Below, piece by piece: positions 1-64,000 of a stretch of DNA of 64,000 bases. Source of the DNA: Malacoraja senta (Eukaryota); assembly GCA_038087875.1 (NCBI GenBank), contig CM075990.1, positions 3,164,001 through 3,228,000 of the forward strand, written 5' to 3'. The position numbers were made by a program, and so were the translations under genes. Position 1 is the first letter of the stretch; the number at the start of each line of letters is the position of its first letter. The notes under the pieces are model-generated. The model made no database searches. It had not been told where the DNA came from and saw nothing but the letters and a program-made list of their open reading frames with translations.

Positions 1-29
1 ATACATTTGGGCGGCTCCACTCAACACAT

Positions 30-175
30 TGGAACAGGTCCATGGATAGGAAAGGTTTACAGGGATATGGGCCAAACACGGGCAGCGGGGACCAGCGTAG
101 GTGAGGCATTTTGGTCGGCATGGGCAAGTTGGGCCGTAGGGCCTGTTTCCGTGCTGCATGACTCTATAACTCTAT
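30..175 (+). mobile_element. CR1-clade LINE 3' UTR fragment (second subfamily)
   Basis: GGGCCG.AGGGCCTGTTTCC..GCTG.ATGACTCTAT terminus, the same as at 38235-38480, 45140-45248 and 59330-59472. Confidence 0.7.
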
Positions 176-496
176 GGTGGTGGCATTCCACAACATAGAA
201 GATCACTCGATCTATCAATCTATATTGACAATGCCATCACCTCTGCATTCCATTCCTTATCTCCCCATATATCTTATTCAGCCACTTATTCTCATTTTGT
301 TTTTGTGTCATCATTAGTGATAGGAGCAGCATTAGGCCATTTGTCCCATCAAGTCTACCCTACCATGCAATCATGGCCGATCTATCTCTCCCTCCTAACC
401 CCATTCACCTGCTTTCTCCCCACAACCCGTTCTAATCAAGAATATATCTATTTCTGCCTTAAAAATATCCAAAATATTGTCTATTGTCTATGCTCA

Positions 497-945
497 TATA
501 AACATAGAAACATAGAAAATAGGTGCAGGAGTAGGCCATTCGGCCCTTCGAGCCTGCACCGCCATTCAATCTGATCATGGCTGATCATCCAACTCAGTAT
601 CCTGTACCTGCCTTCTCTCCATACCCCCTGATCCCTTTAGCCACAAGGGCCACATCTAATTTCCTCTTAAATATAGCCAATGAACTGGCCTCAACTACTT
701 TCTGTGGCAGAAAATTCCACAGATTCACCACTCTCTGTGTGAATTTTTTTTTTCTCTTCTCAATCCTAAAAGACTTCCCCCTTATCCTTAAACTGTGACC
801 CCTTGTTCTGGACATCCCCAACATTGGGAACAATCGTCCTGCATCTAGCCTGTCCAACCCCTTAAGAATTTTGTAAGTTTCTATAAGATCCCCCCTCAAT
901 TTTCTAAATTCTAGCGAGTACAAGCCAAGTCTATCTAGTCTTTCT
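497..945 (-). mobile_element. CR1/HER1-like LINE 3' fragment
   Basis: ORF 594-1013 has [20 protein letters not shown]...RTRGHSLRI...FTQRVVNLWN; (CTATGTTT)n tail. Confidence 0.9.
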
Positions 946-1134
946 TCAATTCTGAGACTATGACCTCTGGTCCTAGACTTTCCCACTAGTGGAAACATCC
1001 TCTCCACATCCATTATATCCAGGCCTTTAACTATTCAGTAAGTTTCAAAGAAGTTCCCCCTCATCCTTCGAAACTCCAGCAAGTGGAGGCCATGTGCCGT
1101 CAAACGCTCCTCTCTTGCTTCTTACCGACACTTT

Positions 1135-1430
1135 CAGGTGGAAACGCCACCTATCCATGTTCTCCAGAGATGCTGCTGCCTGACCTGCTGAGTTCCTCCA
1201 GAACTGTGTGTCCCTTTGTGTAAACCAGCTCCTTGTTTCTACTTGTCTAGGAAGGAGCTGCGGATGCTGGTTTAAACCAAAGGTAGACACAAAAAGCTGG
1301 AGTAACTCAGCGGGACAGGCAGCATCTCTGGAGAGAAGCCAGATTTGAGTCTGAAGAAGGGTCTCGACCCATTCCTTCTCTCGAGAGATGCTGCCTGTCC
1401 CGCTGAATTACTCCAGCTTTTTGTGTTCTT
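1135..1430. mobile_element. Penelope-derived pLTR fragments in inverted arrangement
   Basis: GCTGGAGTAACTCAGCGGGACAGGCAGCATCTCT and its reverse complement; hammerhead core at 1351 lacks GAAACGTC. Confidence 0.7.
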
Positions 1431-2389
1431 CTTGTTTCGACTTCTTTATTTTACTTCTTCTGTCGTGTGTCTTTTAGACCTGCAGCTCCGTTGAGGCGAG
1501 CCAGGCCAACGTGTCATCGTCCAGGTCAATCAGACCTCATTCACCATTCGGTGGCCGGTGTTTGGGGGCAACTGGTTTAACTTGTTGCTTTAACTTGAGA
1601 GCCCACTGAAGCAGTCTCTATTTGTGGATCTCCCATGGACGTTTAATTGTCTGAGCTACGCTCCCAACATCTCCGCCAGCTTGGACAATCTGCCCGGCAG
1701 CACCGACTGATCTCCCATATTGGTCTGCACGTGAGCACATTAATCAGTTGGATCTTTAACTCCATTAAATATATGCAGCCCATTAAAACAAGAAAATATC
1801 GAAATTAAAGTCTGCCGCAAAAGGCTATGATCATCTTCAGTATTAACTCTCCATTAAAATGATTAAGTACGCTGTAATATTTCTAAGTGTCAGATTAAAA
1901 TATTAATTTAATTTCTACTAAGTTATTTCAAACAGTACTTACATTTTTGTTCATTCCACCCCTCTCCCCTAGCTCCGATGATTTGTGCGACACTCTCAGG
2001 CCCACTGTGATGTAAAAATGACACTCACGTTGATTGTCAATGAAGTCTTTCAGACATCGGAGATTTGTCACGGGGCTTTTTTTTTTCTGCTCACTTTATA
2101 TTCCAGCAGCATTTCAAGGAGCCGTGAGCCAGGGTGTAAGGAAGCCTGCAGTAACTGTACTGGAGCCCAGTGCAGAGATAGCCCATGAATCCTGTTGCTC
2201 ACCTCTTCAAAAAATCTCAACCCAATTTGTGGGACTTGATTTCGCATGCACAGAGCCTTGTCAAGTCTAGTCAAGTCAAGTTTAGTTGTCACATACACAT
2301 ACGAGATGTGCAGTGAGATGTGCTCTGAAGGGACTGCTCCTCAAGTTTTGGTTGCAATTTAGTCCCACGATTTTGGTATTTGGCCACAA

Positions 2390-2680
2390 GGGCAGCACAA
2401 AGGCGGTGCAGCGGTAGAGTTGCTGCCTTGCAGCGCTTGCAGTGCTGGAGACCCGGATTCCATCCCGTCTGTGCGGAGTTCCCACATTTCTCCCCGTGGG
2501 TGACCACTTGGGTTTTTCTCCGAGATCTTCGGTTTCCTCCCACACTCCAAAGACGTGCAGGTATGTTGGTAAATTGGCTTGGTGTATGTGTAAATTGTCC
2601 CTAGTGTGTGTAGGATAGCGTTAATGTGCGGGGATCGCTGGTCGGCGCGGACCCGGTGGGCCGAAGTTGTATCTCCAAAA
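2390..2680 (+). mobile_element. HE1-like V-SINE
   Basis: tRNA-like head, V-domain GGTTTCCTCCCACACTCCAAAGAC, LINE-derived tail. Confidence 0.85.
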
Positions 2681-2684
2681 AAGG

Positions 2685-3025
2685 TAGGCTCGATTGGGAG
2701 GGTGGGATCTTCTTGTCAGTTTGCTCTTGGGCCTGGCCAAGATGGCCATCCACGGGTCCAGGCAGCGGGCGGTCGATGGTCACACCAGAGAGGGCTGCCT
2801 GCCCCTCTTCCAGGCCCACGTCCGTGCCGGCATGTCGCTGGTGAGGGAACACGCGGTGTCCACGGGGACTCTGGAGGGCGTCCGTGAACGCTGGTCACCG
2901 CGGGGGGGTCGAGTGTATTGTAGACAAGGATGGTAATATTCTAATGGTTGCCTGATGTAATGTGACTTTGTCTTTGTACTTTCTGCTACATTGTAAAGTG
3001 TCAATACTGAATAAAGCCCCTTGAA
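2685..3025 (+). mobile_element. Tx1 (L1-group) retrotransposon 3' fragment
   Basis: ORF 2694-2936 DLLVSLLLGLAKMAI...STGTLEGVRERW resembles the Tx1 ORF2 C-terminus; AATAAA at 3010. Confidence 0.65.
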
Positions 3026-3479
3026 AGAAGGGGGGGGGGGAAGCCATGTTGCCTATCGCTCTCCAGTCCTTGCCTTTCCAAATGTAAATACTTCCTGGTC
3101 CTCAGAATCTCTTCCAACTACTTTCCCTCCACTGATGTAAGGCTCAGAGCCCTGTAGATCCCCTGATTTTGATTAGTACGTGTGTCAGAGGTTATGGGGA
3201 GAAGGCAGGGGAATGGGGTTAGGAGGGAGAGATAGATCAACCATGATTGAATGGCAGAGTAAACTTGAGGGGCCGAATGGCCCAAGTCTGCTCCTATCAC
3301 TTATGATCTCATGATGTTATGACTTACCTCTGGTGCCCCTCTTCAATAAATGAACAACATTACCGAACCCTCAATCTTCCGGTACCTCACCTGTGACCAA
3401 CAAAGATATAAAAGTCTCTGTCAAATCCCAGCAATCTCTTCTCTTGCATCCCGTAACATTCTAGGATACACTCGTTAAG

Positions 3480-3776
3480 GCCGGCATGGTGGCGCAGCGG
3501 TGGAGTTGCTGTCTTACTGCAGCAGAGATCCGTGTTGGATCCTGACTACGATTGCTGTCTGTGCAGAGTTTGTGCGTCCTCCCCGTGACCACCTGGGTTT
3601 TCTCCGGGTGCTTCGGTTTCCTCCCACATCCCAAAGACATGCAGCTTGTAGGACAATTGGCTTCTGTAAATCGACCCTAATGTGTAGTATGCAAAACTGG
3701 GATAACATAGAACTGGTCGGTATAGACTCAGTGGGCCGAAGGGCCTGTTTCCGCACTGTATCTCTAAACTAAACTA
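3480..3776 (+). mobile_element. HE1-like V-SINE
   Basis: TGGCGCAGCGG A-box, V-domain, GGGCCTGTTTCC...TCTCTAAACTAAAC tail. Confidence 0.85.
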
Positions 3777-4553
3777 TACCAATCTACAGTAAACTATGAT
3801 CCTCTTCCTCCTACCACTAAGCCAATTTTGAATCCACTTTTGAATCCCATGTGATCTAACCTTCCAGACCAGCTGGCCATGTGCGACCTAGTCCATGTAG
3901 ACAAGGCTGGGGAGGCAAAGACATTGGGTATTTTTAAGAGATTGATACGTTCTTGATAAGGAAGGGTGCCAAAGGTTACGGGAGAAGGCAGAAGAATGAG
4001 GTTGAGGGAAAACTAGATCGTTGAATGGCACGGACTCGATGGGCCGATGGGCCTGTTTCCATGCTGTATCTCTAAACTAAACTAAACAAAACTAAAGTCA
4101 ACTAAATTATATCACCGGACCTTCATTCTCAGTGGTTCTAAATACTGGAACCCCCGTCCTCAATTATACCTTCACTTAAAGATCTTCAGCAGTTCACAAA
4201 GTTTCCACCGTCTCCTCAAGGATAAAGATTGATTAAAGTGATCAATTGTAATATACAGCATGGATACAGGCTCTTCAGCCCACCGTGCCCATCGCTCACC
4301 CCAGTGCACAATAGTTCAATGTTATCCCACTAGACTCGATGGGCTGAATGGCCTAATTCCGCTCCTAAGTCTTATGGTCTTATGGTCTTAGACCATATCT
4401 ACTGCCATGCCCTTGTCAATCCTCTTGGTCACCTCTTCAAAAAACCCATCCAAACTCGTGAGACATGACTTGGACAATAGACAATAGGTGCAGGAGTAGG
4501 CCATTCGGCCCTTCGAGCCAGCACCGCCATTCAATGTGATCATGGCTGATCAT

Positions 4554-4607
4554 GGGGTGGAAGATTGCAACCTTCACATGGACCACCCTGATTCGACGAA
4601 TGCAATC
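4554..4607 (+). ncRNA. Minimal HDV-like ribozyme fold (slightly decayed)
   Basis: P1 GGGGTGG/CCACCCT with G1.U wobble; P2 GATTGCA/TGCAATC; P3 ACC/GGA (1 mismatch); L3 TTCACAT; J4/2 CGAA. Confidence 0.75.
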
Positions 4608-4694
4608 AACCTGGCGTGCACAATCAAAAATGATCAAATAGAACAAGTTGTCCTACAACTTTAGGCTGTGCACGCCATACGCAAGAAGAAGATG
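4554..4694 (+). mobile_element. Short ribozyme-headed retroposon, family A, copy 1
   Basis: 12-bp TSD ATGGCTGATCAT (4542-4553, 4695-4706); (AAG)3 tail; homologous to 44005-44143. Confidence 0.85.
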
Positions 4695-5237
4695 ATGGCT
4701 GATCATCCCCAATCAGTACCCCATTCCTGCCTTCTCCCCATATCCCCTATCTTTAAGAGCCCTATCTAGCTCTCTCTTGAAAGTATCCAGAGAACCGGCC
4801 TCCACCGCCCTCTGAGGCAGAGAATTCCACAGATTCACAACTCTCTGTGAGAAAAAGTGTTTCCTCGTCTCCGTTCTAAATGGTTTACCCCTTATTCTTA
4901 AACTGTGGCCCCTGGTTCTGGACTCCCCCAACATCGGGAACATGTTTCCTGCCTATAGTGTGTCCAAACCCTTAACAATCTTATATGTTTCAATCAGATG
5001 CCCTCTCATCCTTCAAAACTCCAGAGTGTACAAGCCCAGCCGCTCCCTTCCCTCAGCATATGACAGTCCTGCCATCCCGGGAATTAACCTTGTAAACCTA
5101 CGCTGCACTCCCTCAATAGCAAGAATGTCCTTATTCAAATTAAGGGACCAAAACTGCACACAATACTCCAGGTGTGGTCTGACTAGGTCCCTGTACAACT
5201 GCAGAAGGACATCTTTGCTCCTATACTCAACTCCTCT

Positions 5238-5370
5238 TGTTATAAAGGCCAACATGCCATTCGCTGTTATAAAGGCCAACATGCCATTCGCAGTTATAAA
5301 GGCCAACATGCCATTCGCTGTTATAAAGGCCAACATGCCATTCGCAGTTATAAAGGCCAACATGCCATTC
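5238..5370. repeat. 27-bp tandem repeat x5
   Basis: (T/A)GTTATAAAGGCCAACATGCCATTCGC units at the CR1 5' truncation point. Confidence 0.95.
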
Positions 5371-6084
5371 GGCCACGCACAAAGCCATGATGGCTATTTA
5401 TTAATGGATTGACAGATACACATGGGAACAGGCCCTTTGGCCCACTGGGCCATTGATCACATGCATCACTCGCGTTCTACGTTCCCTCACTTTCTCGTCT
5501 GCTCTCTACAAACCAGAGACAACTCACAGAGGCCAATTAATCGATGAACGCTCATGTCCCTGATAGACGGGTGGAAACCGGAGCACCAGGAGGAAACCCA
5601 CGTGGTCACAGGCATGGGCAATGAGGGATGGGCAACAAGTGCCTCGAACAATAGCCAGCCGACAAAATGATTCTAAATGCTCCCAAAGCAGAAAGTGGGA
5701 TAAATAAAACTCGAGCTGAAATGACCTAGTTGCTCATTATTTTGCTCTGCAAATGTATCCTGTGCTATTTGTGCCTGTACAGTTCTATCATGCACGACCC
5801 ACCGAGGAGATTATTGGATAGTCGTGTTAGTCACCTCTGGCAAAGCTCAGCGACACCACCTCAAAATATGAATCAGACATTATTAATTCCGAATTGTCTC
5901 ATTTTCTGGGAAGAGACGAAGAACGGGGGAAAAAAAATAGAAAAAGCCTAAGGTGATGACATAATGTTCTCATCAAAGGCTAGAAGAATTTTCTTTCGTT
6001 CACAATCAAAGCAGTGGGGGAGTGATGGCTCTCACAGCACTCAGCAAGATTAAACGAGTGTTAATAGGAAATAATGTGCATATC

Positions 6085-6405
6085 TCATAGAAGCATAGAA
6101 ACATTGAAAATAGATGCAGGAGTAGGCCAATCGGCCCTTCGAGCCAGCACTGCCATTCAATCTGATCATGGCTGATCATCCAAAATCAGTACCCCATTCC
6201 TACTTTTTCCCCATATCCCTTGATTCCGTTAGCCCGTAAGAGCTAAATCTAACTCTCTCTTGAAAACATCCAGTGAATTCGCGTCCACTGCCTTCCGTGG
6301 CAGAGAATTCCACAGATTCACAACTCCCTGGGTGAAAAAGTTTTTTTCTCATCTCAGTCCTAAATGGCCTACCCCTTATTCTTCAACTGTGACCCCTGGT
6401 TCTGG
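6085..6405 (-). mobile_element. CR1/HER1-like LINE 3' end
   Basis: Same 3' UTR and tail as the other copies. Confidence 0.8.
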
Positions 6406-7669
6406 ATATCACATTGTATGTGAGGTTTTGGCAACATCCCAGCACATTTAAAGGCAGCATTTTGGCCAGAGATCACTCGTATAGATTGCAAATACTGTAG
6501 CAGGCATTCTAACATGCAATGGCACCAATAACAAGCTTATGAATTCAGTGCGATTTATGTTGGTGCCAATGTTACAATGCCGTTTCAGATTTTGTTTGCA
6601 CATTTTATAGTGTCGGTGAACAGGCAAAATCTTTTTCCGCTTGCCACTGTCTGGGTTTAATAATTAAGTTTAGTTTCGTTTATTGTCACGTGTACCGAGG
6701 TACAGTGAAAAGTGAAAACCAGTCAGCGGAAAGACAATATGTGATTACAATCGAGCCATCCACAGCGTACAGATACAGGATAAAGGGCAAAGGTTTGGTG
6801 CATTGATAAAAAATACATCTCTTGATGCTCCTGAACACATCATCAGTGATGTCACCTGGGGGTCATTGGGTGTTTCGGGTCTTTCAACATCAGACACCCT
6901 CACCCAGGCGACCCAGCCGTGGTTGATCACACCACGACTTGTGTTCATGTGGCATTCGCTCCCCCCCCCCATGGACCTTCTCTCCAGATCCAGAGCCATC
7001 TCGAGGCTTTCTCCGTTGCCTCTGTGGTGTTCTTGATGGCTCTTCTCCTTGCCACTCCGTTGATGCCCAGTGCACTCAAGGCTTTGTAGAGCGATTGCCC
7101 TGCAAAACCCCTGCAGCCAACCTCGATGGGCGTACACCTTGCCTTCCAGCCCTGCTTACGACAGTCTCTTCATACATGGTCATCTTCCTCTCGTGGGCCT
7201 CCTCCAGACGGTCCTCCCACGGCACTGTCAGTTCCAACAAGACGATGTTTTTTGTCGCTTCTGAGACCAGGAGGATGTCTGGCCTCAGGGTGGTCGTGGC
7301 ATTGTGCTGTGGGAACTTCAGCTGTTTCACCAGGTCTACAGACACCTGCCAGTCCTGCGCAGTCACCAGGATTCCTGATGGATTCCTGGCTGCTGTGGTT
7401 CTTGGCAGCTGCACTCCAGCCCACGCGAAGGTGATCATCTGGGTGGTGGGGTGTGCTTGTCTGCAGCTGCTGATTCCCATGCTGATGGCTTCTGCAGTAG
7501 GTTTAAGAACTTGGTCATGATACCAGGTGTACCGGCCCTGCCCAAGAGCCTTTGGGCAGCAGCTCGGGATGTGTTCCAACGTACCCTTGCTTGAGCATTG
7601 CGGGCAATCCAGAGATTCCGCTTTGCCCCAGATGAAGAGGTTCGATGGGATGGGCAGGACATCGTACAC

Positions 7670-8081
7670 TCTGGAGTTTAGAACCATGAGAGGACATCTT
7701 TTTGAAACATATAAGATTGTTAAGGGTTTGCACACGCTAGAGGCAGGAAACATGTTCCCGATGTTGGGGGAGTCCAGAACCAGGGTCCACAGGTTAAGAA
7801 TAAGGGGTAAACCATTTAGAACGGAGACGAGGAAACACTTTTTCTCTCAGAGAGTTGTGAGTCTGTGGAATTCACTGCCTCAGAGGGCGGTGGAGGCAGG
7901 TTCTCTGGATGCTTTCAAGTGAGAGCTAGATAGGGCTCTTAAAGATAGTGGAGTCAGGGGATATGGGGAGAAGGCAGGAACGGGGTACTGATTGGAGATG
8001 ATCAGCCATGATCACATTGAATGGCGGTGCTGGCTCGAAGGGCCGAATGGCCTACTACTGCACTTATTGTCTATTGTCTAT
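7670..8081 (+). mobile_element. CR1/HER1-like LINE 3' fragment nested in HERO
   Basis: YTLEFRTMRGHLFETYKIV...FSQRVVSLWN; (TATTGTC)n tail. Confidence 0.9.
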
Positions 8082-8084
8082 GCT

Positions 8085-9080
8085 CATAGAAACATAGAAA
8101 CATAGAAAATAGGTGCAGGAGTAGGCCATTCGGCCCTTCGAGCCTGCACCGCCATTCAATATGATCATGGCTGATCATCCAACTCCGTATCCTGTACCTG
8201 CCTTCTCTCCATACCCCCTGATCCCTTTAGCCACAAGGGCCACATCTAACTCCCTCTTAAATATAGCCAATGAACTGGCCTCAACTACCTTCTGTTGCAG
8301 AGAGTTCCAGAGATTCACCACTCTCTGTGTGAAAAATGTTTTTCTCATCTCGGTCCTAAAGGATTTCCCCTTTATCCTTAAACTGTGACCCCTTGTCCTG
8401 GACTTCCCCAACATTGGGAACAATCTTCCTGCATCTAGCCTGTCCAACCTCTCAAGAATTTTATAAGTTTCTATAAGATCCCCCCTCAATCTTCTAAATT
8501 CTAGCGAGTACATGCCGAGTCTATCCAGTCTTTCTTCATATTGAAGTCCTGACATCCCAGGAATCAGTCTGGTGAACCTTCTCTGTACTCCCTCTATGGC
8601 AAGAATGTCTTTCCTCAGATTTGGTGACCAAACCTGTACGCAATACTCCAGGTGTGGTCTCACCAAGACCCTGTACAACTGCAGTAGAACCTCCCTGCTC
8701 CTATACTCAAATCCTTTTGCTATGAATGCTAACATACCATTTGCTTTCTTCATTGCCTGCTGCACCTGCATGCCTACTTTCAATGACTGGTGTACCATGA
8801 CGCCCAGGTCTCGTTGCATCTCCCCTTTTCCTAATCGGCCACCATTTAGATAATAGTCTACTTTCCTGTTTTTGCCACCAAATTGGATAACCTCACATTT
8901 ATCCACATTATACTGCATCTGCCATGCATTTGCCCACTCACCCAGCCTATCCAAGTCACCTTGCAGCCTCCTAGCATCCTCCTCACAGCTAACACTGCCC
9001 CCCAGCTTCGTGTCATCCGCAAACTTGGAGATGTTGCATTCAATTCCCTCGTCCAAATCATTAATATATATTGTAAATAT
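8085..9080 (-). mobile_element. CR1/HER1-like LINE RT C-terminal half nested in HERO
   Basis: Open 293-aa ORF 8175-9056 with SKFADDTKL and LVRPHLEYC. Confidence 0.95.
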
Positions 9081-9556
9081 TTGGACGAGGAACTTGATAC
9101 GCTGTGGTTCAGCCTGCCAGAGCTCAGTCCATGTGACTTTTCAGTCCATGGCCTGCTCCCACCTTGCCCAGGCCCCCTGCTGCCTCAAGCCAACTGCACT
9201 GCTAGACCTCTCCTCCTCCACCGCTGCCTTCACTTCCTCCTGGACCAACCTGCTCCTCTCTTTCCCCTTGGCCTTGTCAAACTGGGGAGTTGGGAAGATT
9301 CCCAGGCCAGCTCTTCCCCGAGTCACTGCTCCCACCAGGACTCTGTGGCGTATCCGAGACTCCGCTTGCAGCACGGCTTCGCCGGCTCTCCACTTCCTCC
9401 CAGTTTTCACCTCCACCCCTGCCTGAGCCACCTTGGGATCACTGGAGTCCCTGTACAGCATCACCTCTCTGGCCAAAGTCACCTTAAACTCGTCCTCCAG
9501 GGACTTCAGGGGCAGCTGGAGCTTGGTGTTATTTCCGTAAAGGGCGATGCTGCTAA

Positions 9557-9867
9557 TGGCCCTGTCCCACGGTACAAGTTCATTCCAAGAGCTCTCCCGA
9601 GTTTGCCCTGATTCGAACTCGGAGATTTACGGTAATGGCCGCTCGTCGGTACTCGGGGCTCTCGTGGACATTTTTCACGAGTCTTCCCGAGCTTACCTGC
9701 CGTTAGCGAGTCTTCCCGAGTACCTGCCGTTAGCGTTACGAGCCGCTAAGAGACGTCCCCGAGCTCCGACGTACCCGCTACGTTCATTCTCCGTGCTTAC
9801 CACGAGTTTGATTTTTTTTAAACTCGGGAGAGCTCTTGGAATTAACTCGTACCGTGGGACAGGGCCA
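9557..9867. mobile_element. PIF/Harbinger-type MITE, family A
   Basis: TIR TGGCCCTGTCCCACGGTAC...; TAA/TTA flanks; interrupts the HERO ORF. Confidence 0.85.
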
Positions 9868-12366
9868 TTATGCTCCTGGGCAGTCCCAGCCACCTCCTGT
9901 GAAAGCTGCTGACTTTCCTCTCCAATCTCCCTACGATGGAGATTGGGACTTCTTAAACAAGCAGTGGCCAGAGTATCCTTGGCAGGATACCATGCTGGTA
10001 AATCCATGCCTTGAACTTGCCGGGAAGCCCCGACCGGTCCACTGCTCTCAACCAGCTCTCCAGCTCCTGACAGGTTGCCTGGACAGATGCTGTATCCTTC
10101 AGGCTGCTGTTAAACACCTTGCCAAGACTCTTCACTGGCCTTTCGGAGACAGTTGGGATTGGTGTCCCTTCGATGCTGAAGGGGAACCTGTCCATGACTT
10201 TGACGTTCTTCAGCACCAGTCACCTTGATTTTCCTGTCTTAAACCTCATCCTTGCCCATCCAATCAGTTTCTCCAACCCCTGCAGGATCCACCTGCCTCC
10301 TAGCACTGACTCAGTGGTGACAGTCAGGTCGTCCATGAAGGCTCTGATTGGTGGTTGGCGCACTCCTGACTTGGTCCGAGGGCCCCGGCACTCTGGCTCA
10401 GCAGACTTGACGATCATGTTCATCGCCAAGGCAACAAGGATCACAGAGATGGTACAGCCTGTGATGATCCCAAACTCCAGTCTGTGCCACTCTGATGTTA
10501 CTGACCCTGATGAGACTCTCATGCTGAACTGGTTGTAATAGTCCAGGATGAGATCTGCCACATGATGCTTGGCCATGACTGTCTGGATCAGCTTGTGTGG
10601 GATGGAGCTGTAGGCGTTGGCCAGGTCAAGCCAGAGCACTGTCAGGTTTCCCTTGTTCTCCCTGGCTTCTCTGATGAGCTGGGTCACCACTCCCGTGTGC
10701 TCTAGACACCCTGGCACTCCAGACAAGCCTCCCTTCTGCACTGAGCTGTCGATGTAGCCATTGCTGGAGAGGAAGTTGGTCAGCCACCTCGCCACTATGC
10801 TGAAGAAGATTTTGCCTTCAACGCTTAGCAAGGAGATGATCCTGAACTGATGGATCTTCTTGGAATCTTCTTCCTTTGGGATCCAGACTCCTTCAGCGAA
10901 TCGCCACTGCTGCGCCACTTTCCCTCTTCTCCAGATGACTTTCAGGATCTTCCACAGCCGTTTCAGTAACAAGGGGCAGTTCTTGTAGACCCTGTAGGGG
11001 ACTCTGCTCAGGCCAGGGGCTGAGCCAGATCTTGCTCTCTTCACCACGTCCTGGACCTCTTTCAGGAGTGGCTCTCTACTATCAAACACCTTGATGGGTG
11101 GTGGTGGTTTTATCAGGATGTTGCACTGGCCCAGATCCTGCTGCCTGACGGGGTCACTGTAGGTCGTCTGGATGTGCCGGTCGATCTCCTCCTTAGAGCA
11201 AGCCAAACTCCCACTGCGCTTCTGCCCTAGTAGTTGTTTGGTGAAGCCGAAGGGGTTGGCTATGAAGGATGCTCGCTTCCTGGCTCTTTCCTTCTGGTGT
11301 CTTCAGTGCCACTCAGCTCTACGGAGGGTCATCAGCTTCTTCCTCAGGATGGTTCGCAGCTCAGCCAAGGGGGGACGTTGCTCTTCGCTGGCCTCTTGAT
11401 ACTGCTTCTTGAGGGACTTCAGCTCCTGCCGGATCTTGTGGTTCTTTGTTGCTCGTTCGTTCATGGTGAAAGGTGTTCTGGCCGGCTTCATCTCCACTGC
11501 TCCAAACTTGTCCACATTGTCGTTATCGTCCGCAGCCTTCGATCCACGCCTCCCTTCGCTGTTGCTTCTAGCACCTTGTCGACGTCCTCGTCGAACTGAT
11601 GCCAGACTTCCGTCTTGCAGGCCTGAGGCCACTTGACTCGAACCTTCACCGGATGTCTGTTCTGAGGGACTAGTTGCGCCACTTGGAGGCTTCGGGGTCT
11701 ATGGGGTGATTCCGGGCCCGGCTCCTCCTGCGTCTCACCAGGTAAAATACCTGTGCGATGTGACACTCCCTCTCCCTCCAAACACTTCATCCGGGTCTGG
11801 TGAATCTTCAGGCCTCGGCTGGTCTTGCAAACCTGCATTTCATCTGCATTTCATACTCATAGTCGGCTGTCCATTGCCATTAGTCATTAGCCTTTGATCC
11901 GTCAAATTGGGGTGCTCATCCTCCCCCCGTCTCGAGTACCCCTGGGGGTATTTTTCCATGAGTTTATCTGTAGCTTGATTGGCTCTCCTCTTCTCAGAGG
12001 ATGCAGTTTGGGCTGCCAACCCGACCTGTCCCGGTTGCCGTCTTTCCGAGCTGTCCACTGTCTCTCCAGTCGAAGATAAATTCCAGTAACGTCCGGATCA
12101 AAGATAGTCTGAGGGTCCTGATATTAGCTCAGGACCGCTCTATAGTTGTTGGTAGGATGGTTCAGTTGTCTGATAACAGCTGGGAAGAAACTGTCTCTGA
12201 ATCTGGAGGTGTGTCTTTTCACACTTTCATATTTTTGACCGATGTGAAGGGGAAAAGAGGGAGTGACCAGGGTGCGATATCTATCACACCAAAAAACATA
12301 CTGAGGAGCTTCTAGGTCAGATACTCTGTCTGTCTCAAGCAACTATTCAAAACAGGCTGTCTGCAC

Positions 12367-13267
12367 CAAAGATCCTATAGCAAAGCAAGATAGTGCACTC
12401 GACGAAAAATACGTAGTACGGTCATGGGCAGATTCACAGGTAATCTTCGGCCCCATTTCCGTAACCGGCTTCCGTCTCCGCCATCTTTGTCCGCCATAGC
12501 GGAGCAAAGATACTAGTGCGGAGACAGAAGCCGGTTACGGAAACATCCCCGTAAAAATCAAAGATCTTTGGTAAAAATCTTCTCCTCATTTTCTCTCTGC
12601 CTCTCTGCCCCGTTAAAGAGACTCGCTGACTGGGGGAAAGAGGGCGGGCATGAGATCCGAAGCTGAGAACAGACGGCCCTTCGGTTTCTTCCCCCATCAC
12701 GCTCGCTGCCCGGCTCCCAAACTCCGAACCGGTCTGCTCTTCACTACTCCTCTGCGTCGCTGACTGTCAGACATTTATTCCTCTTTCTGCCAAAATGGCT
12801 GAGTGCTGGAACGCCTCTTTTGTTCGGCCCGCCCCAGTGCTGCAGCAGTTTGGTGGGGGTCGGGCTCGTACCCCAGTGGATTGGAAAGGTCTCCCCTTTT
12901 ACAATGCCGTGTGGGCACAGCCTCTTTGCCCTCAGTGCCCCCTCCACCCTTGCATAGTCCGATCCCAATCCCGGGGCTTTGAATCCAAAACATTAAAAAA
13001 GATAATTAACAGAATAATAATTTATTAACATATTAATCATTCACAAAAAATAACAGAATTATGAATCATGAATCTAACACTATATCACACACACAAACTG
13101 TCCCCCCGCAACGCTGATTACACTGCGAGAGGGATATACCAAAGATCCTGTAGCAAGCTATAGGATCTTTGGGGTATACAAAGTCGGGTCAGGTTACTGA
13201 AATGGCTACACGTCAGCCCATTGGTTTTCGCAGGAGTGCACTATCTTGCTTTTCTATAGGAACTTTG
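12367..13267. mobile_element. Non-autonomous hAT DNA transposon
   Basis: About 34-bp TIR CAAAGATCCTATAG.AAAGCAAGATAGTGCACTC; perfect 8-bp TSD GTCTGCAC (12359-12366, 13268-13275). Confidence 0.9.
13140..13171. mobile_element. 32-bp TIR-only hAT element
   Basis: CAAAGATCCTGTAGC-AA-GCTATAGGATCTTTG; 8-bp TSD GGATATAC/GGGTATAC. Confidence 0.75.
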
Positions 13268-13404
13268 GTCTGCACGGAGTCTACATGTTCTCCCTGGGAC
13301 TGTGTGGGTTTTCTGCGGGTGCTCCGGTTTCCTCCCACATTCCAAAGACATGCAGGTTTGTAGGTTAATTGGCTTCTGTAAATTGTTCTTAGCATGTAGT
13401 ATAC

Positions 13405-13690
13405 AATGGCACAGTGGTAGAGTTGCTGCCTTACAGAGCCAGACACCAAGGTTCGATCCTGACTACACATCTATCTGTATGGTGTATGTACGTTCTCCCT
13501 CTGACCATGTGGGTTTTCTCCGGGTGCTCTGGTTTCCTCCCACACTCCAAAGACTTGCAGGTTTTTGGGTTCACTGGCTTCTGTGAATTGTCCCTAGTGT
13601 GTAGAACAGAACTAGTGTACAGGTCATTGTTGGCCGGCACAGACCTAGTGGGCTATAGGGCCTGATTCCAAGTTGTATCACTAAACTAAA
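13405..13690 (+). mobile_element. HE1-like V-SINE, preceded by a partial copy at 13276-13395
   Basis: Head, V-domain and tail all present. Confidence 0.8.
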
Positions 13691-14041
13691 TATCCGCAAC
13701 ACAATATGTCGACATACAAATCTAACTACGGGCTAGGTTTAATTAGGTTTATATATCCTGGGCCCAGCACATCGAAGCAATCACTAAGTTAAGCTCATCA
13801 ATGCCTCTACTTCCTTAGAAGATGGAGGTGATTCAGTTCATCGATGAATACTCTATTGAACTTCTATAGGTGTACGGTTGAAAACACACGGGTTGGTTGC
13901 ATCATGGCCTAGATAAGCAGCTTGAATGCCCATGATCGAAGGAGATTACAGCGTGTGGTAGACACTGCCCGGTCCATCACAGGTACTGACCTCCCCACCG
14001 TCGATGGGACCCATTGGAGGCTTTAGACTTTAGGCTAGACT

Positions 14042-14804
14042 AGAATAGAATAGAATAGAATGCCTTTTACGAACGAAATTTCATTCCTACAGTCTTTTAC
14101 ATTACAAAAAACCCCAAGACCCACACATAACACAATTTACACAAACATCCATCACAGTGAATCTCCAACACCTCCTCACTGTGATGGAAGGCAAAGTCTT
14201 ATCTCTTCCCTTTGTTCTTCTCCCGCGGTCCAGCAGTCCAACTGCAGCGTCGAGGCGACTGGGGCTCACGATGTTAAAGCCCCCGGCGGACGATGGTAAG
14301 TCCCGTGGCCGTTTAAGCCACGCGGGACGATGTTAGGCCCCGCTCCGAGTCCTTTAAACCCCGCGATTCCAGCGGGAGAAGTTGCCGTTGCGGGAGCTCC
14401 GAAAAGCGGTCTCCCACCAGGGACCTGCGAGCTCCCGATGTTACCGTCCACCGGGCCTACGGCCGGAGCCTCCGAAGCTCCTAAGTTGGGTCACAACCGC
14501 GCGCCACCACGGCATCTCCCCGCTCCGAAGTTGGCGATGGTGAGTCCGCAGGCTCCGCGACTGGAGCCCTCAGGTTGGTTCCGTTTGGAGGCCGCCGCCG
14601 GCTCCTCGATGTTAGGCCCAACGACACCGGAGACCCGACAGGGAAAAGTCGACAGGGAAGAGATTAAACAGTTTCCCCCCCCCCACACATATACACAAGT
14701 AAAAAATAATAAAAACTAGAATCAAAAACATACATTTAACGAGACAAAATTTTAAAAAGTCAGACGGACTGCAGTCGAGCCGCTGCCGTCAGGCACCGCC
14801 AACA
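14042..14804 (-). mobile_element. Unclassified CpG-rich non-coding retroposon
   Basis: (ATTCT)n tail; 7-bp TSD CTAGACT (14035-14041, 14805-14811). Confidence 0.65.
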
Positions 14805-14810
14805 CTAGAC

Positions 14811-15105
14811 TTTACACCTTAGAGATACAACGCGGAAACAGGCCCCTCGGCCCACCGAGTCCACACTGACCAGCGATCACCCTGTACACTAATACTACGG
14901 ACAATTTACAATTTACAGACGTCAATTAACCTACAATCCTGAATGTCTTTGGAGTGTGGGAGGAAACCGGAGCACCCGGAGAAAACCCACGCAGGTCAGG
15001 GGGAGAACGCACCAACTCTGTACAGACAGCACCCGTAGTCAGGATCGAACCCGGGTCTCTGGTGCTGTGAGGCAGCAACTCTACCGCTGCGCGACCGTGC
15101 CGCCT
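14811..15105 (-). mobile_element. HE1-like V-SINE
   Basis: Full head, V-domain and tail on the minus strand. Confidence 0.85.
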
Positions 15106-15409
15106 TGCCTCAAAATGGCAGCCAATATCATGAAAGATCATCACCATTCTGGACACACTCTCAGTTCGCTGGTACCTTCAGGAAAAAGGTACAGGAGCCT
15201 AAAAACGGTGACCAGCAGGTTCAAGAACAACTTCATCTTGCACTAAACGTTATTCCCATCATTCCCTTTATCATGTATCTGAACACTGTTTGGCGGCTCG
15301 ATTGTAATCATGTACTGCCTTTCCGCTGACTGGATGGCACGCAACAAAAGCTTTTCACTGTACCTCGGTACACGTGACAATAAACTAAACCCAAACCCCA
15401 ACAACTGTC

Positions 15410-15727
15410 CGGCACGGTGGCGCAGCGGTAGAGTTGCTGCCTCACAGCGCTTGCTGCTCCGGAGACCCGGGTTCGATCCTGACTAAGGGTGCTGTCTGTA
15501 TGGAGTTTGTACCTTCTCCCCGTGACCACGTGGGTTTCCTCCGAGATCTCCGGTTTCCTCCCACACTCCAAAGAGGTACAGGCTTGCAGGTTAATTGGTT
15601 TGGCATAATTGTATCAATGTAAAATTGTCGCTAGTGTGTGTAGGGTAGTGTTAATGTGCGGGGATCACTGGTTGGTGCGGACTCGGTGGGCCGAAGGGCC
15701 TGTTTCCGCGCTGTATCTCTAAACTAG
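15410..15727 (+). mobile_element. HE1-like V-SINE
   Basis: A-box TGGCGCAGCGG, B-box GGTTCGATCC, V-domain, tail. Confidence 0.9.
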
Positions 15728-15825
15728 ACCATCAAGCTCTTGAACCCTGCACAGCACTAACCTCAGCAGCTATGAACCTGCGGACTTCCGTTGTAAGCCA
15801 CCGCAGCTTTTGCATTGTGGTGCCT

Positions 15826-16130
15826 ACATGTAGGCCCCCTTCGGTCATGACTGACCATGGGTGATGCATCCTAGTTGTTGACCGCTTGCTCCGAACCTCG
15901 GCTGGAAGAGCGTCGCTTGTGGCTGAAGAGACCAATGCGGGCGAGACCGTCTCTGTGGCAAAGGTCACATTTGTGTGTGGTCTCTGGTCTGTTGACGTTG
16001 CTGCGCTCCTTTCTGCGTGCCCACTTGTCTGCCACTGCGTTCAACAGTTTCTCTTCCCCCGTATTGAGATGTTGCTTCAGGGTACCTCTCCATCTCATGC
16101 GGTCAGCTGCAAGGAGCGCCCAGTCCTCGT
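15826..16130 (-). mobile_element. RTE-clade LINE 3' fragment
   Basis: ORF 15871-16098 ends in CDLCHRDGLARIGLFSHKRR, typical of the RTE C-terminal finger. Confidence 0.75.
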
Positions 16131-16574
16131 GCCTAAGGGCATTACCGCATCAATTTTTTAAAATCATCATATATTTTCTCTATGTGCATTGTGATTAGGG
16201 ACCTATTAAACTACTGCAAGTGAGAAATTTCATTTTCTTCTATAGTCAGTACATATCACAATTAAACACTCTTGATTGTTGAATTTAAAATAAATTAATT
16301 AACCATAAATGTAGCTAGCTTGTCATTTACAAAGCAGTTATTCCAGGATGGCTGTTCTGTTGTGATAGTTGCATGGAGTCACAGAGTCACACAGGACAAC
16401 CGTAGGCCCTTCAGACCAGTATGTCCATGCTGAAGATAGACACAAAACGCTGGAGCATCTCAACAGGTCAGGCAGAGATAGGTGACGTTTCAGCTCGAGA
16501 CCCATCTTCAGACTGAGCATCAGGGGATGCTGGTTCTGGCTTTGGCACGGATTTGTCCTAGATTGGTCATGTCT

Positions 16575-16948
16575 TACAAACTTGATTGGTGTTTCGAGGA
16601 GTTGACAAAGTTGACAAGACTTGATTGATGAGAATGGGGCAGTGTGTGCTGTCTACATGGATAAGGCTGTTCTGAATCCAAACTACCACATCTACATGGG
16701 CCCCATGCATCTTAATCTTGTGGATCAGCCTACCATGAGGGACTTTGTCATATGCCTTATTAAAGGTCCCTGATGGTCGGCTGATGCAGAAAATTAAGAT
16801 GCATAGGATGTAAGGCGATTTGGTAGCTTGGATTCAGAACTGCCTTACCCATGGAGGAAGGAGGATGATTGTGGAATAGTGACTGGAGATGTATGATCAG
16901 TAGAGTTTCATTGGGATCTGTGCTGGGATGCCTATTGTTTGTGATATA
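16575..16948 (+). mobile_element. Old CR1 RT fragment that resumes at about 17478-17510
   Basis: LGSVLG.LLFVIY then (I)NDLDENVDG after the interruption. Confidence 0.65.
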
Positions 16949-17214
16949 TCTATCTATATCTATCTATATACTTTTAAAACTCTCTGGCTGTCGTCCGTCT
17001 GTACGTCTGTACGTCTGTACGTCTGTACGTCTGTACGTCCGTACGCCGCCTTTGATACCGCCCCAGGCCCACACAGCGCGCGGAAAGATTGGTGGAAACA
17101 GGGCTGCGACGTGAACGCTCTTTCCTTGACCCCATATGTATAAATAAATGACTTGGATGAAAAAAAAATCTCACTTTTATATATATAGACCCAACGGGTC
17201 TGCACTTGGTCTAG
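16949..17214 (+). mobile_element. Non-autonomous Helitron-like element
   Basis: 5' TCTAT..., internal (GTCTGTAC)n, subterminal hairpin GACCCAACGGGTC, terminal CTAG followed by T. Confidence 0.6.
17082..17133 (-). ncRNA. HDV-like ribozyme fold, inverted duplicate of 17269-17320
   Basis: Identical except P1' AGCCCT, which gives a C.A mismatch. Confidence 0.7.
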
Positions 17215-17268
17215 TATATATATAAAAGTGAGATTTTTTTTTCATCCAAGTCATTTATTTATACATAT

Positions 17269-17320
17269 GGGGTCAAGGAAAGAGCGTTCACGTCGCGGCC
17301 CTGTTTCCACCAATCTTTCC
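17269..17320 (+). ncRNA. Minimal CPEB3-like HDV ribozyme fold, fully paired
   Basis: P1 GGGGTC/GGCCCT; P2 GGAAAGA/TCTTTCC; P3 GCG/CGC; L3 TTCACGT; G17303 for P1.1; J4/2 CCAA. Confidence 0.85.
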
Positions 17321-17432
17321 ACCACCACGCAAAAGAAACACAAGACAAACTCCATTGTACACAGATGCCGAGAAGTGTGTTCAACTCTGGCTGAACAACT
17401 TCTAACCTTTGTGTGGACTCGACAAGAAGAAG
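17269..17432 (+). mobile_element. Short ribozyme-headed retroposon, family B
   Basis: 12-bp TSD ATTT(A/C)TACATAT (17257-17268, 17433-17444); (AAG)3 tail. Confidence 0.8.
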
Positions 17433-17659
17433 ATTTCTACATATAATATATAAAATAAATGCTTTGATATAATATGTAATAAATGACTTGGATGAAAATG
17501 TAGATGGGTTCGTAACTTCAGAAATTCTAGGAGCAGAGTTAGGCCATTCGGCCCATCAAATCTACCCCGCCATCCAATCCATGGTTGGTTAGTAAGTTGC
17601 AGATGATGCAAAAATTGGCAGCGTTGCAGAAGGCTGTCAAAGAATAAGGCGTAGACATA

Positions 17660-17975
17660 GGGCGGTGCAGCGGTAGAGTTGCTGCCTTACAGCACTTGCT
17701 GCGCCGGAGACCCTGGGTTCGATTCCAACTACGGGTCTGTCTGTACGGAGTTTGTACGTTCTCCCCATGACCTGCGTAGGTTTTCTCCGAGATCTTTGGT
17801 TTCCTCCCACACTCCAAAGACGTGCAGGTATGTCGGTTAATTGGCTTGGTATAAATATAAAAATTGTCCCCAGTGCGTGTAGGATAGTGTTAATATGTGG
17901 GGATCGCTGGTCGGCCTGGACTCGGTGGGCCGAAGGGCCGGTTTCCACGCTGTGTCTCTAAACGAAACTAAATTA
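17660..17975 (+). mobile_element. HE1-like V-SINE
   Basis: Head, V-domain and tail. Confidence 0.85.
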
Positions 17976-18635
17976 AAATACGGCAGGTTATACATCAGGT
18001 GCACATACGTTCGGAAAAATGGCAGATGGAGTTTAATCCGAGCAAACTCAAGCAAGGTCAAGCATGAGTGGAGAGTACACAGTTAATGGCAAGACCCTTA
18101 ACAGCAGTGATGTACAGTGTGTAGGAAGGAACTGGAGATGCTGCTTTACACCAAAGATTGATACAAAATACTGATGTAACTCAGCGGGTCAGGCAGCAAC
18201 TCTTGGAAAAAGGAATAGGTGACGTTGCGGGTCGAGACCCTTCCTCAGACTCAACGGTGTGAACCGAGTGAGCCATAGTCTGTATGGACATGATGGGCCG
18301 AAGGGCCTGTTTCAATATTGCATGTCTCACTCTCCTCCACTGAATGGATATTTTTGAGGCAGAGATAGACAAGTTCTTGATTAGAACGGGTATCAAGGGT
18401 TATGGGGAGAAAATGGGATTAGGAGGCAGAGATAAGCCACGATTGAATGGCGGAGTAGACTCAATGGGCCAAATGGCCTAATTCTACTGCTATACCTTGT
18501 GAACGTAAATAGATCCTCCAACAGTTTACATATTGCATTACAAAAATGGTTCAACTTCAAAAGTCACTTCACTTGTTTCGAGAGATCCTGTGGCAGTGAG
18601 AAGTGTTGTATCTGTGCCAGATTTTCCATCGAGAG

Positions 18636-19250
18636 TTTAGTTTAGACTAGAGATACAGCGCGGAAACAGGCCCTGTGTTGCATCTGTGCCTCCCAGCGAT
18701 CCCCGTACACTAGCACTATCCTACACACTCAAGGGACAATTAACAATTTTACTAAGCCAATAATAGCCCTGTCCCACTGTATGAGTTCATTCAAGAGTTC
18801 TCCCGAGTTTGCCCTGATTCGAACTCAGAGAATTACGGTAATGGCCGCTCGTAGGTACTCGGGGCTCTCGTGGACATTTTTCAACATGTTGAAAAATCTT
18901 CACGAGTCTTCCCGAGCTTACCGCGTTTCCCGAGTACCTGCCGTTAGCGTTACGAGCCGCTAAGAGACGTCCCCGACCTCCGACGTACCCGCTACTTGCA
19001 TTCTAAGTGGTTCCACGAGTTTGATTTTTTTAAATACTCGGGAGAGCTCTTGAAAGAACTCGTACAGTGGGACAGGGCTTTTAGCCCTCAAACCTGCACG
19101 TCTTTGGAGTGTGGGAGGAAACTGGAGATCCCGGAGAAAACCCACGCAGGTTACGGGGAGAACGTACAAACTCCGTACAGACAACACCCGTGGTCGGGAT
19201 CGAACCAGGGTCTCTGGCGCCGTAAGGCAGCAACTCTACCGCTGTACCAC
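18636..19250 (-). mobile_element. HE1-like V-SINE interrupted by a MITE
   Basis: SINE halves flank 18764-19080. Confidence 0.8.
18764..19080. mobile_element. PIF/Harbinger-type MITE, family A
   Basis: TIR ..GCCCTGTCCCACTGTA; TAA/TTA flanks. Confidence 0.85.
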
Positions 19251-20071
19251 CTTAGCGAGCCTAGGTGTGGAGTTGATGAGTGTGTCCTCATCCCTCACCC
19301 AGGGACGGCCGTGAGATGGATAATCACTGAATGTTCTGGATAAGAAAAAAGGGCAATTAAATGTACATAATTCATTTTGTTACAATCGATATTTTCTAAA
19401 TTGATTAGAACATTTTATCCTTATGCAGCAAAGGAGAGTTGTGTAGAATTCTACTGCAACAGTCGCAGAGGTCTAGTTAGCTGACAACGCCCAGTATTTT
19501 CAATTATTCACATTTTTGAAAAGGAGAACTGAAACTTAGAGTGAGCGGATGTGGATCAGATATTGGTGTTTGCAGCAGATTTATTATTAGTTTTTAAATT
19601 CAAGGAAATCGGAGATTCGCTTTAGACTTTAGACTTTAGAGATACAGCGTAGAAACAGACCCTTGGGCCCATCGAGCGCACGCCGACCAGCGATCACCCA
19701 GTAGACTAGCACTATATTACACACTCGGGACAGTTTACAATTTTACAGAAGCCAATTAACCTACAAACCCGTACTTCTTTGGAGTGTGGGAGGAAACCTA
19801 GGTGCATTGAGAATAGCAAAGGCAATGGACCTATTCTGAGTCGGTGCCTTCAATGTCTTAGAAGTACCACCACTGTCTGAGGTTGACATGCTGTGAAAGA
19901 CAAAGCACAGGAGGAAACCTACTTAATATCATCGCCTATCCATGTTCTCCAGAGATGCTGCCTGACCGTCTAAGTTACTCCAGCACTTTGTGTTCCAATC
20001 AAGATCCCAGCATCTGCAGTTCCTTCTGTCTCTGATCTCTTGATGTATTTTAGACTTTGGACTTTAGAGAT

Positions 20072-20511
20072 CAAGAGAGTTTATTGTCATGTGTCCCTGA
20101 TAGGACAATGAAATTCTTGCTTTGCTTTAGCACAACAGAACATAGTAGGCATGACTACAGAACAGATCAGTGTGTCCATATACCATTATATAAATATATA
20201 CACACATGAATTAATAAACAGATAAAGTGCAAATAAACAGATTATGGGCTATTAATGTTCAGAGTTTTCTCCGAGCCGAGTTTAATAGCCTGATGGCTGT
20301 GGGGGAAGTAGCTATTCCTGAACCTGGTCGTTGCAGTCTTCAGGCTCCTGTACCTTCTACCTGAAGGTAGTAGGGAGATGAGTGTGTGGCCAGGATGGTG
20401 TGGGTCCTTGATGATACTGCCAGCCTTTTTGAGGCAGCGACTGTGATAGATCCCCTCGATGGAAGGGAGGTCAGAGCCGATGATGGACTGGGCAGTGTTT
20501 ACTACTTTTTA
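20072..20511 (-). mobile_element. Rex1-like LINE 3' fragment in a SINE tail
   Basis: Encodes ...IIKDPHHPGHTLISLLPSGRRYRSL; TSD TAGAGAT. Confidence 0.75.
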
Positions 20512-20884
20512 TAGAGATACAGCATGGAAACAGGATTTTCAGCCGACCGAGTCCAGAGTCGACTAGTGATCACCCCGAACACCAGCACTATCCTACACAC
20601 ACTAGGGACAGTTTACAATTTTACAGAAGCCAATTAGCCTACAAACCTGCACATCTTCGGAATGTGGGGGGAAACATCCATTTGTATTGAAATGAAGGTG
20701 TAACATGAGTTGAATGCTGTGCCAACATTTGTTTCCTTGCCTCATTTGTAAGCAACACAACCTTGTTGAGTGGTGTGGGCCCATCTGATGTCAATGGATT
20801 GTAGTCAAGTAGGTATCAAGAGAATCAAGTAGGTATCAAGTAGACAATCGAAGAGAACAAACCAACAAGATGACACAACGTTAA

Positions 20885-21635
20885 ACACAAAATGGTGGAG
20901 TAACTTCATGGGTCAGGCAGCATCTCTGGAGAAAAGGAAGTGATGATGTTTCGGGTTGAGACATTGCACCCTTCATGATGAAAGGTCTCCACCAGAAACG
21001 TCACCTATTCCATTTCTCATGAGATGCTGCCTGACCCGCTGAGTTACTCCAGCATTTCATGTCTATCTTCGGTGTAAACCAGCATCTGCAGTTCCTTCTT
21101 ACAGAAGATGACACAGAGGGCCAGAATAGCTCAGCGGATCAGGCAGCATCTCTGGAGAAAAAGGACAGGTGACGTTTCAAGTCAAGTCAAGTCAAGAGAG
21201 TTTATTGTCATGTGTCCCAGATAGGACAATGAAATTCTTGCTTGCTGCAGCACAACAGAGTATTGTAAGCATAAATAAAGTCGGGAAATCGGGAAGAGTC
21301 GCGATCCAGATGTCACCTATACTTTGTCTCCAGCGATGCTGCCTGACCCGCTCAGTTACTCCAGCACTTTGTGTTGTTCTTTGGTATAAACCAGCACCTG
21401 CAGTTCCTTGTTTCGACAACCTGACACAAAGTGTTGGAGTAACTCAACAGGACTCTGGAGAGCAATGAGCATCGAGCATCTCTGGAGAACATGGACATGT
21501 GGCGTTTCGGTTAGGGTCTCGACCCGTAAACATCACCTATCCATGTTCTCCAGAGATGCCACCTGGCCCACTGAGTTACTCCAGCACTTTGTGTCCTTTT
21601 GTGTAAAACCAGCACCTGCAGTTCCTTGTTTTCTA
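20885..21635. mobile_element. Cluster of three inverted Penelope-pLTR pairs
   Basis: Repeated GGAGTAACTCAGC...GCATCTCTGGAGA / TCTCCAGAGATGC...GAGTTACTCCAGC arms. Confidence 0.7.
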
Positions 21636-22847
21636 CGACCAACAACATGCTTTATTAATGGGAAAAGCCACAGGTTTTTTTAATATATAAAACTTACTGA
21701 ACCTCCAATCAACATTGAGTTATGGCCCATAATGTCGAGATAATCTCTGCGTGCTGTTGCACTTGCAGTACTCCCACTAAATCCGGCTCTTTCACTCTAA
21801 TTAGGAGGCCTTTTAGCACAGCATAACTGTTATTGCATATAGATCTTGGAAATTTCTGCATAGACAGTGCAAGTAATGGTTTCCATGTTTAAAAGTCATT
21901 TCCATAAGTAAGTGCAATCTCTCGACAGTTTGTTCCTGTTTAATGAAGTGAGGTCGTGTTTGCATTCCTTCCAATATCGCAAACTGAAACCAGCCAGGCG
22001 TCCGCTAAAAATTAAGGGGCAAAATTAAAACCTACAATCCAAGTAGAAGATGGTAAAACACTGCGGGGGAACGTGGTCTGACTCCGCTGAATGCATCTCC
22101 ATTTGTTTAAGATATTTTTTTATATATATTTTTGCGGAATTAATGACTTTAATGATAATAAGTGCAAATGACATGGAAGGGAAAATGGTTAACATTTATT
22201 TGTTCTTGCTGTTATCTTATCTGTTGATGTCATTACAATAGCTCGTTCCATCCCATTCTCTCCCATTAGCTTTAGTATCAGGGGCAACCCAGCAAGACTC
22301 CGACAGGGCTATAAATAGTTTCCAAAGACCACATGGAGATCACATCATCTCCACTGAAGCTAATAGCAGGGAAAGAAAAACTCTCTCTTTTTTTTTTCTC
22401 GCTCTCTCTCTCTCTCCGTTCCCTTCGAAGAATTTTGGTCCTGCTTCTTGGAAACCGAGCCAAGACCCGGAACCGACGTGCTCCTGCCTCCTTGCTGTTT
22501 CCTTTCCTCTGGAGGGCCGTGCGGAGTTGAGTCACAGACATCTGCCCTGAAAAGCCAAAGGAAAAGCCTTGCAGATTCTCTCGCGCCTCAGAGCAAATGG
22601 TTACTTTTAGCCCTGTGGTTCATCTCGTTTCCTGAACAGAAGTCTCTGATTTTGTTACCTCATCTCGTGTTCGTCTCTGTTTCTGAAACTAAACGGTTTT
22701 TGAAATTAAATACCAACACACACTTTATAACAATTATTAATGGGAATAATTAATAAATTAATAAATCCATAACCAATAATTAATAAACAACAAATAACAA
22801 CAAACAAACAGCCCTGGCATTATGTGTCAGAGTTTAATGTGATATTA

Positions 22848-23047
22848 NNNNNNNNNNNNNNNNNNNNNNNNNNNNNNNNNNNNNNNNNNNNNNNNNNNNN
22901 NNNNNNNNNNNNNNNNNNNNNNNNNNNNNNNNNNNNNNNNNNNNNNNNNNNNNNNNNNNNNNNNNNNNNNNNNNNNNNNNNNNNNNNNNNNNNNNNNNNN
23001 NNNNNNNNNNNNNNNNNNNNNNNNNNNNNNNNNNNNNNNNNNNNNNN
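22848..23047. other. Assembly gap (200 N)
   Basis: Run of exactly 200 N. Confidence 1.
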
Positions 23048-23197
23048 AAGACTCGTGAAGATTTTTCAACATGATGAAAAATGTCCACCAGAGCCCCGAG
23101 TACCGACGAGTGGCAATTACCGTAAATCTCCGAGTTCAAATCAGGGCAAACTCGGGAGAGCTCTTGGGAATGAACTTTGTACCGCGGGACAGGGCTT
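23048..23197. mobile_element. Harbinger MITE family A, cut by the gap
   Basis: Reverse complement of the family A left half, ending GGGACAGGGCTT-TAA. Confidence 0.75.
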
Positions 23198-23224
23198 TAA
23201 GTGGGACAGGACCTTCAGGAACAC

Positions 23225-23535
23225 AGAGTGGTGCAGCAGTAGAATTGCGGCCTCATAGCTTCAGAGACCTGGGTTCTATCCTAACCACGGGTGCTGTCTG
23301 TGTGGAGTTGGCACATTCTCACTGTGACTGCGTGGTTTTCTCCTGGGTGCTCCGATTTCCTCCCATATCCCAAAGATGTGCAGATTTGTAGGTTAATTGG
23401 CTTCTGTAAATTGCCCCTAGTTTGTAGGGAGTGGAGGTGAAGATGGGATAACATAGAACTAGTGTGAATGGGTGATCATTGGTCGGCGTGGACTGAAGGG
23501 CCTGTTTCCATGCTGTATTTTCAAACTGAATTAAA
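23225..23535 (+). mobile_element. HE1-like V-SINE (older)
   Basis: Diverged head, V-domain and tail. Confidence 0.75.
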
Positions 23536-23773
23536 CTATTGCAAGAAACACTCAGCAGGTCAGGCCACAACTGTGACAAGAGAAGTAGAGCTCATGTTTC
23601 AAATTCCGCATCCTTTGACAGAGAGCCTCTCGGTTGTTCCTCACCGCAGCCAAAAAGGAGAAGCAATAAAATCTAACCGAGTCAACATGAGAACAAGTTA
23701 AAGGAAGTAGAGCCAACCACATTGGGTCCATGTGTCCAAACCAGTACCACAGGGAGAGTGTGATAGTCTCATT

Positions 23774-28353
<4,580 letters not shown>

Positions 28354-28711
28354 TTTTATTTTACAATTGACTGTCAACTGGCTCTAGGTTTTGATTTAAA
28401 AGTTTATTTTCAATTATTGATTATTATTATTATTATAGTTGCGGTTTATTCCATGTATATGATGGCGAGTCTTGCTTATGGTGACCCCTCTGTTGTACAT
28501 CTGGCTGAGATTTACGGGACCTCGTTTTGTGTGGGGAAATGGGGTTCTTTTAATATTACAGCAGAAAGAAACATAGAATGTTGAACAGTGGAGCGCAGGT
28601 CACAGGCCCTTCGGCCCATAACTATGCCAAATATGATGCTAAGACACAAAATGCTGGAGTAACTCAGCAGGACAGGCAGCATCTCTGGACAGAAGGAAGG
28701 GGTGACATTTC

Positions 28712-29060
28712 AATAGACAATAGACAATATATGCAGGAGTAGGCCATTCGGCCCTTCGAGCCAGCACCGCCATTCAATGTGATCATGGCTGATCATCCCC
28801 AATCAGTACCCCGTTCCTGCCTTCTCCCCATATCCCCTGACCTCCGCTATCTTTAAGAGCCCTATCTAGCTCTCTCTTGAAAGCATCCAGAGAACCTGCC
28901 TCCACCGCCCTCTGAGGCAGAGAATTCCACAGACTCACCACTCTCTGTGAGAAAAAGGTTTTCCTCGTCTCCGTTCTAAATGGCTTACTTATTCTTAAAC
29001 TGTGGCCCCTGGTTTGTGGACTCTCCCGCATCGGGAACATGTTTCCTGCCTCTAGCATGT
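28712..29060 (-). mobile_element. CR1/HER1-like 3' end inside a Penelope foldback (28640-29205)
   Basis: ORF 28783-29076 plus tail. Confidence 0.85.
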
Positions 29061-29582
29061 CCGAGTTTCTGGTCAAGACCCTTCTTCAGACGAAAGAACA
29101 CTTCTCCAGTCTGAAGAAGGGTCTCAATCCAAAACGTCACCTATTCCTTCTCTCCAGGGATGCTGCCTGTCCCGCTGAGTTACTCCAGCATTTTGTGTCT
29201 ATCTTAGGAGTTTCCAAAGATTGTGACAATTAATTAAGCAGCACACGTATGCTCTCGTTCATTTAATATGTAAATATATGATCAAAACAGCCTTGCCCTG
29301 TAGTTAGTTTAATTTAATTTGGCTTAGTTTAATTTAGCTTAGCGGGCACTTTCTAATTTTGATTTTGTCTGTCTGACTCGGTTGGCCGAAGGGCTTGTTT
29401 CCGTGCTGTATCTCTGAACTAAACTAACGTTGATGCAAAGAAGAAGTCACAACATCAGAGAGACACAAAGTGCTGGAGTAACTCAGCAGGACAGGCTGAA
29501 GAAGTGTCCCAACCTGAAACGTCTCCCATTCCTTCTCTCCAGAGATGCCGCCTGTCCCGTTGAGTAACTCCAGCACTTTGTG

Positions 29583-29860
29583 TCAAGTCAAGTCAAGTCA
29601 CTTTTATTTCTATAGCACATTTAAAAAACAACTCTCGTTGGCCAAAGTGCTTTACATTGGTGGAGGTACTAACGTTATACAACAGTGGTTCATAGATTAA
29701 GTACAGACATAAATACATACATATAGCCCTCCCTCCGAGCACATCAAGAAAGGCTTGAGAGTAAAGATGAGTTTTAAGTCTTGACTTAAAGGAGTCGATG
29801 GAGGGGGCAGTTCTGATGGAAGAGGGATGCTGTTCCACAGTCTAGGAGCTGCAACTGCAG
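29583..29860 (-). mobile_element. L2-clade LINE 3' end
   Basis: AVAAPRLWNS.P..IRTAPSIDSFKSRLKTHL; (TGACT)n tail; sister copy at 57275-57497. Confidence 0.8.
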
Positions 29861-30086
29861 TTTTAACGTCAGTTTTAACCAACATCTGCAGTTCCTTCCG
29901 ACACAAAACGTCTCCTCTGCGACACTTCCTACAGCATGATTTTTAGCAGCACCAATGCTTGTCACGGTGCTAACACCTACCTAACAGTGGTTGAATATTG
30001 AAGTATCATTCCCTCAGAGTCATTCCAAGAACCACTTTAAGCAGCACAAAGGAGCAGATGGTAGAGCTGCTGCCTCACAGCGCCAG

Positions 30087-30555
30087 ATACATAGATACAT
30101 AGATACATAGAAAATAGGTGCAGGAGTAGCCATTCGGCCCTTCGAGCCTGCACCGCCATTCAATATGATCATGGCTGATCATCCAACTCAGTATCCCGTA
30201 CCTGCCTTCTCTCCATACCCCCTGATCCCTTTAGCCACAAGGGCCACATCTAACTCCCTCTTAAATATAGCCAATGAACTGGCCTCAACTACCCTCTGTG
30301 GCAGAGAGTTCCAGAGATTCACCACTCTCTGTGTGAAAAAGTTTTTCCTCATCTCGGTCTTAAAGGATTTCCCCCTTATCCTTAAGCTGTGACCCCTTGT
30401 CCTGGACTTCCCCAACATCGGGAACAATCTTCCTGCATCTAGCTGTCCAACCCCATAAGAATTTTGTACGTTTCTATAAGATCCCCTCTCAATCTCCTAA
30501 ATTCTAGCGAGTATAAGCCAAGTCTATCCAGTCTTTCTTCATATGAAAGTCCTGA
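30087..30555 (-). mobile_element. CR1/HER1-like 3' fragment inserted in a SINE (30045-30802)
   Basis: ORF 30188-30427; SINE head left of it, SINE body right of it. Confidence 0.85.
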
Positions 30556-30924
30556 ACTCGGGTACCGTCTATGTGGAGTTTGTACATTCTCCCTGTGACT
30601 GCGTGGGTTTTCTCTGAGTGCTCCGGTTTCCTTCCACACTCTAAAGATGTACAGAAATGTAGGTAAATGGGCTTGGTCGTAAACGTTTCCGTAGTGTGTG
30701 TAGGATAGTGTTAATGTGTGGGGATTGATGGTCAGCGTGGACTCGGTGGGCCGAAGGGCCTGTTTCTGCACTGCATCTCGAGGCTAAACTGAAATAAACT
30801 AAGTTGGCTCAGTTTGTACTGTGTGTTGAGATTTGTCAACATGCAAAGAAAAATACGTAAACCCCGCTCTTTTAATTATATGAATCCTGCAATAAACCTA
30901 TAAGCAGTCTGAAGAAGGGTCTCT

Positions 30925-31418
30925 TAGAAACATAGAAACATAGAAACATAGAAAGTAGGTGCAGGAGGAGGCCATTCGGACCTTCGAGCCAGCACCGCCA
31001 TTCATTGTGATCATGGCAGATCGTCCCCTATCAATAACCCGTCCCTGCCTTCTCCCCATATCCCTTGACTCCACTAGCCCCTAGAGCTCTATCTAACTCT
31101 CTCTTAAATCCATCCAGTGACTTGGCCTCCACTGCCCTCTGTGGCAGGGAATTCCATAAATTCACAACTCTCTGGGTGAAAACGTTTTTTCTCACCTCAG
31201 TCTTAAATGGCCTCCCCTTTATTCTAAGACTGTGGCCCCTGGTTCTGGACTCGCCCAACATTGGGAACATTTTTCCTGCATCTAGCTTGTCCAGTCCTTT
31301 TATGATTTTATATGTTTCCATAAGATGGCCCCTCATCCTTCTAAACTCCAGTGAATACAAGCCTAGTCTTTTCAATCTTTCCTCATATGCCAGTCCCCGC
31401 CATCCCAGGGATCAATCT
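30925..31418 (-). mobile_element. CR1/HER1-like 3' fragment
   Basis: ORF 31031-31375. Confidence 0.9.
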
Positions 31419-31599
31419 CATTTCTTTTCTCCAGAGATGCTGCCTGACCCACTGAGCAATTCCAGCATTTTGTGTCTATCTTCAGCCTATCTTAAAAGAT
31501 GTCTCATGCATTTTAGATTCTTCAGATATAGAATACGCATACGATTTCAACACCAGCTAGACCGTGAAGAGAGAATTAAAAAGAATGAAAACCAGATGA

Positions 31600-31897
31600 A
31601 GGGCGGCACGGTGGTGTATCAGTAGAGCTACTGCCTCACAGCGCCGGAGACCTGGGTTCGATCCTGACTACGGGTGCTGCCTGTACGGAGTTTGCATGTT
31701 CTCCCCGTGACCTGCGTGGGTTTTCTCCGAGATCTTTGGTTTCCTCCCACACTCCAAAGACGTACAGGTTAATTGGCTTGGTATAAAATGTAAAAGATTG
31801 TCCCCAGTGTGTGTGTGGGGTAGTGTTAATGTGCGGCGATCGCTGGTTGGCGTGGACTCGGTGGGCCGAAGGGCCCGCGCTGTATCTCTAAACTAAA
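31600..31897 (+). mobile_element. HE1-like V-SINE
   Basis: Head, V-domain and tail. Confidence 0.85.
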
Positions 31898-32025
31898 AAG
31901 TAAACAGACAAAGAAAAAAAAGAGGAACTAAATAAAAGCAGTAGGTGAGTAAAGTGTAAAGTAGATTAGAATAGGGAATACATTGATGGCGTTGGCCCAA
32001 TACACTGTAGCATCAACAGTAGAGG

Positions 32026-32163
32026 ATAGACACAAAATGCTGGAGTAACTCAGCGGGACAGGCAGCATCTCTGGAGAGAAGTGATGCCCCATGACCTGCT
32101 GAGTTACTCCAGCGTTTTGTGTCTATCTTCGGTTTAAACCAGCATCTGCCATTCCTTCCTACA
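32026..32163. mobile_element. Penelope-pLTR foldback element
   Basis: Inverted arms; 15-bp direct flanks CATCAACAGTAGAGG (32011-32025, 32164-32178). Confidence 0.75.
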
Positions 32164-32899
32164 CATCAACAGTAGAGGCACCTTTCAGATTAAAACCATA
32201 ATTAGCTTCAGCCTTAAGTGGCACTTCAGATACAGTACCTGACACACAGGAGGGTCTCGACCCGGAACGTCACCCATTCCTTCTCCCCAGAGATGCTGCC
32301 AGTCCCGCTGAGTTACTCCAGCTTTTTGTGTCTATCTTCAGTTTAAACCCAGCATCTGAAGTTCCTTCCAACACAAACATTACGATGTCTCTTGAAATAG
32401 ATCTGTTCTGAGGTTTCAAAGGTTCAGCGTATGAAAGGCACCTTTCAGATTAAAACTGCAAAACCTCTCTTCCCTCTTGATGCAGAAGCATGGGTCATGA
32501 TCACCCTTATCCTTCCATTCAAATGGTACATGCAGGCACGCACCTCTACAACCCACTACAACCAGAACAAATTGCTTTTTATGACCCTATGTTTGTCTAG
32601 AGACAGGCTGGGGGGAATTTGGCTTTTGGTTTTTGCAGCAATAACAACTAAGCCACTTTCTCTCACGCTGTGAGGAGCCATTTTAGTGCCTCGATGTCAA
32701 TTGCACGACAAATGCAGAGGTCATTGTTTTTTTTTTCAGAAGTCCCCATTAACTTTCGGTTTCCATGGCTAAGCTTGCAGCGATGGCTGGGTGGTGAAGT
32801 TAAACAGAGGAGGCCACACCACCATTCTCCCTCACGTATCAAGAAGACAACTGCATCCAGCTTGCTCACCGCTTTCAGCACTGATGGGGCTGAGCATCT

Positions 32900-33545
32900 A
32901 TGAGGCGCTGGTCAGACCGCATTTGGAGTATTTTTGGGCCCCGTATCTGAGGAAGGATGTGCTGGCGTTGGAGAAAGTCCAGAGGAGGTTTTACGAGAAT
33001 GTTCACAAGAAAGAAGGTAGACACAAAATGCTGGAGTAACTCAGCGGGTGAGGCAGCATCTCTGGAGAGAAGGAATGGGGGACGATTCGGGCTTCAATGA
33101 GTGGGTTAACAAATCATGAGCGTTTAACAGCACTGTGGAGTTTAGAAGGACGAGGGGGCACCTCATTGAAACTTACCGAATAGTGAAAGGCCTGGATAAA
33201 ATGGACGTGGAGAGGATGGTTCCAATAGTGGGAGAGTCTAGGACCAGAGGCCATAGCCTTAGAATAAAAGGATGCACACATGAAAGGAGATGAGGAGGAA
33301 TTTATTTAGTCAGAGGGTGGTGAATCTGTGGAATTCATTGCCACAGACGGCTATAAAGGCCAAGTCATTGGATATTTTTAAGGCGTAGATTGACAAATTC
33401 TTGATTAGTATGGGTGTCAGGGATTATGGGTAGAAGGCAGGAGATTGGGGTTTGGAGAGAGAGATAGATCAGCCATGATTGAATGGCGCAGTAGACATGA
33501 TGGGCCGAATGGCCTAATTCGACTCCGATAATATGAACATATGAT
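32900..33545 (+). mobile_element. Older CR1 3' fragment
   Basis: [30 protein letters not shown] and 3' UTR. Confidence 0.8.
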
Positions 33546-33704
33546 GATATTACTTGGTTTGAGTTGGAATTCTGAAGTATACCGTGCGTCTTCCCACGTT
33601 AATTGATAAGGCTACAAGGTGATACGGCTGATCAATGTAGATAAGAAGTCATGAACTTAGATTTTTTATTGTAACTTGTATATGTTTTAAAATCAAGAGC
33701 AGCA

Positions 33705-33960
33705 TCAGAGACGAATCAAGGGTATACTCGGCACTGTTTCACCGAACACTTGCGTTCAGTCCGCCAAGGCCTGCTGGATCTCCCGGTTGCCAACCATTTT
33801 AACACTCCTTCCCATTCCCACACTGACCTTCCTGTCCAAGGCCTCCTCCATTGCCAGAGTGAAGCCACACACAAACTAGAGGAGCAGCACTTCATATTCC
33901 ACTGGTCCTAAAATCCAGTGGTAAGACCATTGGATTCCCCAAGGTTAGGTAACTTAAACA
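33705..33960 (+). mobile_element. Degenerate Penelope GIY-YIG fragment
   Basis: Homologous to 43030-43260. Confidence 0.7.
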
Positions 33961-34204
33961 TGCCCCCCTACTTTCCCCACCCACCACTCTCTTTCCCTGC
34001 CCCCCTCTATACCCAAACTAAACTCACACCTACTTCTCCACTCCCCCTCCCATTCTAGCTTCACAATTTGTGCCTTTCAATACTTTTGTCTCACACCTTT
34101 TGTCTTTTCATCACTGTCCTTTGTCCAACCATCTGCCTATCGACCTTCCCTCACCTGTATCAACCTATAACCAGCTGAGCTTTTTATCCCAGTTCTCATC
34201 GGCT

Positions 34205-34675
34205 GAGTTATTGAGTCATAGAGTGATACAATGTGGAAACAGGTCCTTCGGCCCAACTTATCCACACTGCCAACATGTCCCAGCTACAATAATCCCACCT
34301 GCCTGCCCTTGGGCGATATCCCTCCAAACCTGTCCTATCCATGTACCTGTCGAACTGTTTCTTAAACGTTGGGATAGTCCCTGCCTCAACTACATCCTCT
34401 GGCAGCTTGTTCCGTACACCCATCACCCTCTGTGCGATAAAGTTTACCCCCTCAGATTCCTATTAAATCTTTCCCCCTCATCTTGAACCTATGTCCTCTG
34501 GTCCTCGATTCCCCTACTCTGGGCAAGAGACTCTGTGCATCTACCCGATCTATTCCTCTCATGGTTTTGTACACCTCTATAAGATCACCCCTCATCCTCC
34601 TGCGCTCCAAGGAATAGTGTCCCAGACTACTCAACCTCTCCCAATAGCTCACACCCTCTAGTCCTGGCAACATCG
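34205..34675 (-). mobile_element. CR1 3' fragment (second subfamily)
   Basis: SLERRRMRGDLIEVYK...RTRGHRFK. Confidence 0.85.
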
Positions 34676-35039
34676 TCGTTACTCCAGTACTTTGTGTTTT
34701 TATGCTATATATAGATAGACACGGCAATGCTATTCCAAGGTGCAATGCATACCAGGAGGAGTCGAGGAATCACACTGCCTCTAGATGCAGTGACAGTTTT
34801 TTAGAACGTCTCAAGGATTTAGTCCTCGACAGTCACTTTAATTGATGACCTTGGACCAGACTCCTTGGAAGTCTGCACCAGAATCCCAGCCTCATACCAC
34901 GCCCCAGACTACGTATAAATCCCACCCACATAATTACAGGCAGATAAAATTGAAAGGTAACTGGTTATAGTTATAACATACTGAGTTAAGCTAAATGGCT
35001 ACTACACTGCCTTTTACTGGGAAAGCATTTGTTCATTAA

Positions 35040-35380
35040 TGGGCCTGTCCCACTTACGCAACTTTTTCGGCGACTACCGGCACCTGTCATAGGTCGTTGC
35101 AGGTCTCCGAAAATGTTCAACATGTTTAAAATCCAGCGACGACCAGAACAAGGTACGACTTTTTGGGCGGCGACTCACGACCATCCAGGCTTCATCCCGC
35201 GACATGTCGCCAGGGTGTCGCCTGTACGGTCGTGAGTCGTCTCCTTAGTCGCACAAAGAGTCGTAACGTCTTTCTGATCGCTGCTGGATTTTCAACATGT
35301 TGAACATTTTCGGCGACCTGCAACGACCTATGACGGGCGCCGGCAGTCGCCAAAAAAGTCGCACAAGTGGGACAGGCCCA
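35040..35380. mobile_element. PIF/Harbinger-type MITE, family B
   Basis: Long (about 110-bp) imperfect TIR starting TGGGCCTGTCCCACTT; TAA/AAA flanks. Confidence 0.85.
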
Positions 35381-35925
35381 AAAGCATATTCTCACTGAAG
35401 AGCATAGAACTACAGATGCTGGAATCTTGAGCCAAACACAAAGCGCTGGGGAAACTTAGTGAGTCAGGCAGCATCTATGGAGGGAGTGGACAGATTACGT
35501 TTCAGGTCAGGGCGCCTCTGTTCATTCCTTCCACCAAAGCCGTCTGACCCATTGAGTTCTTCCAGCGCTTTATATTCTCATTGATCCTGACTCCCCAAAT
35601 GACTGCCAAATAGATTCTTGATTAGTACGTGTGTCAGAGGTTATGGGGAGAATGGGGTTAGGAGGGAGGGATAGATCAGCCGTGATTGAATGGCGGAGTA
35701 GACTTGATGGGCCAAATGGCCTAATTCTACTCCTATTCCTTATGACCATGTTGCTGAGATAGGGCAGAAAGCGTAACAGCGGTTATCTATATAATCTTCT
35801 CACAGTCTGAAGAAGAGTCTTGACCAGAAACGTCACCTACCCGTGTACTCCATAGCTGCTGCTAACACGCTGAGTTACTCCAGGACTTTGTGTCCTTTCG
35901 TGGATTGATCAACATCTGCAGTTCT

Positions 35926-36894
35926 TTCTTTCTTTTTTTCTTTTAAAATCTTTTTATTAGCTTTTTTTTTCAAAAACAAAAACAAAACAACAGCAAAAGA
36001 AAGAATAATGATAAACATAACAATGATATTGATACATAGGGATCAGGGTTACATTAATAACAGGTATAACCTAAATATGAGTCCAGTGTCAAAATACACA
36101 TTGAATATAGACCTCTATGTAAATATAGTTAAATGTTTAAAAGAAAACATATATAAAAAAAGCAAAAAGATAAAAAGAAAAAAAAGAAAAAAAAGAGAAA
36201 AAAGGAAAAAAATTAAAAAAAACTAAATTAGAGGAAAAAAAAGCAAAACAGAATTTGGGCTGCAAAGAATTTCAACAATTTAAGTCCCTGTTTGTCGTCA
36301 AGTCCGTTCCACCTTATAAAGGTTAAAAAAAAATTATAACGGTTGGAGAGGGGACAATTTATGTTGTGTGAAAATGTTGAATAAATCTTCCCCAAGACCT
36401 ATCAAATTTAACCAAGGGTTCAACAATGTCACTCCTAATTTGTTCTAAATTTAAACATGATATCGTTTCAGAGTACCAATGGAATGTGGTCGGAGGGTTA
36501 GAGTCTTTCCATTTAAATAAAATAGATCTTCTGGCAATTAATGTAGTGAAAGCAATCAGCCGATGGGCGGAACGAGACAAATGAATAGAATCTAACATTG
36601 GTAGCCCCAAAATTGCAATAAATAGAAGAGGTTGTAAATCAATACCTAAAACTACAGAAATAGTATCAATAATGTATTTCCAATATTTTTCCAAAAGTGG
36701 GCAGGACCAAAACATATGGGTCAGTGAGGCCACTTCAGAGTTACATCTGTCACAGGTAGGATTTATATCTCCATAAAAACGAGCTAACTTATCTTTTGAC
36801 ATATGAGCTCTGTGAACCACCTTGAATTGTATCAAAGCATGTCTTGCACACATTGAGGAAGTATTAACTAATTGAAGAATCTGTTCTTCTCTCT
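35926..36894 (-). mobile_element. L1-clade LINE 3' fragment
   Basis: ORF 36359-36853 with CDRC..SLTHMFWSC knuckle; T-rich 3' UTR; A-rich tail; 9-bp TSD TGCAGTTCT. Confidence 0.85.
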
Positions 36895-37045
36895 TGCAGT
36901 TCTGTTTCTACCTCATCTTCTTACTGCCTGGTTCATCCTTCCAATCAAGGATGAATTGTTTTTACGAGAGACACAATTACTCAGTGGGTCTATTTTGTGT
37001 CTATCTTTGGTGTAAACCAGCATCTGCAGTTCCTTTCTACACATA

Positions 37046-37560
37046 TGCGCAGCGGTAGAGTTGCTGCCTTCCAGAGCCAGAGACCTGGGTTTGATCCTGA
37101 CCACAGGTGCTTGTCTGTACCGGGGTTGTACGTTCTCCCCGTGACCTGCGTGGGTTTTCCCCGAGATCTTCGGTTTCTTCCCACACTCCAAAGACGTACA
37201 GGTTTGTAGCTAAATTGGTTTGGTGTAAATGTAAATTGTCCCTGCTGTGTGTGTAGGATAGCGTTAAGTGCCTGTCCCACTTGGGCATCATTTGCGCGTC
37301 ATTTACGTGTCACGACGCACGACCCGCATGTCGTGATGCGCACGTAATGCGCGCACGGTGCGTGGTGACGTAAGCAGTGACGCGCGGTCGCGCGCGGCGC
37401 CCCAGGATTTTGGGATGTACAAAATCTTCGTGCGCCATCTGCGTGACGCGTAAATGACGCCCAAGTGGGACAGGCCCTTTAATGTGCAGAGATTGCTGGT
37501 CGATGTGACTCGGTGGGCCGAAGGGCCTGTTTCCGCGCTGCATATCTCTGAACTAAACTA
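37046..37560 (+). mobile_element. HE1-like V-SINE interrupted by a MITE
   Basis: SINE halves flank 37267-37478. Confidence 0.85.
37267..37478. mobile_element. PIF/Harbinger-type MITE, family C (CpG-dense)
   Basis: TIR AG.GCCTGTCCCACTTGGGC.TCATTT; TTA TSD. Confidence 0.85.
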
Positions 37561-38494
37561 TCATATCATCATATTATCACATTGTCTAATCATGAGTTTC
37601 ACTTGTACCTGTCCACTAATCTCTATTAATATCTGTCACATCCTTTTTACCACTACAACTCTATTGTTCCAATGCTCGCTATTAATTTCTGTCCTCATAT
37701 TTCCATTAATCTGATATGAATATTCCTGAATAAATATGATCTTTTCTCATCTATATTAACTCCTGTCACTGTTTTCCTTTCAATACCACGACCCAATTAA
37801 TTGTTGCTCTCGTAGCAATATTGACATCAATGAACTTCCCTGATCATTAGTGGATATCTATCCACATTCATATATTTGCCTTTAACTATTTCCTCATATC
37901 AGATCATATGAATCCAATTTTAATCCTACATATTTTTAATAACAACATTATCCACCCTACATTCTTAATACTATATCTGTATGCTTCCATTCTTACCTGT
38001 TTGCATACCTAAGCAATTTCCTTTCTATTAGTTTTTGGCAGCTCTCCCGAATCAATTAATTTCTTTATTAAACTCTACCCTGTATCAATATTAATGATCT
38101 CACTAATATATCTATCAACATGTCTCTGAATCACCTGAAAAGCTGTTTTGGTATCATAATGCATATCTGAATATGAATACATGATCTCTCACCATTTGGC
38201 TTTTCATGTTCCTGTGTCTGAACAAATACTATTTTTAATCGGAATCTGAGGGGTATCTTTTACATATAAAGGGTGTTGGGTGTGTGGAACAAGCTGCCGG
38301 AGGAGGTAGTTGAGGCACGGACTATCCCAACGTTTCAGAAACAGTTAGACAGGTACATGGATAGAACAGGTTTGGAGGGATATGGACCAAACGCGGGCAG
38401 GTGGGACTAGTGTAGCTGGGACATGTTGGCCGGTATGGCCAAGTTGGCCCGAAGGCCACATTGTATCACTCTATCACTATTTATTTAGACAACA

Positions 38495-39320
38495 AGGTCA
38501 TTAGAAATTGGAGCAGAATTAGGCCATTCAGCCCCTCTACTCCGCCATTCAATCATGGCTGATCTATTTTTCTCTCTCAACCCCATTCTCCTGCCTTCTC
38601 CCCGTAACCTTTGACACCCGCACTAATCAAGAACCTGTCAATCTCTGCCTTAAAAATATCCAATGTCTTGGTCTCTACAGCCATCTGTGGCAAAGAATTC
38701 CACAGATTCACCACGCTCTGACTAAAGGCATTTCTCCTCATCTCCGTTCTAAAGTTACTTCCTTTTATTCAGAGGTTGTGTCCTCTGGTTCTGAACTTTC
38801 GCATTACTGGAAACCAAAGATTCTATAGCGAGCAAGATAGTGCACTCAACGAAAATGACGTAGTATGGTCATGGGCAGATTCATGGGTAATTTTCGGCCC
38901 CATTTCCGTAACCAAAGATCCCATAGGATAATAGTGCGGAGACGGAAGCCGGTTACGGAAACATCCTCATAAAAATAAAAGTTATTTGGTAAAAATCTTC
39001 TCCTCGTTTTCAGAATTTTAATTTATTAACACAAACTGTTCCCCTGCAACGTTGACTACACTGCGAGTCGGGTCGGGTCGGGTTGGGTCGGGTCGGGTTA
39101 CGGAAATGGATGAAAAAAAGGCCCACGTTCCGTTCCGTTGCGTACTACACGTCAGCCCATTGCATTTAGCGGGAGTGGTCTATCTTGCTCCACTATAGGA
39201 TCTTTGCAGGAAACATCCTTTCCACATGCGCTTTATCTACCCCTTTCATTATTGGGCAGGTTTCAATGAGATCCCCCCTCATCCTTCTAAACTCCAGCGA
39301 GTACAGACGCAAAGCTTTCA
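38495..39320 (-). mobile_element. Older CR1 3' fragment interrupted by a hAT MITE
   Basis: CR1 3' UTR and C-terminus on both sides of 38815-39206. Confidence 0.75.
38815..39206. mobile_element. Non-autonomous hAT element, same family as 12367
   Basis: TIR CAAAGAT.CTATAG; 8-bp TSD CTGGAAAC/CAGGAAAC; internal (GGGTC)n. Confidence 0.85.
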
Positions 39321-39439
39321 AAAATTCAATACATATTATCCCAATCATTTAAATTCTCATCTCTAAATCATTAGTGCCAACATGGTGAGCTGTTGTAGCC
39401 AATCCATATTGTTTTAATATTATTGATCTTAAAGCTATA

Positions 39440-39710
39440 TTTAGTTTAGTTTATTTTATTTTATTTTATTGTCACATGTACAGTGAAAACCTTTTTTGTT
39501 GCGTGCTATCTAGTCAGCGGAAAGACTATACATCATTACAATCAAGCCATCCACAGTGTACAGATACAGGATAATGTTTAGTGCAAGATAGAGGTCAGTA
39601 AAATCGGATTAAAGATAGTCCGATGGTCTCCAATGAGGTAGATGGTAGATCGGGACCGCTCTCTATTTGATGATAGGATGGTTTAGTTGCCTGATAACAG
39701 CTGGGGAAAT
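39440..39710 (-). mobile_element. Rex1-like 3' UTR (empty-site paralogue of the HERO insertion)
   Basis: Matches 6667-6802 joined to 12074-12190. Confidence 0.7.
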
Positions 39711-40317
39711 GTTGTCAAAATATTGTGTTCGTAGCTGTCCCTAGATCTATTAATAATTTTCATTATCCCTATACCTCTGTATATAAACATCATTGAGTAT
39801 TTGTTAATATTTGTCTCTGTACCTGTTTTAATGATACACCATGCCTTTAAATACCAGATCTTGTTACTTTTTCAATACCTGACCCGTGCTGGTATTAATA
39901 TCTGCCTCCTTGCCTATTAATATTTGTCTCATGCCAATTATGAATAACTCTTCCCCTTTACCTTGACTAGTAACTCCTTAACATATGTAGTCATGCGTCT
40001 ATTAATAACTCTCTCCCTGTCTCTGTTAACACATGATTATATGGATATCTATTAATGTACTACTTCCAAATGTGTTTTCTCGATTAATACTAGTCATGTA
40101 ACCATTAATAGTTTATCATCTCTTGTAATGTTCCTGTATTTTCTGATTACATCTCTATTAATATGTCCACAAATTGACCTGAATACCTGCTCAAAAGACA
40201 CATCAACACATGTCTCAGTTTCCAAACAAAAACATGTACCTATTTTTTCCATAATGTACCTATATTTTCATGTAAACCTCTATGGCTACGACCCTTATTG
40301 GGAAACTTAACCTATAG

Positions 40318-40626
40318 ATTTTAGAGATTTTTGAGATACAGCATGGAAACAGGCCCTTCGGCCCATCAAATCCATGCTAACCAACCATCTCCTGTTCACA
40401 CTAGTTCTATGTTATCCCAGTTTGGTATCCAACACAATTAGCAGAAGCCAATTAGCCTGCAAACCTGTACGTTTTTGGAGTGTGGGAGGAGGCCGGAGCC
40501 CCCGGAGAAAACCCACGCGGTCACAGGGAGAACGTACAAACTCCGTACAGACAGCACCCGTAGTCAGGATCGAACCCGGGTCGCTGCCGCTGTGAGGCAG
40601 CAACTCTACCGCTGCGCCACCATGCC
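40318..40626 (-). mobile_element. HE1-like V-SINE
   Basis: Head, V-domain and tail. Confidence 0.85.
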
Positions 40627-41007
40627 ACTCCTATAGGCAGACCTGCCTCAAGTGACGGGTAGTGATTGCCGTTACATGATAGGCCCTTGGTGGTATCCAA
40701 TTCTCAGTTCATTCTCAGGGCGGCACAGTGGTGCGGCTAGTAGACTCGCTGCCTCACAGCGGCAGAGACCCAGGTTCAATCTTTACTACGGGTGCTGTCA
40801 GTGTGGGGTTGCTCATTCTCCCTGTGACCGCGTGGGTTTCCTCCGGGTGCTCTGCCTCCTTCCACAACCCGAGGACATGTTGGCCTGTAAATTACTTGCC
40901 CTCTGTATGTTCCCCCTGCATGACGAGTGGGGAAAGTGGGGTAACATAGAACTAGTATCAACGTGTGAGTGTTCACACTAGTTCTATGTTATCCCACACA
41001 TTAACTG

Positions 41008-41910
41008 CAACTTTATTATATAGCACATTTCATACACGAGGCAGACTCAAAGTGTTTCACATAAAAACATGTCATACAATAAAATGAAATAATAAAATGA
41101 AATAAAATAGAATTAAAAGAAAATAAAAGCAAAGTTAAAAATGCATTATAGAAAAGTGCAAAAGTTAAAAGTGCAACGTAGTTAAGATTTAGCTGAAAAC
41201 TAAAGTAAACAGAAAAGTTTTCAGTCTTGTTTTAAAAGTGGTGAAAGTAGGGGCAAGTGTTAAATCTTCAGGAAGTTTATTCCAGCTATTTGTTGCATAG
41301 TAACTAAATCCTGCTTTCCCATGTTTTGTATTTACTCTGGGAATCACTAACAGATTGGTCTCAGAAGATCTTAGCGGTCTAGAAGGCTTATATAGTGGAA
41401 GCATGTCAGTGATAGACTTTGGCCCTAAACCATGTAGTGATTTATAGGTGAGCAGCAGGATTTTGAAATCAATTCTCTGACATACAGGGAGCCAATGTAA
41501 GGATTTAGGAATTGGTGTAATGTGTTCAAATTTTTTGGTCTTTGTTAGAACTCTAGCAACAGCGTTCTGAACAAGCTGTAGCTGCCTGACAGTTTTTTTC
41601 GGAAGACCTGCAAGGAGACCGTTACAATAATCTAGCCTACTAGTAATAAAGGCATGTACAAGTTTTTCTAAGTCTTGAGCTGACATGAGTCCTCTTAGTC
41701 TTGCTACGTTTTTGAGGTGATAGTAGGCCGATTTTGTTACTGATTTGATGTGACTGTCGAAATGTAAATCTGAATCCATAATAACCCCGAGATTTCTGGC
41801 TTTGTTTGAAGTTTTCAGGGACAGAGAGTGAAGGTGTTGGGTTACTGTAAGCCGTTCTTTTTTAGCACCAAAAACAATTATCTCCGTTTTGTCCTTATTT
41901 AGTTGGAGGG
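41008..41910 (-). mobile_element. L2-clade LINE 3' fragment inside a SINE (40718-41995)
   Basis: Open 242-aa ORF LQLNKDKTE...LVHAFITSRLDYCN...LHWLPV..RIDFKILL. Confidence 0.9.
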
Positions 41911-42479
41911 TAATCATTAGGGTAATCGATGGTCAGCGTGGACTCGGTGGGCCGAAGGGCCTGTTTCTGAGCTGTACCTCTAAACTAATCTAAACTCTCT
42001 GGTGTGCTGAGATACCTGCTGTGGGTCAACCTGTCTCAGAAGGAGGGTGACAGTCACCTTTACTCAATAGACCATGGGTTTTGTGTCGAAAACCCATTTC
42101 CCAGTTGGCCAAAGGCTGTATGTGTAGGAAGGAACTGCAGATGCTGTTTGATATGAAACATAGACACAAAATGCTGGAGTAACTCAACGGGTCAGGCAGC
42201 ATCTCTGGAGAAAAAAGAATAGGAGACCCTTCTTCAGACTGAGAGTAAAGATGGATGTTGGGGGGGTGGTGGGGTGGGGGGGGATGCATGATCACTGATA
42301 ATTTGCTCAGATTTGTTATCGTGGGTGAATATATTATTATGTTTGTTATATTTGTCGTATCAAATGAAGACAGGTTACATTGATTGAATTTTATCTTACC
42401 ATTGCTGCTCTGTATGTTCTTAGTTTCTATAGAGATACAGTGTGGAAACAGGCCCTTCGGCCCACCAAGTCCACGCCAA

Positions 42480-43500
42480 ACATCGCCTCATCTGCTCCCA
42501 GGATGAGGTGTTCCACACCAGGGCATCGGAAATGTCCTCATTCTTCAGGGAACGGGGGTTCCCCTCCCCTACCATAGATGAGGCTCTCACCAGGATCTCT
42601 TCAATACCCCGCAACACTGCTCTCTCTCCCCATCCCACCACTTGTAATAAGGGCAGAGTCCCCCTAGTCCTCACCTTTCACCCCACTAGCCGTCACATAC
42701 AACAAATAGTCCTCCGTCAGTTTCACCACCTCCAACGTGACCCCACCACTCGCCACATCTTCCCATCTCCCCCCCTGTCTGCTTTCCGCAAAGACCGCTC
42801 CCTTCGTAACTCCCTGGTCAATTCTTCCCTTCCCTCCCGCACCACCACCTCCCCGGGCACTTTCCCTTGCAACCGCAACAGATGCTACACTTGTCGCTTT
42901 ACCTCCCCCCCTCGACTCCATTCAAGGACCCAAGCAGTCGTTCCAGGTGCGACAGAGGTTCACCTGCACCTCCTCCAACCTCATCTATTGCATCCGCTGC
43001 TCTTGATGTCAGCTGATCTACATCGGTGAGACCAAGCGTAGGCTTGGCGATCGTTTCGCCGAACACCTCCGCTCGGTCCGCATTAACCAACCTGATCTCC
43101 CTGTGGCTCAGCACTTCAACTCCCCCTCCCATTCCGAATCCGACCTCTCTGTCCTGGGCCTCCTCCATGGCCAGAGTGAGGACCACTGGAAATTGGAGGA
43201 GCAGCACCTCATATTCCGTTGGGCAGTCTGCACCCTAGTGGCATAAACATTGACCCCCAATTTCCGGTAGCCCTTGCTCTCTCCTCCCTTTCTCAGCTCT
43301 CCCTCAGCCCTCTGGCTACTCCTATTCCTTTCTCCTTTCTTCTCCCCACCCCCCCCCCCCCCTACATCAGTCTGAAGAAGGGTTTCGGCCTGAAACGTTG
43401 CCTATTTCCTTCGCTCCATAGATGCTGCTGCACCCGCTGAGTTTCTCCAGCACTTTTGTCAACCTTCGATTTTCCAGCATCTGCAGTTCCTTCTTAAACA
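42480..43500 (+). mobile_element. Penelope-like element 3' part (GIY-YIG plus pLTR)
   Basis: RVPLVLTFHP, CNRNRCYTC, NLIYCIRC..IYIGETKR; hammerhead at 43372-43399. Confidence 0.9.
43372..43399 (+). ncRNA. Minimal type I hammerhead motif of the Penelope pLTR
   Basis: CTGAAGA-AGGGTTTCGGCCT-GAAACGTT. Confidence 0.65.
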
Positions 43501-43566
43501 CCACGTCAAACATCGATCACTCGTACACTAGTTGTTTTTTTTTTCTTTCTTTTTTATTATTTTAAT

Positions 43567-43670
43567 AATATGGAACGCTTCACGAATTTGCGTGTCATCC
43601 TTGCGCAGGGGCCATGCTAATCTTCTCTGTATCTTTCCAATTTTAGTATATGTGCTGCCGAAGCGAGCAT
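43567..43670 (-). pseudogene. RNU6: Processed U6 snRNA pseudogene
   Basis: Full U6 with ACAGAGA box, about 2 substitutions against the vertebrate sequence as I recall it; A-rich tail 43535-43566; TSD CAC(T/C)AGTT; lies inside a SINE. Confidence 0.95.
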
Positions 43671-44004
43671 GCCACCAGTTCTATCTTACACCAAGGGACA
43701 ATTTACGGAGGCAAATTAACTTACAAATCTGCACGTCTTTGGAGTGTGGGAGGAAACTGGAGCACCCGGAGGAAACCCACGAGGTCAGAGGGAGAACGTA
43801 CAAACTCCATACAGACGGCATCCGTAGTCGGAATCAAACCCGAGTCTCTGAGGCCGTAAGGCAGCAACTCTACCACTGCGCCACTTTGTAAATTATGCTT
43901 GGCCTCATTTGACCCTATTTTGCTTCCTGTTTCACCTCAAACAAAGACTATCGTGCAACATGTTATAAAAAGGAACTGTAGATGCTGGTTAATACCAAAG
44001 ATAT

Positions 44005-44058
44005 GGGGTGGGAGATTGCAACCTTCATGTGGTCCACCCGGTTTCAACGAAAGCAATC
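44005..44058 (+). ncRNA. Minimal HDV-like ribozyme fold (slightly decayed)
   Basis: P1 GGGGTGG/CCACCCG; P2 GATTGC/GCAATC; P3 ACC/GGT; L3 TTCATGT; J4/2 CGAA. Confidence 0.75.
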
Positions 44059-44143
44059 ACCTGGCGTGCACAAACAGAAGATCAAACAGAACAAGTTGTC
44101 TTACAACTTCAAGCTGTGCACGCCATACGCAAGAAGAAGAAGG
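44005..44143 (+). mobile_element. Short ribozyme-headed retroposon, family A, copy 2
   Basis: 10-bp TSD CCAAAGATAT (43995-44004, 44144-44153); (AAG)4 tail. Confidence 0.85.
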
Positions 44144-45379
44144 CCAAAGATATGCCCGAAATGCTGGAGTAACTCAACGGGTCAGGCAGTGTCGCTGGAG
44201 AAAATGATTCAGGTAAGGACCCTTCTTCAGACTGACTGTAGGTGGAATCAGTCTGAAGAAGGGACCTGACCCAAAATGCCACCCATCCATTTTCTCCCAA
44301 GATGCTGCCTGAACTGCTGAGTTACTTCATAGAGTCACAGAGAAACACAGTAGGGAAATGGGCCCTTCGGTCCAATTCATCCATGCCGACCAGCATGGTC
44401 CACCTAGGGTAGCTCCCATATCCCTCTAAACTGTTCCTGTTCGTGTACCTGTACAAATGTTTTTAAATGATCACTCCCAAAGCCTGGAGTTACGCCAGCA
44501 TAATGTGACTATTTTTACTGCAGCGTGATGAGTTGACCAAAAACAAATAGCTGGGTCAAATAACAGGGGCTCTTACTATGAGTTGAGGCTTTGGATAGTA
44601 TTAGCTAATACCTGGACTATTAGACTCCAACACAACACTTACAGGAGATCGTACCATCATTTATAACTGAGGGACCATCACAACAAGTTCCAAACTGCAC
44701 TAAACTCCATGTACAGGTACATGGATAGGATATTTTTGAGGGGAGACACAAAGAAAGCTGGAGTAACTCAGCGGGTCAGGCTACATCTCTGGAGGAAAGG
44801 AATAGGTGACGTTTCGGGTCGAGACCTTCAGTCCGATATGTCGCCTGTCCATGTCTTCATGGGATGCTGCCTGACCTACTGAGTTACTCCAGCACTTTGC
44901 ATTTTAATCAAACAGTAGAAGATGCTGAAAAAATGAGTAATTTTGTAGGTCGGGCAGCATCTCTGGAGAACGTGGATGGGCTATGTTTCGGGTCAGGACC
45001 CTTCTTCAGACTGAAACTTCAGCTACCCATGTTCTCTATCCTATCCATATTCTCTGGAGGCTGCCCGTCCCGCTGAGTTACTCCAGCTTTTTGTGTTGAT
45101 TTTCAGTGTAAACCGGCATCTGCAGTTCCTACCTACACATTAGGTTTAGAGGGATATGGGCAAAGGGTGGGACTAGAGTAGATGGGACATGTTGGCTGGT
45201 GTGGGCAAGTTGGGCCGAAGGGCCTGTTTCCAAGCTGTGTGACTCTATGAGAATGTGACCTCATTCTCAGATTCAGACTCAACTCCATTCATTCCTTGCA
45301 CTGGCAGAAACATTTCCATCTCCAGTAGGTTTTTGCAATTAAGTTGAAAACAAAATGAAAAGCAATGGTGAGCCATAAA

Positions 45380-45674
45380 CAAGAAGAAGGGTTTGGGCCC
45401 GAAACGTTGCCTATTTCCTTCGCTCCATAGATGCTGCCTCACCCGCTGAGTTTCTTCAGCATTTTTGTCTACCTTCGATTTTCCAGCATCTGCAGTTCCT
45501 TCTTGAACATTTTATCTACTCCACTGTGATATCTCCTCAAGGTATGCCCACTTTGAAGAAGTTCTCCTCCTCCCTCCGAAGGAAGAAGGGTTTCAGCCCG
45601 AAACGTTGCCTATTTCCTTCGCTCCATAGATGCTGCTGCACCCGCTGAGTTTCTCCAGCATTTTTGTCTACCTA
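45380..45674 (+). mobile_element. Tandem Penelope-pLTR (hammerhead) dimer
   Basis: Two direct units about 200 bp apart; 11-bp TSD TGAGCCATAAA. Confidence 0.75.
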
Positions 45675-45844
45675 TGAGCCATAAATAGCTGAGGCAGTAC
45701 CTTGCTCATTGATGGGGAGACCACGCTTAGCAATGTCTTTGAATTTAAACAGAGCATTCAATCATTGAATGAGTTTGGATGTTAGTTAGCTGAAAGTAGA
45801 CCCCATCAGTTGTATAGCCAGATGCCACCCCAGAATTGAATGGG

Positions 45845-46240
45845 GTGGCACTGCAGCGCAGCAGTAGAGCTGCTGCCTTACAGCGCCAGAGACCCGGGTT
45901 CGATCCCAACTACATGTGCTGCCTGTATGGAGTTTGTACGTTCTCCCTGTAACCTGGTGGGTTTCATCCAGGATCTCCGCTTTCCTCCCGCACTCCATAG
46001 ATGTGCAGGTTTGTACGTTAATTGGCTTCGGCAATATTGTAAATTGTCCCTCGTGTGTGTAGGATAGTGTTCGTGTGCGGGGATCGCTGGTCGGTGTGGA
46101 CCCGATGGGCCAAAGGGCCTGCTTCCGCGCTGTATCTCTAAACTAAACTGAACTAAACATAGAACTAGTGTGAACAGGAGATCGCGGACTCGGTGGGCCA
46201 AAGGGCCTGCTTCCGCGCTGTATCTCTAAAATAAACTAAA
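45845..46240 (+). mobile_element. HE1-like V-SINE with duplicated tail
   Basis: GGGCCAAAGGGCCTGCTTCCGCGCTGTATCTCTAAA occurs twice. Confidence 0.85.
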
Positions 46241-47226
46241 ATTGAGGTACATGTTCAGACAAAGAGCAAAGTGGCATCACCAAATATCAGAGCAGCCTCA
46301 AGCATAATCACAATGTACTAATTTGCAATAATGCTCGTTTGTGATTCCATTTTCTGGCAAATATAATCAAAGAGCGAAGAATCGAACAGCCAGTTAATTC
46401 CGGCGTTTGGCCCGTCTGCCGTTTTGCCGATACCCACGTGACGCCTAATGAATGTAAACATCCCATCAAATAATCAGCAGTTGAAGTTGATTTATCTACA
46501 AACAAAAATCAAGTTGTAGCCTTTTATTTATGTCTGAAGGGGAAATCTATGCTTGACCTTAGTGAGTTTCTCCGTCTATTGATAAATTGGGCTGGACGTC
46601 GAGAATGGAATTGGCTTCATTTGTTTCTCTGTCTGGGTAATGACAGCTGGCTATACAATTGATGGGGTATACTCTCCCTTAACCAACATCCAAACTCATT
46701 TATTGGCTTTTATTTTTTTTTTGCCACATTTGACAAGTTTGTTCCCTGGCAGTGGTCCTCTGGAGGTGTATGATGCACAACACTATTAGTCAAGTAAAGC
46801 ATAGTAAGTGCTTTGTGATGTCTAGTTACTGTTAAAGTGACAGTGTCCTGCTGTATGATAGCTGTGTCAGCATATGGAACAGCCGGAGGCTTGGCGTTCT
46901 CCGGAGCCCCGTGCAGAAGTCTATTTATCCCTCATCGTGACTGGAGCCAGGTTCGCTTGGCAGAGAGTGATAGAGGCAGAACAGGACGGTTGTTATTGGT
47001 GACGGGACAAAGAGTGCAGCCCAATCAAGACCTGCCCTGGCAGTGGGCAGTGCATCATTGTGTGCTAATTTGTGGGGTGCGTTAGGCTTCAAGAATGCAA
47101 TGCAATAACAAAAACTCATCCTTAACAGCTAAAGTGGCGCAGTGGTCGAGTTGCCAACTCTCAAAGACATATTTTTATACTCATCCTGCCCTAATCCATT
47201 TTATTCTCTCCACAATCCTATCAGGA

Positions 47227-47550
47227 GCGGCACGGTGGCGCAATGGTAGAGCTGCTGCCTTACAATGCCAGGAACCCCGGATTCGATCCTTCCTACTGGT
47301 GCTGTCTGTACAGAGTTTGTACATACTCCGTGTGATGCTGTGGGTTTTCTCCGGGTGCTCCGGTTTCATCCCACATTCCAAAGACATGCAGGTTTGTCGC
47401 TTAATTGACCTCTGTAAATTATCCCCAGGGTGTAGGATAGAACTAGTGTACGGGATGATCGTTGGTCGGCATGGACTCGGTGGGCCGAAGGGCCTGTTTC
47501 CACGCTGTATCTCTCAACTAAACTAAACTAAACTAAACTAAACTAAACTC
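47227..47550 (+). mobile_element. HE1-like V-SINE
   Basis: Head, V-domain, (AACTA)n tail. Confidence 0.85.
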
Positions 47551-47979
47551 AGCTAAATCATCAATTTGAAATATGGGACTTAGTATTTGAAAGGGGGTGT
47601 GTTTTACAGATGTGGACATATGTGAGATTAATAAACTATTTTGGAAGCGATTCTGCAAGGCAAGAATACACAAGGAACTGCAGATGCTGGTTTTACAGAA
47701 AAAAGACACAAAGTGCTGGAGTAACTCAGCGGGTCAGGCAGCATCTCTGGAGGACATGGATAGGTGATGTTTCGGGTCGGGACCCTTCTTCAGATTAATC
47801 TGCAGATGGGCTTTAACTTGATTGAGTGGGACCAGATAGTGAACTGGCTGTCTACGTAAATACGTGAATTCAACGGGTCAGTTTGCTGGAATGAAGGATC
47901 TTTCAACTCAAATATTATTCTTTAGGAGGAGAGAGAGGCAAAGTAGGATCAAAGTAGGAACAAAGTTTCCAGTCTAGAA

Positions 47980-48520
47980 TCTGCTGAACACCTCCGCTCA
48001 GTCCGCCTAAACCTACCTGATGTACCGGTTGCTAAACACTTTAACTCCCCCTCCCATTCCCACACTGAGCTTCTGTCCTGGGCCTCCTCCATTGTCAGAG
48101 CAAGGCCCAGCGCAAATTGGAAGAACAGGACCTCATATTTCACTTGGGCAGCTTACACCCCAGTGGTAGGAGCATTGACTTCTCTAACTTTGTAACCCTT
48201 GCTTTCCCTCTCTCTCCAACCCTCCCCTTTCCTAGTTCTACATTAGTCCGACTCTCGCCCGGATTAAATTGTATCCCTGTCTGCTTCAATGTCACCTTCT
48301 CCTAGCTAACAATGATCTAGTCTACATTTTCCCTGAGCGTCATCCCCTTTGATGACTCATTTTCCCACCTGATACTCCCTTATCTCCGTGTCTTCCTCTC
48401 CCCCGAATCTCAGTCTGAAGAAGGGTCTCGAGCCGAAACGTCACCCATTCCTTCTCTCCCGAGATGCTGCCTGTCCCGCCAGAGTTACTCCAGCATTTTG
48501 TGTCTATCTTCGGTTTACAG
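47980..48520 (+). mobile_element. Penelope-like 3' fragment with pLTR
   Basis: GIY-YIG C-terminus; hammerhead CTGAAGAAGGGTCTCGAGCCGAAACGTC at 48415-48442. Confidence 0.8.
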
Positions 48521-48539
48521 TAGAGATAGACAGGACAGG

Positions 48540-49330
48540 GGGGCGCGGTGGCGCAGCGGTAGAGTTGCTGCCCCACAGCGCCAGAGACCCGGGTTCGATC
48601 CTGACTATGGGTGCTGCCTGTACGGAGTTAGTACGTTCTCCCCGTGACCTGCGTGGGTTTCTCCGGGATCTCCAGTTTCCTCCCACACTCCAAGTACATA
48701 CATAAATACATACATAAATACGTAGGTACAGAATAAATGCTGGAGAAACTCAGCGGGTGAGGCAGCATCTATGGAGAGAAGGTATAGGCCACGTTTCAGG
48801 TCTCGACCCATTTTTTGTCTCCCTTCTATTTTTCCAGCATCTGCAGTTCTTTCTCATACATAAATAAGTAGGTTAATTGGCTTCTGCAAAGAAATTGTAA
48901 ATTGTCCCTAGTGTGTGTGAAGGATAGCGTAAAACCCCTGTCCCACGGTACGAGTTCATTCCAAGAGCTCTACCAAGTTTGCCCTGATTCGAACTCGGAG
49001 ATTTACGGCAATGGCCACTCGTCGGTACTCGGGGCTCTCGTGGACATTTTTCCTCATGTTGAAAAACCTTCACGAGTCTTCCCGTGCTTACCTGCTGTTA
49101 GCGAGTCTTCCCGAGTACCTGCCGTTAGCGCTAAGAGACGTCCCCGAGCTCCGAAGTACCCGCTACGTTCATTCTCCGTGCTTACCACGAGTTTGATTTT
49201 TTTTAAACTCTGGAGATCTCTTGGAATGAACTCGTACCGTGGGACAGGCCTATTAGTGTGTGGGGATCGCTGGTCGGCGCGGACTCGGAGGGCTGAAGGG
49301 CCTTTTCCTCGCTGTCTCTCTAAACTAAAA
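48540..49330 (+). mobile_element. HE1-like V-SINE with nested pLTR foldback and MITE
   Basis: SINE segments 48540-48695, 48868-48932, 49253-49330. Confidence 0.8.
48933..49252. mobile_element. PIF/Harbinger-type MITE, family A
   Basis: TIR ..CCTGTCCCACGGTACGAGTTCATTCCAAGAG; TAA/TTA flanks. Confidence 0.85.
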
Positions 49331-49759
49331 TAAAGATAGAGTGGATGAGAGAAATATGAGGCAGGTAGAAGCGATAAGATTAAATGAAGAAAGATAAACG
49401 GAGAGAAAGAAAAATTGAATAATGTTGATAGTGAGGAAAAGTCGGGAAAACTGTAAAGCATTTATTTTGGTCGAAGAATCTCTCGCGACAATTTAATACC
49501 TGCAGGAATGCAACTCAACAGCTTAAGTGGCTCCCTTTCTGGATGGGAGATGTTGTATAATTAATTTTCATCTCATTAATTCACACTCCTAACTTTCTGT
49601 AGTGAATTAAATGGGAAATTAATGTGTAAATCTAGGAAGTTGTGAAAACCAACTGTGATGCTGTGATGTTTAGCAAGCAGAGCAGTGCAAATTGACCAGA
49701 AAATTCACAACTTATGGCAAATCGCTGATTTCCTGAACGTTGGGGGCTGATTTGTGCAT

Positions 49760-50045
49760 TTTCGTTTAGAGATACTACGCGGAAACAGGCCCTTCGGCCC
49801 ACCGAGCCCGCACCGACCAGCGATCCCCGCGCATTAACACCACCCTAACACACACTAGGGACAAGTTACAATTAACCTACAAAGCTGCTTGTCTTTGGAG
49901 TGTGGGAGGAAACCGAAGATCGCAGAGAGAACCCACGCAGGTCACGGGGAGAACGTGCAAACTCCATAGAGACAAGCAGCCATAGTCAGGATCGAACCCG
50001 GGTCTCTGGCGCTGTAACTCAGTAGCTCTACTGCTGCGCCACCGT
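49760..50045 (-). mobile_element. HE1-like V-SINE
   Basis: Head, V-domain and tail. Confidence 0.85.
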
Positions 50046-50469
50046 AACGTTGAATAGATGTCTTTAAAGTGGATCACGCTCAACAACCCACAATGCAATG
50101 TTTATTCCTGCATTGAACAATCCCCTGCAGCACAGATAGAACCAGAGGTCATGTTCATCTCATAAGTAGTAGGAGCAGAATTAGGCCATTCGGCCCATCA
50201 AGTCTCCTGCGCCATTCAATCATGGCCGATCCATGTCTCCCTCTCAACCCCATTCTCCTGCCTTCTCCCCATAACCCCTGACACCCGTACTAATCAAGAA
50301 TCTATCTATCTCTGCTTTAAAAATATCCACTGACTTGGCCTCCACAGCCTTCTGTATCACTAAATTCCACAGATTCACCACCCTCTGACTAAAGAATTCC
50401 TCATCTCTTTTCTAAAGGTAGGTCCATTTATCCTGAGGCTGTGGCCTCTGGCCCTAGACTCTCCCACTA

Positions 50470-50790
50470 GTTTAGATTTGTTTAGATTAGCCATACAGAG
50501 TGGAAACAGGTCCTTCGACCCACCGAGTCCACACCAACCAGCGATCACCACGCATTAACACTACACACACTAGGGACAATTTACACTTAGACCAAGCCAA
50601 TTAATATACAAACCTGTATGTCTTTGGAGTGTGGGAGGAAATGGAAGATCTCGGAGAAAATGCACGTGGTCACGAGGGGAACGTGCATACTCCGTACAGA
50701 CAGCACCTGTAGTCAGGATTAAACATGGATATCCAGCGCTACAAGCGCTGTAAGGCAGCAACTCTACCGCTGAACCACCGCGCCACCCTG
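50470..50790 (-). mobile_element. HE1-like V-SINE inside a CR1 fragment (50160-50845)
   Basis: Head, V-domain and tail. Confidence 0.8.
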
Positions 50791-50859
50791 GCGCCCCACG
50801 GAAACATTCTTTCCACATCCAACTCTATCCAGACCTTTCACTATATGGTGCATGTAGAG

Positions 50860-51719
50860 TTGGGTTGCCAACTTTCTCACTCCCAAACGTTCTCACGTTT
50901 GAAGTGAACCATGTTAACCTTTCCGAGGGAGGAAGCGACGAGGGAGGGACTTGCGAGGAATCTTGCGGGAGGCGAGATGGACATCGAATGGCAACAGATC
51001 TGATGAGCCGGTTGATAAAATCTCAGGGCTGCTACCTGTTGCGACAATTCGCCATGTGTTCGCTCCTGAGGGGGCTGGCACTCGGGAGATTTAAGGGGCG
51101 TCGGTGTTCAAGGAATTGGTGATTGAACAAGGCCGGTGGTGGGAGTGGGGGGTGGGGTGGGTAGTTGAGAGATGCCAAAGAGATTTTATAATTAAAACGT
51201 GAAAATTAAAAACACTCCCAGAGGCAGAGGACTGAAGAGGAGAAAGAGGGAGGGGTGGGGGCGTGGGGGGGATAACACCCGTAGAATGAAAACCCACAAG
51301 CGCCTGGCGGTCCAACACTGAACACTCCGTGCTTTCAAGAGAGAGCTAGATAGGGCTCTTAAAAATAGCGGAGTCAGGGGATATGGGGAGAATGCAGGAA
51401 CGGGGTACTGATTGTGGATGATCAGCCATGATCACATTGAATGGCGGTGCTGGCTCGAGGGGCCGTATGGCCTACTCCTGCACCTATTGTCTATTGTCTA
51501 TTGTAACTCTGGTGATGTTAGATTTGGTGTATTAAATGCATTTTCGACTTACGATATTTTCGATTTACGCTTGGTTTATCGGAACGTAACCGCATCGTAA
51601 GTTGAGGACCACCTGCTAGTAGCCATCAAATACGGGACAAGGCTGGTCCCATATGGAACAAACCAATTTAGCCCAATATACGAGATGTACCGGCTAATAC
51701 GGGACAGTTGGCAACCCTA
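50860..51719. mobile_element. hAT (Tip100-like) non-autonomous element with nested Tigger-like end (about 51520-51615) and CR1 3' end (51330-51503)
   Basis: TIR T.GGGTTGCCAACT / AGTTGGCAACCCTA; 8-bp flanks ATGTAGAG/ACGTAGAA; AATACGGGACA subterminal repeats. Confidence 0.6.
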
Positions 51720-53029
51720 ACGTAGAAACAAAGAACTGCAGATGCAGTTTGATACCAAAGGCGGACACAAAGTTGTGGAGCAGGCAGATATCTCTGGACT
51801 GGAGATAAAAGATTGGTGATGGACCTTTTCTCAGGCCGGGACCTTTCCAGTTACTCTACCATCCCACAACATGCCAACTAATCCTCAGATAGCAGCTTCT
51901 GGGCCCATACCTCGATGGCCTTGATGATCCATGAGCTCTCAAAGGCCTTTGAACAGTTTACAGATGCCTCTGATATTCAAGGACATACAAAACATTTGCA
52001 GATATTTAAAGATCAATTTAAACGATAATTAATTTAAATGAGTCTCCACATTCTCCCTGTGACCACGTGGGTTTTCTCCGGGTGATCTGGCCTCTTTACA
52101 CATTCCAAAGACATGCAGGTTTGTAGGTTAATAAATTGTCCCCTTGTGTGTAGGATGCAAAGCTGGGATAACACAGAACTAGTGATCGATACGGGTGATC
52201 GATGGTCGGCATGGACTCAGTGGGCCGAATGGCCTGTTTTCCGGTATGAGCGTTGATTTCTCTCATTACAAGTAACCCCTGCATTCCATCTCTCCCCCTC
52301 CCACACCCTAGTAGTCCTGCTAGTTCCACTATTCGCATCCTTGTATCCTTTCGTTATCATCTCTTCCCCAGCCAACAATGGGCCATTATGGGCTCCACCC
52401 TTCCTTAGCCATCTATTGCCCTGATCTGTTCTGGCTTCATCCTACCACCAGCACCCCCCCCCCCCCCCACCACCACCCTCCTCCTCCTAACTCTACTCTC
52501 AGACTGAGGAGGAGTTACGACCCGAAACGTCACCCATTCTTTTCCTCCAGAGATGCTGCCTGACCCGCTGAGATACTCCTGGGCTTTGTGTCTATCTTTG
52601 GCCTGTTTCCATGCTTTCTCCCCATATCCCCTGACTCAGCTATCTTCAAGAGCTCTCTCTAGCTCTCCCTTGAACTTCAGATTTGATGTTAGATATAGCT
52701 CAGTGCTAATGGAATCAAGGGTTATGGGGAGAAAGCAGGAACGGGGTACTGATTTTGGATGATCAACCCTGATCATATTGAATGGCGGTGCTTGTTCGAA
52801 AGGCCGAATGGCCTACTCCTGCATCTATTTTCTATGTTTCTATATTTCTGTGTTTCTATGCTATTCTATGTTTCTATGTTTGTGCATAGCTGTGTCCCTG
52901 GAGACACAATAAACGGTAGATGCTGGAATCTGGAGTGCGGGAGGAATACGATGGGTCAGGCAGCATCTGTGGAGGGAACGGGCAGACAACATTGTGCTTG
53001 GGAAGGAACTGCAGATGCTGGTTTAATCC

Positions 53030-53360
53030 GAAGATAGTCACAAAATGCTGGAGTAACTCAGCAGAACAGGCAGTATCTCTGGAGATAAAGGATTGTTGAC
53101 GTTTTGGTTCGGGACCCTTCGTCAGACTCGAACTCTATGCCTAAAGAAGGGTCCCGACCCGAAACGTCACCCATCCATTTTCTCCTCAACATTGCTTCTT
53201 GACCCGCTGAATTTCTCCAGCAATTTGTGTCCATCTTCAATATAAACCAGCATTCACGGTTCCTTCCTACACTTTTTATCTGCTCCACTGTGAAGATATC
53301 CCTACTTTGAAGAAGATCTCCTCCTCTCTCCGCGTCTGAAGAAGGGGCCCGACCTGAAAG
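53030..53360. mobile_element. Penelope pLTR foldback followed by a tandem unit
   Basis: Hammerhead motifs at about 53098 (-), 53141 (+) and 53336 (+). Confidence 0.7.
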
Positions 53361-53607
53361 GTGGAACCAGTCTGTTGCTGAAGGTGCTCCTCAGGTTGAC
53401 CAGTGTGTCATGGAGGGGGTGAGCTGTATTGTCCAGGATGCTCCGCAGTTTGAGGAGCATCCTCCCCTCCAAGACCAACCTCCCGTGAATCCAACTCCGC
53501 CCCCAGGATGGAGCCGGCCTCCCTGATGAGTTTGTTCATCCTATTGGTGTCCGTGGCCTTCGCCCTGCTGCCCCAGCACACGGCAGTGAAGAAGATGGCG
53601 CTGGCTT
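53360..53607 (-). mobile_element. Rex1 RT C-terminal fragment
   Basis: ASAIFFTAVCWGSRAKATDTNRMNKLIREAGSILG. Confidence 0.75.
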
Positions 53608-54121
53608 AGGTACATTGGTAGATTGGTCTACTCCTCAAGGCCAGCACTGCAACTGGTAGACCTGCTGTTTCACAGCGCCAGAGACCCAGGTTTGCACCTG
53701 ACCCCAGGTGCTGTCTGTGTGGAGTTTGCACATTCTCTCAGTTACCACGTGGGTTTCCTCCGGGTACTTCAGTTTCCTCCCACATCCTAAAGGCGTGCGG
53801 GTTTGTAGGTTAATTGGCCCTCTGCAAAATTGCCCCTCATGTGCGGGGAGTGGAGGAGAAAGCGGGATAACATAGAACTAGTGTGAACAGGTGGTCGGTG
53901 TGGATTCAGTGGTCCGAAGGGGGCTGTTTCCATGCAGTGTCTCTAAATTAAACCCCTGCCTGTACATAATCCATATCCCTCCCTTCCCTGCATATCCGTG
54001 TGAAATCCGTGTTTGGCTTAGACCCTTCCTTGTCCCCTGTACCTCTATAGTCTCTTCCTGCTGAACAGCACGCTGAGATCTCCATGTGTTTCTTTCCCCT
54101 GCTGCTTGGTCTTCCTGCTTA

Positions 54122-54757
54122 ACATAGAAACATAGAAACATAGAAAATAGGTGCAGGAGTAGGCCATTCGGCCCTTCGAGCCTGCACCGCCATTTAATAT
54201 GATCATGGCTGATCATCCAACTCAGTATCCTGTACCTGCCTTCTCTCCATACCCCCTGATCCCTTTAGCCACAAGGGCCACATCTAACTCCCTCTTAAAT
54301 ATAGCCAATGAACTGGCCTCAACTACCTTCTGTGGCAGAGAATTCCAGAGATTCACCACTCTCTGTGTGAAAAATGTTTTTCTCATCTCGGTCCTAAAAG
54401 ATTTCCCCCTTATCCTTAAACTGTGACCCTTTGTTCTGGACTTTCCCAACATCGGGAACAATCTTCCTGCATCTAGCCTGTCAAACCCCTAAAGAATTTT
54501 GTAAGTTTCTATAAGATCTCCCCTCAATCTTCTAAATTCTAGCGAGTACAAGCCGAGTCTATCCAGTCTTTCTTCATATGAAAGTCCTGACATCCCAGGA
54601 ATCAGTCTGGTGAACCTTCTCTGTATTCCCTCTATGGCAAGAATGTCTTTCCTCAGATTTGGAGACCAAAACTGTACGCAATACTCCAGGTGTGGTCTCA
54701 CCAAGACCCTGTACAACTGCAGTAGAACCTCCCTGCTCCTATACTCAAATCCTTTTG
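54122..54757 (-). mobile_element. CR1/HER1-like 3' fragment
   Basis: ORFs 54222-54461 and 54489-54770. Confidence 0.9.
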
Positions 54758-54875
54758 CTAGTTCCACCATTGATGGCTGACCCGTTGTTTGTCCAAGATG
54801 CTAAGTTCTCGGACCCTCTACTACAGTCTCTTTAACTCTCTCTTCTCCTCCAACATGTTCTTTAAACACCTGATG

Positions 54876-55170
54876 GGGCAGCACGGTGGTGCAGCGGTAG
54901 AGTTGCTGCCTCACAGCACCAGAGACCCGGGTTCGATCCCGACTATGGGGTGCTGTCTGTACGGAGTTTGCACATTCTCCCTGTGACCATGTGGGTTTTC
55001 TCCGGGTGTTCCGGTTTCCTCCACCATCCCAAAGACGTGAGATGTAGGTTAAATGGTTTCTGTAAATTGTCTCAAGTGTGTAGGATAGTGCAAGTGTCCT
55101 GGTCGGCATGGACTCGGTGGGCTGAAGGGCCTGTTTCCACACTGTATCTATAAAGTAAAGTCTAAAGTTC
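54876..55170 (+). mobile_element. HE1-like V-SINE
   Basis: Head, V-domain and tail. Confidence 0.85.
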
Positions 55171-55477
55171 AGATCCTTTGCCAAACTTTAGATCATTGGC
55201 CAATGTCCTCGTACAATCCAGCATTAAAATAGTTGATGAAACAAAGAAATGCAGATGCTGGAATCTTGACGGCAACACAAAGTGCCGGAGTAAGTCAGCG
55301 AGTGTGGCAGCATCTCTGGACAACATGGATGGGCAACGTTTTGGTTCAGGAACCTTCTTCAGACTGAAACATCAGCGACCCATGTTCTCTACCCATGTTC
55401 TCCAGAGATGCTGCCTGACTCACTGAATGACTCCAGCACTTTACATTTCAATCAACCAACTGATAATACTTTAAAAA

Positions 55478-56260
55478 GTGTTAAAGAAGGAACTGCAGAT
55501 GCTGGAAAATCGAAGGTACACAAAAATGCTGGAGAAACTCAGCGGGTGCAGCAGCATCTATGGAGCGAAGGAAATAGGCAATGTTTCGGACCGAAACCCT
55601 TCTTCAGACTGATAGGGGGTGGGGAGAAGAAAGGAAAAAAGGAAAAAGGCGGAGGAGGAGCCCGAGGGCTGGGGGAGGGGAGGAGACAACCAGATGGCTG
55701 ATGAAGGGGAGGGGACAGCAAGGGCTAGCAGAATTGGGAGAATTCAATGTTCATGCCCACAGGATGTAGACTGCCCAAGCAGAATATGAGGTGCATTTCC
55801 TCCAATTTACGGTGTTGCTCGCTGTGGCCATGGAGGAGACCCAGGACAGAGAGGTCAGATACGGAATGGGAGGGGGAGTTGAAGTGCTGAGCCACCGGGA
55901 GTTCAGGTTGGTTATTGCGGACCGACCGGAGGTGTTCGGCGAAACGATCGCCAAGCCTCCGCTTGGTCTCACCGATGTAGATCAGCTGGCATGTAGAGCA
56001 GCGAATGCAATAGATGAGGTTGGAGGAGATGCAGGTGAACCTCTGTCGCACCTGGAACGACTGCTTGGGTCCTTGAATGGAGTAGAGGGGGGAGGTGAAG
56101 GGACAAGTGTTGCATCTCTTGCGGTTGCAAGGGAAAGTACCCGGGGAGGGGGTGGTATGGGAGGGAAGGGAAGAATTGACAAGGGAGTTACGGAGGGAGC
56201 GGTCTTTGCGGAAGGCAGACATGGGGGGAGATGGGAAGATGTGGCGAGTGGTGGGGTCAC
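55478..56260 (-). mobile_element. Penelope-like element 3' part with intact GIY-YIG domain and pLTR
   Basis: ORF 55725-56222 NLIYCIRC..QLIYIGETKRRLGDRFAEH..VAQHFN..GMN; hammerhead at about 55580-55608. Confidence 0.92.
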
Positions 56261-56896
56261 TTTAAAAAGTGCTGGAGTAATTCAGCAGGTCAGGAGACAT
56301 CTCTGGAGAACATGGATGGGCAACATTTTGGGTCAGGACCCTTTTCTTCATTCTGAAACGTCACCTATCCATGTCATCCAGGGATGCCGCCTGATGCACT
56401 AAGTTACACCAGCATTTTTCTTTGTTATGATAATGCTTTAGATTTTTATCAGCATGAGCCAAAATGAAATGGGAAAAGATCTGAAGTGGGTTGATAACTT
56501 GCTATCTCCTGTTTTATACCATCACATTTAATTCAGCCGGTCAGGCAGCATCTCTGGAGAACATGGATAGGTGACGTTTCGGGTCGAGAATCTTCTTCAG
56601 TAATGCTTCATGCTTCATTGCATCATCCAGGAATATTGAACTGGATTAAAGGTGCTTTTCAGTTATAAATTATATCTCACTCTCAGGGCAGCATCGTGGT
56701 CGAGCTGCTGCCTAACGGCGCCGGAGACCCAGGTTCGATCCTGACAAGGGGTGGCGTCTGAACGGAGTTTGTACGTTCTCCCCGTGACCCGCGTGGGTTT
56801 TCACCGGGTTCTCTGGTTTGCTCCCACACTCCAAAGACATACAGGTTTGCGGGCTAATTGGCTCTGGTAAAATTGTAAAAATTGTGCCTAGTGTTA

Positions 56897-57134
56897 CGGT
56901 CCTGTCCCACTTTCACGACCTAATTCACGACCTTTTTTACTCGTGGACATTTTTCATCAGGCTAGAAAAACGCCCCGACCTACTTGATGCCACGAGTACC
57001 TACGACTAGCATCACGGCCTACCTACGACCTACCTATGACCTCCTACGACCTCGTGTCGACCATGCTGAGAGTATGAGTCAAGGGCAAACTCGACAGAGG
57101 TCGTGAATTAGGTCGTGAAAGTGGGACAGGCCCT
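56897..57134. mobile_element. PIF/Harbinger-type MITE, family D, in a SINE (56686-57215)
   Basis: TIR ..CCTGTCCCACTTTCACGACCTAATTCACGACCT; TTA TSD. Confidence 0.85.
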
Positions 57135-57274
57135 TTAGTTTGCAGGGATCGCTGGTCGACGTGGACTCGGTGGGCCGAAAGGCCTGTTTCCGCCTCTAAC
57201 TCCAAACTAAACTAAAGTAATTCAAAAATGGAGTCAGAATCAAAAGTCAGAGTCAGAGTCAGGAGTCAATAAAG

Positions 57275-57497
57275 GGCAGTTCTCATCAGAACTGCCCCCT
57301 CCATCGACTCTTTTAAGTCAAGACTAAAGACTTATCTATACTCCCAAGCCTTCCCTGACGTCCTCTGAGTGAGGGCTACATGTATATATGTACATAGTTT
57401 GTTTTGTTTGTGCTATTTTTATAACAAATGTAAAGCACTTTGGCCAACGAGAGTTGTTTTTTAAATGTGCTATATAAATAAATGTGACTTGACTTGA
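57275..57497 (+). mobile_element. L2-clade LINE 3' end
   Basis: Sister copy of 29583-29860; (TGACT)n tail. Confidence 0.8.
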
Positions 57498-58549
57498 CCA
57501 CATCAGATCGACACAAAATGCTGGAGTAACTCCAATGGGACGGGCAGCATCTCTGGGTGAAGCTTCAGGTGGAGATCAAGGAAAATGCAGAATAGATCAT
57601 GTGTAGGAAGGAACTGCAGATGCTGGTTTAAACCGAAGGTAGACACAAAAAGCTGGAGTAACTCAGCGGGACAGGCAGCGTCTCAGGAGAGAAGGAATGG
57701 GTGATCTTTCGGGTCGAGACCCTTCTTCTGTCCCGACCCGAAACGTCACCCATTCCTTCTCCCCAGAGATGCTGCCTGTCCCTTTGGGTTACTCCAGCAT
57801 TTTGTCCCTATCTTCGGTTTAAACGTCCATCTGCAGTTCCTTCCCACACGACACGACATCAGACACCATTAAAGAAGAAAATAAAATCGCCATCATTTAC
57901 ATGAGTTAGGATGACAACGGTGTATCTTGTGGTCTTCGATGGTCAGGTCATTCTGTAAACATGCCATGTTCACGCTTCACTGCCTGTGTCTGGGTGCAAG
58001 GGCCTGTAATTTCACCACTTAGAAATGAATTTTGTCTAATCTCATTTCACCATGTCAAATAGTACCTTGACACGCTGTTTTATTCTGCAACATTTGGTTT
58101 TGCTGCAGCAGTTCACTGCCTCCCAGTACTGCCTGAGCCCCCTGGTTATTAAAGAACCGAAATACTTTGGAGAAACTGGATTGTAATTGAGAATCGGAGA
58201 CTCAGAGCGCTATTAGGTGAAGGAGAGAGGGAATATATCATAAAGGGAGAAGGGGAAAAAAACACACAATCCCTGAAAATTGCTTTCTTCCACGATGACA
58301 ATAACACTGATGCCTTCTGGATTGTTTTGCAGGCAGCATTGTCAGCAAACTGCCACCTCGACCAGCACCGTGCTATGCTTGGGCACGTGTCTGAACTCAT
58401 TAAATTTGGAGAATATTTGCATAATTCAAAAAGCATAACATTAAATTTGCATAATTCCTTTGATTACACTTGTTATTAGCTGCAAGTGACATTGATTTAC
58501 AAAATGGCCTGATATAAGGTTAATAGCACATGTCACCTTCTGAAGGGTT

Positions 58550-59170
58550 GCGCGCGTGTGTGAGTGTGGGTGTGTTTGTGTGTGCGTGTGCACATGTGCA
58601 TGTGTGTAGTGTGTGTTTATGTGTGTGTCATAGGCACGTTGGCATGTGTGAGTGCGTTTCTGTATGTGTGTGCGCGTGTGTGTGCGTGTGTGTGTGTGCG
58701 CGTGTGAGTGTGTGTGTGTCTAGTGTGTGTTTTGTGTATGTCATGGCACGTTGGCATGTGTGAGTGCGTTTCTGTGTGTGTGCGCATGTGTGTGTGTAAA
58801 GTGTGTATGTTTGCGTGTCTTTGGCACGTGTGCATGTGTGACTGCATTTGTGCAAGTGTGCGTGTGTGTAGTGTGTGTTTTTGTGTGTGTCGTAGGCATA
58901 CGTGCATGTGTGAGTCCATTTATGTATGCGTGTGCACATGTGTGTGTGTGTGCCTGCTGCCTGTGTGTGCATGCAAATGCATGTCGACGTGGATGTGCTT
59001 GCATGGGTATGTACTTGAATGTGCGTGCACACACATGTTTGTACATGTGTACATGTCTGCCTGTGCATGTGTGAGTATATTTGTGTGTGTGCCTGTGCGT
59101 GCAGCTAATGTACATATATGTGTGCACGCACACATGCGTGTATATGTGTACACTGTGCCTGTGCGTGTGA
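58550..59170. repeat. Degenerate (TG)n/alternating purine-pyrimidine repeat
   Basis: Direct reading; GGCACGTTGGCATGTGTGAGTGCGTTTCTGT repeated at about 58633 and 58745. Confidence 0.9.
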
Positions 59171-59886
59171 GTCCTTTCTGTGCCCTGCTTTCCATTTGGC
59201 CAAAGTCTGATTTCACATCAATGTTCGAGTGTTTATGGTGCTAATCACACACTTCTTTAGTGTCTTTCATTCATTCTTCTCTCAATCCCCAAAATAAAAA
59301 TAGAAGAATATGTTTAAGTAACAGTTAAGTAACAGTTAGACAGGTACATGGGTCGGACAGGTTTAGAGGGATATGGGCCAAACACAGGCAGGAGGGACTA
59401 GAGTAGATGGGGCAAGTTGGTCAAAGAGGGGAAGTTGGGCTGAGGGCCTGTTTCCATGCTGTATCACTCTATAGGTTCCAAAGTTTATTTCTCAAAGTCA
59501 TTCTTTTTTACACTGACACATTGACCCCTGTGTTTACATCTGCACTCTTTATGTTTTAAATGATTCTCTGCACTTATTTCATACTTCCAATTCTCGCAGT
59601 CTCTTCATTTCTATTTGCCTCTTCATTTCTATTTGACACTCCCATCAGCTCTCAGGAAGGGGTATGTCTGAACTTTGCACAAATGCCGACACACAGGATC
59701 CAACTGTGGGACTCGGATATCACCATCCATAACTCCCAACGTAGAAACATAGAAAAATAGATGCAGGACTGGGTCATTCGGCCGTTCGAGCCAGCACCGC
59801 CATTCAATATGATCATGGCTGATCATCCAATATCAATACCCCCTTCCTGCTATTTTCCTCATATCCCATGATTCCGTTAGCCCTAA

Positions 59887-60181
59887 AGACCCTGTCCCAC
59901 GATGCGAGTTTACCCAAGAGCTCTCCCGAGTTTAAAAAAAATCAAACTCGTGGTAAGTACGTAGAATGTACGTAGGGGGTACGTCGGAGCTCGTGGACGT
60001 CTCATAGCGGCTCGTAATGCTAACGGCAGGTACTCGGGAAACGCGGAAACTCGTGAAGTTTTTTCAACAGCGTGAAAAATTTCCAAGAGTAAAAAAATAC
60101 TCGTGATGAAGTACCACGAGTTTGATTTTTTTTTAAACTCTGGAGAGCTCTTGGGTGAACTCGCATCTTGGGACAGGGGCT
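59887..60181. mobile_element. PIF/Harbinger-type MITE (family A variant) in a CR1 3' end (59742-60265)
   Basis: About 70-bp TIRs; TAA/TTA flanks. Confidence 0.85.
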
Positions 60182-60469
60182 TTAGAGCTAAATCTAACTC
60201 TCTCTTGAAAACATCCAGTGAATTGGCCTCCACTGCCTTCTGTGGCAGAGAATTCCACAGATTCACATCCTCAGTCGTGGGTAAGTACTCGCTTTTTGGT
60301 TTGTTTCTAGCAGCGTAGCTAATACTATGTAAGTCACGCTTCCTCTGATTGCTTAATGCAAAAGAGCTTAGTAAAATGGTGGCAAGACAATAACCCGTCG
60401 CTTGATGAAGGGTCCAGACCCGAAACATCACCCATCCATGATACTCCACAGAGTTACTCCAGCACTTTG

Positions 60470-60780
60470 TGTTTAGTTTAGTTTAGAGATACAGCGCGGA
60501 AACTGGCCCATCGGCCCACCGGTTCCACACCGACCAGCGATCCCCGCACATTAACACCATCCCACACCCAATAGGGACAATTTGTACATTTACCAAGCCT
60601 ACGAACCCTACGAACCTGTACGTCTGTGGAGTGTGGGAGGAAACCGAAAACCCACGCAGGTCACGGGGAGGACGTACAAACTCCGTACAGACAGCACCCG
60701 TAGTCGGGATCGAACCGGGTCTCCGGCACTGCATTGGCTGTAAGGCAGCAACTGTACCGCTGCGCCACCGTGACCGCCCT
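60470..60780 (-). mobile_element. HE1-like V-SINE
   Basis: Head, V-domain and tail. Confidence 0.85.
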
Positions 60781-61697
60781 TTAACCTTTATGTCTTTGCA
60801 ATGTCATTAACCTTGCCCTCTATATTTCCACACCAGGCCCTTACCCCCTTTGCATGCACTCCTTCCACCTCCAACATCTCAGGTGTTCTTCCAGAACATG
60901 AATAGCACTCTGCCCCATCATCAATCATCTCCGAACTGGACTATTCTTACAATGCAGGGTGAGAGACCCTGCTGTCCTGGCTAATTCAATGGGTACGTGT
61001 GTGAGAAAGGCTCCGTTTCTCAACAATGCTACATCCTAAAAGGGAAAAAAATGACCTAACAAATTATTTTTGGAATGTCTAAATCAGATTTTGCAAGTTC
61101 CGACTAAAATGCAGCCAGATTGGTTTTGTTTCTGGTCTTTTGCCAACTCTCACAACCCTCGTTTGAATATTGTGTTGAAACAGAGTTATGCTTGTTATTG
61201 CCACCACTCGACCTCAAAACATAGAAACATAGAAAAATAGTTGCAGCAGTAGGCCATTCGGCCCTTCGAGCCAGTACCGCCATTAAATATGACCATGGCA
61301 GATCATTTAAAATCAGTCCCCCGTTCCTGCTTTTTCCCCATATCTCTTGATTCCTTTAGCCCTAAGAGCTAAGAGGGAAATCTAACTTCAGGGTTTAACT
61401 TTTGGGTGCTGTGGTACTGTTATTTGATTGCTTTAGGGAAAGTCAAACCCCTCAGCTAACCACAACAAAGTCTCTTCACACCTAAGCTCAGCACAATGAT
61501 GCAGCAGTAGAGTTGCTGCCTTACAGCACCAGCGACATGGGTTCAATCCTGACCACGGGCGCTGAGTTTGTACCTTTCTCCCAGTTTGTCTCCGGGTGCT
61601 CCGGTTTCCCCCCACATTCCAAAGACGTGGCGGGTTTGTAGGCTAATTGGCTTCCGTGGGACGCGAAAGTGGGTTAACATAGAACTAGTGTACGGGT

Positions 61698-61936
61698 AGG
61701 CACAAAAAGCTGGAGTAACTCAGCGGGACAGGCAGCGTCTCTGAAGAGAAGGAATGGGTGACGTTTCAGATCGAGACCCTTCTTCAGGCAAAAAGAAGTC
61801 TTCAGTCTGAAGAAGGGTCTCGACACGAAACGTCGCCCATTCCTTTTGTCAAGAGATGCTGGCCGTCCCGCTGAATCATTCCAGTTTTTAGTGTCTATCT
61901 TTGTTTTAAACGAGCATCTGCAGTTTCTGCCTCCAC
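61698..61936. mobile_element. Penelope-pLTR foldback with two divergent hammerheads, inside a SINE
   Basis: Hammerheads at about 61760-61787 (-) and 61807-61834 (+); 14-bp TSD ACTAGTGTA(C/G)GGGT. Confidence 0.8.
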
Positions 61937-62171
61937 ACTAGTGTAGGGGTGATCGATAGCCTGCCTGTACTCAGTGGGCAGAAGGGCCTGTTTCCATGCT
62001 GTATCTCTAAACTAAAAACCTTCCAACCAATTATACAGCCTAATTGTAGGATCCCAAACATCACCTTATATGATAACAAGATCATAAGACATAGGACCAG
62101 AATTATATCACTCACCCCATGGAGTCTGCTCCACCATTTGATCATGGCTGATCTTGAAATTGAAATTGAAA

Positions 62172-62565
62172 TTGAAACGTATAAGATAGTTAAGGGCTTG
62201 GACACGCTAGAGGCAGGAAACATGTTCCCGATGTTGGGGGAGTCCAGAACCATGGGCCACAGTTTAAGAATAAGGAGTAAGCCATTTAGAACAGAGATGA
62301 GGAAACACTTTTTCTCACAGAGAGTTGTGAGTCTGTGGAATTCTCTGCCTCAGAGGGCGGTGGAGGCAGGTTCTCTGGATGCTTTCAAGAGAGAGCTAGA
62401 TAGGGCTCTTAAAAATAGTGGAGTCGGGGTATATGGGGAGAAGGCAGGAACGGGGTACTGATTGGGGATGATCAGCCATGATCACATTGAATGGCGGTGC
62501 TGGCTCGAAGGGCCGAATGGCCTACTCCTGCACCTATTGTCTATTGTCTATTGTCTATTGTCTAT
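62172..62565 (+). mobile_element. CR1/HER1-like 3' fragment
   Basis: IETYKIVKGLD...GEKAGTGY; (CTATTGT)n tail. Confidence 0.9.
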
Positions 62566-62989
62566 CTATTTTCCTCTCTCAACCCCATTCTCCTGCCTTC
62601 TCTCCATCACCTTTGATGGCCTTACTAATCACGATCCTAAAGATACCCAATGACTTGGCCTCCATAGCCGTCTGTGGCAATGAATCCCACAGATATGCTG
62701 CCCTCTGGCTAAATAAATCCCACATCACCTCCATTCTAAAGGTACTTTTATTCTGAGGCTGTTCCCTCTGGTGCTAGATTCTCCCACCACTGGAAACATC
62801 CTCTCCACGTCCACTCTATCCAGGCCTTTCATTATTAGGTAGCTCCATGGTTCCAACTGGCAACTCTATGGTGCCAATATGGTGCTTTATTGCTGATCAA
62901 TGGCACCCTGCTCATCTCACATGAGAGCCATCCGCTCCTGGGTGGCATCGTTGTTGGGTCAAACCATTCCAGAAATCTGAGGACTGAAT

Positions 62990-64000
62990 CAGTTATAGTC
63001 ATACAGCATGGAAATAGGCCCTTCGGCCCAACCTGCCCACGCCGACCAACATGTCCCATCTAAACTAGTCCCACCTGCCTGTGTTTGTCCCATATTCCTC
63101 TAAGCCTATCCTAACCATGTACCTGTCCAAATGCTTTTTGAAAGTTGTTATAGTATCTGCTTCAACTACCTCTTCCGGCAGCTCGTTCCATATATGTACC
63201 CACCCTTTGTGGAAAAAGTTACCCCTCATCATCCCCCCCCCCCCCCCCCCCCACCCCCCTCAACTTAAACCTATGTCCTCTGGTTCTTGATTCTCCTACT
63301 CAAGGTGAAAGACTGTGCATTTACCCTATCTATTCCTCACATGATCTTATACACATAGAAACATAGAAACATAGGTGCAGGAGGAGGCAGTACCGCCATT
63401 CATTGTGATCATGGCTGATCGTCCCCTATCAATAACCCATGCCTGCCTTCTCCCCATATCCCTTGACTCCACTAGCCCCTAGAGCTCTATCTAACTCTCT
63501 CTTAAATCCATCCAGTGACTTGGCCTCCACTGCTCTCTGTGGCAGGGAATTCCATAAATTCCCAACTCTCTAGGTGAAAATCTTTTTTCTCACCTCAGTC
63601 TTAAATGACCTCCCCTTTATTCTAAGACTGTGTGGTTCTGGACTCGCCCAACATTGGTAACATTTTCCTGCATCTAGCTTGTCCAGTCCTTTTATAATTT
63701 TATATGTCTCTATAAGAAACACCTCTGTAAGATCAGTCCTCACCCCTCATCTCTGTAAGATCAGTCCTCACACCTCACCCTCCTGCGCTCGAAGCAATAC
63801 AACCCTAGTCTGCTCAACCTCTCCCTACAGCTCAGGCCCTCGAGTCCTGGCAACATCCTTGTAAATCTTCTCTGCACCCTTTTCAGCTTGACAACATCTG
63901 GTTGACCAAAACTGAACCCAATACTCTAAATGTGGCCACACCAATGTCTTCTACAATTGCGACATGACCTCCCAACTTCTGTATTCAATACTCGGACTGA
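62990..64000 (-). mobile_element. Nested CR1 fragments of two subfamilies
   Basis: The 63352-63715 copy sits inside a second-subfamily copy; 28-bp tandem duplication at 63723-63778. Confidence 0.8.

Follow-up and report, generated by a model that had tools for sequence, protein, structure and literature searches.

The Insertion Site and Its Boundaries

Within the window, the 64,000-nucleotide stretch of DNA analysed here, a 141-nt insert (4554–4694) lies antisense in a LINE that we take to be a CR1 element, as judged from motifs at the C-terminus of its ORF2. The 5′-truncated host occupies 4466–5372 on the minus strand and retains the ORF2 C-terminus with its stop codon at 4713–4715, the 3′ UTR, and a short tandem tail towards 4466; the insertion point is in the 3′ UTR, 6 nt beyond the stop. 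A Pfam search with a longer relative of the host yielded a weak RVT_1 match alone. CR1-type repeats at 22–34% have been reported for elasmobranchs (PMC13343379), with which the CR1-rich window agrees. At the truncated 5′ end of the host (5240–5372), a 27-nt unit is repeated in tandem about five times, possibly through repeated template slippage during integration.

An exact 12-bp repeat, ATGGCTGATCAT, is present on both sides of the insert, at 4542–4553 and 4695–4706, and lengthens to 16 bp with one mismatch when extended to 4538–4553 and 4691–4706, where the right-hand copy shares 2 nt with the tail of the element. The target-site duplication is probably 16 bp long with one substitution. In four public runs (three organism labels), which were aligned to 4494–4766 for family letters and flanks, the matching of contigs from other copies ends at 4692; taken with a 16-bp duplication, this places the end of the element near 4690–4692, and the letters at 4693–4694 are probably derived from the target. 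Of the two boundaries that the initial annotation described as firm, the 5′ boundary holds, whereas the 3′ boundary is blurred by the mismatched 16-bp repeat and by the stopping of other copies at 4692.

Removal of the insert together with one repeat allows the flanks to be aligned over their full length with CR1 copies that have no interruption, at 28723–28900, 62365–62541, and 7895–8071, at 91–92% identity and with 9–10 gap positions that include a small deletion in the host copy, which bears out the earlier proposal that such an excision restores CR1 sequence. The target is present once in all five of the five printed paralogous sites. Contigs that join 4541 directly to 4695 occur in all four public runs (4, 10, 8, and 2 contigs; here and below, contig counts for run X2 are incomplete and hence lower bounds), and the 153 positions that they skip equal the insert plus one repeat (141 + 12). 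These contigs represent paralogous CR1 copies, not an orthologous empty site, and the junctions of this locus are spanned by none of the 32 longest contig pieces, the best 32 of about 207,000.

Relative Age of the Insertion and Its Host

The insertion at 4554 must be later than the individual CR1 copy that it interrupts. When the host was compared with its three nearest relatives in the window, 16 of 288, 24 of 342, and 14 of 255 aligned bases differed (5.5–7% pairwise), which, given equal rates, would correspond to a divergence of about 3% per copy from the common ancestor. The insert itself differs from the family majority at 5–6 of about 139 sites (about 4%), and the second copy of the family in the window, described below, by about 10%. 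With approximately 3% for the host and 4% for the insert, the two appear similar in age, and the host CR1 and the 4554 insertion look contemporaneous by this measure. The suggestion that the family was active after this CR1 subfamily is not supported by these divergences.

The 5′ Domain: A Predicted Minimal Ribozyme

The first 54 nt of the element (4554–4607, plus strand) are predicted to form a minimal HDV-like ribozyme on the basis of a descriptor scan, pair counts, and the letters favoured by the family. In the proposed fold, P1 comprises 7 bp (4554–4560/4583–4589) and includes a G1·U36 wobble, P2 also comprises 7 bp (4563–4569/4601–4607), and a P3 of 3 bp (4570–4572/4580–4582) closes a 7-nt L3 (4573–4579). 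P1.1 consists of the single pair C4575–G4590, and P4 is replaced by a short loop of 6 nt with UUCG (4591–4596). The strand J4/2 (4597–4600) reads C-G-A-A ahead of the 3′ strand of P2, and its first base, C44 at 4597, is the predicted catalytic cytosine, equivalent to C75 of HDV. Cleavage is predicted directly 5′ of 4554, the first base of the element.

The descriptor, which was composed with the sequence already seen and with fold rules that we assume to be those of HDV, matches 4554–4607 with one mismatch as a nested double pseudoknot with its helices in the right order. Among 5000 shuffles, none met the descriptor at one mismatch or fewer and two did so at two or fewer; one further site in the window, at 32554 on the minus strand, meets it at one mismatch. 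Other matches at two or fewer mismatches (7290, 32554, 58832–58934, and the element read on its reverse strand) were set aside as G·U-rich or low-complexity sequence.

The majority letters of the family, unseen when the descriptor was written, provide an independent test of this fold. Copy 1, the 4554 insert, forms all pairs of P1 and P2 (7/7 in each) and two of the three in P3; both copy 2 and the family majority form all three pairs of P3, and copy 2 has one broken pair in P1 and one in P2. The mismatch in P3 of copy 1 is mended by the family T at 4582 (95–99% of depth), and the family G at 4578 (80–96% of depth) corresponds to G25 of HDV. A family T at 4591 (99%) leaves P1.1 with one standard pair, and at 4585, where G is common in the family (A>G, 56–81%), the P1 pair survives as a wobble. 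The cytosine C44, which lies in a CpG context, is kept in both window copies and changes to T in 3–6% of depth in the four runs. Of the core bases (the G1 wobble, U20, G25, the catalytic C, and the A in J4/2), the family majority has all, and G25 is absent from copy 1.

Two-sided (compensatory) changes in the ribozyme helices are absent between window copies 1 and 2, and no ribozyme family of Rfam was matched, either at gathering score or at E values up to 10. When only nested pairs are allowed, the 54-nt stretch folds no more stably than its shuffles do (z 0.36), which is expected for a pseudoknot and gives no support. The active L1Tc ribozyme has a one-pair P1.1 (PMC3185411), a non-standard U21:U38 pair occurs in a fast HDV-like ribozyme (PMC13635239), and ribozymes without P4 or with a weak P1.1 cleave in vitro (PMC10879173; PMC13635239). 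It is likely that the 5′ domain is an HDV-like ribozyme that was active in master copies, and the family master, as reconstructed from its majority letters, looks competent for cleavage. The earlier description of a ribozyme-like head on a retroposon inserted after this CR1 copy agrees with these results, and the fit to an HDV-like fold is bettered by the family letters. The 4554 copy has an A at 4578, in the G25 position, and an A at 4582, which breaks a P3 pair (4578–4582, both lesions specific to this copy). Cleavage was unobservable after 60 s in another HDV-like ribozyme bearing G25A (PMC13635239). With G25A and the broken P3 pair, the 4554 copy is probably inactive, a dead ribozyme persisting as a decayed passenger in CR1.

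The 3′ Domain and the Microsatellite Tail

Downstream of the predicted ribozyme, the 3′ domain (4608–4682, plus strand) contains an 11-bp stem (4612–4622/4667–4677) around a 7-bp hairpin (4645–4661), both as originally annotated, and is a candidate recognition element for the protein of a partner LINE. It is followed on the same strand by an (AAG)n microsatellite tail (4683–4692), whose repeat goes on in other copies before they diverge. Dinucleotide shuffling produced Watson–Crick stems of at least 11 bp in 2 of 1000 sequences and stems of at least 7 bp in 345 of 1000, so that the hairpin alone is within chance. As a whole, the domain folds with a z score of −4.06 in copy 1 (1 of 200 shuffles as good) and −3.21 in copy 2.

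All 36 paired columns are identical in the two window copies, whereas 9 of the 36 unpaired columns differ (p 0.0011 by a one-sided Fisher test on two sequences, with copy 1 supplying the structure), which suggests that the domain diverged under constraint. In the public runs, nine sites of the 3′ domain vary in at least 5% of depth in at least one of the four runs, five of them unpaired (4628, 4629, 4631, 4653, and 4654) and four paired. The outermost pair of the long stem is affected by T>C at 4612 in 28–41% of depth, with no listed change at 4677; the remaining paired sites are the CpG at 4615 and 4616 (1–13%) and 4651 (2–9%). With few stem variants in the four runs, the stems are conserved across copies, contrary to the outcome that would have refuted the initial annotation, and the sequence comparison resolves this conservation into a 10-bp core and a 6–7-bp core. 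Compensatory changes are absent from the 36 pairs compared between copies 1 and 2 (0/36). The initial annotation had inferred that the stems are the signal for recognition by reverse transcriptase, which goes further than the comparison allows, given no compensatory change, an outermost pair that is broken in 28–41% of depth, and no partner LINE with this end in the window or in the three collections searched. Stem-loops at the 3′ end are common among stringent LINE/SINE pairs (PMC3747384), and by analogy a role for the stems as a recognition signal is fairly probable.

Dispersed Copies in the Window and in Public Runs

BLAST and nhmmer searches across the 64-kb window found two copies of the family and no more. 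The second copy (44005–44143, plus strand) is 88% identical to the first, is flanked by a 10-bp duplication (43995–44004/44144–44153), and lies inside a different repeat, which is unrelated to CR1 and whose paralogues have the target once. The two copies thus have different duplications and a common tail. The repeat hosting copy 2 (43966–44330) is abundant, with many paralogues, and contains long internal inverted repeats. Seven sites (45009, 47793, 48415, 52504, 55607, 56600, and 61807) match what we take to be a hammerhead core pattern, and a GIY-YIG fragment at 55725–56261 suggests the presence of Penelope-related elements. About 330 bp from copy 2 lies a full-length copy of U6 snRNA (43564–43670, minus strand; Rfam, 110 bits) with an A-rich tail and a flanking near-repeat of about 8 bp, features that identify it, from sequence, as a processed U6 retrocopy. 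Elsewhere in the window, an imperfect (CA/TG)n array of 4.7 kb (about 23660–28360) dominates the repeat search.

Parts of the element are present in 20 of the 23 listed public runs, which come from 13 studies and cover eight organism labels plus metagenomes; run X15 is presumably RNA data, which is a guess. In the four aligned runs, 282, 627, 752, and 55 contigs depart from the reference at 4692 into other sequence, and the sequences beyond this position show a mutual agreement of 0.35–0.37, which indicates many different insertion sites in each run. A foreign 5′ flank of at least 40 nt is present in 18 of the 32 longest pieces (the best 32 of about 207,000 by length, a sample that shows where full-length copies start and not their share), and all 18 start at 4550–4555, coinciding with the predicted cut site. 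AT precedes G1 in both window copies and in 7 of the 18 flanked pieces, a proportion inflated by the ranking on longest alignment and only a hint of an insertion preference. Summed contig depth, which is not copy number, is about 3–5 times higher in the 3′ half (4654–4663) than in the ribozyme in all four runs; this step could reflect 5′ truncation, the partner LINE, or other families with the same tail. A loop variant, T>G at 4654, accounts for 1.6, 6.4, and 14.6% in runs X1, X2, and X5, and CpG decay at 4615 for 6.4, 10.6, and 0.7% in the same runs, a hint that, under organism label C, a subfamily was active more recently and in a lineage-specific way.

Search for the Partner LINE

No autonomous partner carrying either end of the element was found in the 64-kb window by BLAST or nhmmer. 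Other (AAG)3 sites considered as partner tails (17424, 29438, and 45381) lack the stems, and a fragmented RLE-type LINE at about 6900–11900 (minus strand) has neither end in common with the element. Exact-pattern scans of three mostly microbial collections for the element or its partner gave no match in metagenomes, none in GTDB genomes, and 0 loci in viral contigs for two exact patterns; two viral loci retrieved with a 17-letter pattern were rejected as chance, with only 18–21 matching bases. The sequence AAGAAGAAG has 0 matches in the available part of the PMC5786205 supplement, in which the 3′ ends of BovB-type RTE elements look unlike that of the element.

The same supplement prints four Vingi 5′ ends that were compared with the element by eye (n = 4; PMC5786205). 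An initial run of G is common to all, the CCCT-G-T junction after P1 and the CGAA ahead of P2 each occur in three of the four, and the L3 heptamer TTCACGT occurs in two, with a one-letter variant in the other two. These shared motifs are largely generic for HDV-like ribozymes, and on their sequence likeness a partner LINE of the Vingi/Ingi group is only slightly favoured. No particular partner emerged from PMC5753468, PMC4494074, PMC7245038, PMC3391268, and PMC6007223.

Proposed Mechanism and Alternative Explanations

The element has no ORF, ends in a 3′ microsatellite tail, is flanked by duplications of variable length (10–16 bp), and occurs in dispersed copies, and it is almost certainly a short retroposon mobilized by target-primed reverse transcription (TPRT). 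Bipartite LINEs without ORFs have been reported from RTE, Ingi, Vingi, and R2 alone, and they usually retain the 5′ end, a tendency that has been linked to 5′ ribozymes (Kojima, 2018; PMC5786205); NARTc, RIME, and SIDERs bear active HDV-like ribozymes (PMC4035085; reviewed in PMC6765202). The reading that we favour, with somewhat better than even confidence, is that of a bipartite LINE derivative, non-coding and non-autonomous, of the NARTc/RIME/R2-SIDE kind, which was released by self-cleavage and inserted by a partner LINE.

Such an element would have originated by the joining of the extreme 5′ end of a LINE (the ribozyme) to its extreme 3′ end (the stem, hairpin, and AAG tail), the parent being an APE-type LINE with a ribozyme, for which Vingi/Ingi is the most likely group. 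Master copies would owe their transcription to Pol II, probably reading through from host DNA; convincing Pol III boxes are lacking. The P4-less 54-nt HDV-like fold, which is supported by sequence, would then cut before G1 to give a precise 5′ end, and the 3′ stem domain would be bound in trans by the protein of the partner LINE. Staggered nicking and TPRT from the AAG tail would yield a copy with a 10–16 bp duplication at loosely specific sites; the duplications, the tail, and the dispersal are observed. The position of the 4554 copy in a young CR1 would be a matter of chance, owing to the abundance of that CR1, and the copy would subsequently have lost G25 and a P3 pair.

A different parent or mobilizing LINE, belonging to the RTE clade or to some other ribozyme-bearing group outside Vingi/Ingi, would leave this mechanism unchanged. 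RTE is the clade from which bipartite non-autonomous LINEs most often derive (PMC5786205), ribozymes of this kind are predicted in several of its members (PMC5786205; PMC7245038), and RTE elements terminate in microsatellite tails (PMC6007223). However, the 3′ ends shown for RTE/BovB in the PMC5786205 supplement form another hairpin and finish in (CAA)n or (GAT)n, and the heptamers resembling L3 that stand in a ribozyme context there belong to Vingi entries only, a weak test because the RTE SINE parts are mostly without a ribozyme. The first letter of the duplication, A or G in copy 1 and C in copy 2, comes from too few copies (n = 2) to be set against the RTE signature, and an RTE-like parent appears rather unlikely. 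We consider it improbable that the element is a chimeric "ribozyme SINE", with a head from one LINE or of separate origin, a tail from another LINE, and the ribozyme in the place of a Pol III head. The greater depth of the 3′ half, at 3–5 times that of the ribozyme, could mean that the tail is common to other families, and tail exchange is documented in SINEs (PMC5786205), but the depth step is equally explained by 5′-truncated copies, 3′ ends of the partner LINE, or graph artefacts, and such elements arise more often by simple internal deletion (PMC5786205). A conventional Pol III SINE with a tRNA, 5S, or 7SL head was rejected, as there is no tRNA, no Rfam match, and only poor A and B boxes; with box patterns that we assume to be the standard ones, the best A box has 2 mismatches and the best B box has 1, at position 79 in an AT-rich loop.

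The remaining doubts concern the function of the head and the route of spread. If the HDV-like fold were an inherited relic, or a promoter- or IRES-like structure, the 5′ end would come from the start of transcription and self-cleavage would be weak or unnecessary. Pr77 of L1Tc serves as both promoter and ribozyme (PMC3185411), P4 is missing, P1.1 has one standard pair, and pairs are broken in both window copies; against this, the family majority retains every helix, G25, and C44, the comparably reduced ribozymes cited above are active in vitro (PMC10879173; PMC13635239), and full-length copies start at G1, which makes a relic quite improbable. Hardly any likelihood attaches to spread of the retrozyme kind, via circular RNA or tandem arrays, or to mobilization by CR1 or targeting of CR1. 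Animals do have non-autonomous ribozyme retroposons with circular intermediates, and copy 1 is located in CR1. However, each copy is a single monomer that ends in a microsatellite tail and is flanked by a duplication, and the fold is HDV-like and not of the hammerhead type, for which reasons an animal retrozyme (hammerhead, tandem monomers) was rejected. The tail shares nothing with the 3′ end of CR1, the repeat around copy 2 is unrelated to that LINE, and the 3′ flanks in the runs are heterogeneous.

Implications

The 4554 insertion itself is ordinary nested-repeat biology, and the interest lies in the family, not in the locus. On the boldest reading, which is rather doubtful and takes the family to be undescribed, high-copy, and equipped with an active ribozyme that lacks P4, the element would be near the smallest possible LINE-mobilized RNA, a promoterless 54-nt ribozyme joined to a recognition domain of about 85 nt, and its natural deletion would show which cis signals are the least that a Vingi-type integration machine requires. 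Thousands of self-cleaving sites, able to cut sense read-through host transcripts, would also have been seeded, and an amplified active ribozyme predicts that intact sense-strand copies should be depleted in introns. Confirmation would extend minimal ribozymes past phages and would supply many natural variants for structure–function work. Vingi and RTE proteins are under development for RNA-templated gene insertion, with donor RNAs that carry native UTRs (PMC13708176), and a confirmed natural passenger of 140 nt would point to the minimal sequences needed by a protein of the Vingi/RTE type.

Comparison With Known Systems

No description of this family was found in the literature; Repbase and Dfam were outside the scope, so a name may exist, and Kojima 2011, Ruminski 2011, or their supplements may already show retrotransposon ribozymes with a short P4 or the Vingi 3′ end. 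The complete proposition, an undescribed high-copy vertebrate family whose HDV-like ribozyme is active without P4, as reported until now almost exclusively from phages, is tentative and rather doubtful. A related design is found in the R2 SIDEs, which reportedly (Eickbush and Eickbush, in 2012) combine a ribozyme head with a 3′ recognition region by internal deletion. R2 SIDEs target 28S rDNA, whereas the present family is dispersed, with 10–16 bp duplications.

The closest likenesses are with NARTc and RIME of trypanosomes, derived from L1Tc and ingi, which are non-coding, begin with an HDV-like ribozyme from base 1, have a one-pair P1.1 and a LINE-type 3′ end, and are mobilized in trans (PMC4035085; PMC3185411). 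These elements are internally deleted, have a 77-nt ribozyme with P4, and have a known parent LINE, whereas the element described here has a 54-nt ribozyme without P4 and an (AAG)n tail. Among the Vingi elements, whose hosts are both vertebrate and invertebrate, Vingi-1_EE is a non-autonomous, internally deleted derivative (PMC5786205), and Vingi-2_Gav, Vingi-4_Crp, Vingi-2_SPur, and Vingi-1_BF share, by eye, the ribozyme core motifs of the element; their printed 5′ ends, the only part compared, still have P4 as a stem, and the sequences of P1, P2, and P3 are different. Bipartite RTE derivatives such as Bov-A, WALLSI3, and RTESINE2 likewise consist of LINE 5′ and 3′ parts with a microsatellite tail (PMC5786205), and the 3′ hairpin and tail of the element differ from those of the printed BovB-type RTEs.

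In the ribozyme itself, the absence of the P4 domain and the short J1/2 are shared with drz-Mtgn-1 and the theta ribozymes, which cleave before G1 (PMC10879173), and the size approaches the minimum of about 50 nt stated for HDV-like ribozymes (PMC4870747). Nearly 99% of matches to minimal HDV-like ribozymes were in phages, often adjoining tRNAs, in a search that included no eukaryotes other than human, mouse, and protists (PMC10879173); in contrast to those phage ribozymes, the present fold heads a vertebrate repeat. The design of the element is already known, and its unusual part is the 54-nt size and the missing P4 in a repeat of a vertebrate.

What the first reader, a model, noticed from the sequence alone, without database searches (positions are those of the whole stretch)
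17269..17320. Fully paired 52-nt CPEB3-like ribozyme with a 6-bp P1 and no P4
Seen: GGGGTC AA GGAAAGA GCG TTCACGT CGC GGCCCT G TTTCCA CCAA TCTTTCC. Every stem pairs, the G1.U wobble is present, and the putative catalytic C is 17310. Established, from memory: the P3/L3 block GCGTTCACGTCGC is the same as in the mammalian CPEB3 ribozyme. Inference: this is the best candidate here for an active ribozyme, and a mobile CPEB3-like core bears on the idea that the CPEB3 ribozyme came from a retroposon. The 6-bp P1 is shorter than the canonical 7 bp.
Basis: partly seen in the sequence, partly recalled or inferred. Interest (0 to 1): 0.85.

Follow-up and report, generated by a model that had tools for sequence, protein, structure and literature searches.

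The report
Minimal CPEB3-like ribozyme heads Vingi retroposon
A 52-base motif predicted to be a self-cutting RNA forms the exact front end of a short jumping element with hundreds of copies in this genome, and its full-length relatives on likely Vingi-type retrotransposons are so close to the mammalian CPEB3 ribozyme that the latter likely began as such a transposon end.

Summary
The sequence and pairing are as described. The motif is not a one-off: it is the first 52 nt of a ~165-nt non-autonomous retroposon (17269-17433) with a target-site duplication and an (AAG)n tail; 272 genomic copies carry positions 2-52 unchanged and similarity stops at the predicted cleavage site. Its last 71 nt come from the ORF end and 3' UTR of a LINE family in the same genome. 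Sister LINE families begin with full-length (7-bp P1, P4) versions that pass the Rfam CPEB3 cut-off and covary; published 5' ends of Vingi LINEs (gharial, crocodile, sea urchin, lancelet) show the same motif. Best reading: a P4-less, 6-bp-P1 HDV-like ribozyme that likely cuts the element out of read-through transcripts; cleavage is untested (about 70%). The 52-mer itself is not an RF00622 member (29.8 < 35 bits). This copy is not special: a local inverted duplication would lock it in a 106-bp hairpin. The larger point is that the mammalian CPEB3 ribozyme falls inside Vingi 5'-ribozyme diversity (one family 57-58 of 63 non-loop positions identical), so it likely derives from a Vingi insertion; my searches found no held paper saying so.

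The parts
17269..17320 (+). Predicted minimal HDV-like ribozyme (6-bp P1, 2-nt J1/2, 7-bp P2, P3/L3, 1-bp P1.1, no P4, J4/2 CCAA); predicted cleavage between 17268 and 17269; predicted catalytic C17310
   Evidence: positions 2-52 exact in 272 genomic copies
17269..17433 (+). Full-length ~165-nt non-autonomous retroposon (bipartite LINE derivative, SINE-like, no tRNA head)
   Evidence: 932 candidates in first look; copies end-to-end 89-94% identical; no tRNA-type hit in Rfam E-value scan
17321..17362 (+). Middle segment, likely remnant of the parent LINE 5' UTR; length varies between copies
   Evidence: ACCAC(C) after P2 is shared with sister families B, C, D; parent 5' end not recovered
17363..17433 (+). 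LINE-derived 3' part: last 13 codons and stop (TAA 17403-05) of the parent ORF, short 3' UTR, (AAG)n tail 17424-17433
   Evidence: 79-90% identical to 16 of 30 LINE 3' ends; best of 2909 stop-anchored peptides in the window against a profile of 72 homologue C-termini
17258..17268 (+). Target-site duplication, 5' copy (abuts G1)
   Evidence: 10 of 11 identical to 17434-17444
17434..17444 (+). Target-site duplication, 3' copy
17082..17187 (-). Inverted duplicate of 17215-17320, including a second ribozyme copy (17082-17133) with a C-A mismatch in P1; locus-specific rearrangement
   Evidence: 99% complementary arms; replaces the interior of a Helitron-type element with short microhomology at both ends
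16948..17087 (+). 5' part of an unrelated high-copy Helitron-type non-autonomous element (label inferred from recalled end features)
   Evidence: 1523 candidates; 14 other copies lack the inverted insert
17187..17214 (+). 3' end of the Helitron-type element (hairpin 17187-17201, CTAG 17211-14)

Best explanation
The motif is the 5' end of a ~165-nt non-autonomous retroposon likely derived by internal deletion from a likely Vingi-clade LINE, and it is predicted to be a P4-less HDV-like ribozyme that would cut between 17268 and 17269 to free the element's RNA from host read-through transcripts. Shown: the element's 5' boundary is G1, it has target-site duplications and a LINE-derived 3' end, and sister LINEs begin with covarying full-length versions of the same fold. 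Inferred: general-acid cleavage by C17310 leaves a 5'-OH at G1; the LINE protein then recognises the shared 3' end and inserts the RNA by target-primed reverse transcription, so every complete new copy regains a ribozyme that needs only transcription from upstream; P4 and one P1 pair were lost in the non-autonomous lineage. At this locus the later inverted duplication would likely silence the copy in transcripts that come from upstream. The mammalian CPEB3 ribozyme is likely a domesticated 5' end of the same LINE clade.
For: 5' boundary: 29 of 30 best copies and 39 of 40 copies chosen on positions 2-52 have G at +1, with no conservation upstream (only a T bias at -1, 19 of 40); contig loose ends in two other runs pile at 17267-70. 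TSD in 28 of 31 tailed copies, 22 of the 28 abutting G1; control 3 of 144. 3' end shared with LINE family P. Sister families A, B, D/K, G, H, I carry the fold at their 5' ends; 17 of 21 representatives parse, with P1.1 TT/GT versus TC/GG covarying; 93% of cells paired and 18 double changes, 0 of 500 shuffles as high. Geometry precedent: drz-Spur-3, an active ribozyme, reads 6-bp P1, 2-nt J1/2, 7-bp P2, J4/2 CCAA from the primers in PMC5984629 (by eye); P4-less natural ribozymes are active. The 51-mer stays exact across body subfamilies (8 of 40 keep an older, parent-like 3' end). Vingi assignment: 3.14-kb single ORF, APE + RT, no RNase H hit; 5' ends of Vingi-2_Gav, Vingi-4_Crp, Vingi-2_SPur, Vingi-1_BF printed in the supplement of PMC5786205 match; Vingi is one of four clades reported to make bipartite derivatives.
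Against: No cleavage data. PolyA RNA reads of one holder organism (X20, 211 reads laid) show 93 reads running uncleaved through the site and no pile-up of molecule starts; the library type and read orientation make this weak. The parent family's own 5' end was not found (longest copy starts at residue 250), so loss of P4 in the short element rather than in its parent is inferred. The linker can pair with the P2 5' strand (-5.4 versus -7.4 kcal/mol) and dominates the pseudoknot-free fold of the 52-mer. One-pair P1.1, two G.U pairs in a 6-bp P1 and no P4 together may make it slow or dead. Copy samples were chosen for intact 5' ends. Vingi membership was not tested on a tree with named references.
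Confidence: 0.7

Rival explanations
1. The motif is a degenerate relic: the short element inherited the LINE 5' end, lost P4 and a P1 pair, no longer cleaves, and is kept because the sequence is an internal promoter or a cis signal for the LINE protein; the 5' end is a transcription start.
For: The L1Tc ribozyme region is also an internal promoter (PMC8256844 passage); uncleaved reads and no start pile-up in X20; competing P2 pairing; a fixed start site would also give a sharp 5' boundary.
Against: All helices remain fully paired after a deletion that removed one base from each P1 strand, and G1.U, L3, P1.1 and the J4/2 C are kept in 272 identical copies; geometry matches an active ribozyme.
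Confidence: 0.22
2. The likeness to CPEB3 is convergence on a constrained active site, and says nothing on CPEB3's origin.
For: [quoted passage not shown]
Against: Helix sequences that are free to vary among sister families (P2, P3, P4 differ in H and I) are nevertheless shared: family C majority matches the Rfam consensus at 57-58 of 63 positions outside L4 with the P4 stem 14 of 14 (by eye); Vingi-2_Gav matches 35 of 37 positions from G2 to P1.1 and the last 14 of 14 (by eye); P2 of family G is identical.
Confidence: 0.15
3. The direction is reversed: an old vertebrate CPEB3 intronic ribozyme was captured by these retroposons.
For: None found beyond the sequence likeness.
Against: The motif heads Vingi elements of sea urchin and lancelet and an unnamed metagenome LINE homologue (61.7 bits), and the CPEB3 ribozyme is reported only from mammals (PMC8233481).
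Confidence: 0.03
4. The partner LINE is an RTE-clade element (my first reading), making this one more RTE 5' ribozyme.
For: (AAG)n tail, ~11-nt TSD, single APE-RT ORF and bipartite derivatives are also RTE traits (partly recalled).
Against: RT motif reads LPQGSVLAP, whereas RTE reads RQGC (recalled); the 5' ends match named Vingi elements.
Confidence: 0.05

Closest known systems
Mammalian CPEB3 ribozyme (Rfam RF00622)
   Same: 19-nt identical block across P3/L3 and P1 3' strand, G1.U, one-pair P1.1 with U.U, C-N-A-A J4/2; full-length sister families score up to 64 bits
   Different: No P4, 6-bp P1, different P2 sequence, 29.8 bits (< 35), multi-copy mobile element rather than a single conserved intron site
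Minimal HDV-like ribozymes (drz-Mtgn-1, theta ribozymes; PMC10879173)
   Same: P4 replaced by a short linker; ~50 nt
   Different: Those are nearly all in gut phages, often behind tRNAs, with none found in human, mouse or protist genomes; this one heads a vertebrate retroposon and has a CPEB3-type core
drz-Spur-3 (sea urchin; sequence from primers in PMC5984629)
   Same: 6-bp P1, 2-nt J1/2, 7-bp P2, J4/2 CCAA
   Different: Has P4 and a two-pair P1.1; unrelated helix sequences
L1Tc/NARTc and ingi/RIME (trypanosome LINE plus non-autonomous partner with 5' HDV-like ribozyme)
   Same: LINE and internally deleted partner both start with an HDV-like ribozyme; Ingi is reported as the clade closest to Vingi
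   Different: Vertebrate host; ribozyme reduced in the non-autonomous partner; CPEB3-like sequence
Vingi LINEs and their bipartite derivatives (Vingi-1_EE derivatives, SINE2-1_AMi; PMC5786205)
   Same: ~3.1-kb single-ORF LINE; same 5' motif; internal-deletion derivatives
   Different: That paper does not list Vingi among ribozyme-bearing clades and does not mention CPEB3; SINE2-1_AMi has a tRNA head and broken L3, this element has no head

Membership tests
HDV-like ribozyme | Nested double pseudoknot P1, P2, P3, P1.1 | tested here: met
   All helices pair; covariation across families 93% paired, 0 of 500 shuffles
HDV-like ribozyme | G1.U/G1-C at cleavage site, L3 U...C...GU, C first in J4/2 followed by N-A-A | tested here: met
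   G at +1 in 39 of 40 copies
HDV-like ribozyme | Mg2+-dependent self-cleavage needing the J4/2 cytosine | not testable with these tools
   RNA reads uninformative
RF00622 CPEB3 ribozyme | Score at or above gathering 35 bits | tested here: not met
   29.8 bits; 39 of 51 other genomic matches do pass
RF00622 CPEB3 ribozyme | 7-bp P1 and P4 hairpin | tested here: not met
   6-bp P1, 5-nt linker
RF00622 CPEB3 ribozyme | Single copy in intron 2 of mammalian CPEB3 | tested here: not met
   272 dispersed identical copies with TSDs
Minimal HDV-like / theta ribozymes | No P4 | tested here: met
Minimal HDV-like / theta ribozymes | Phage genome, tRNA directly upstream (theta) | tested here: not met
   Eukaryotic repeat; unconserved upstream flanks; no tRNA hit
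Bipartite non-autonomous LINE derivative | 3' end taken from an autonomous LINE | tested here: met
   71 nt 79-90% identical to family P ends; ORF C-terminus remnant
Bipartite non-autonomous LINE derivative | 5' end taken from the same LINE | tested here: inconclusive
   Related to 5' ends of sister families A and B; family P 5' end not recovered
Bipartite non-autonomous LINE derivative | TSD and microsatellite tail, no small-RNA head | tested here: met
   TSD 28 of 31, control 3 of 144
Vingi clade (partner LINEs) | Single ORF with APE and RT, C-terminal zinc-finger-like motif, no RNase H (features recalled; Kojima 2011 not held) | tested here: met
Vingi clade (partner LINEs) | 5' end like named Vingi elements | tested here: met
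   by-eye comparison with four Vingi 5' ends in PMC5786205 supplement
Vingi clade (partner LINEs) | RT groups with named Vingi references | not tested
   No named Vingi protein available; tree holds only unnamed or generically named homologues from Anolis, lancelet, sea urchin, teleost, insects

The most novel reading that the evidence does not exclude
The mammalian CPEB3 ribozyme is the domesticated 5' end of a Vingi retrotransposon, and living Vingi families in non-mammals supply the missing outgroup; within that clade a non-autonomous element in this genome evolved an active 52-nt, P4-less, 6-bp-P1 ribozyme, a natural minimal HDV-like ribozyme in a vertebrate genome.
Probability: 0.6. Interest if true: 0.85.

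Novelty: new variant of a known kind. Interest (0 to 1): 0.72.

Why it matters
[quoted passage not shown] The LINE families found through this motif give such outgroups, name a concrete donor clade (the human genome holds a Vingi fossil, X12_LINE), and make the origin testable by sequence and by cleavage assays. Separately, minimal P4-less HDV-like ribozymes were reported as about 99% phage-confined (PMC10879173); an active one in a vertebrate retroposon would extend them to eukaryotes, show which parts a mobile element can shed, and place hundreds of potential cleavage sites in one genome. 5' ribozymes on non-LTR elements as such are known, so the kind of system is not new.

Tried and rejected
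Rfam gathering scan of the window: only U6. miRNA-family hits over 17090-17310 are the inverted duplication, not miRNAs. An HMM of the last 70 residues of 87 homologues did not detect the ORF remnant (best E 0.61); a stop-anchored profile did. Search for a P4-bearing version of the exact SINE ribozyme: 2 hits, both tandem duplications of the P2 strand. Fuzzy core search in 65 family-P loci: nothing. I first guessed family D was the parent because its P4 loop resembles the SINE linker; D belongs to family K, not P. RTE/RTEX assignment dropped. One search used a structure mis-set by one column; one search is the corrected count, with the G1 and G2 pairs of P1 left out because of the length difference. 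Sequencing runs: no RNA holder listed; one raw polyA run laid, no start pile-up. CPEB loci: two CPEB2/3/4-type genes found, paralogue not identified; no ribozyme in 100 kb around one or 30 kb upstream of the other's RRM exons: inconclusive. Protein atlas gave only generic RT names. No host exon found among 35 of 47 long window frames scanned. Earlier scan findings: none. The contig look-up for protein homologues was closed. Not held: Ruminski 2011, Webb 2009, Webb and Luptak 2011, Kojima 2011. PMC13708176 (2026 review; Vingi 41, HDV 6, CPEB3 0 mentions) seen only as a search listing and abstract start.

Full report
Observation. P1 pairs 6 of 6 with two G.U pairs, P2 7 of 7, P3 3 of 3; P1.1 is one C-G beside a U.U; a 5-nt linker replaces P4; J4/2 is CCAA from C17310. 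A descriptor scan of both strands of the window found only this site, and a scored parser reached its score in 0 of 496 random slices. Rfam's CPEB3 model scores it 29.8 bits, below the cut-off of 35. The 13-nt core occurs twice in the window, exact, on opposite strands.

Local anatomy. The second copy lies in a 106-nt inverted duplication (17082-17187 / 17215-17320). A high-copy element with Helitron-type ends (label from recalled features; 1523 candidates) sits at about 16948-17214; in 14 other copies its interior is ~330 nt of its own sequence, while here it is replaced by the inverted flank, with short microhomology at both joints. That explains why the duplicate stops exactly at the end of P2. 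It is a local accident (an assembly artefact was not excluded). In a transcript from upstream the ribozyme is predicted to be paired to its antisense copy with probability 0.999.

The motif is the head of a retroposon. A genome search gave 932 candidates, 40 scored. 29 of the 30 fetched copies start with the same G1 and run ~165 nt to an (AAG)n tail. Positions 2-52 occur exactly 272 times, the reversed control 0 times. In 40 plus-strand copies taken from the first 100 listed, +1 is G in 39 and nothing upstream is conserved beyond a T bias at -1; 28 of the 31 with a recognisable tail have a target-site duplication (9 without tail dropped; mismatched-pair control 3 of 144), 22 of 28 abutting G1. 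The window copy has an 11-nt duplication with one mismatch. Both samples favour 5'-intact copies. Contigs of two other runs, from two coded organisms, also break off at 17267-17270. Only 7 copies match a pattern with a 7-nt P1 3' strand and all 7 keep the 6-nt 5' strand, so the 6-bp P1 is the family state. The host is likely a cartilaginous fish (recalled from its tRNA-derived SINE; not tested).

Parent and sister LINEs. The last 71 nt encode a stop-anchored peptide that is the best of 2909 in the window against 72 homologue C-termini and are 79-90% identical to the ends of 16 of 30 LINE loci, family P (28 of 30 in a second, overlapping set). All P copies seen are 5'-truncated, so its own ribozyme is unknown. 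A search with RF00622 gave 51 matches among 59 scored, 39 above cut-off, up to 64 bits. Family A is a 3.14-kb LINE, 8 copies 96-98% identical, with a full ribozyme at its 5' end and one APE + RT frame. Families B, D/K, G, H and I also start with the fold; family C ribozymes sit back to back with truncated LINE bodies in 4 of 5 loci. 17 of 21 representatives parse into the pseudoknot with changed helix sequences, and P1.1 covaries; on 9 aligned rows 93% of cells pair, with 18 double changes, 0 of 500 shuffles as high (relatedness inflates this control; slid controls 38-47% paired). P groups with A and B (95/93). An unnamed metagenome homologue also has a 61.7-bit CPEB3 match ~100 nt before its ORF (two contigs, same sequence, catalytic C lost in that copy; third contig internal).

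Clade. I first read the partner as RTE. The supplement of PMC5786205 (passages seen) prints the 5' ends of Vingi-2_Gav, Vingi-4_Crp, Vingi-2_SPur and Vingi-1_BF, which carry this motif; Vingi-2_Gav is 3128 nt; the RT motif here is PQGS. [quoted passage not shown] A tree with named references was not possible.

Mechanism. Shown: boundary at G1, TSD, LINE 3' end, conserved covarying fold in the clade. From established work (PMC6765202, PMC3774820, PMC8256844; passages): HDV-like ribozymes at LINE 5' ends release the element from co-transcripts. Inferred: C17310-catalysed cleavage frees the RNA, and the LINE protein inserts it through the shared 3' end. For activity: drz-Spur-3 has the same P1, J1/2, P2 and J4/2 geometry (primers in PMC5984629, passages, read by eye); P4-less ribozymes cleave (theta preprint section 5 and passages, PMC10879173 and PMC6326823 passages); a spacer between P1 and P2 is needed and short ones were slow in another ribozyme (PMC4908430 passages); the 51-mer is unchanged across body subfamilies. 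Against: competing pairing of the linker, one-pair P1.1 without P4, and 93 read-through reads with no start pile-up among 211 polyA reads of another organism (weak). I put in vitro cleavage at about 70%; a promoter or cis-signal role is the main rival and may coexist.

CPEB3. The 52-mer shares a 19-nt block with the Rfam consensus. The full-length relatives share far more: the majority of five family C copies matches 57-58 of 63 positions outside L4, with the P4 stem 14 of 14 (by eye); Vingi-2_Gav matches 35 of 37 from G2 through P1.1 and the last 14 of 14 (by eye). Active sites converge, but P2 and P4 sequences vary freely among sister families here, so shared helix sequence points to descent. 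Invertebrate Vingi elements carry the motif, which sets the direction from transposon to intron. [quoted passage not shown] Human Vingi traces exist (X12_LINE; PMC5753468 passages). No remnant next to the mammalian ribozyme could be checked.

Novelty. Searches: HDV-like + ribozyme + SINE + shark, 1 paper on R2; RTEX + ribozyme, 0; CPEB3 ribozyme + RTE + retrotransposon + origin, 2; CPEB3 ribozyme + mammals + evolution + retrotranspos, 9; Vingi + ribozyme, 6, of which 3 concern transposons; Vingi/CPEB3/HDV, 40 of 113 listed, none with both Vingi and CPEB3. Of the three, PMC5786205 was read in passages, PMC13708176 and PMC4494074 only as listings. Key primary papers and most subscription journals are not held, and bioRxiv supplements are closed, so a prior statement cannot be excluded. 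Verdict: real; a new variant (minimal, eukaryotic, mobile) of a known kind (5' HDV-like ribozyme of non-LTR elements); interest 0.72, mostly for the testable Vingi origin of the CPEB3 ribozyme.

Noticed in passing
L035, L038, L039, L042, L043, L046, L048, L049, L052, L054, L055, L056: 12 of the 30 fetched RF00622 loci are 5' inversions: ~95-125 nt starting at or near G1 joined back to back to a 5'-truncated body of the LINE (twin-priming-like), in four families. The constant length suggests a preferred second priming site.
   Followed up: partly
L159:1277-1357 and L160:1266-1422 (oriented): Family A copies with 4-6 tandem repeats of the first ~26 nt of the ribozyme at the 5' junction, as from repeated template jumps.
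   Followed up: no
L077/L080 3' ends versus PMC5786205 supplement: The 'unknown' 3' end of alligator SINE2-1_AMi resembles the 3' end of family B here, so it is probably a Vingi 3' end; its Vingi part has a P4 stem identical to CPEB3's and a 6-nt P1 3' strand.
   Followed up: no
L061:281-3103: Family A copy with a 940-codon open frame, copies 96-98% identical, so recently active; this frame stops about 60 residues before the homologues' C-terminal zinc-finger-like motif.
   Followed up: partly
L166:1928-2005 (-), family G: Another LINE family whose ribozyme parses with a 6-bp P1 and a P2 identical to the CPEB3 consensus.
   Followed up: partly
window 17225-17470, run X20: About twice as many first mates on the + strand as on the - strand over the ribozyme; if the library is stranded the usual way, sense RNA is depleted, as cleavage or selection would give. 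Strandedness unknown.
   Followed up: no
window 43564-43670 (-): Full-length U6 snRNA copy, 110 bits.
   Followed up: no
window ~23550-28380: About 4.8 kb of strongly G/T-skewed simple repeat giving long open frames on both strands.
   Followed up: no
window 8178-11302 (-), 36362-36907 (-), 55728-56261 (-), 17478 onward (+): Other retroelement remnants: RT fragments, zf-RVT, a GIY-YIG (Penelope-like) piece and a CR1-like fragment just downstream of the element (recalled likeness).
   Followed up: no
L255, L256 (G000:C2259): Two intronless, broken CPEB1-like copies in inverted orientation 70 kb apart.
   Followed up: no
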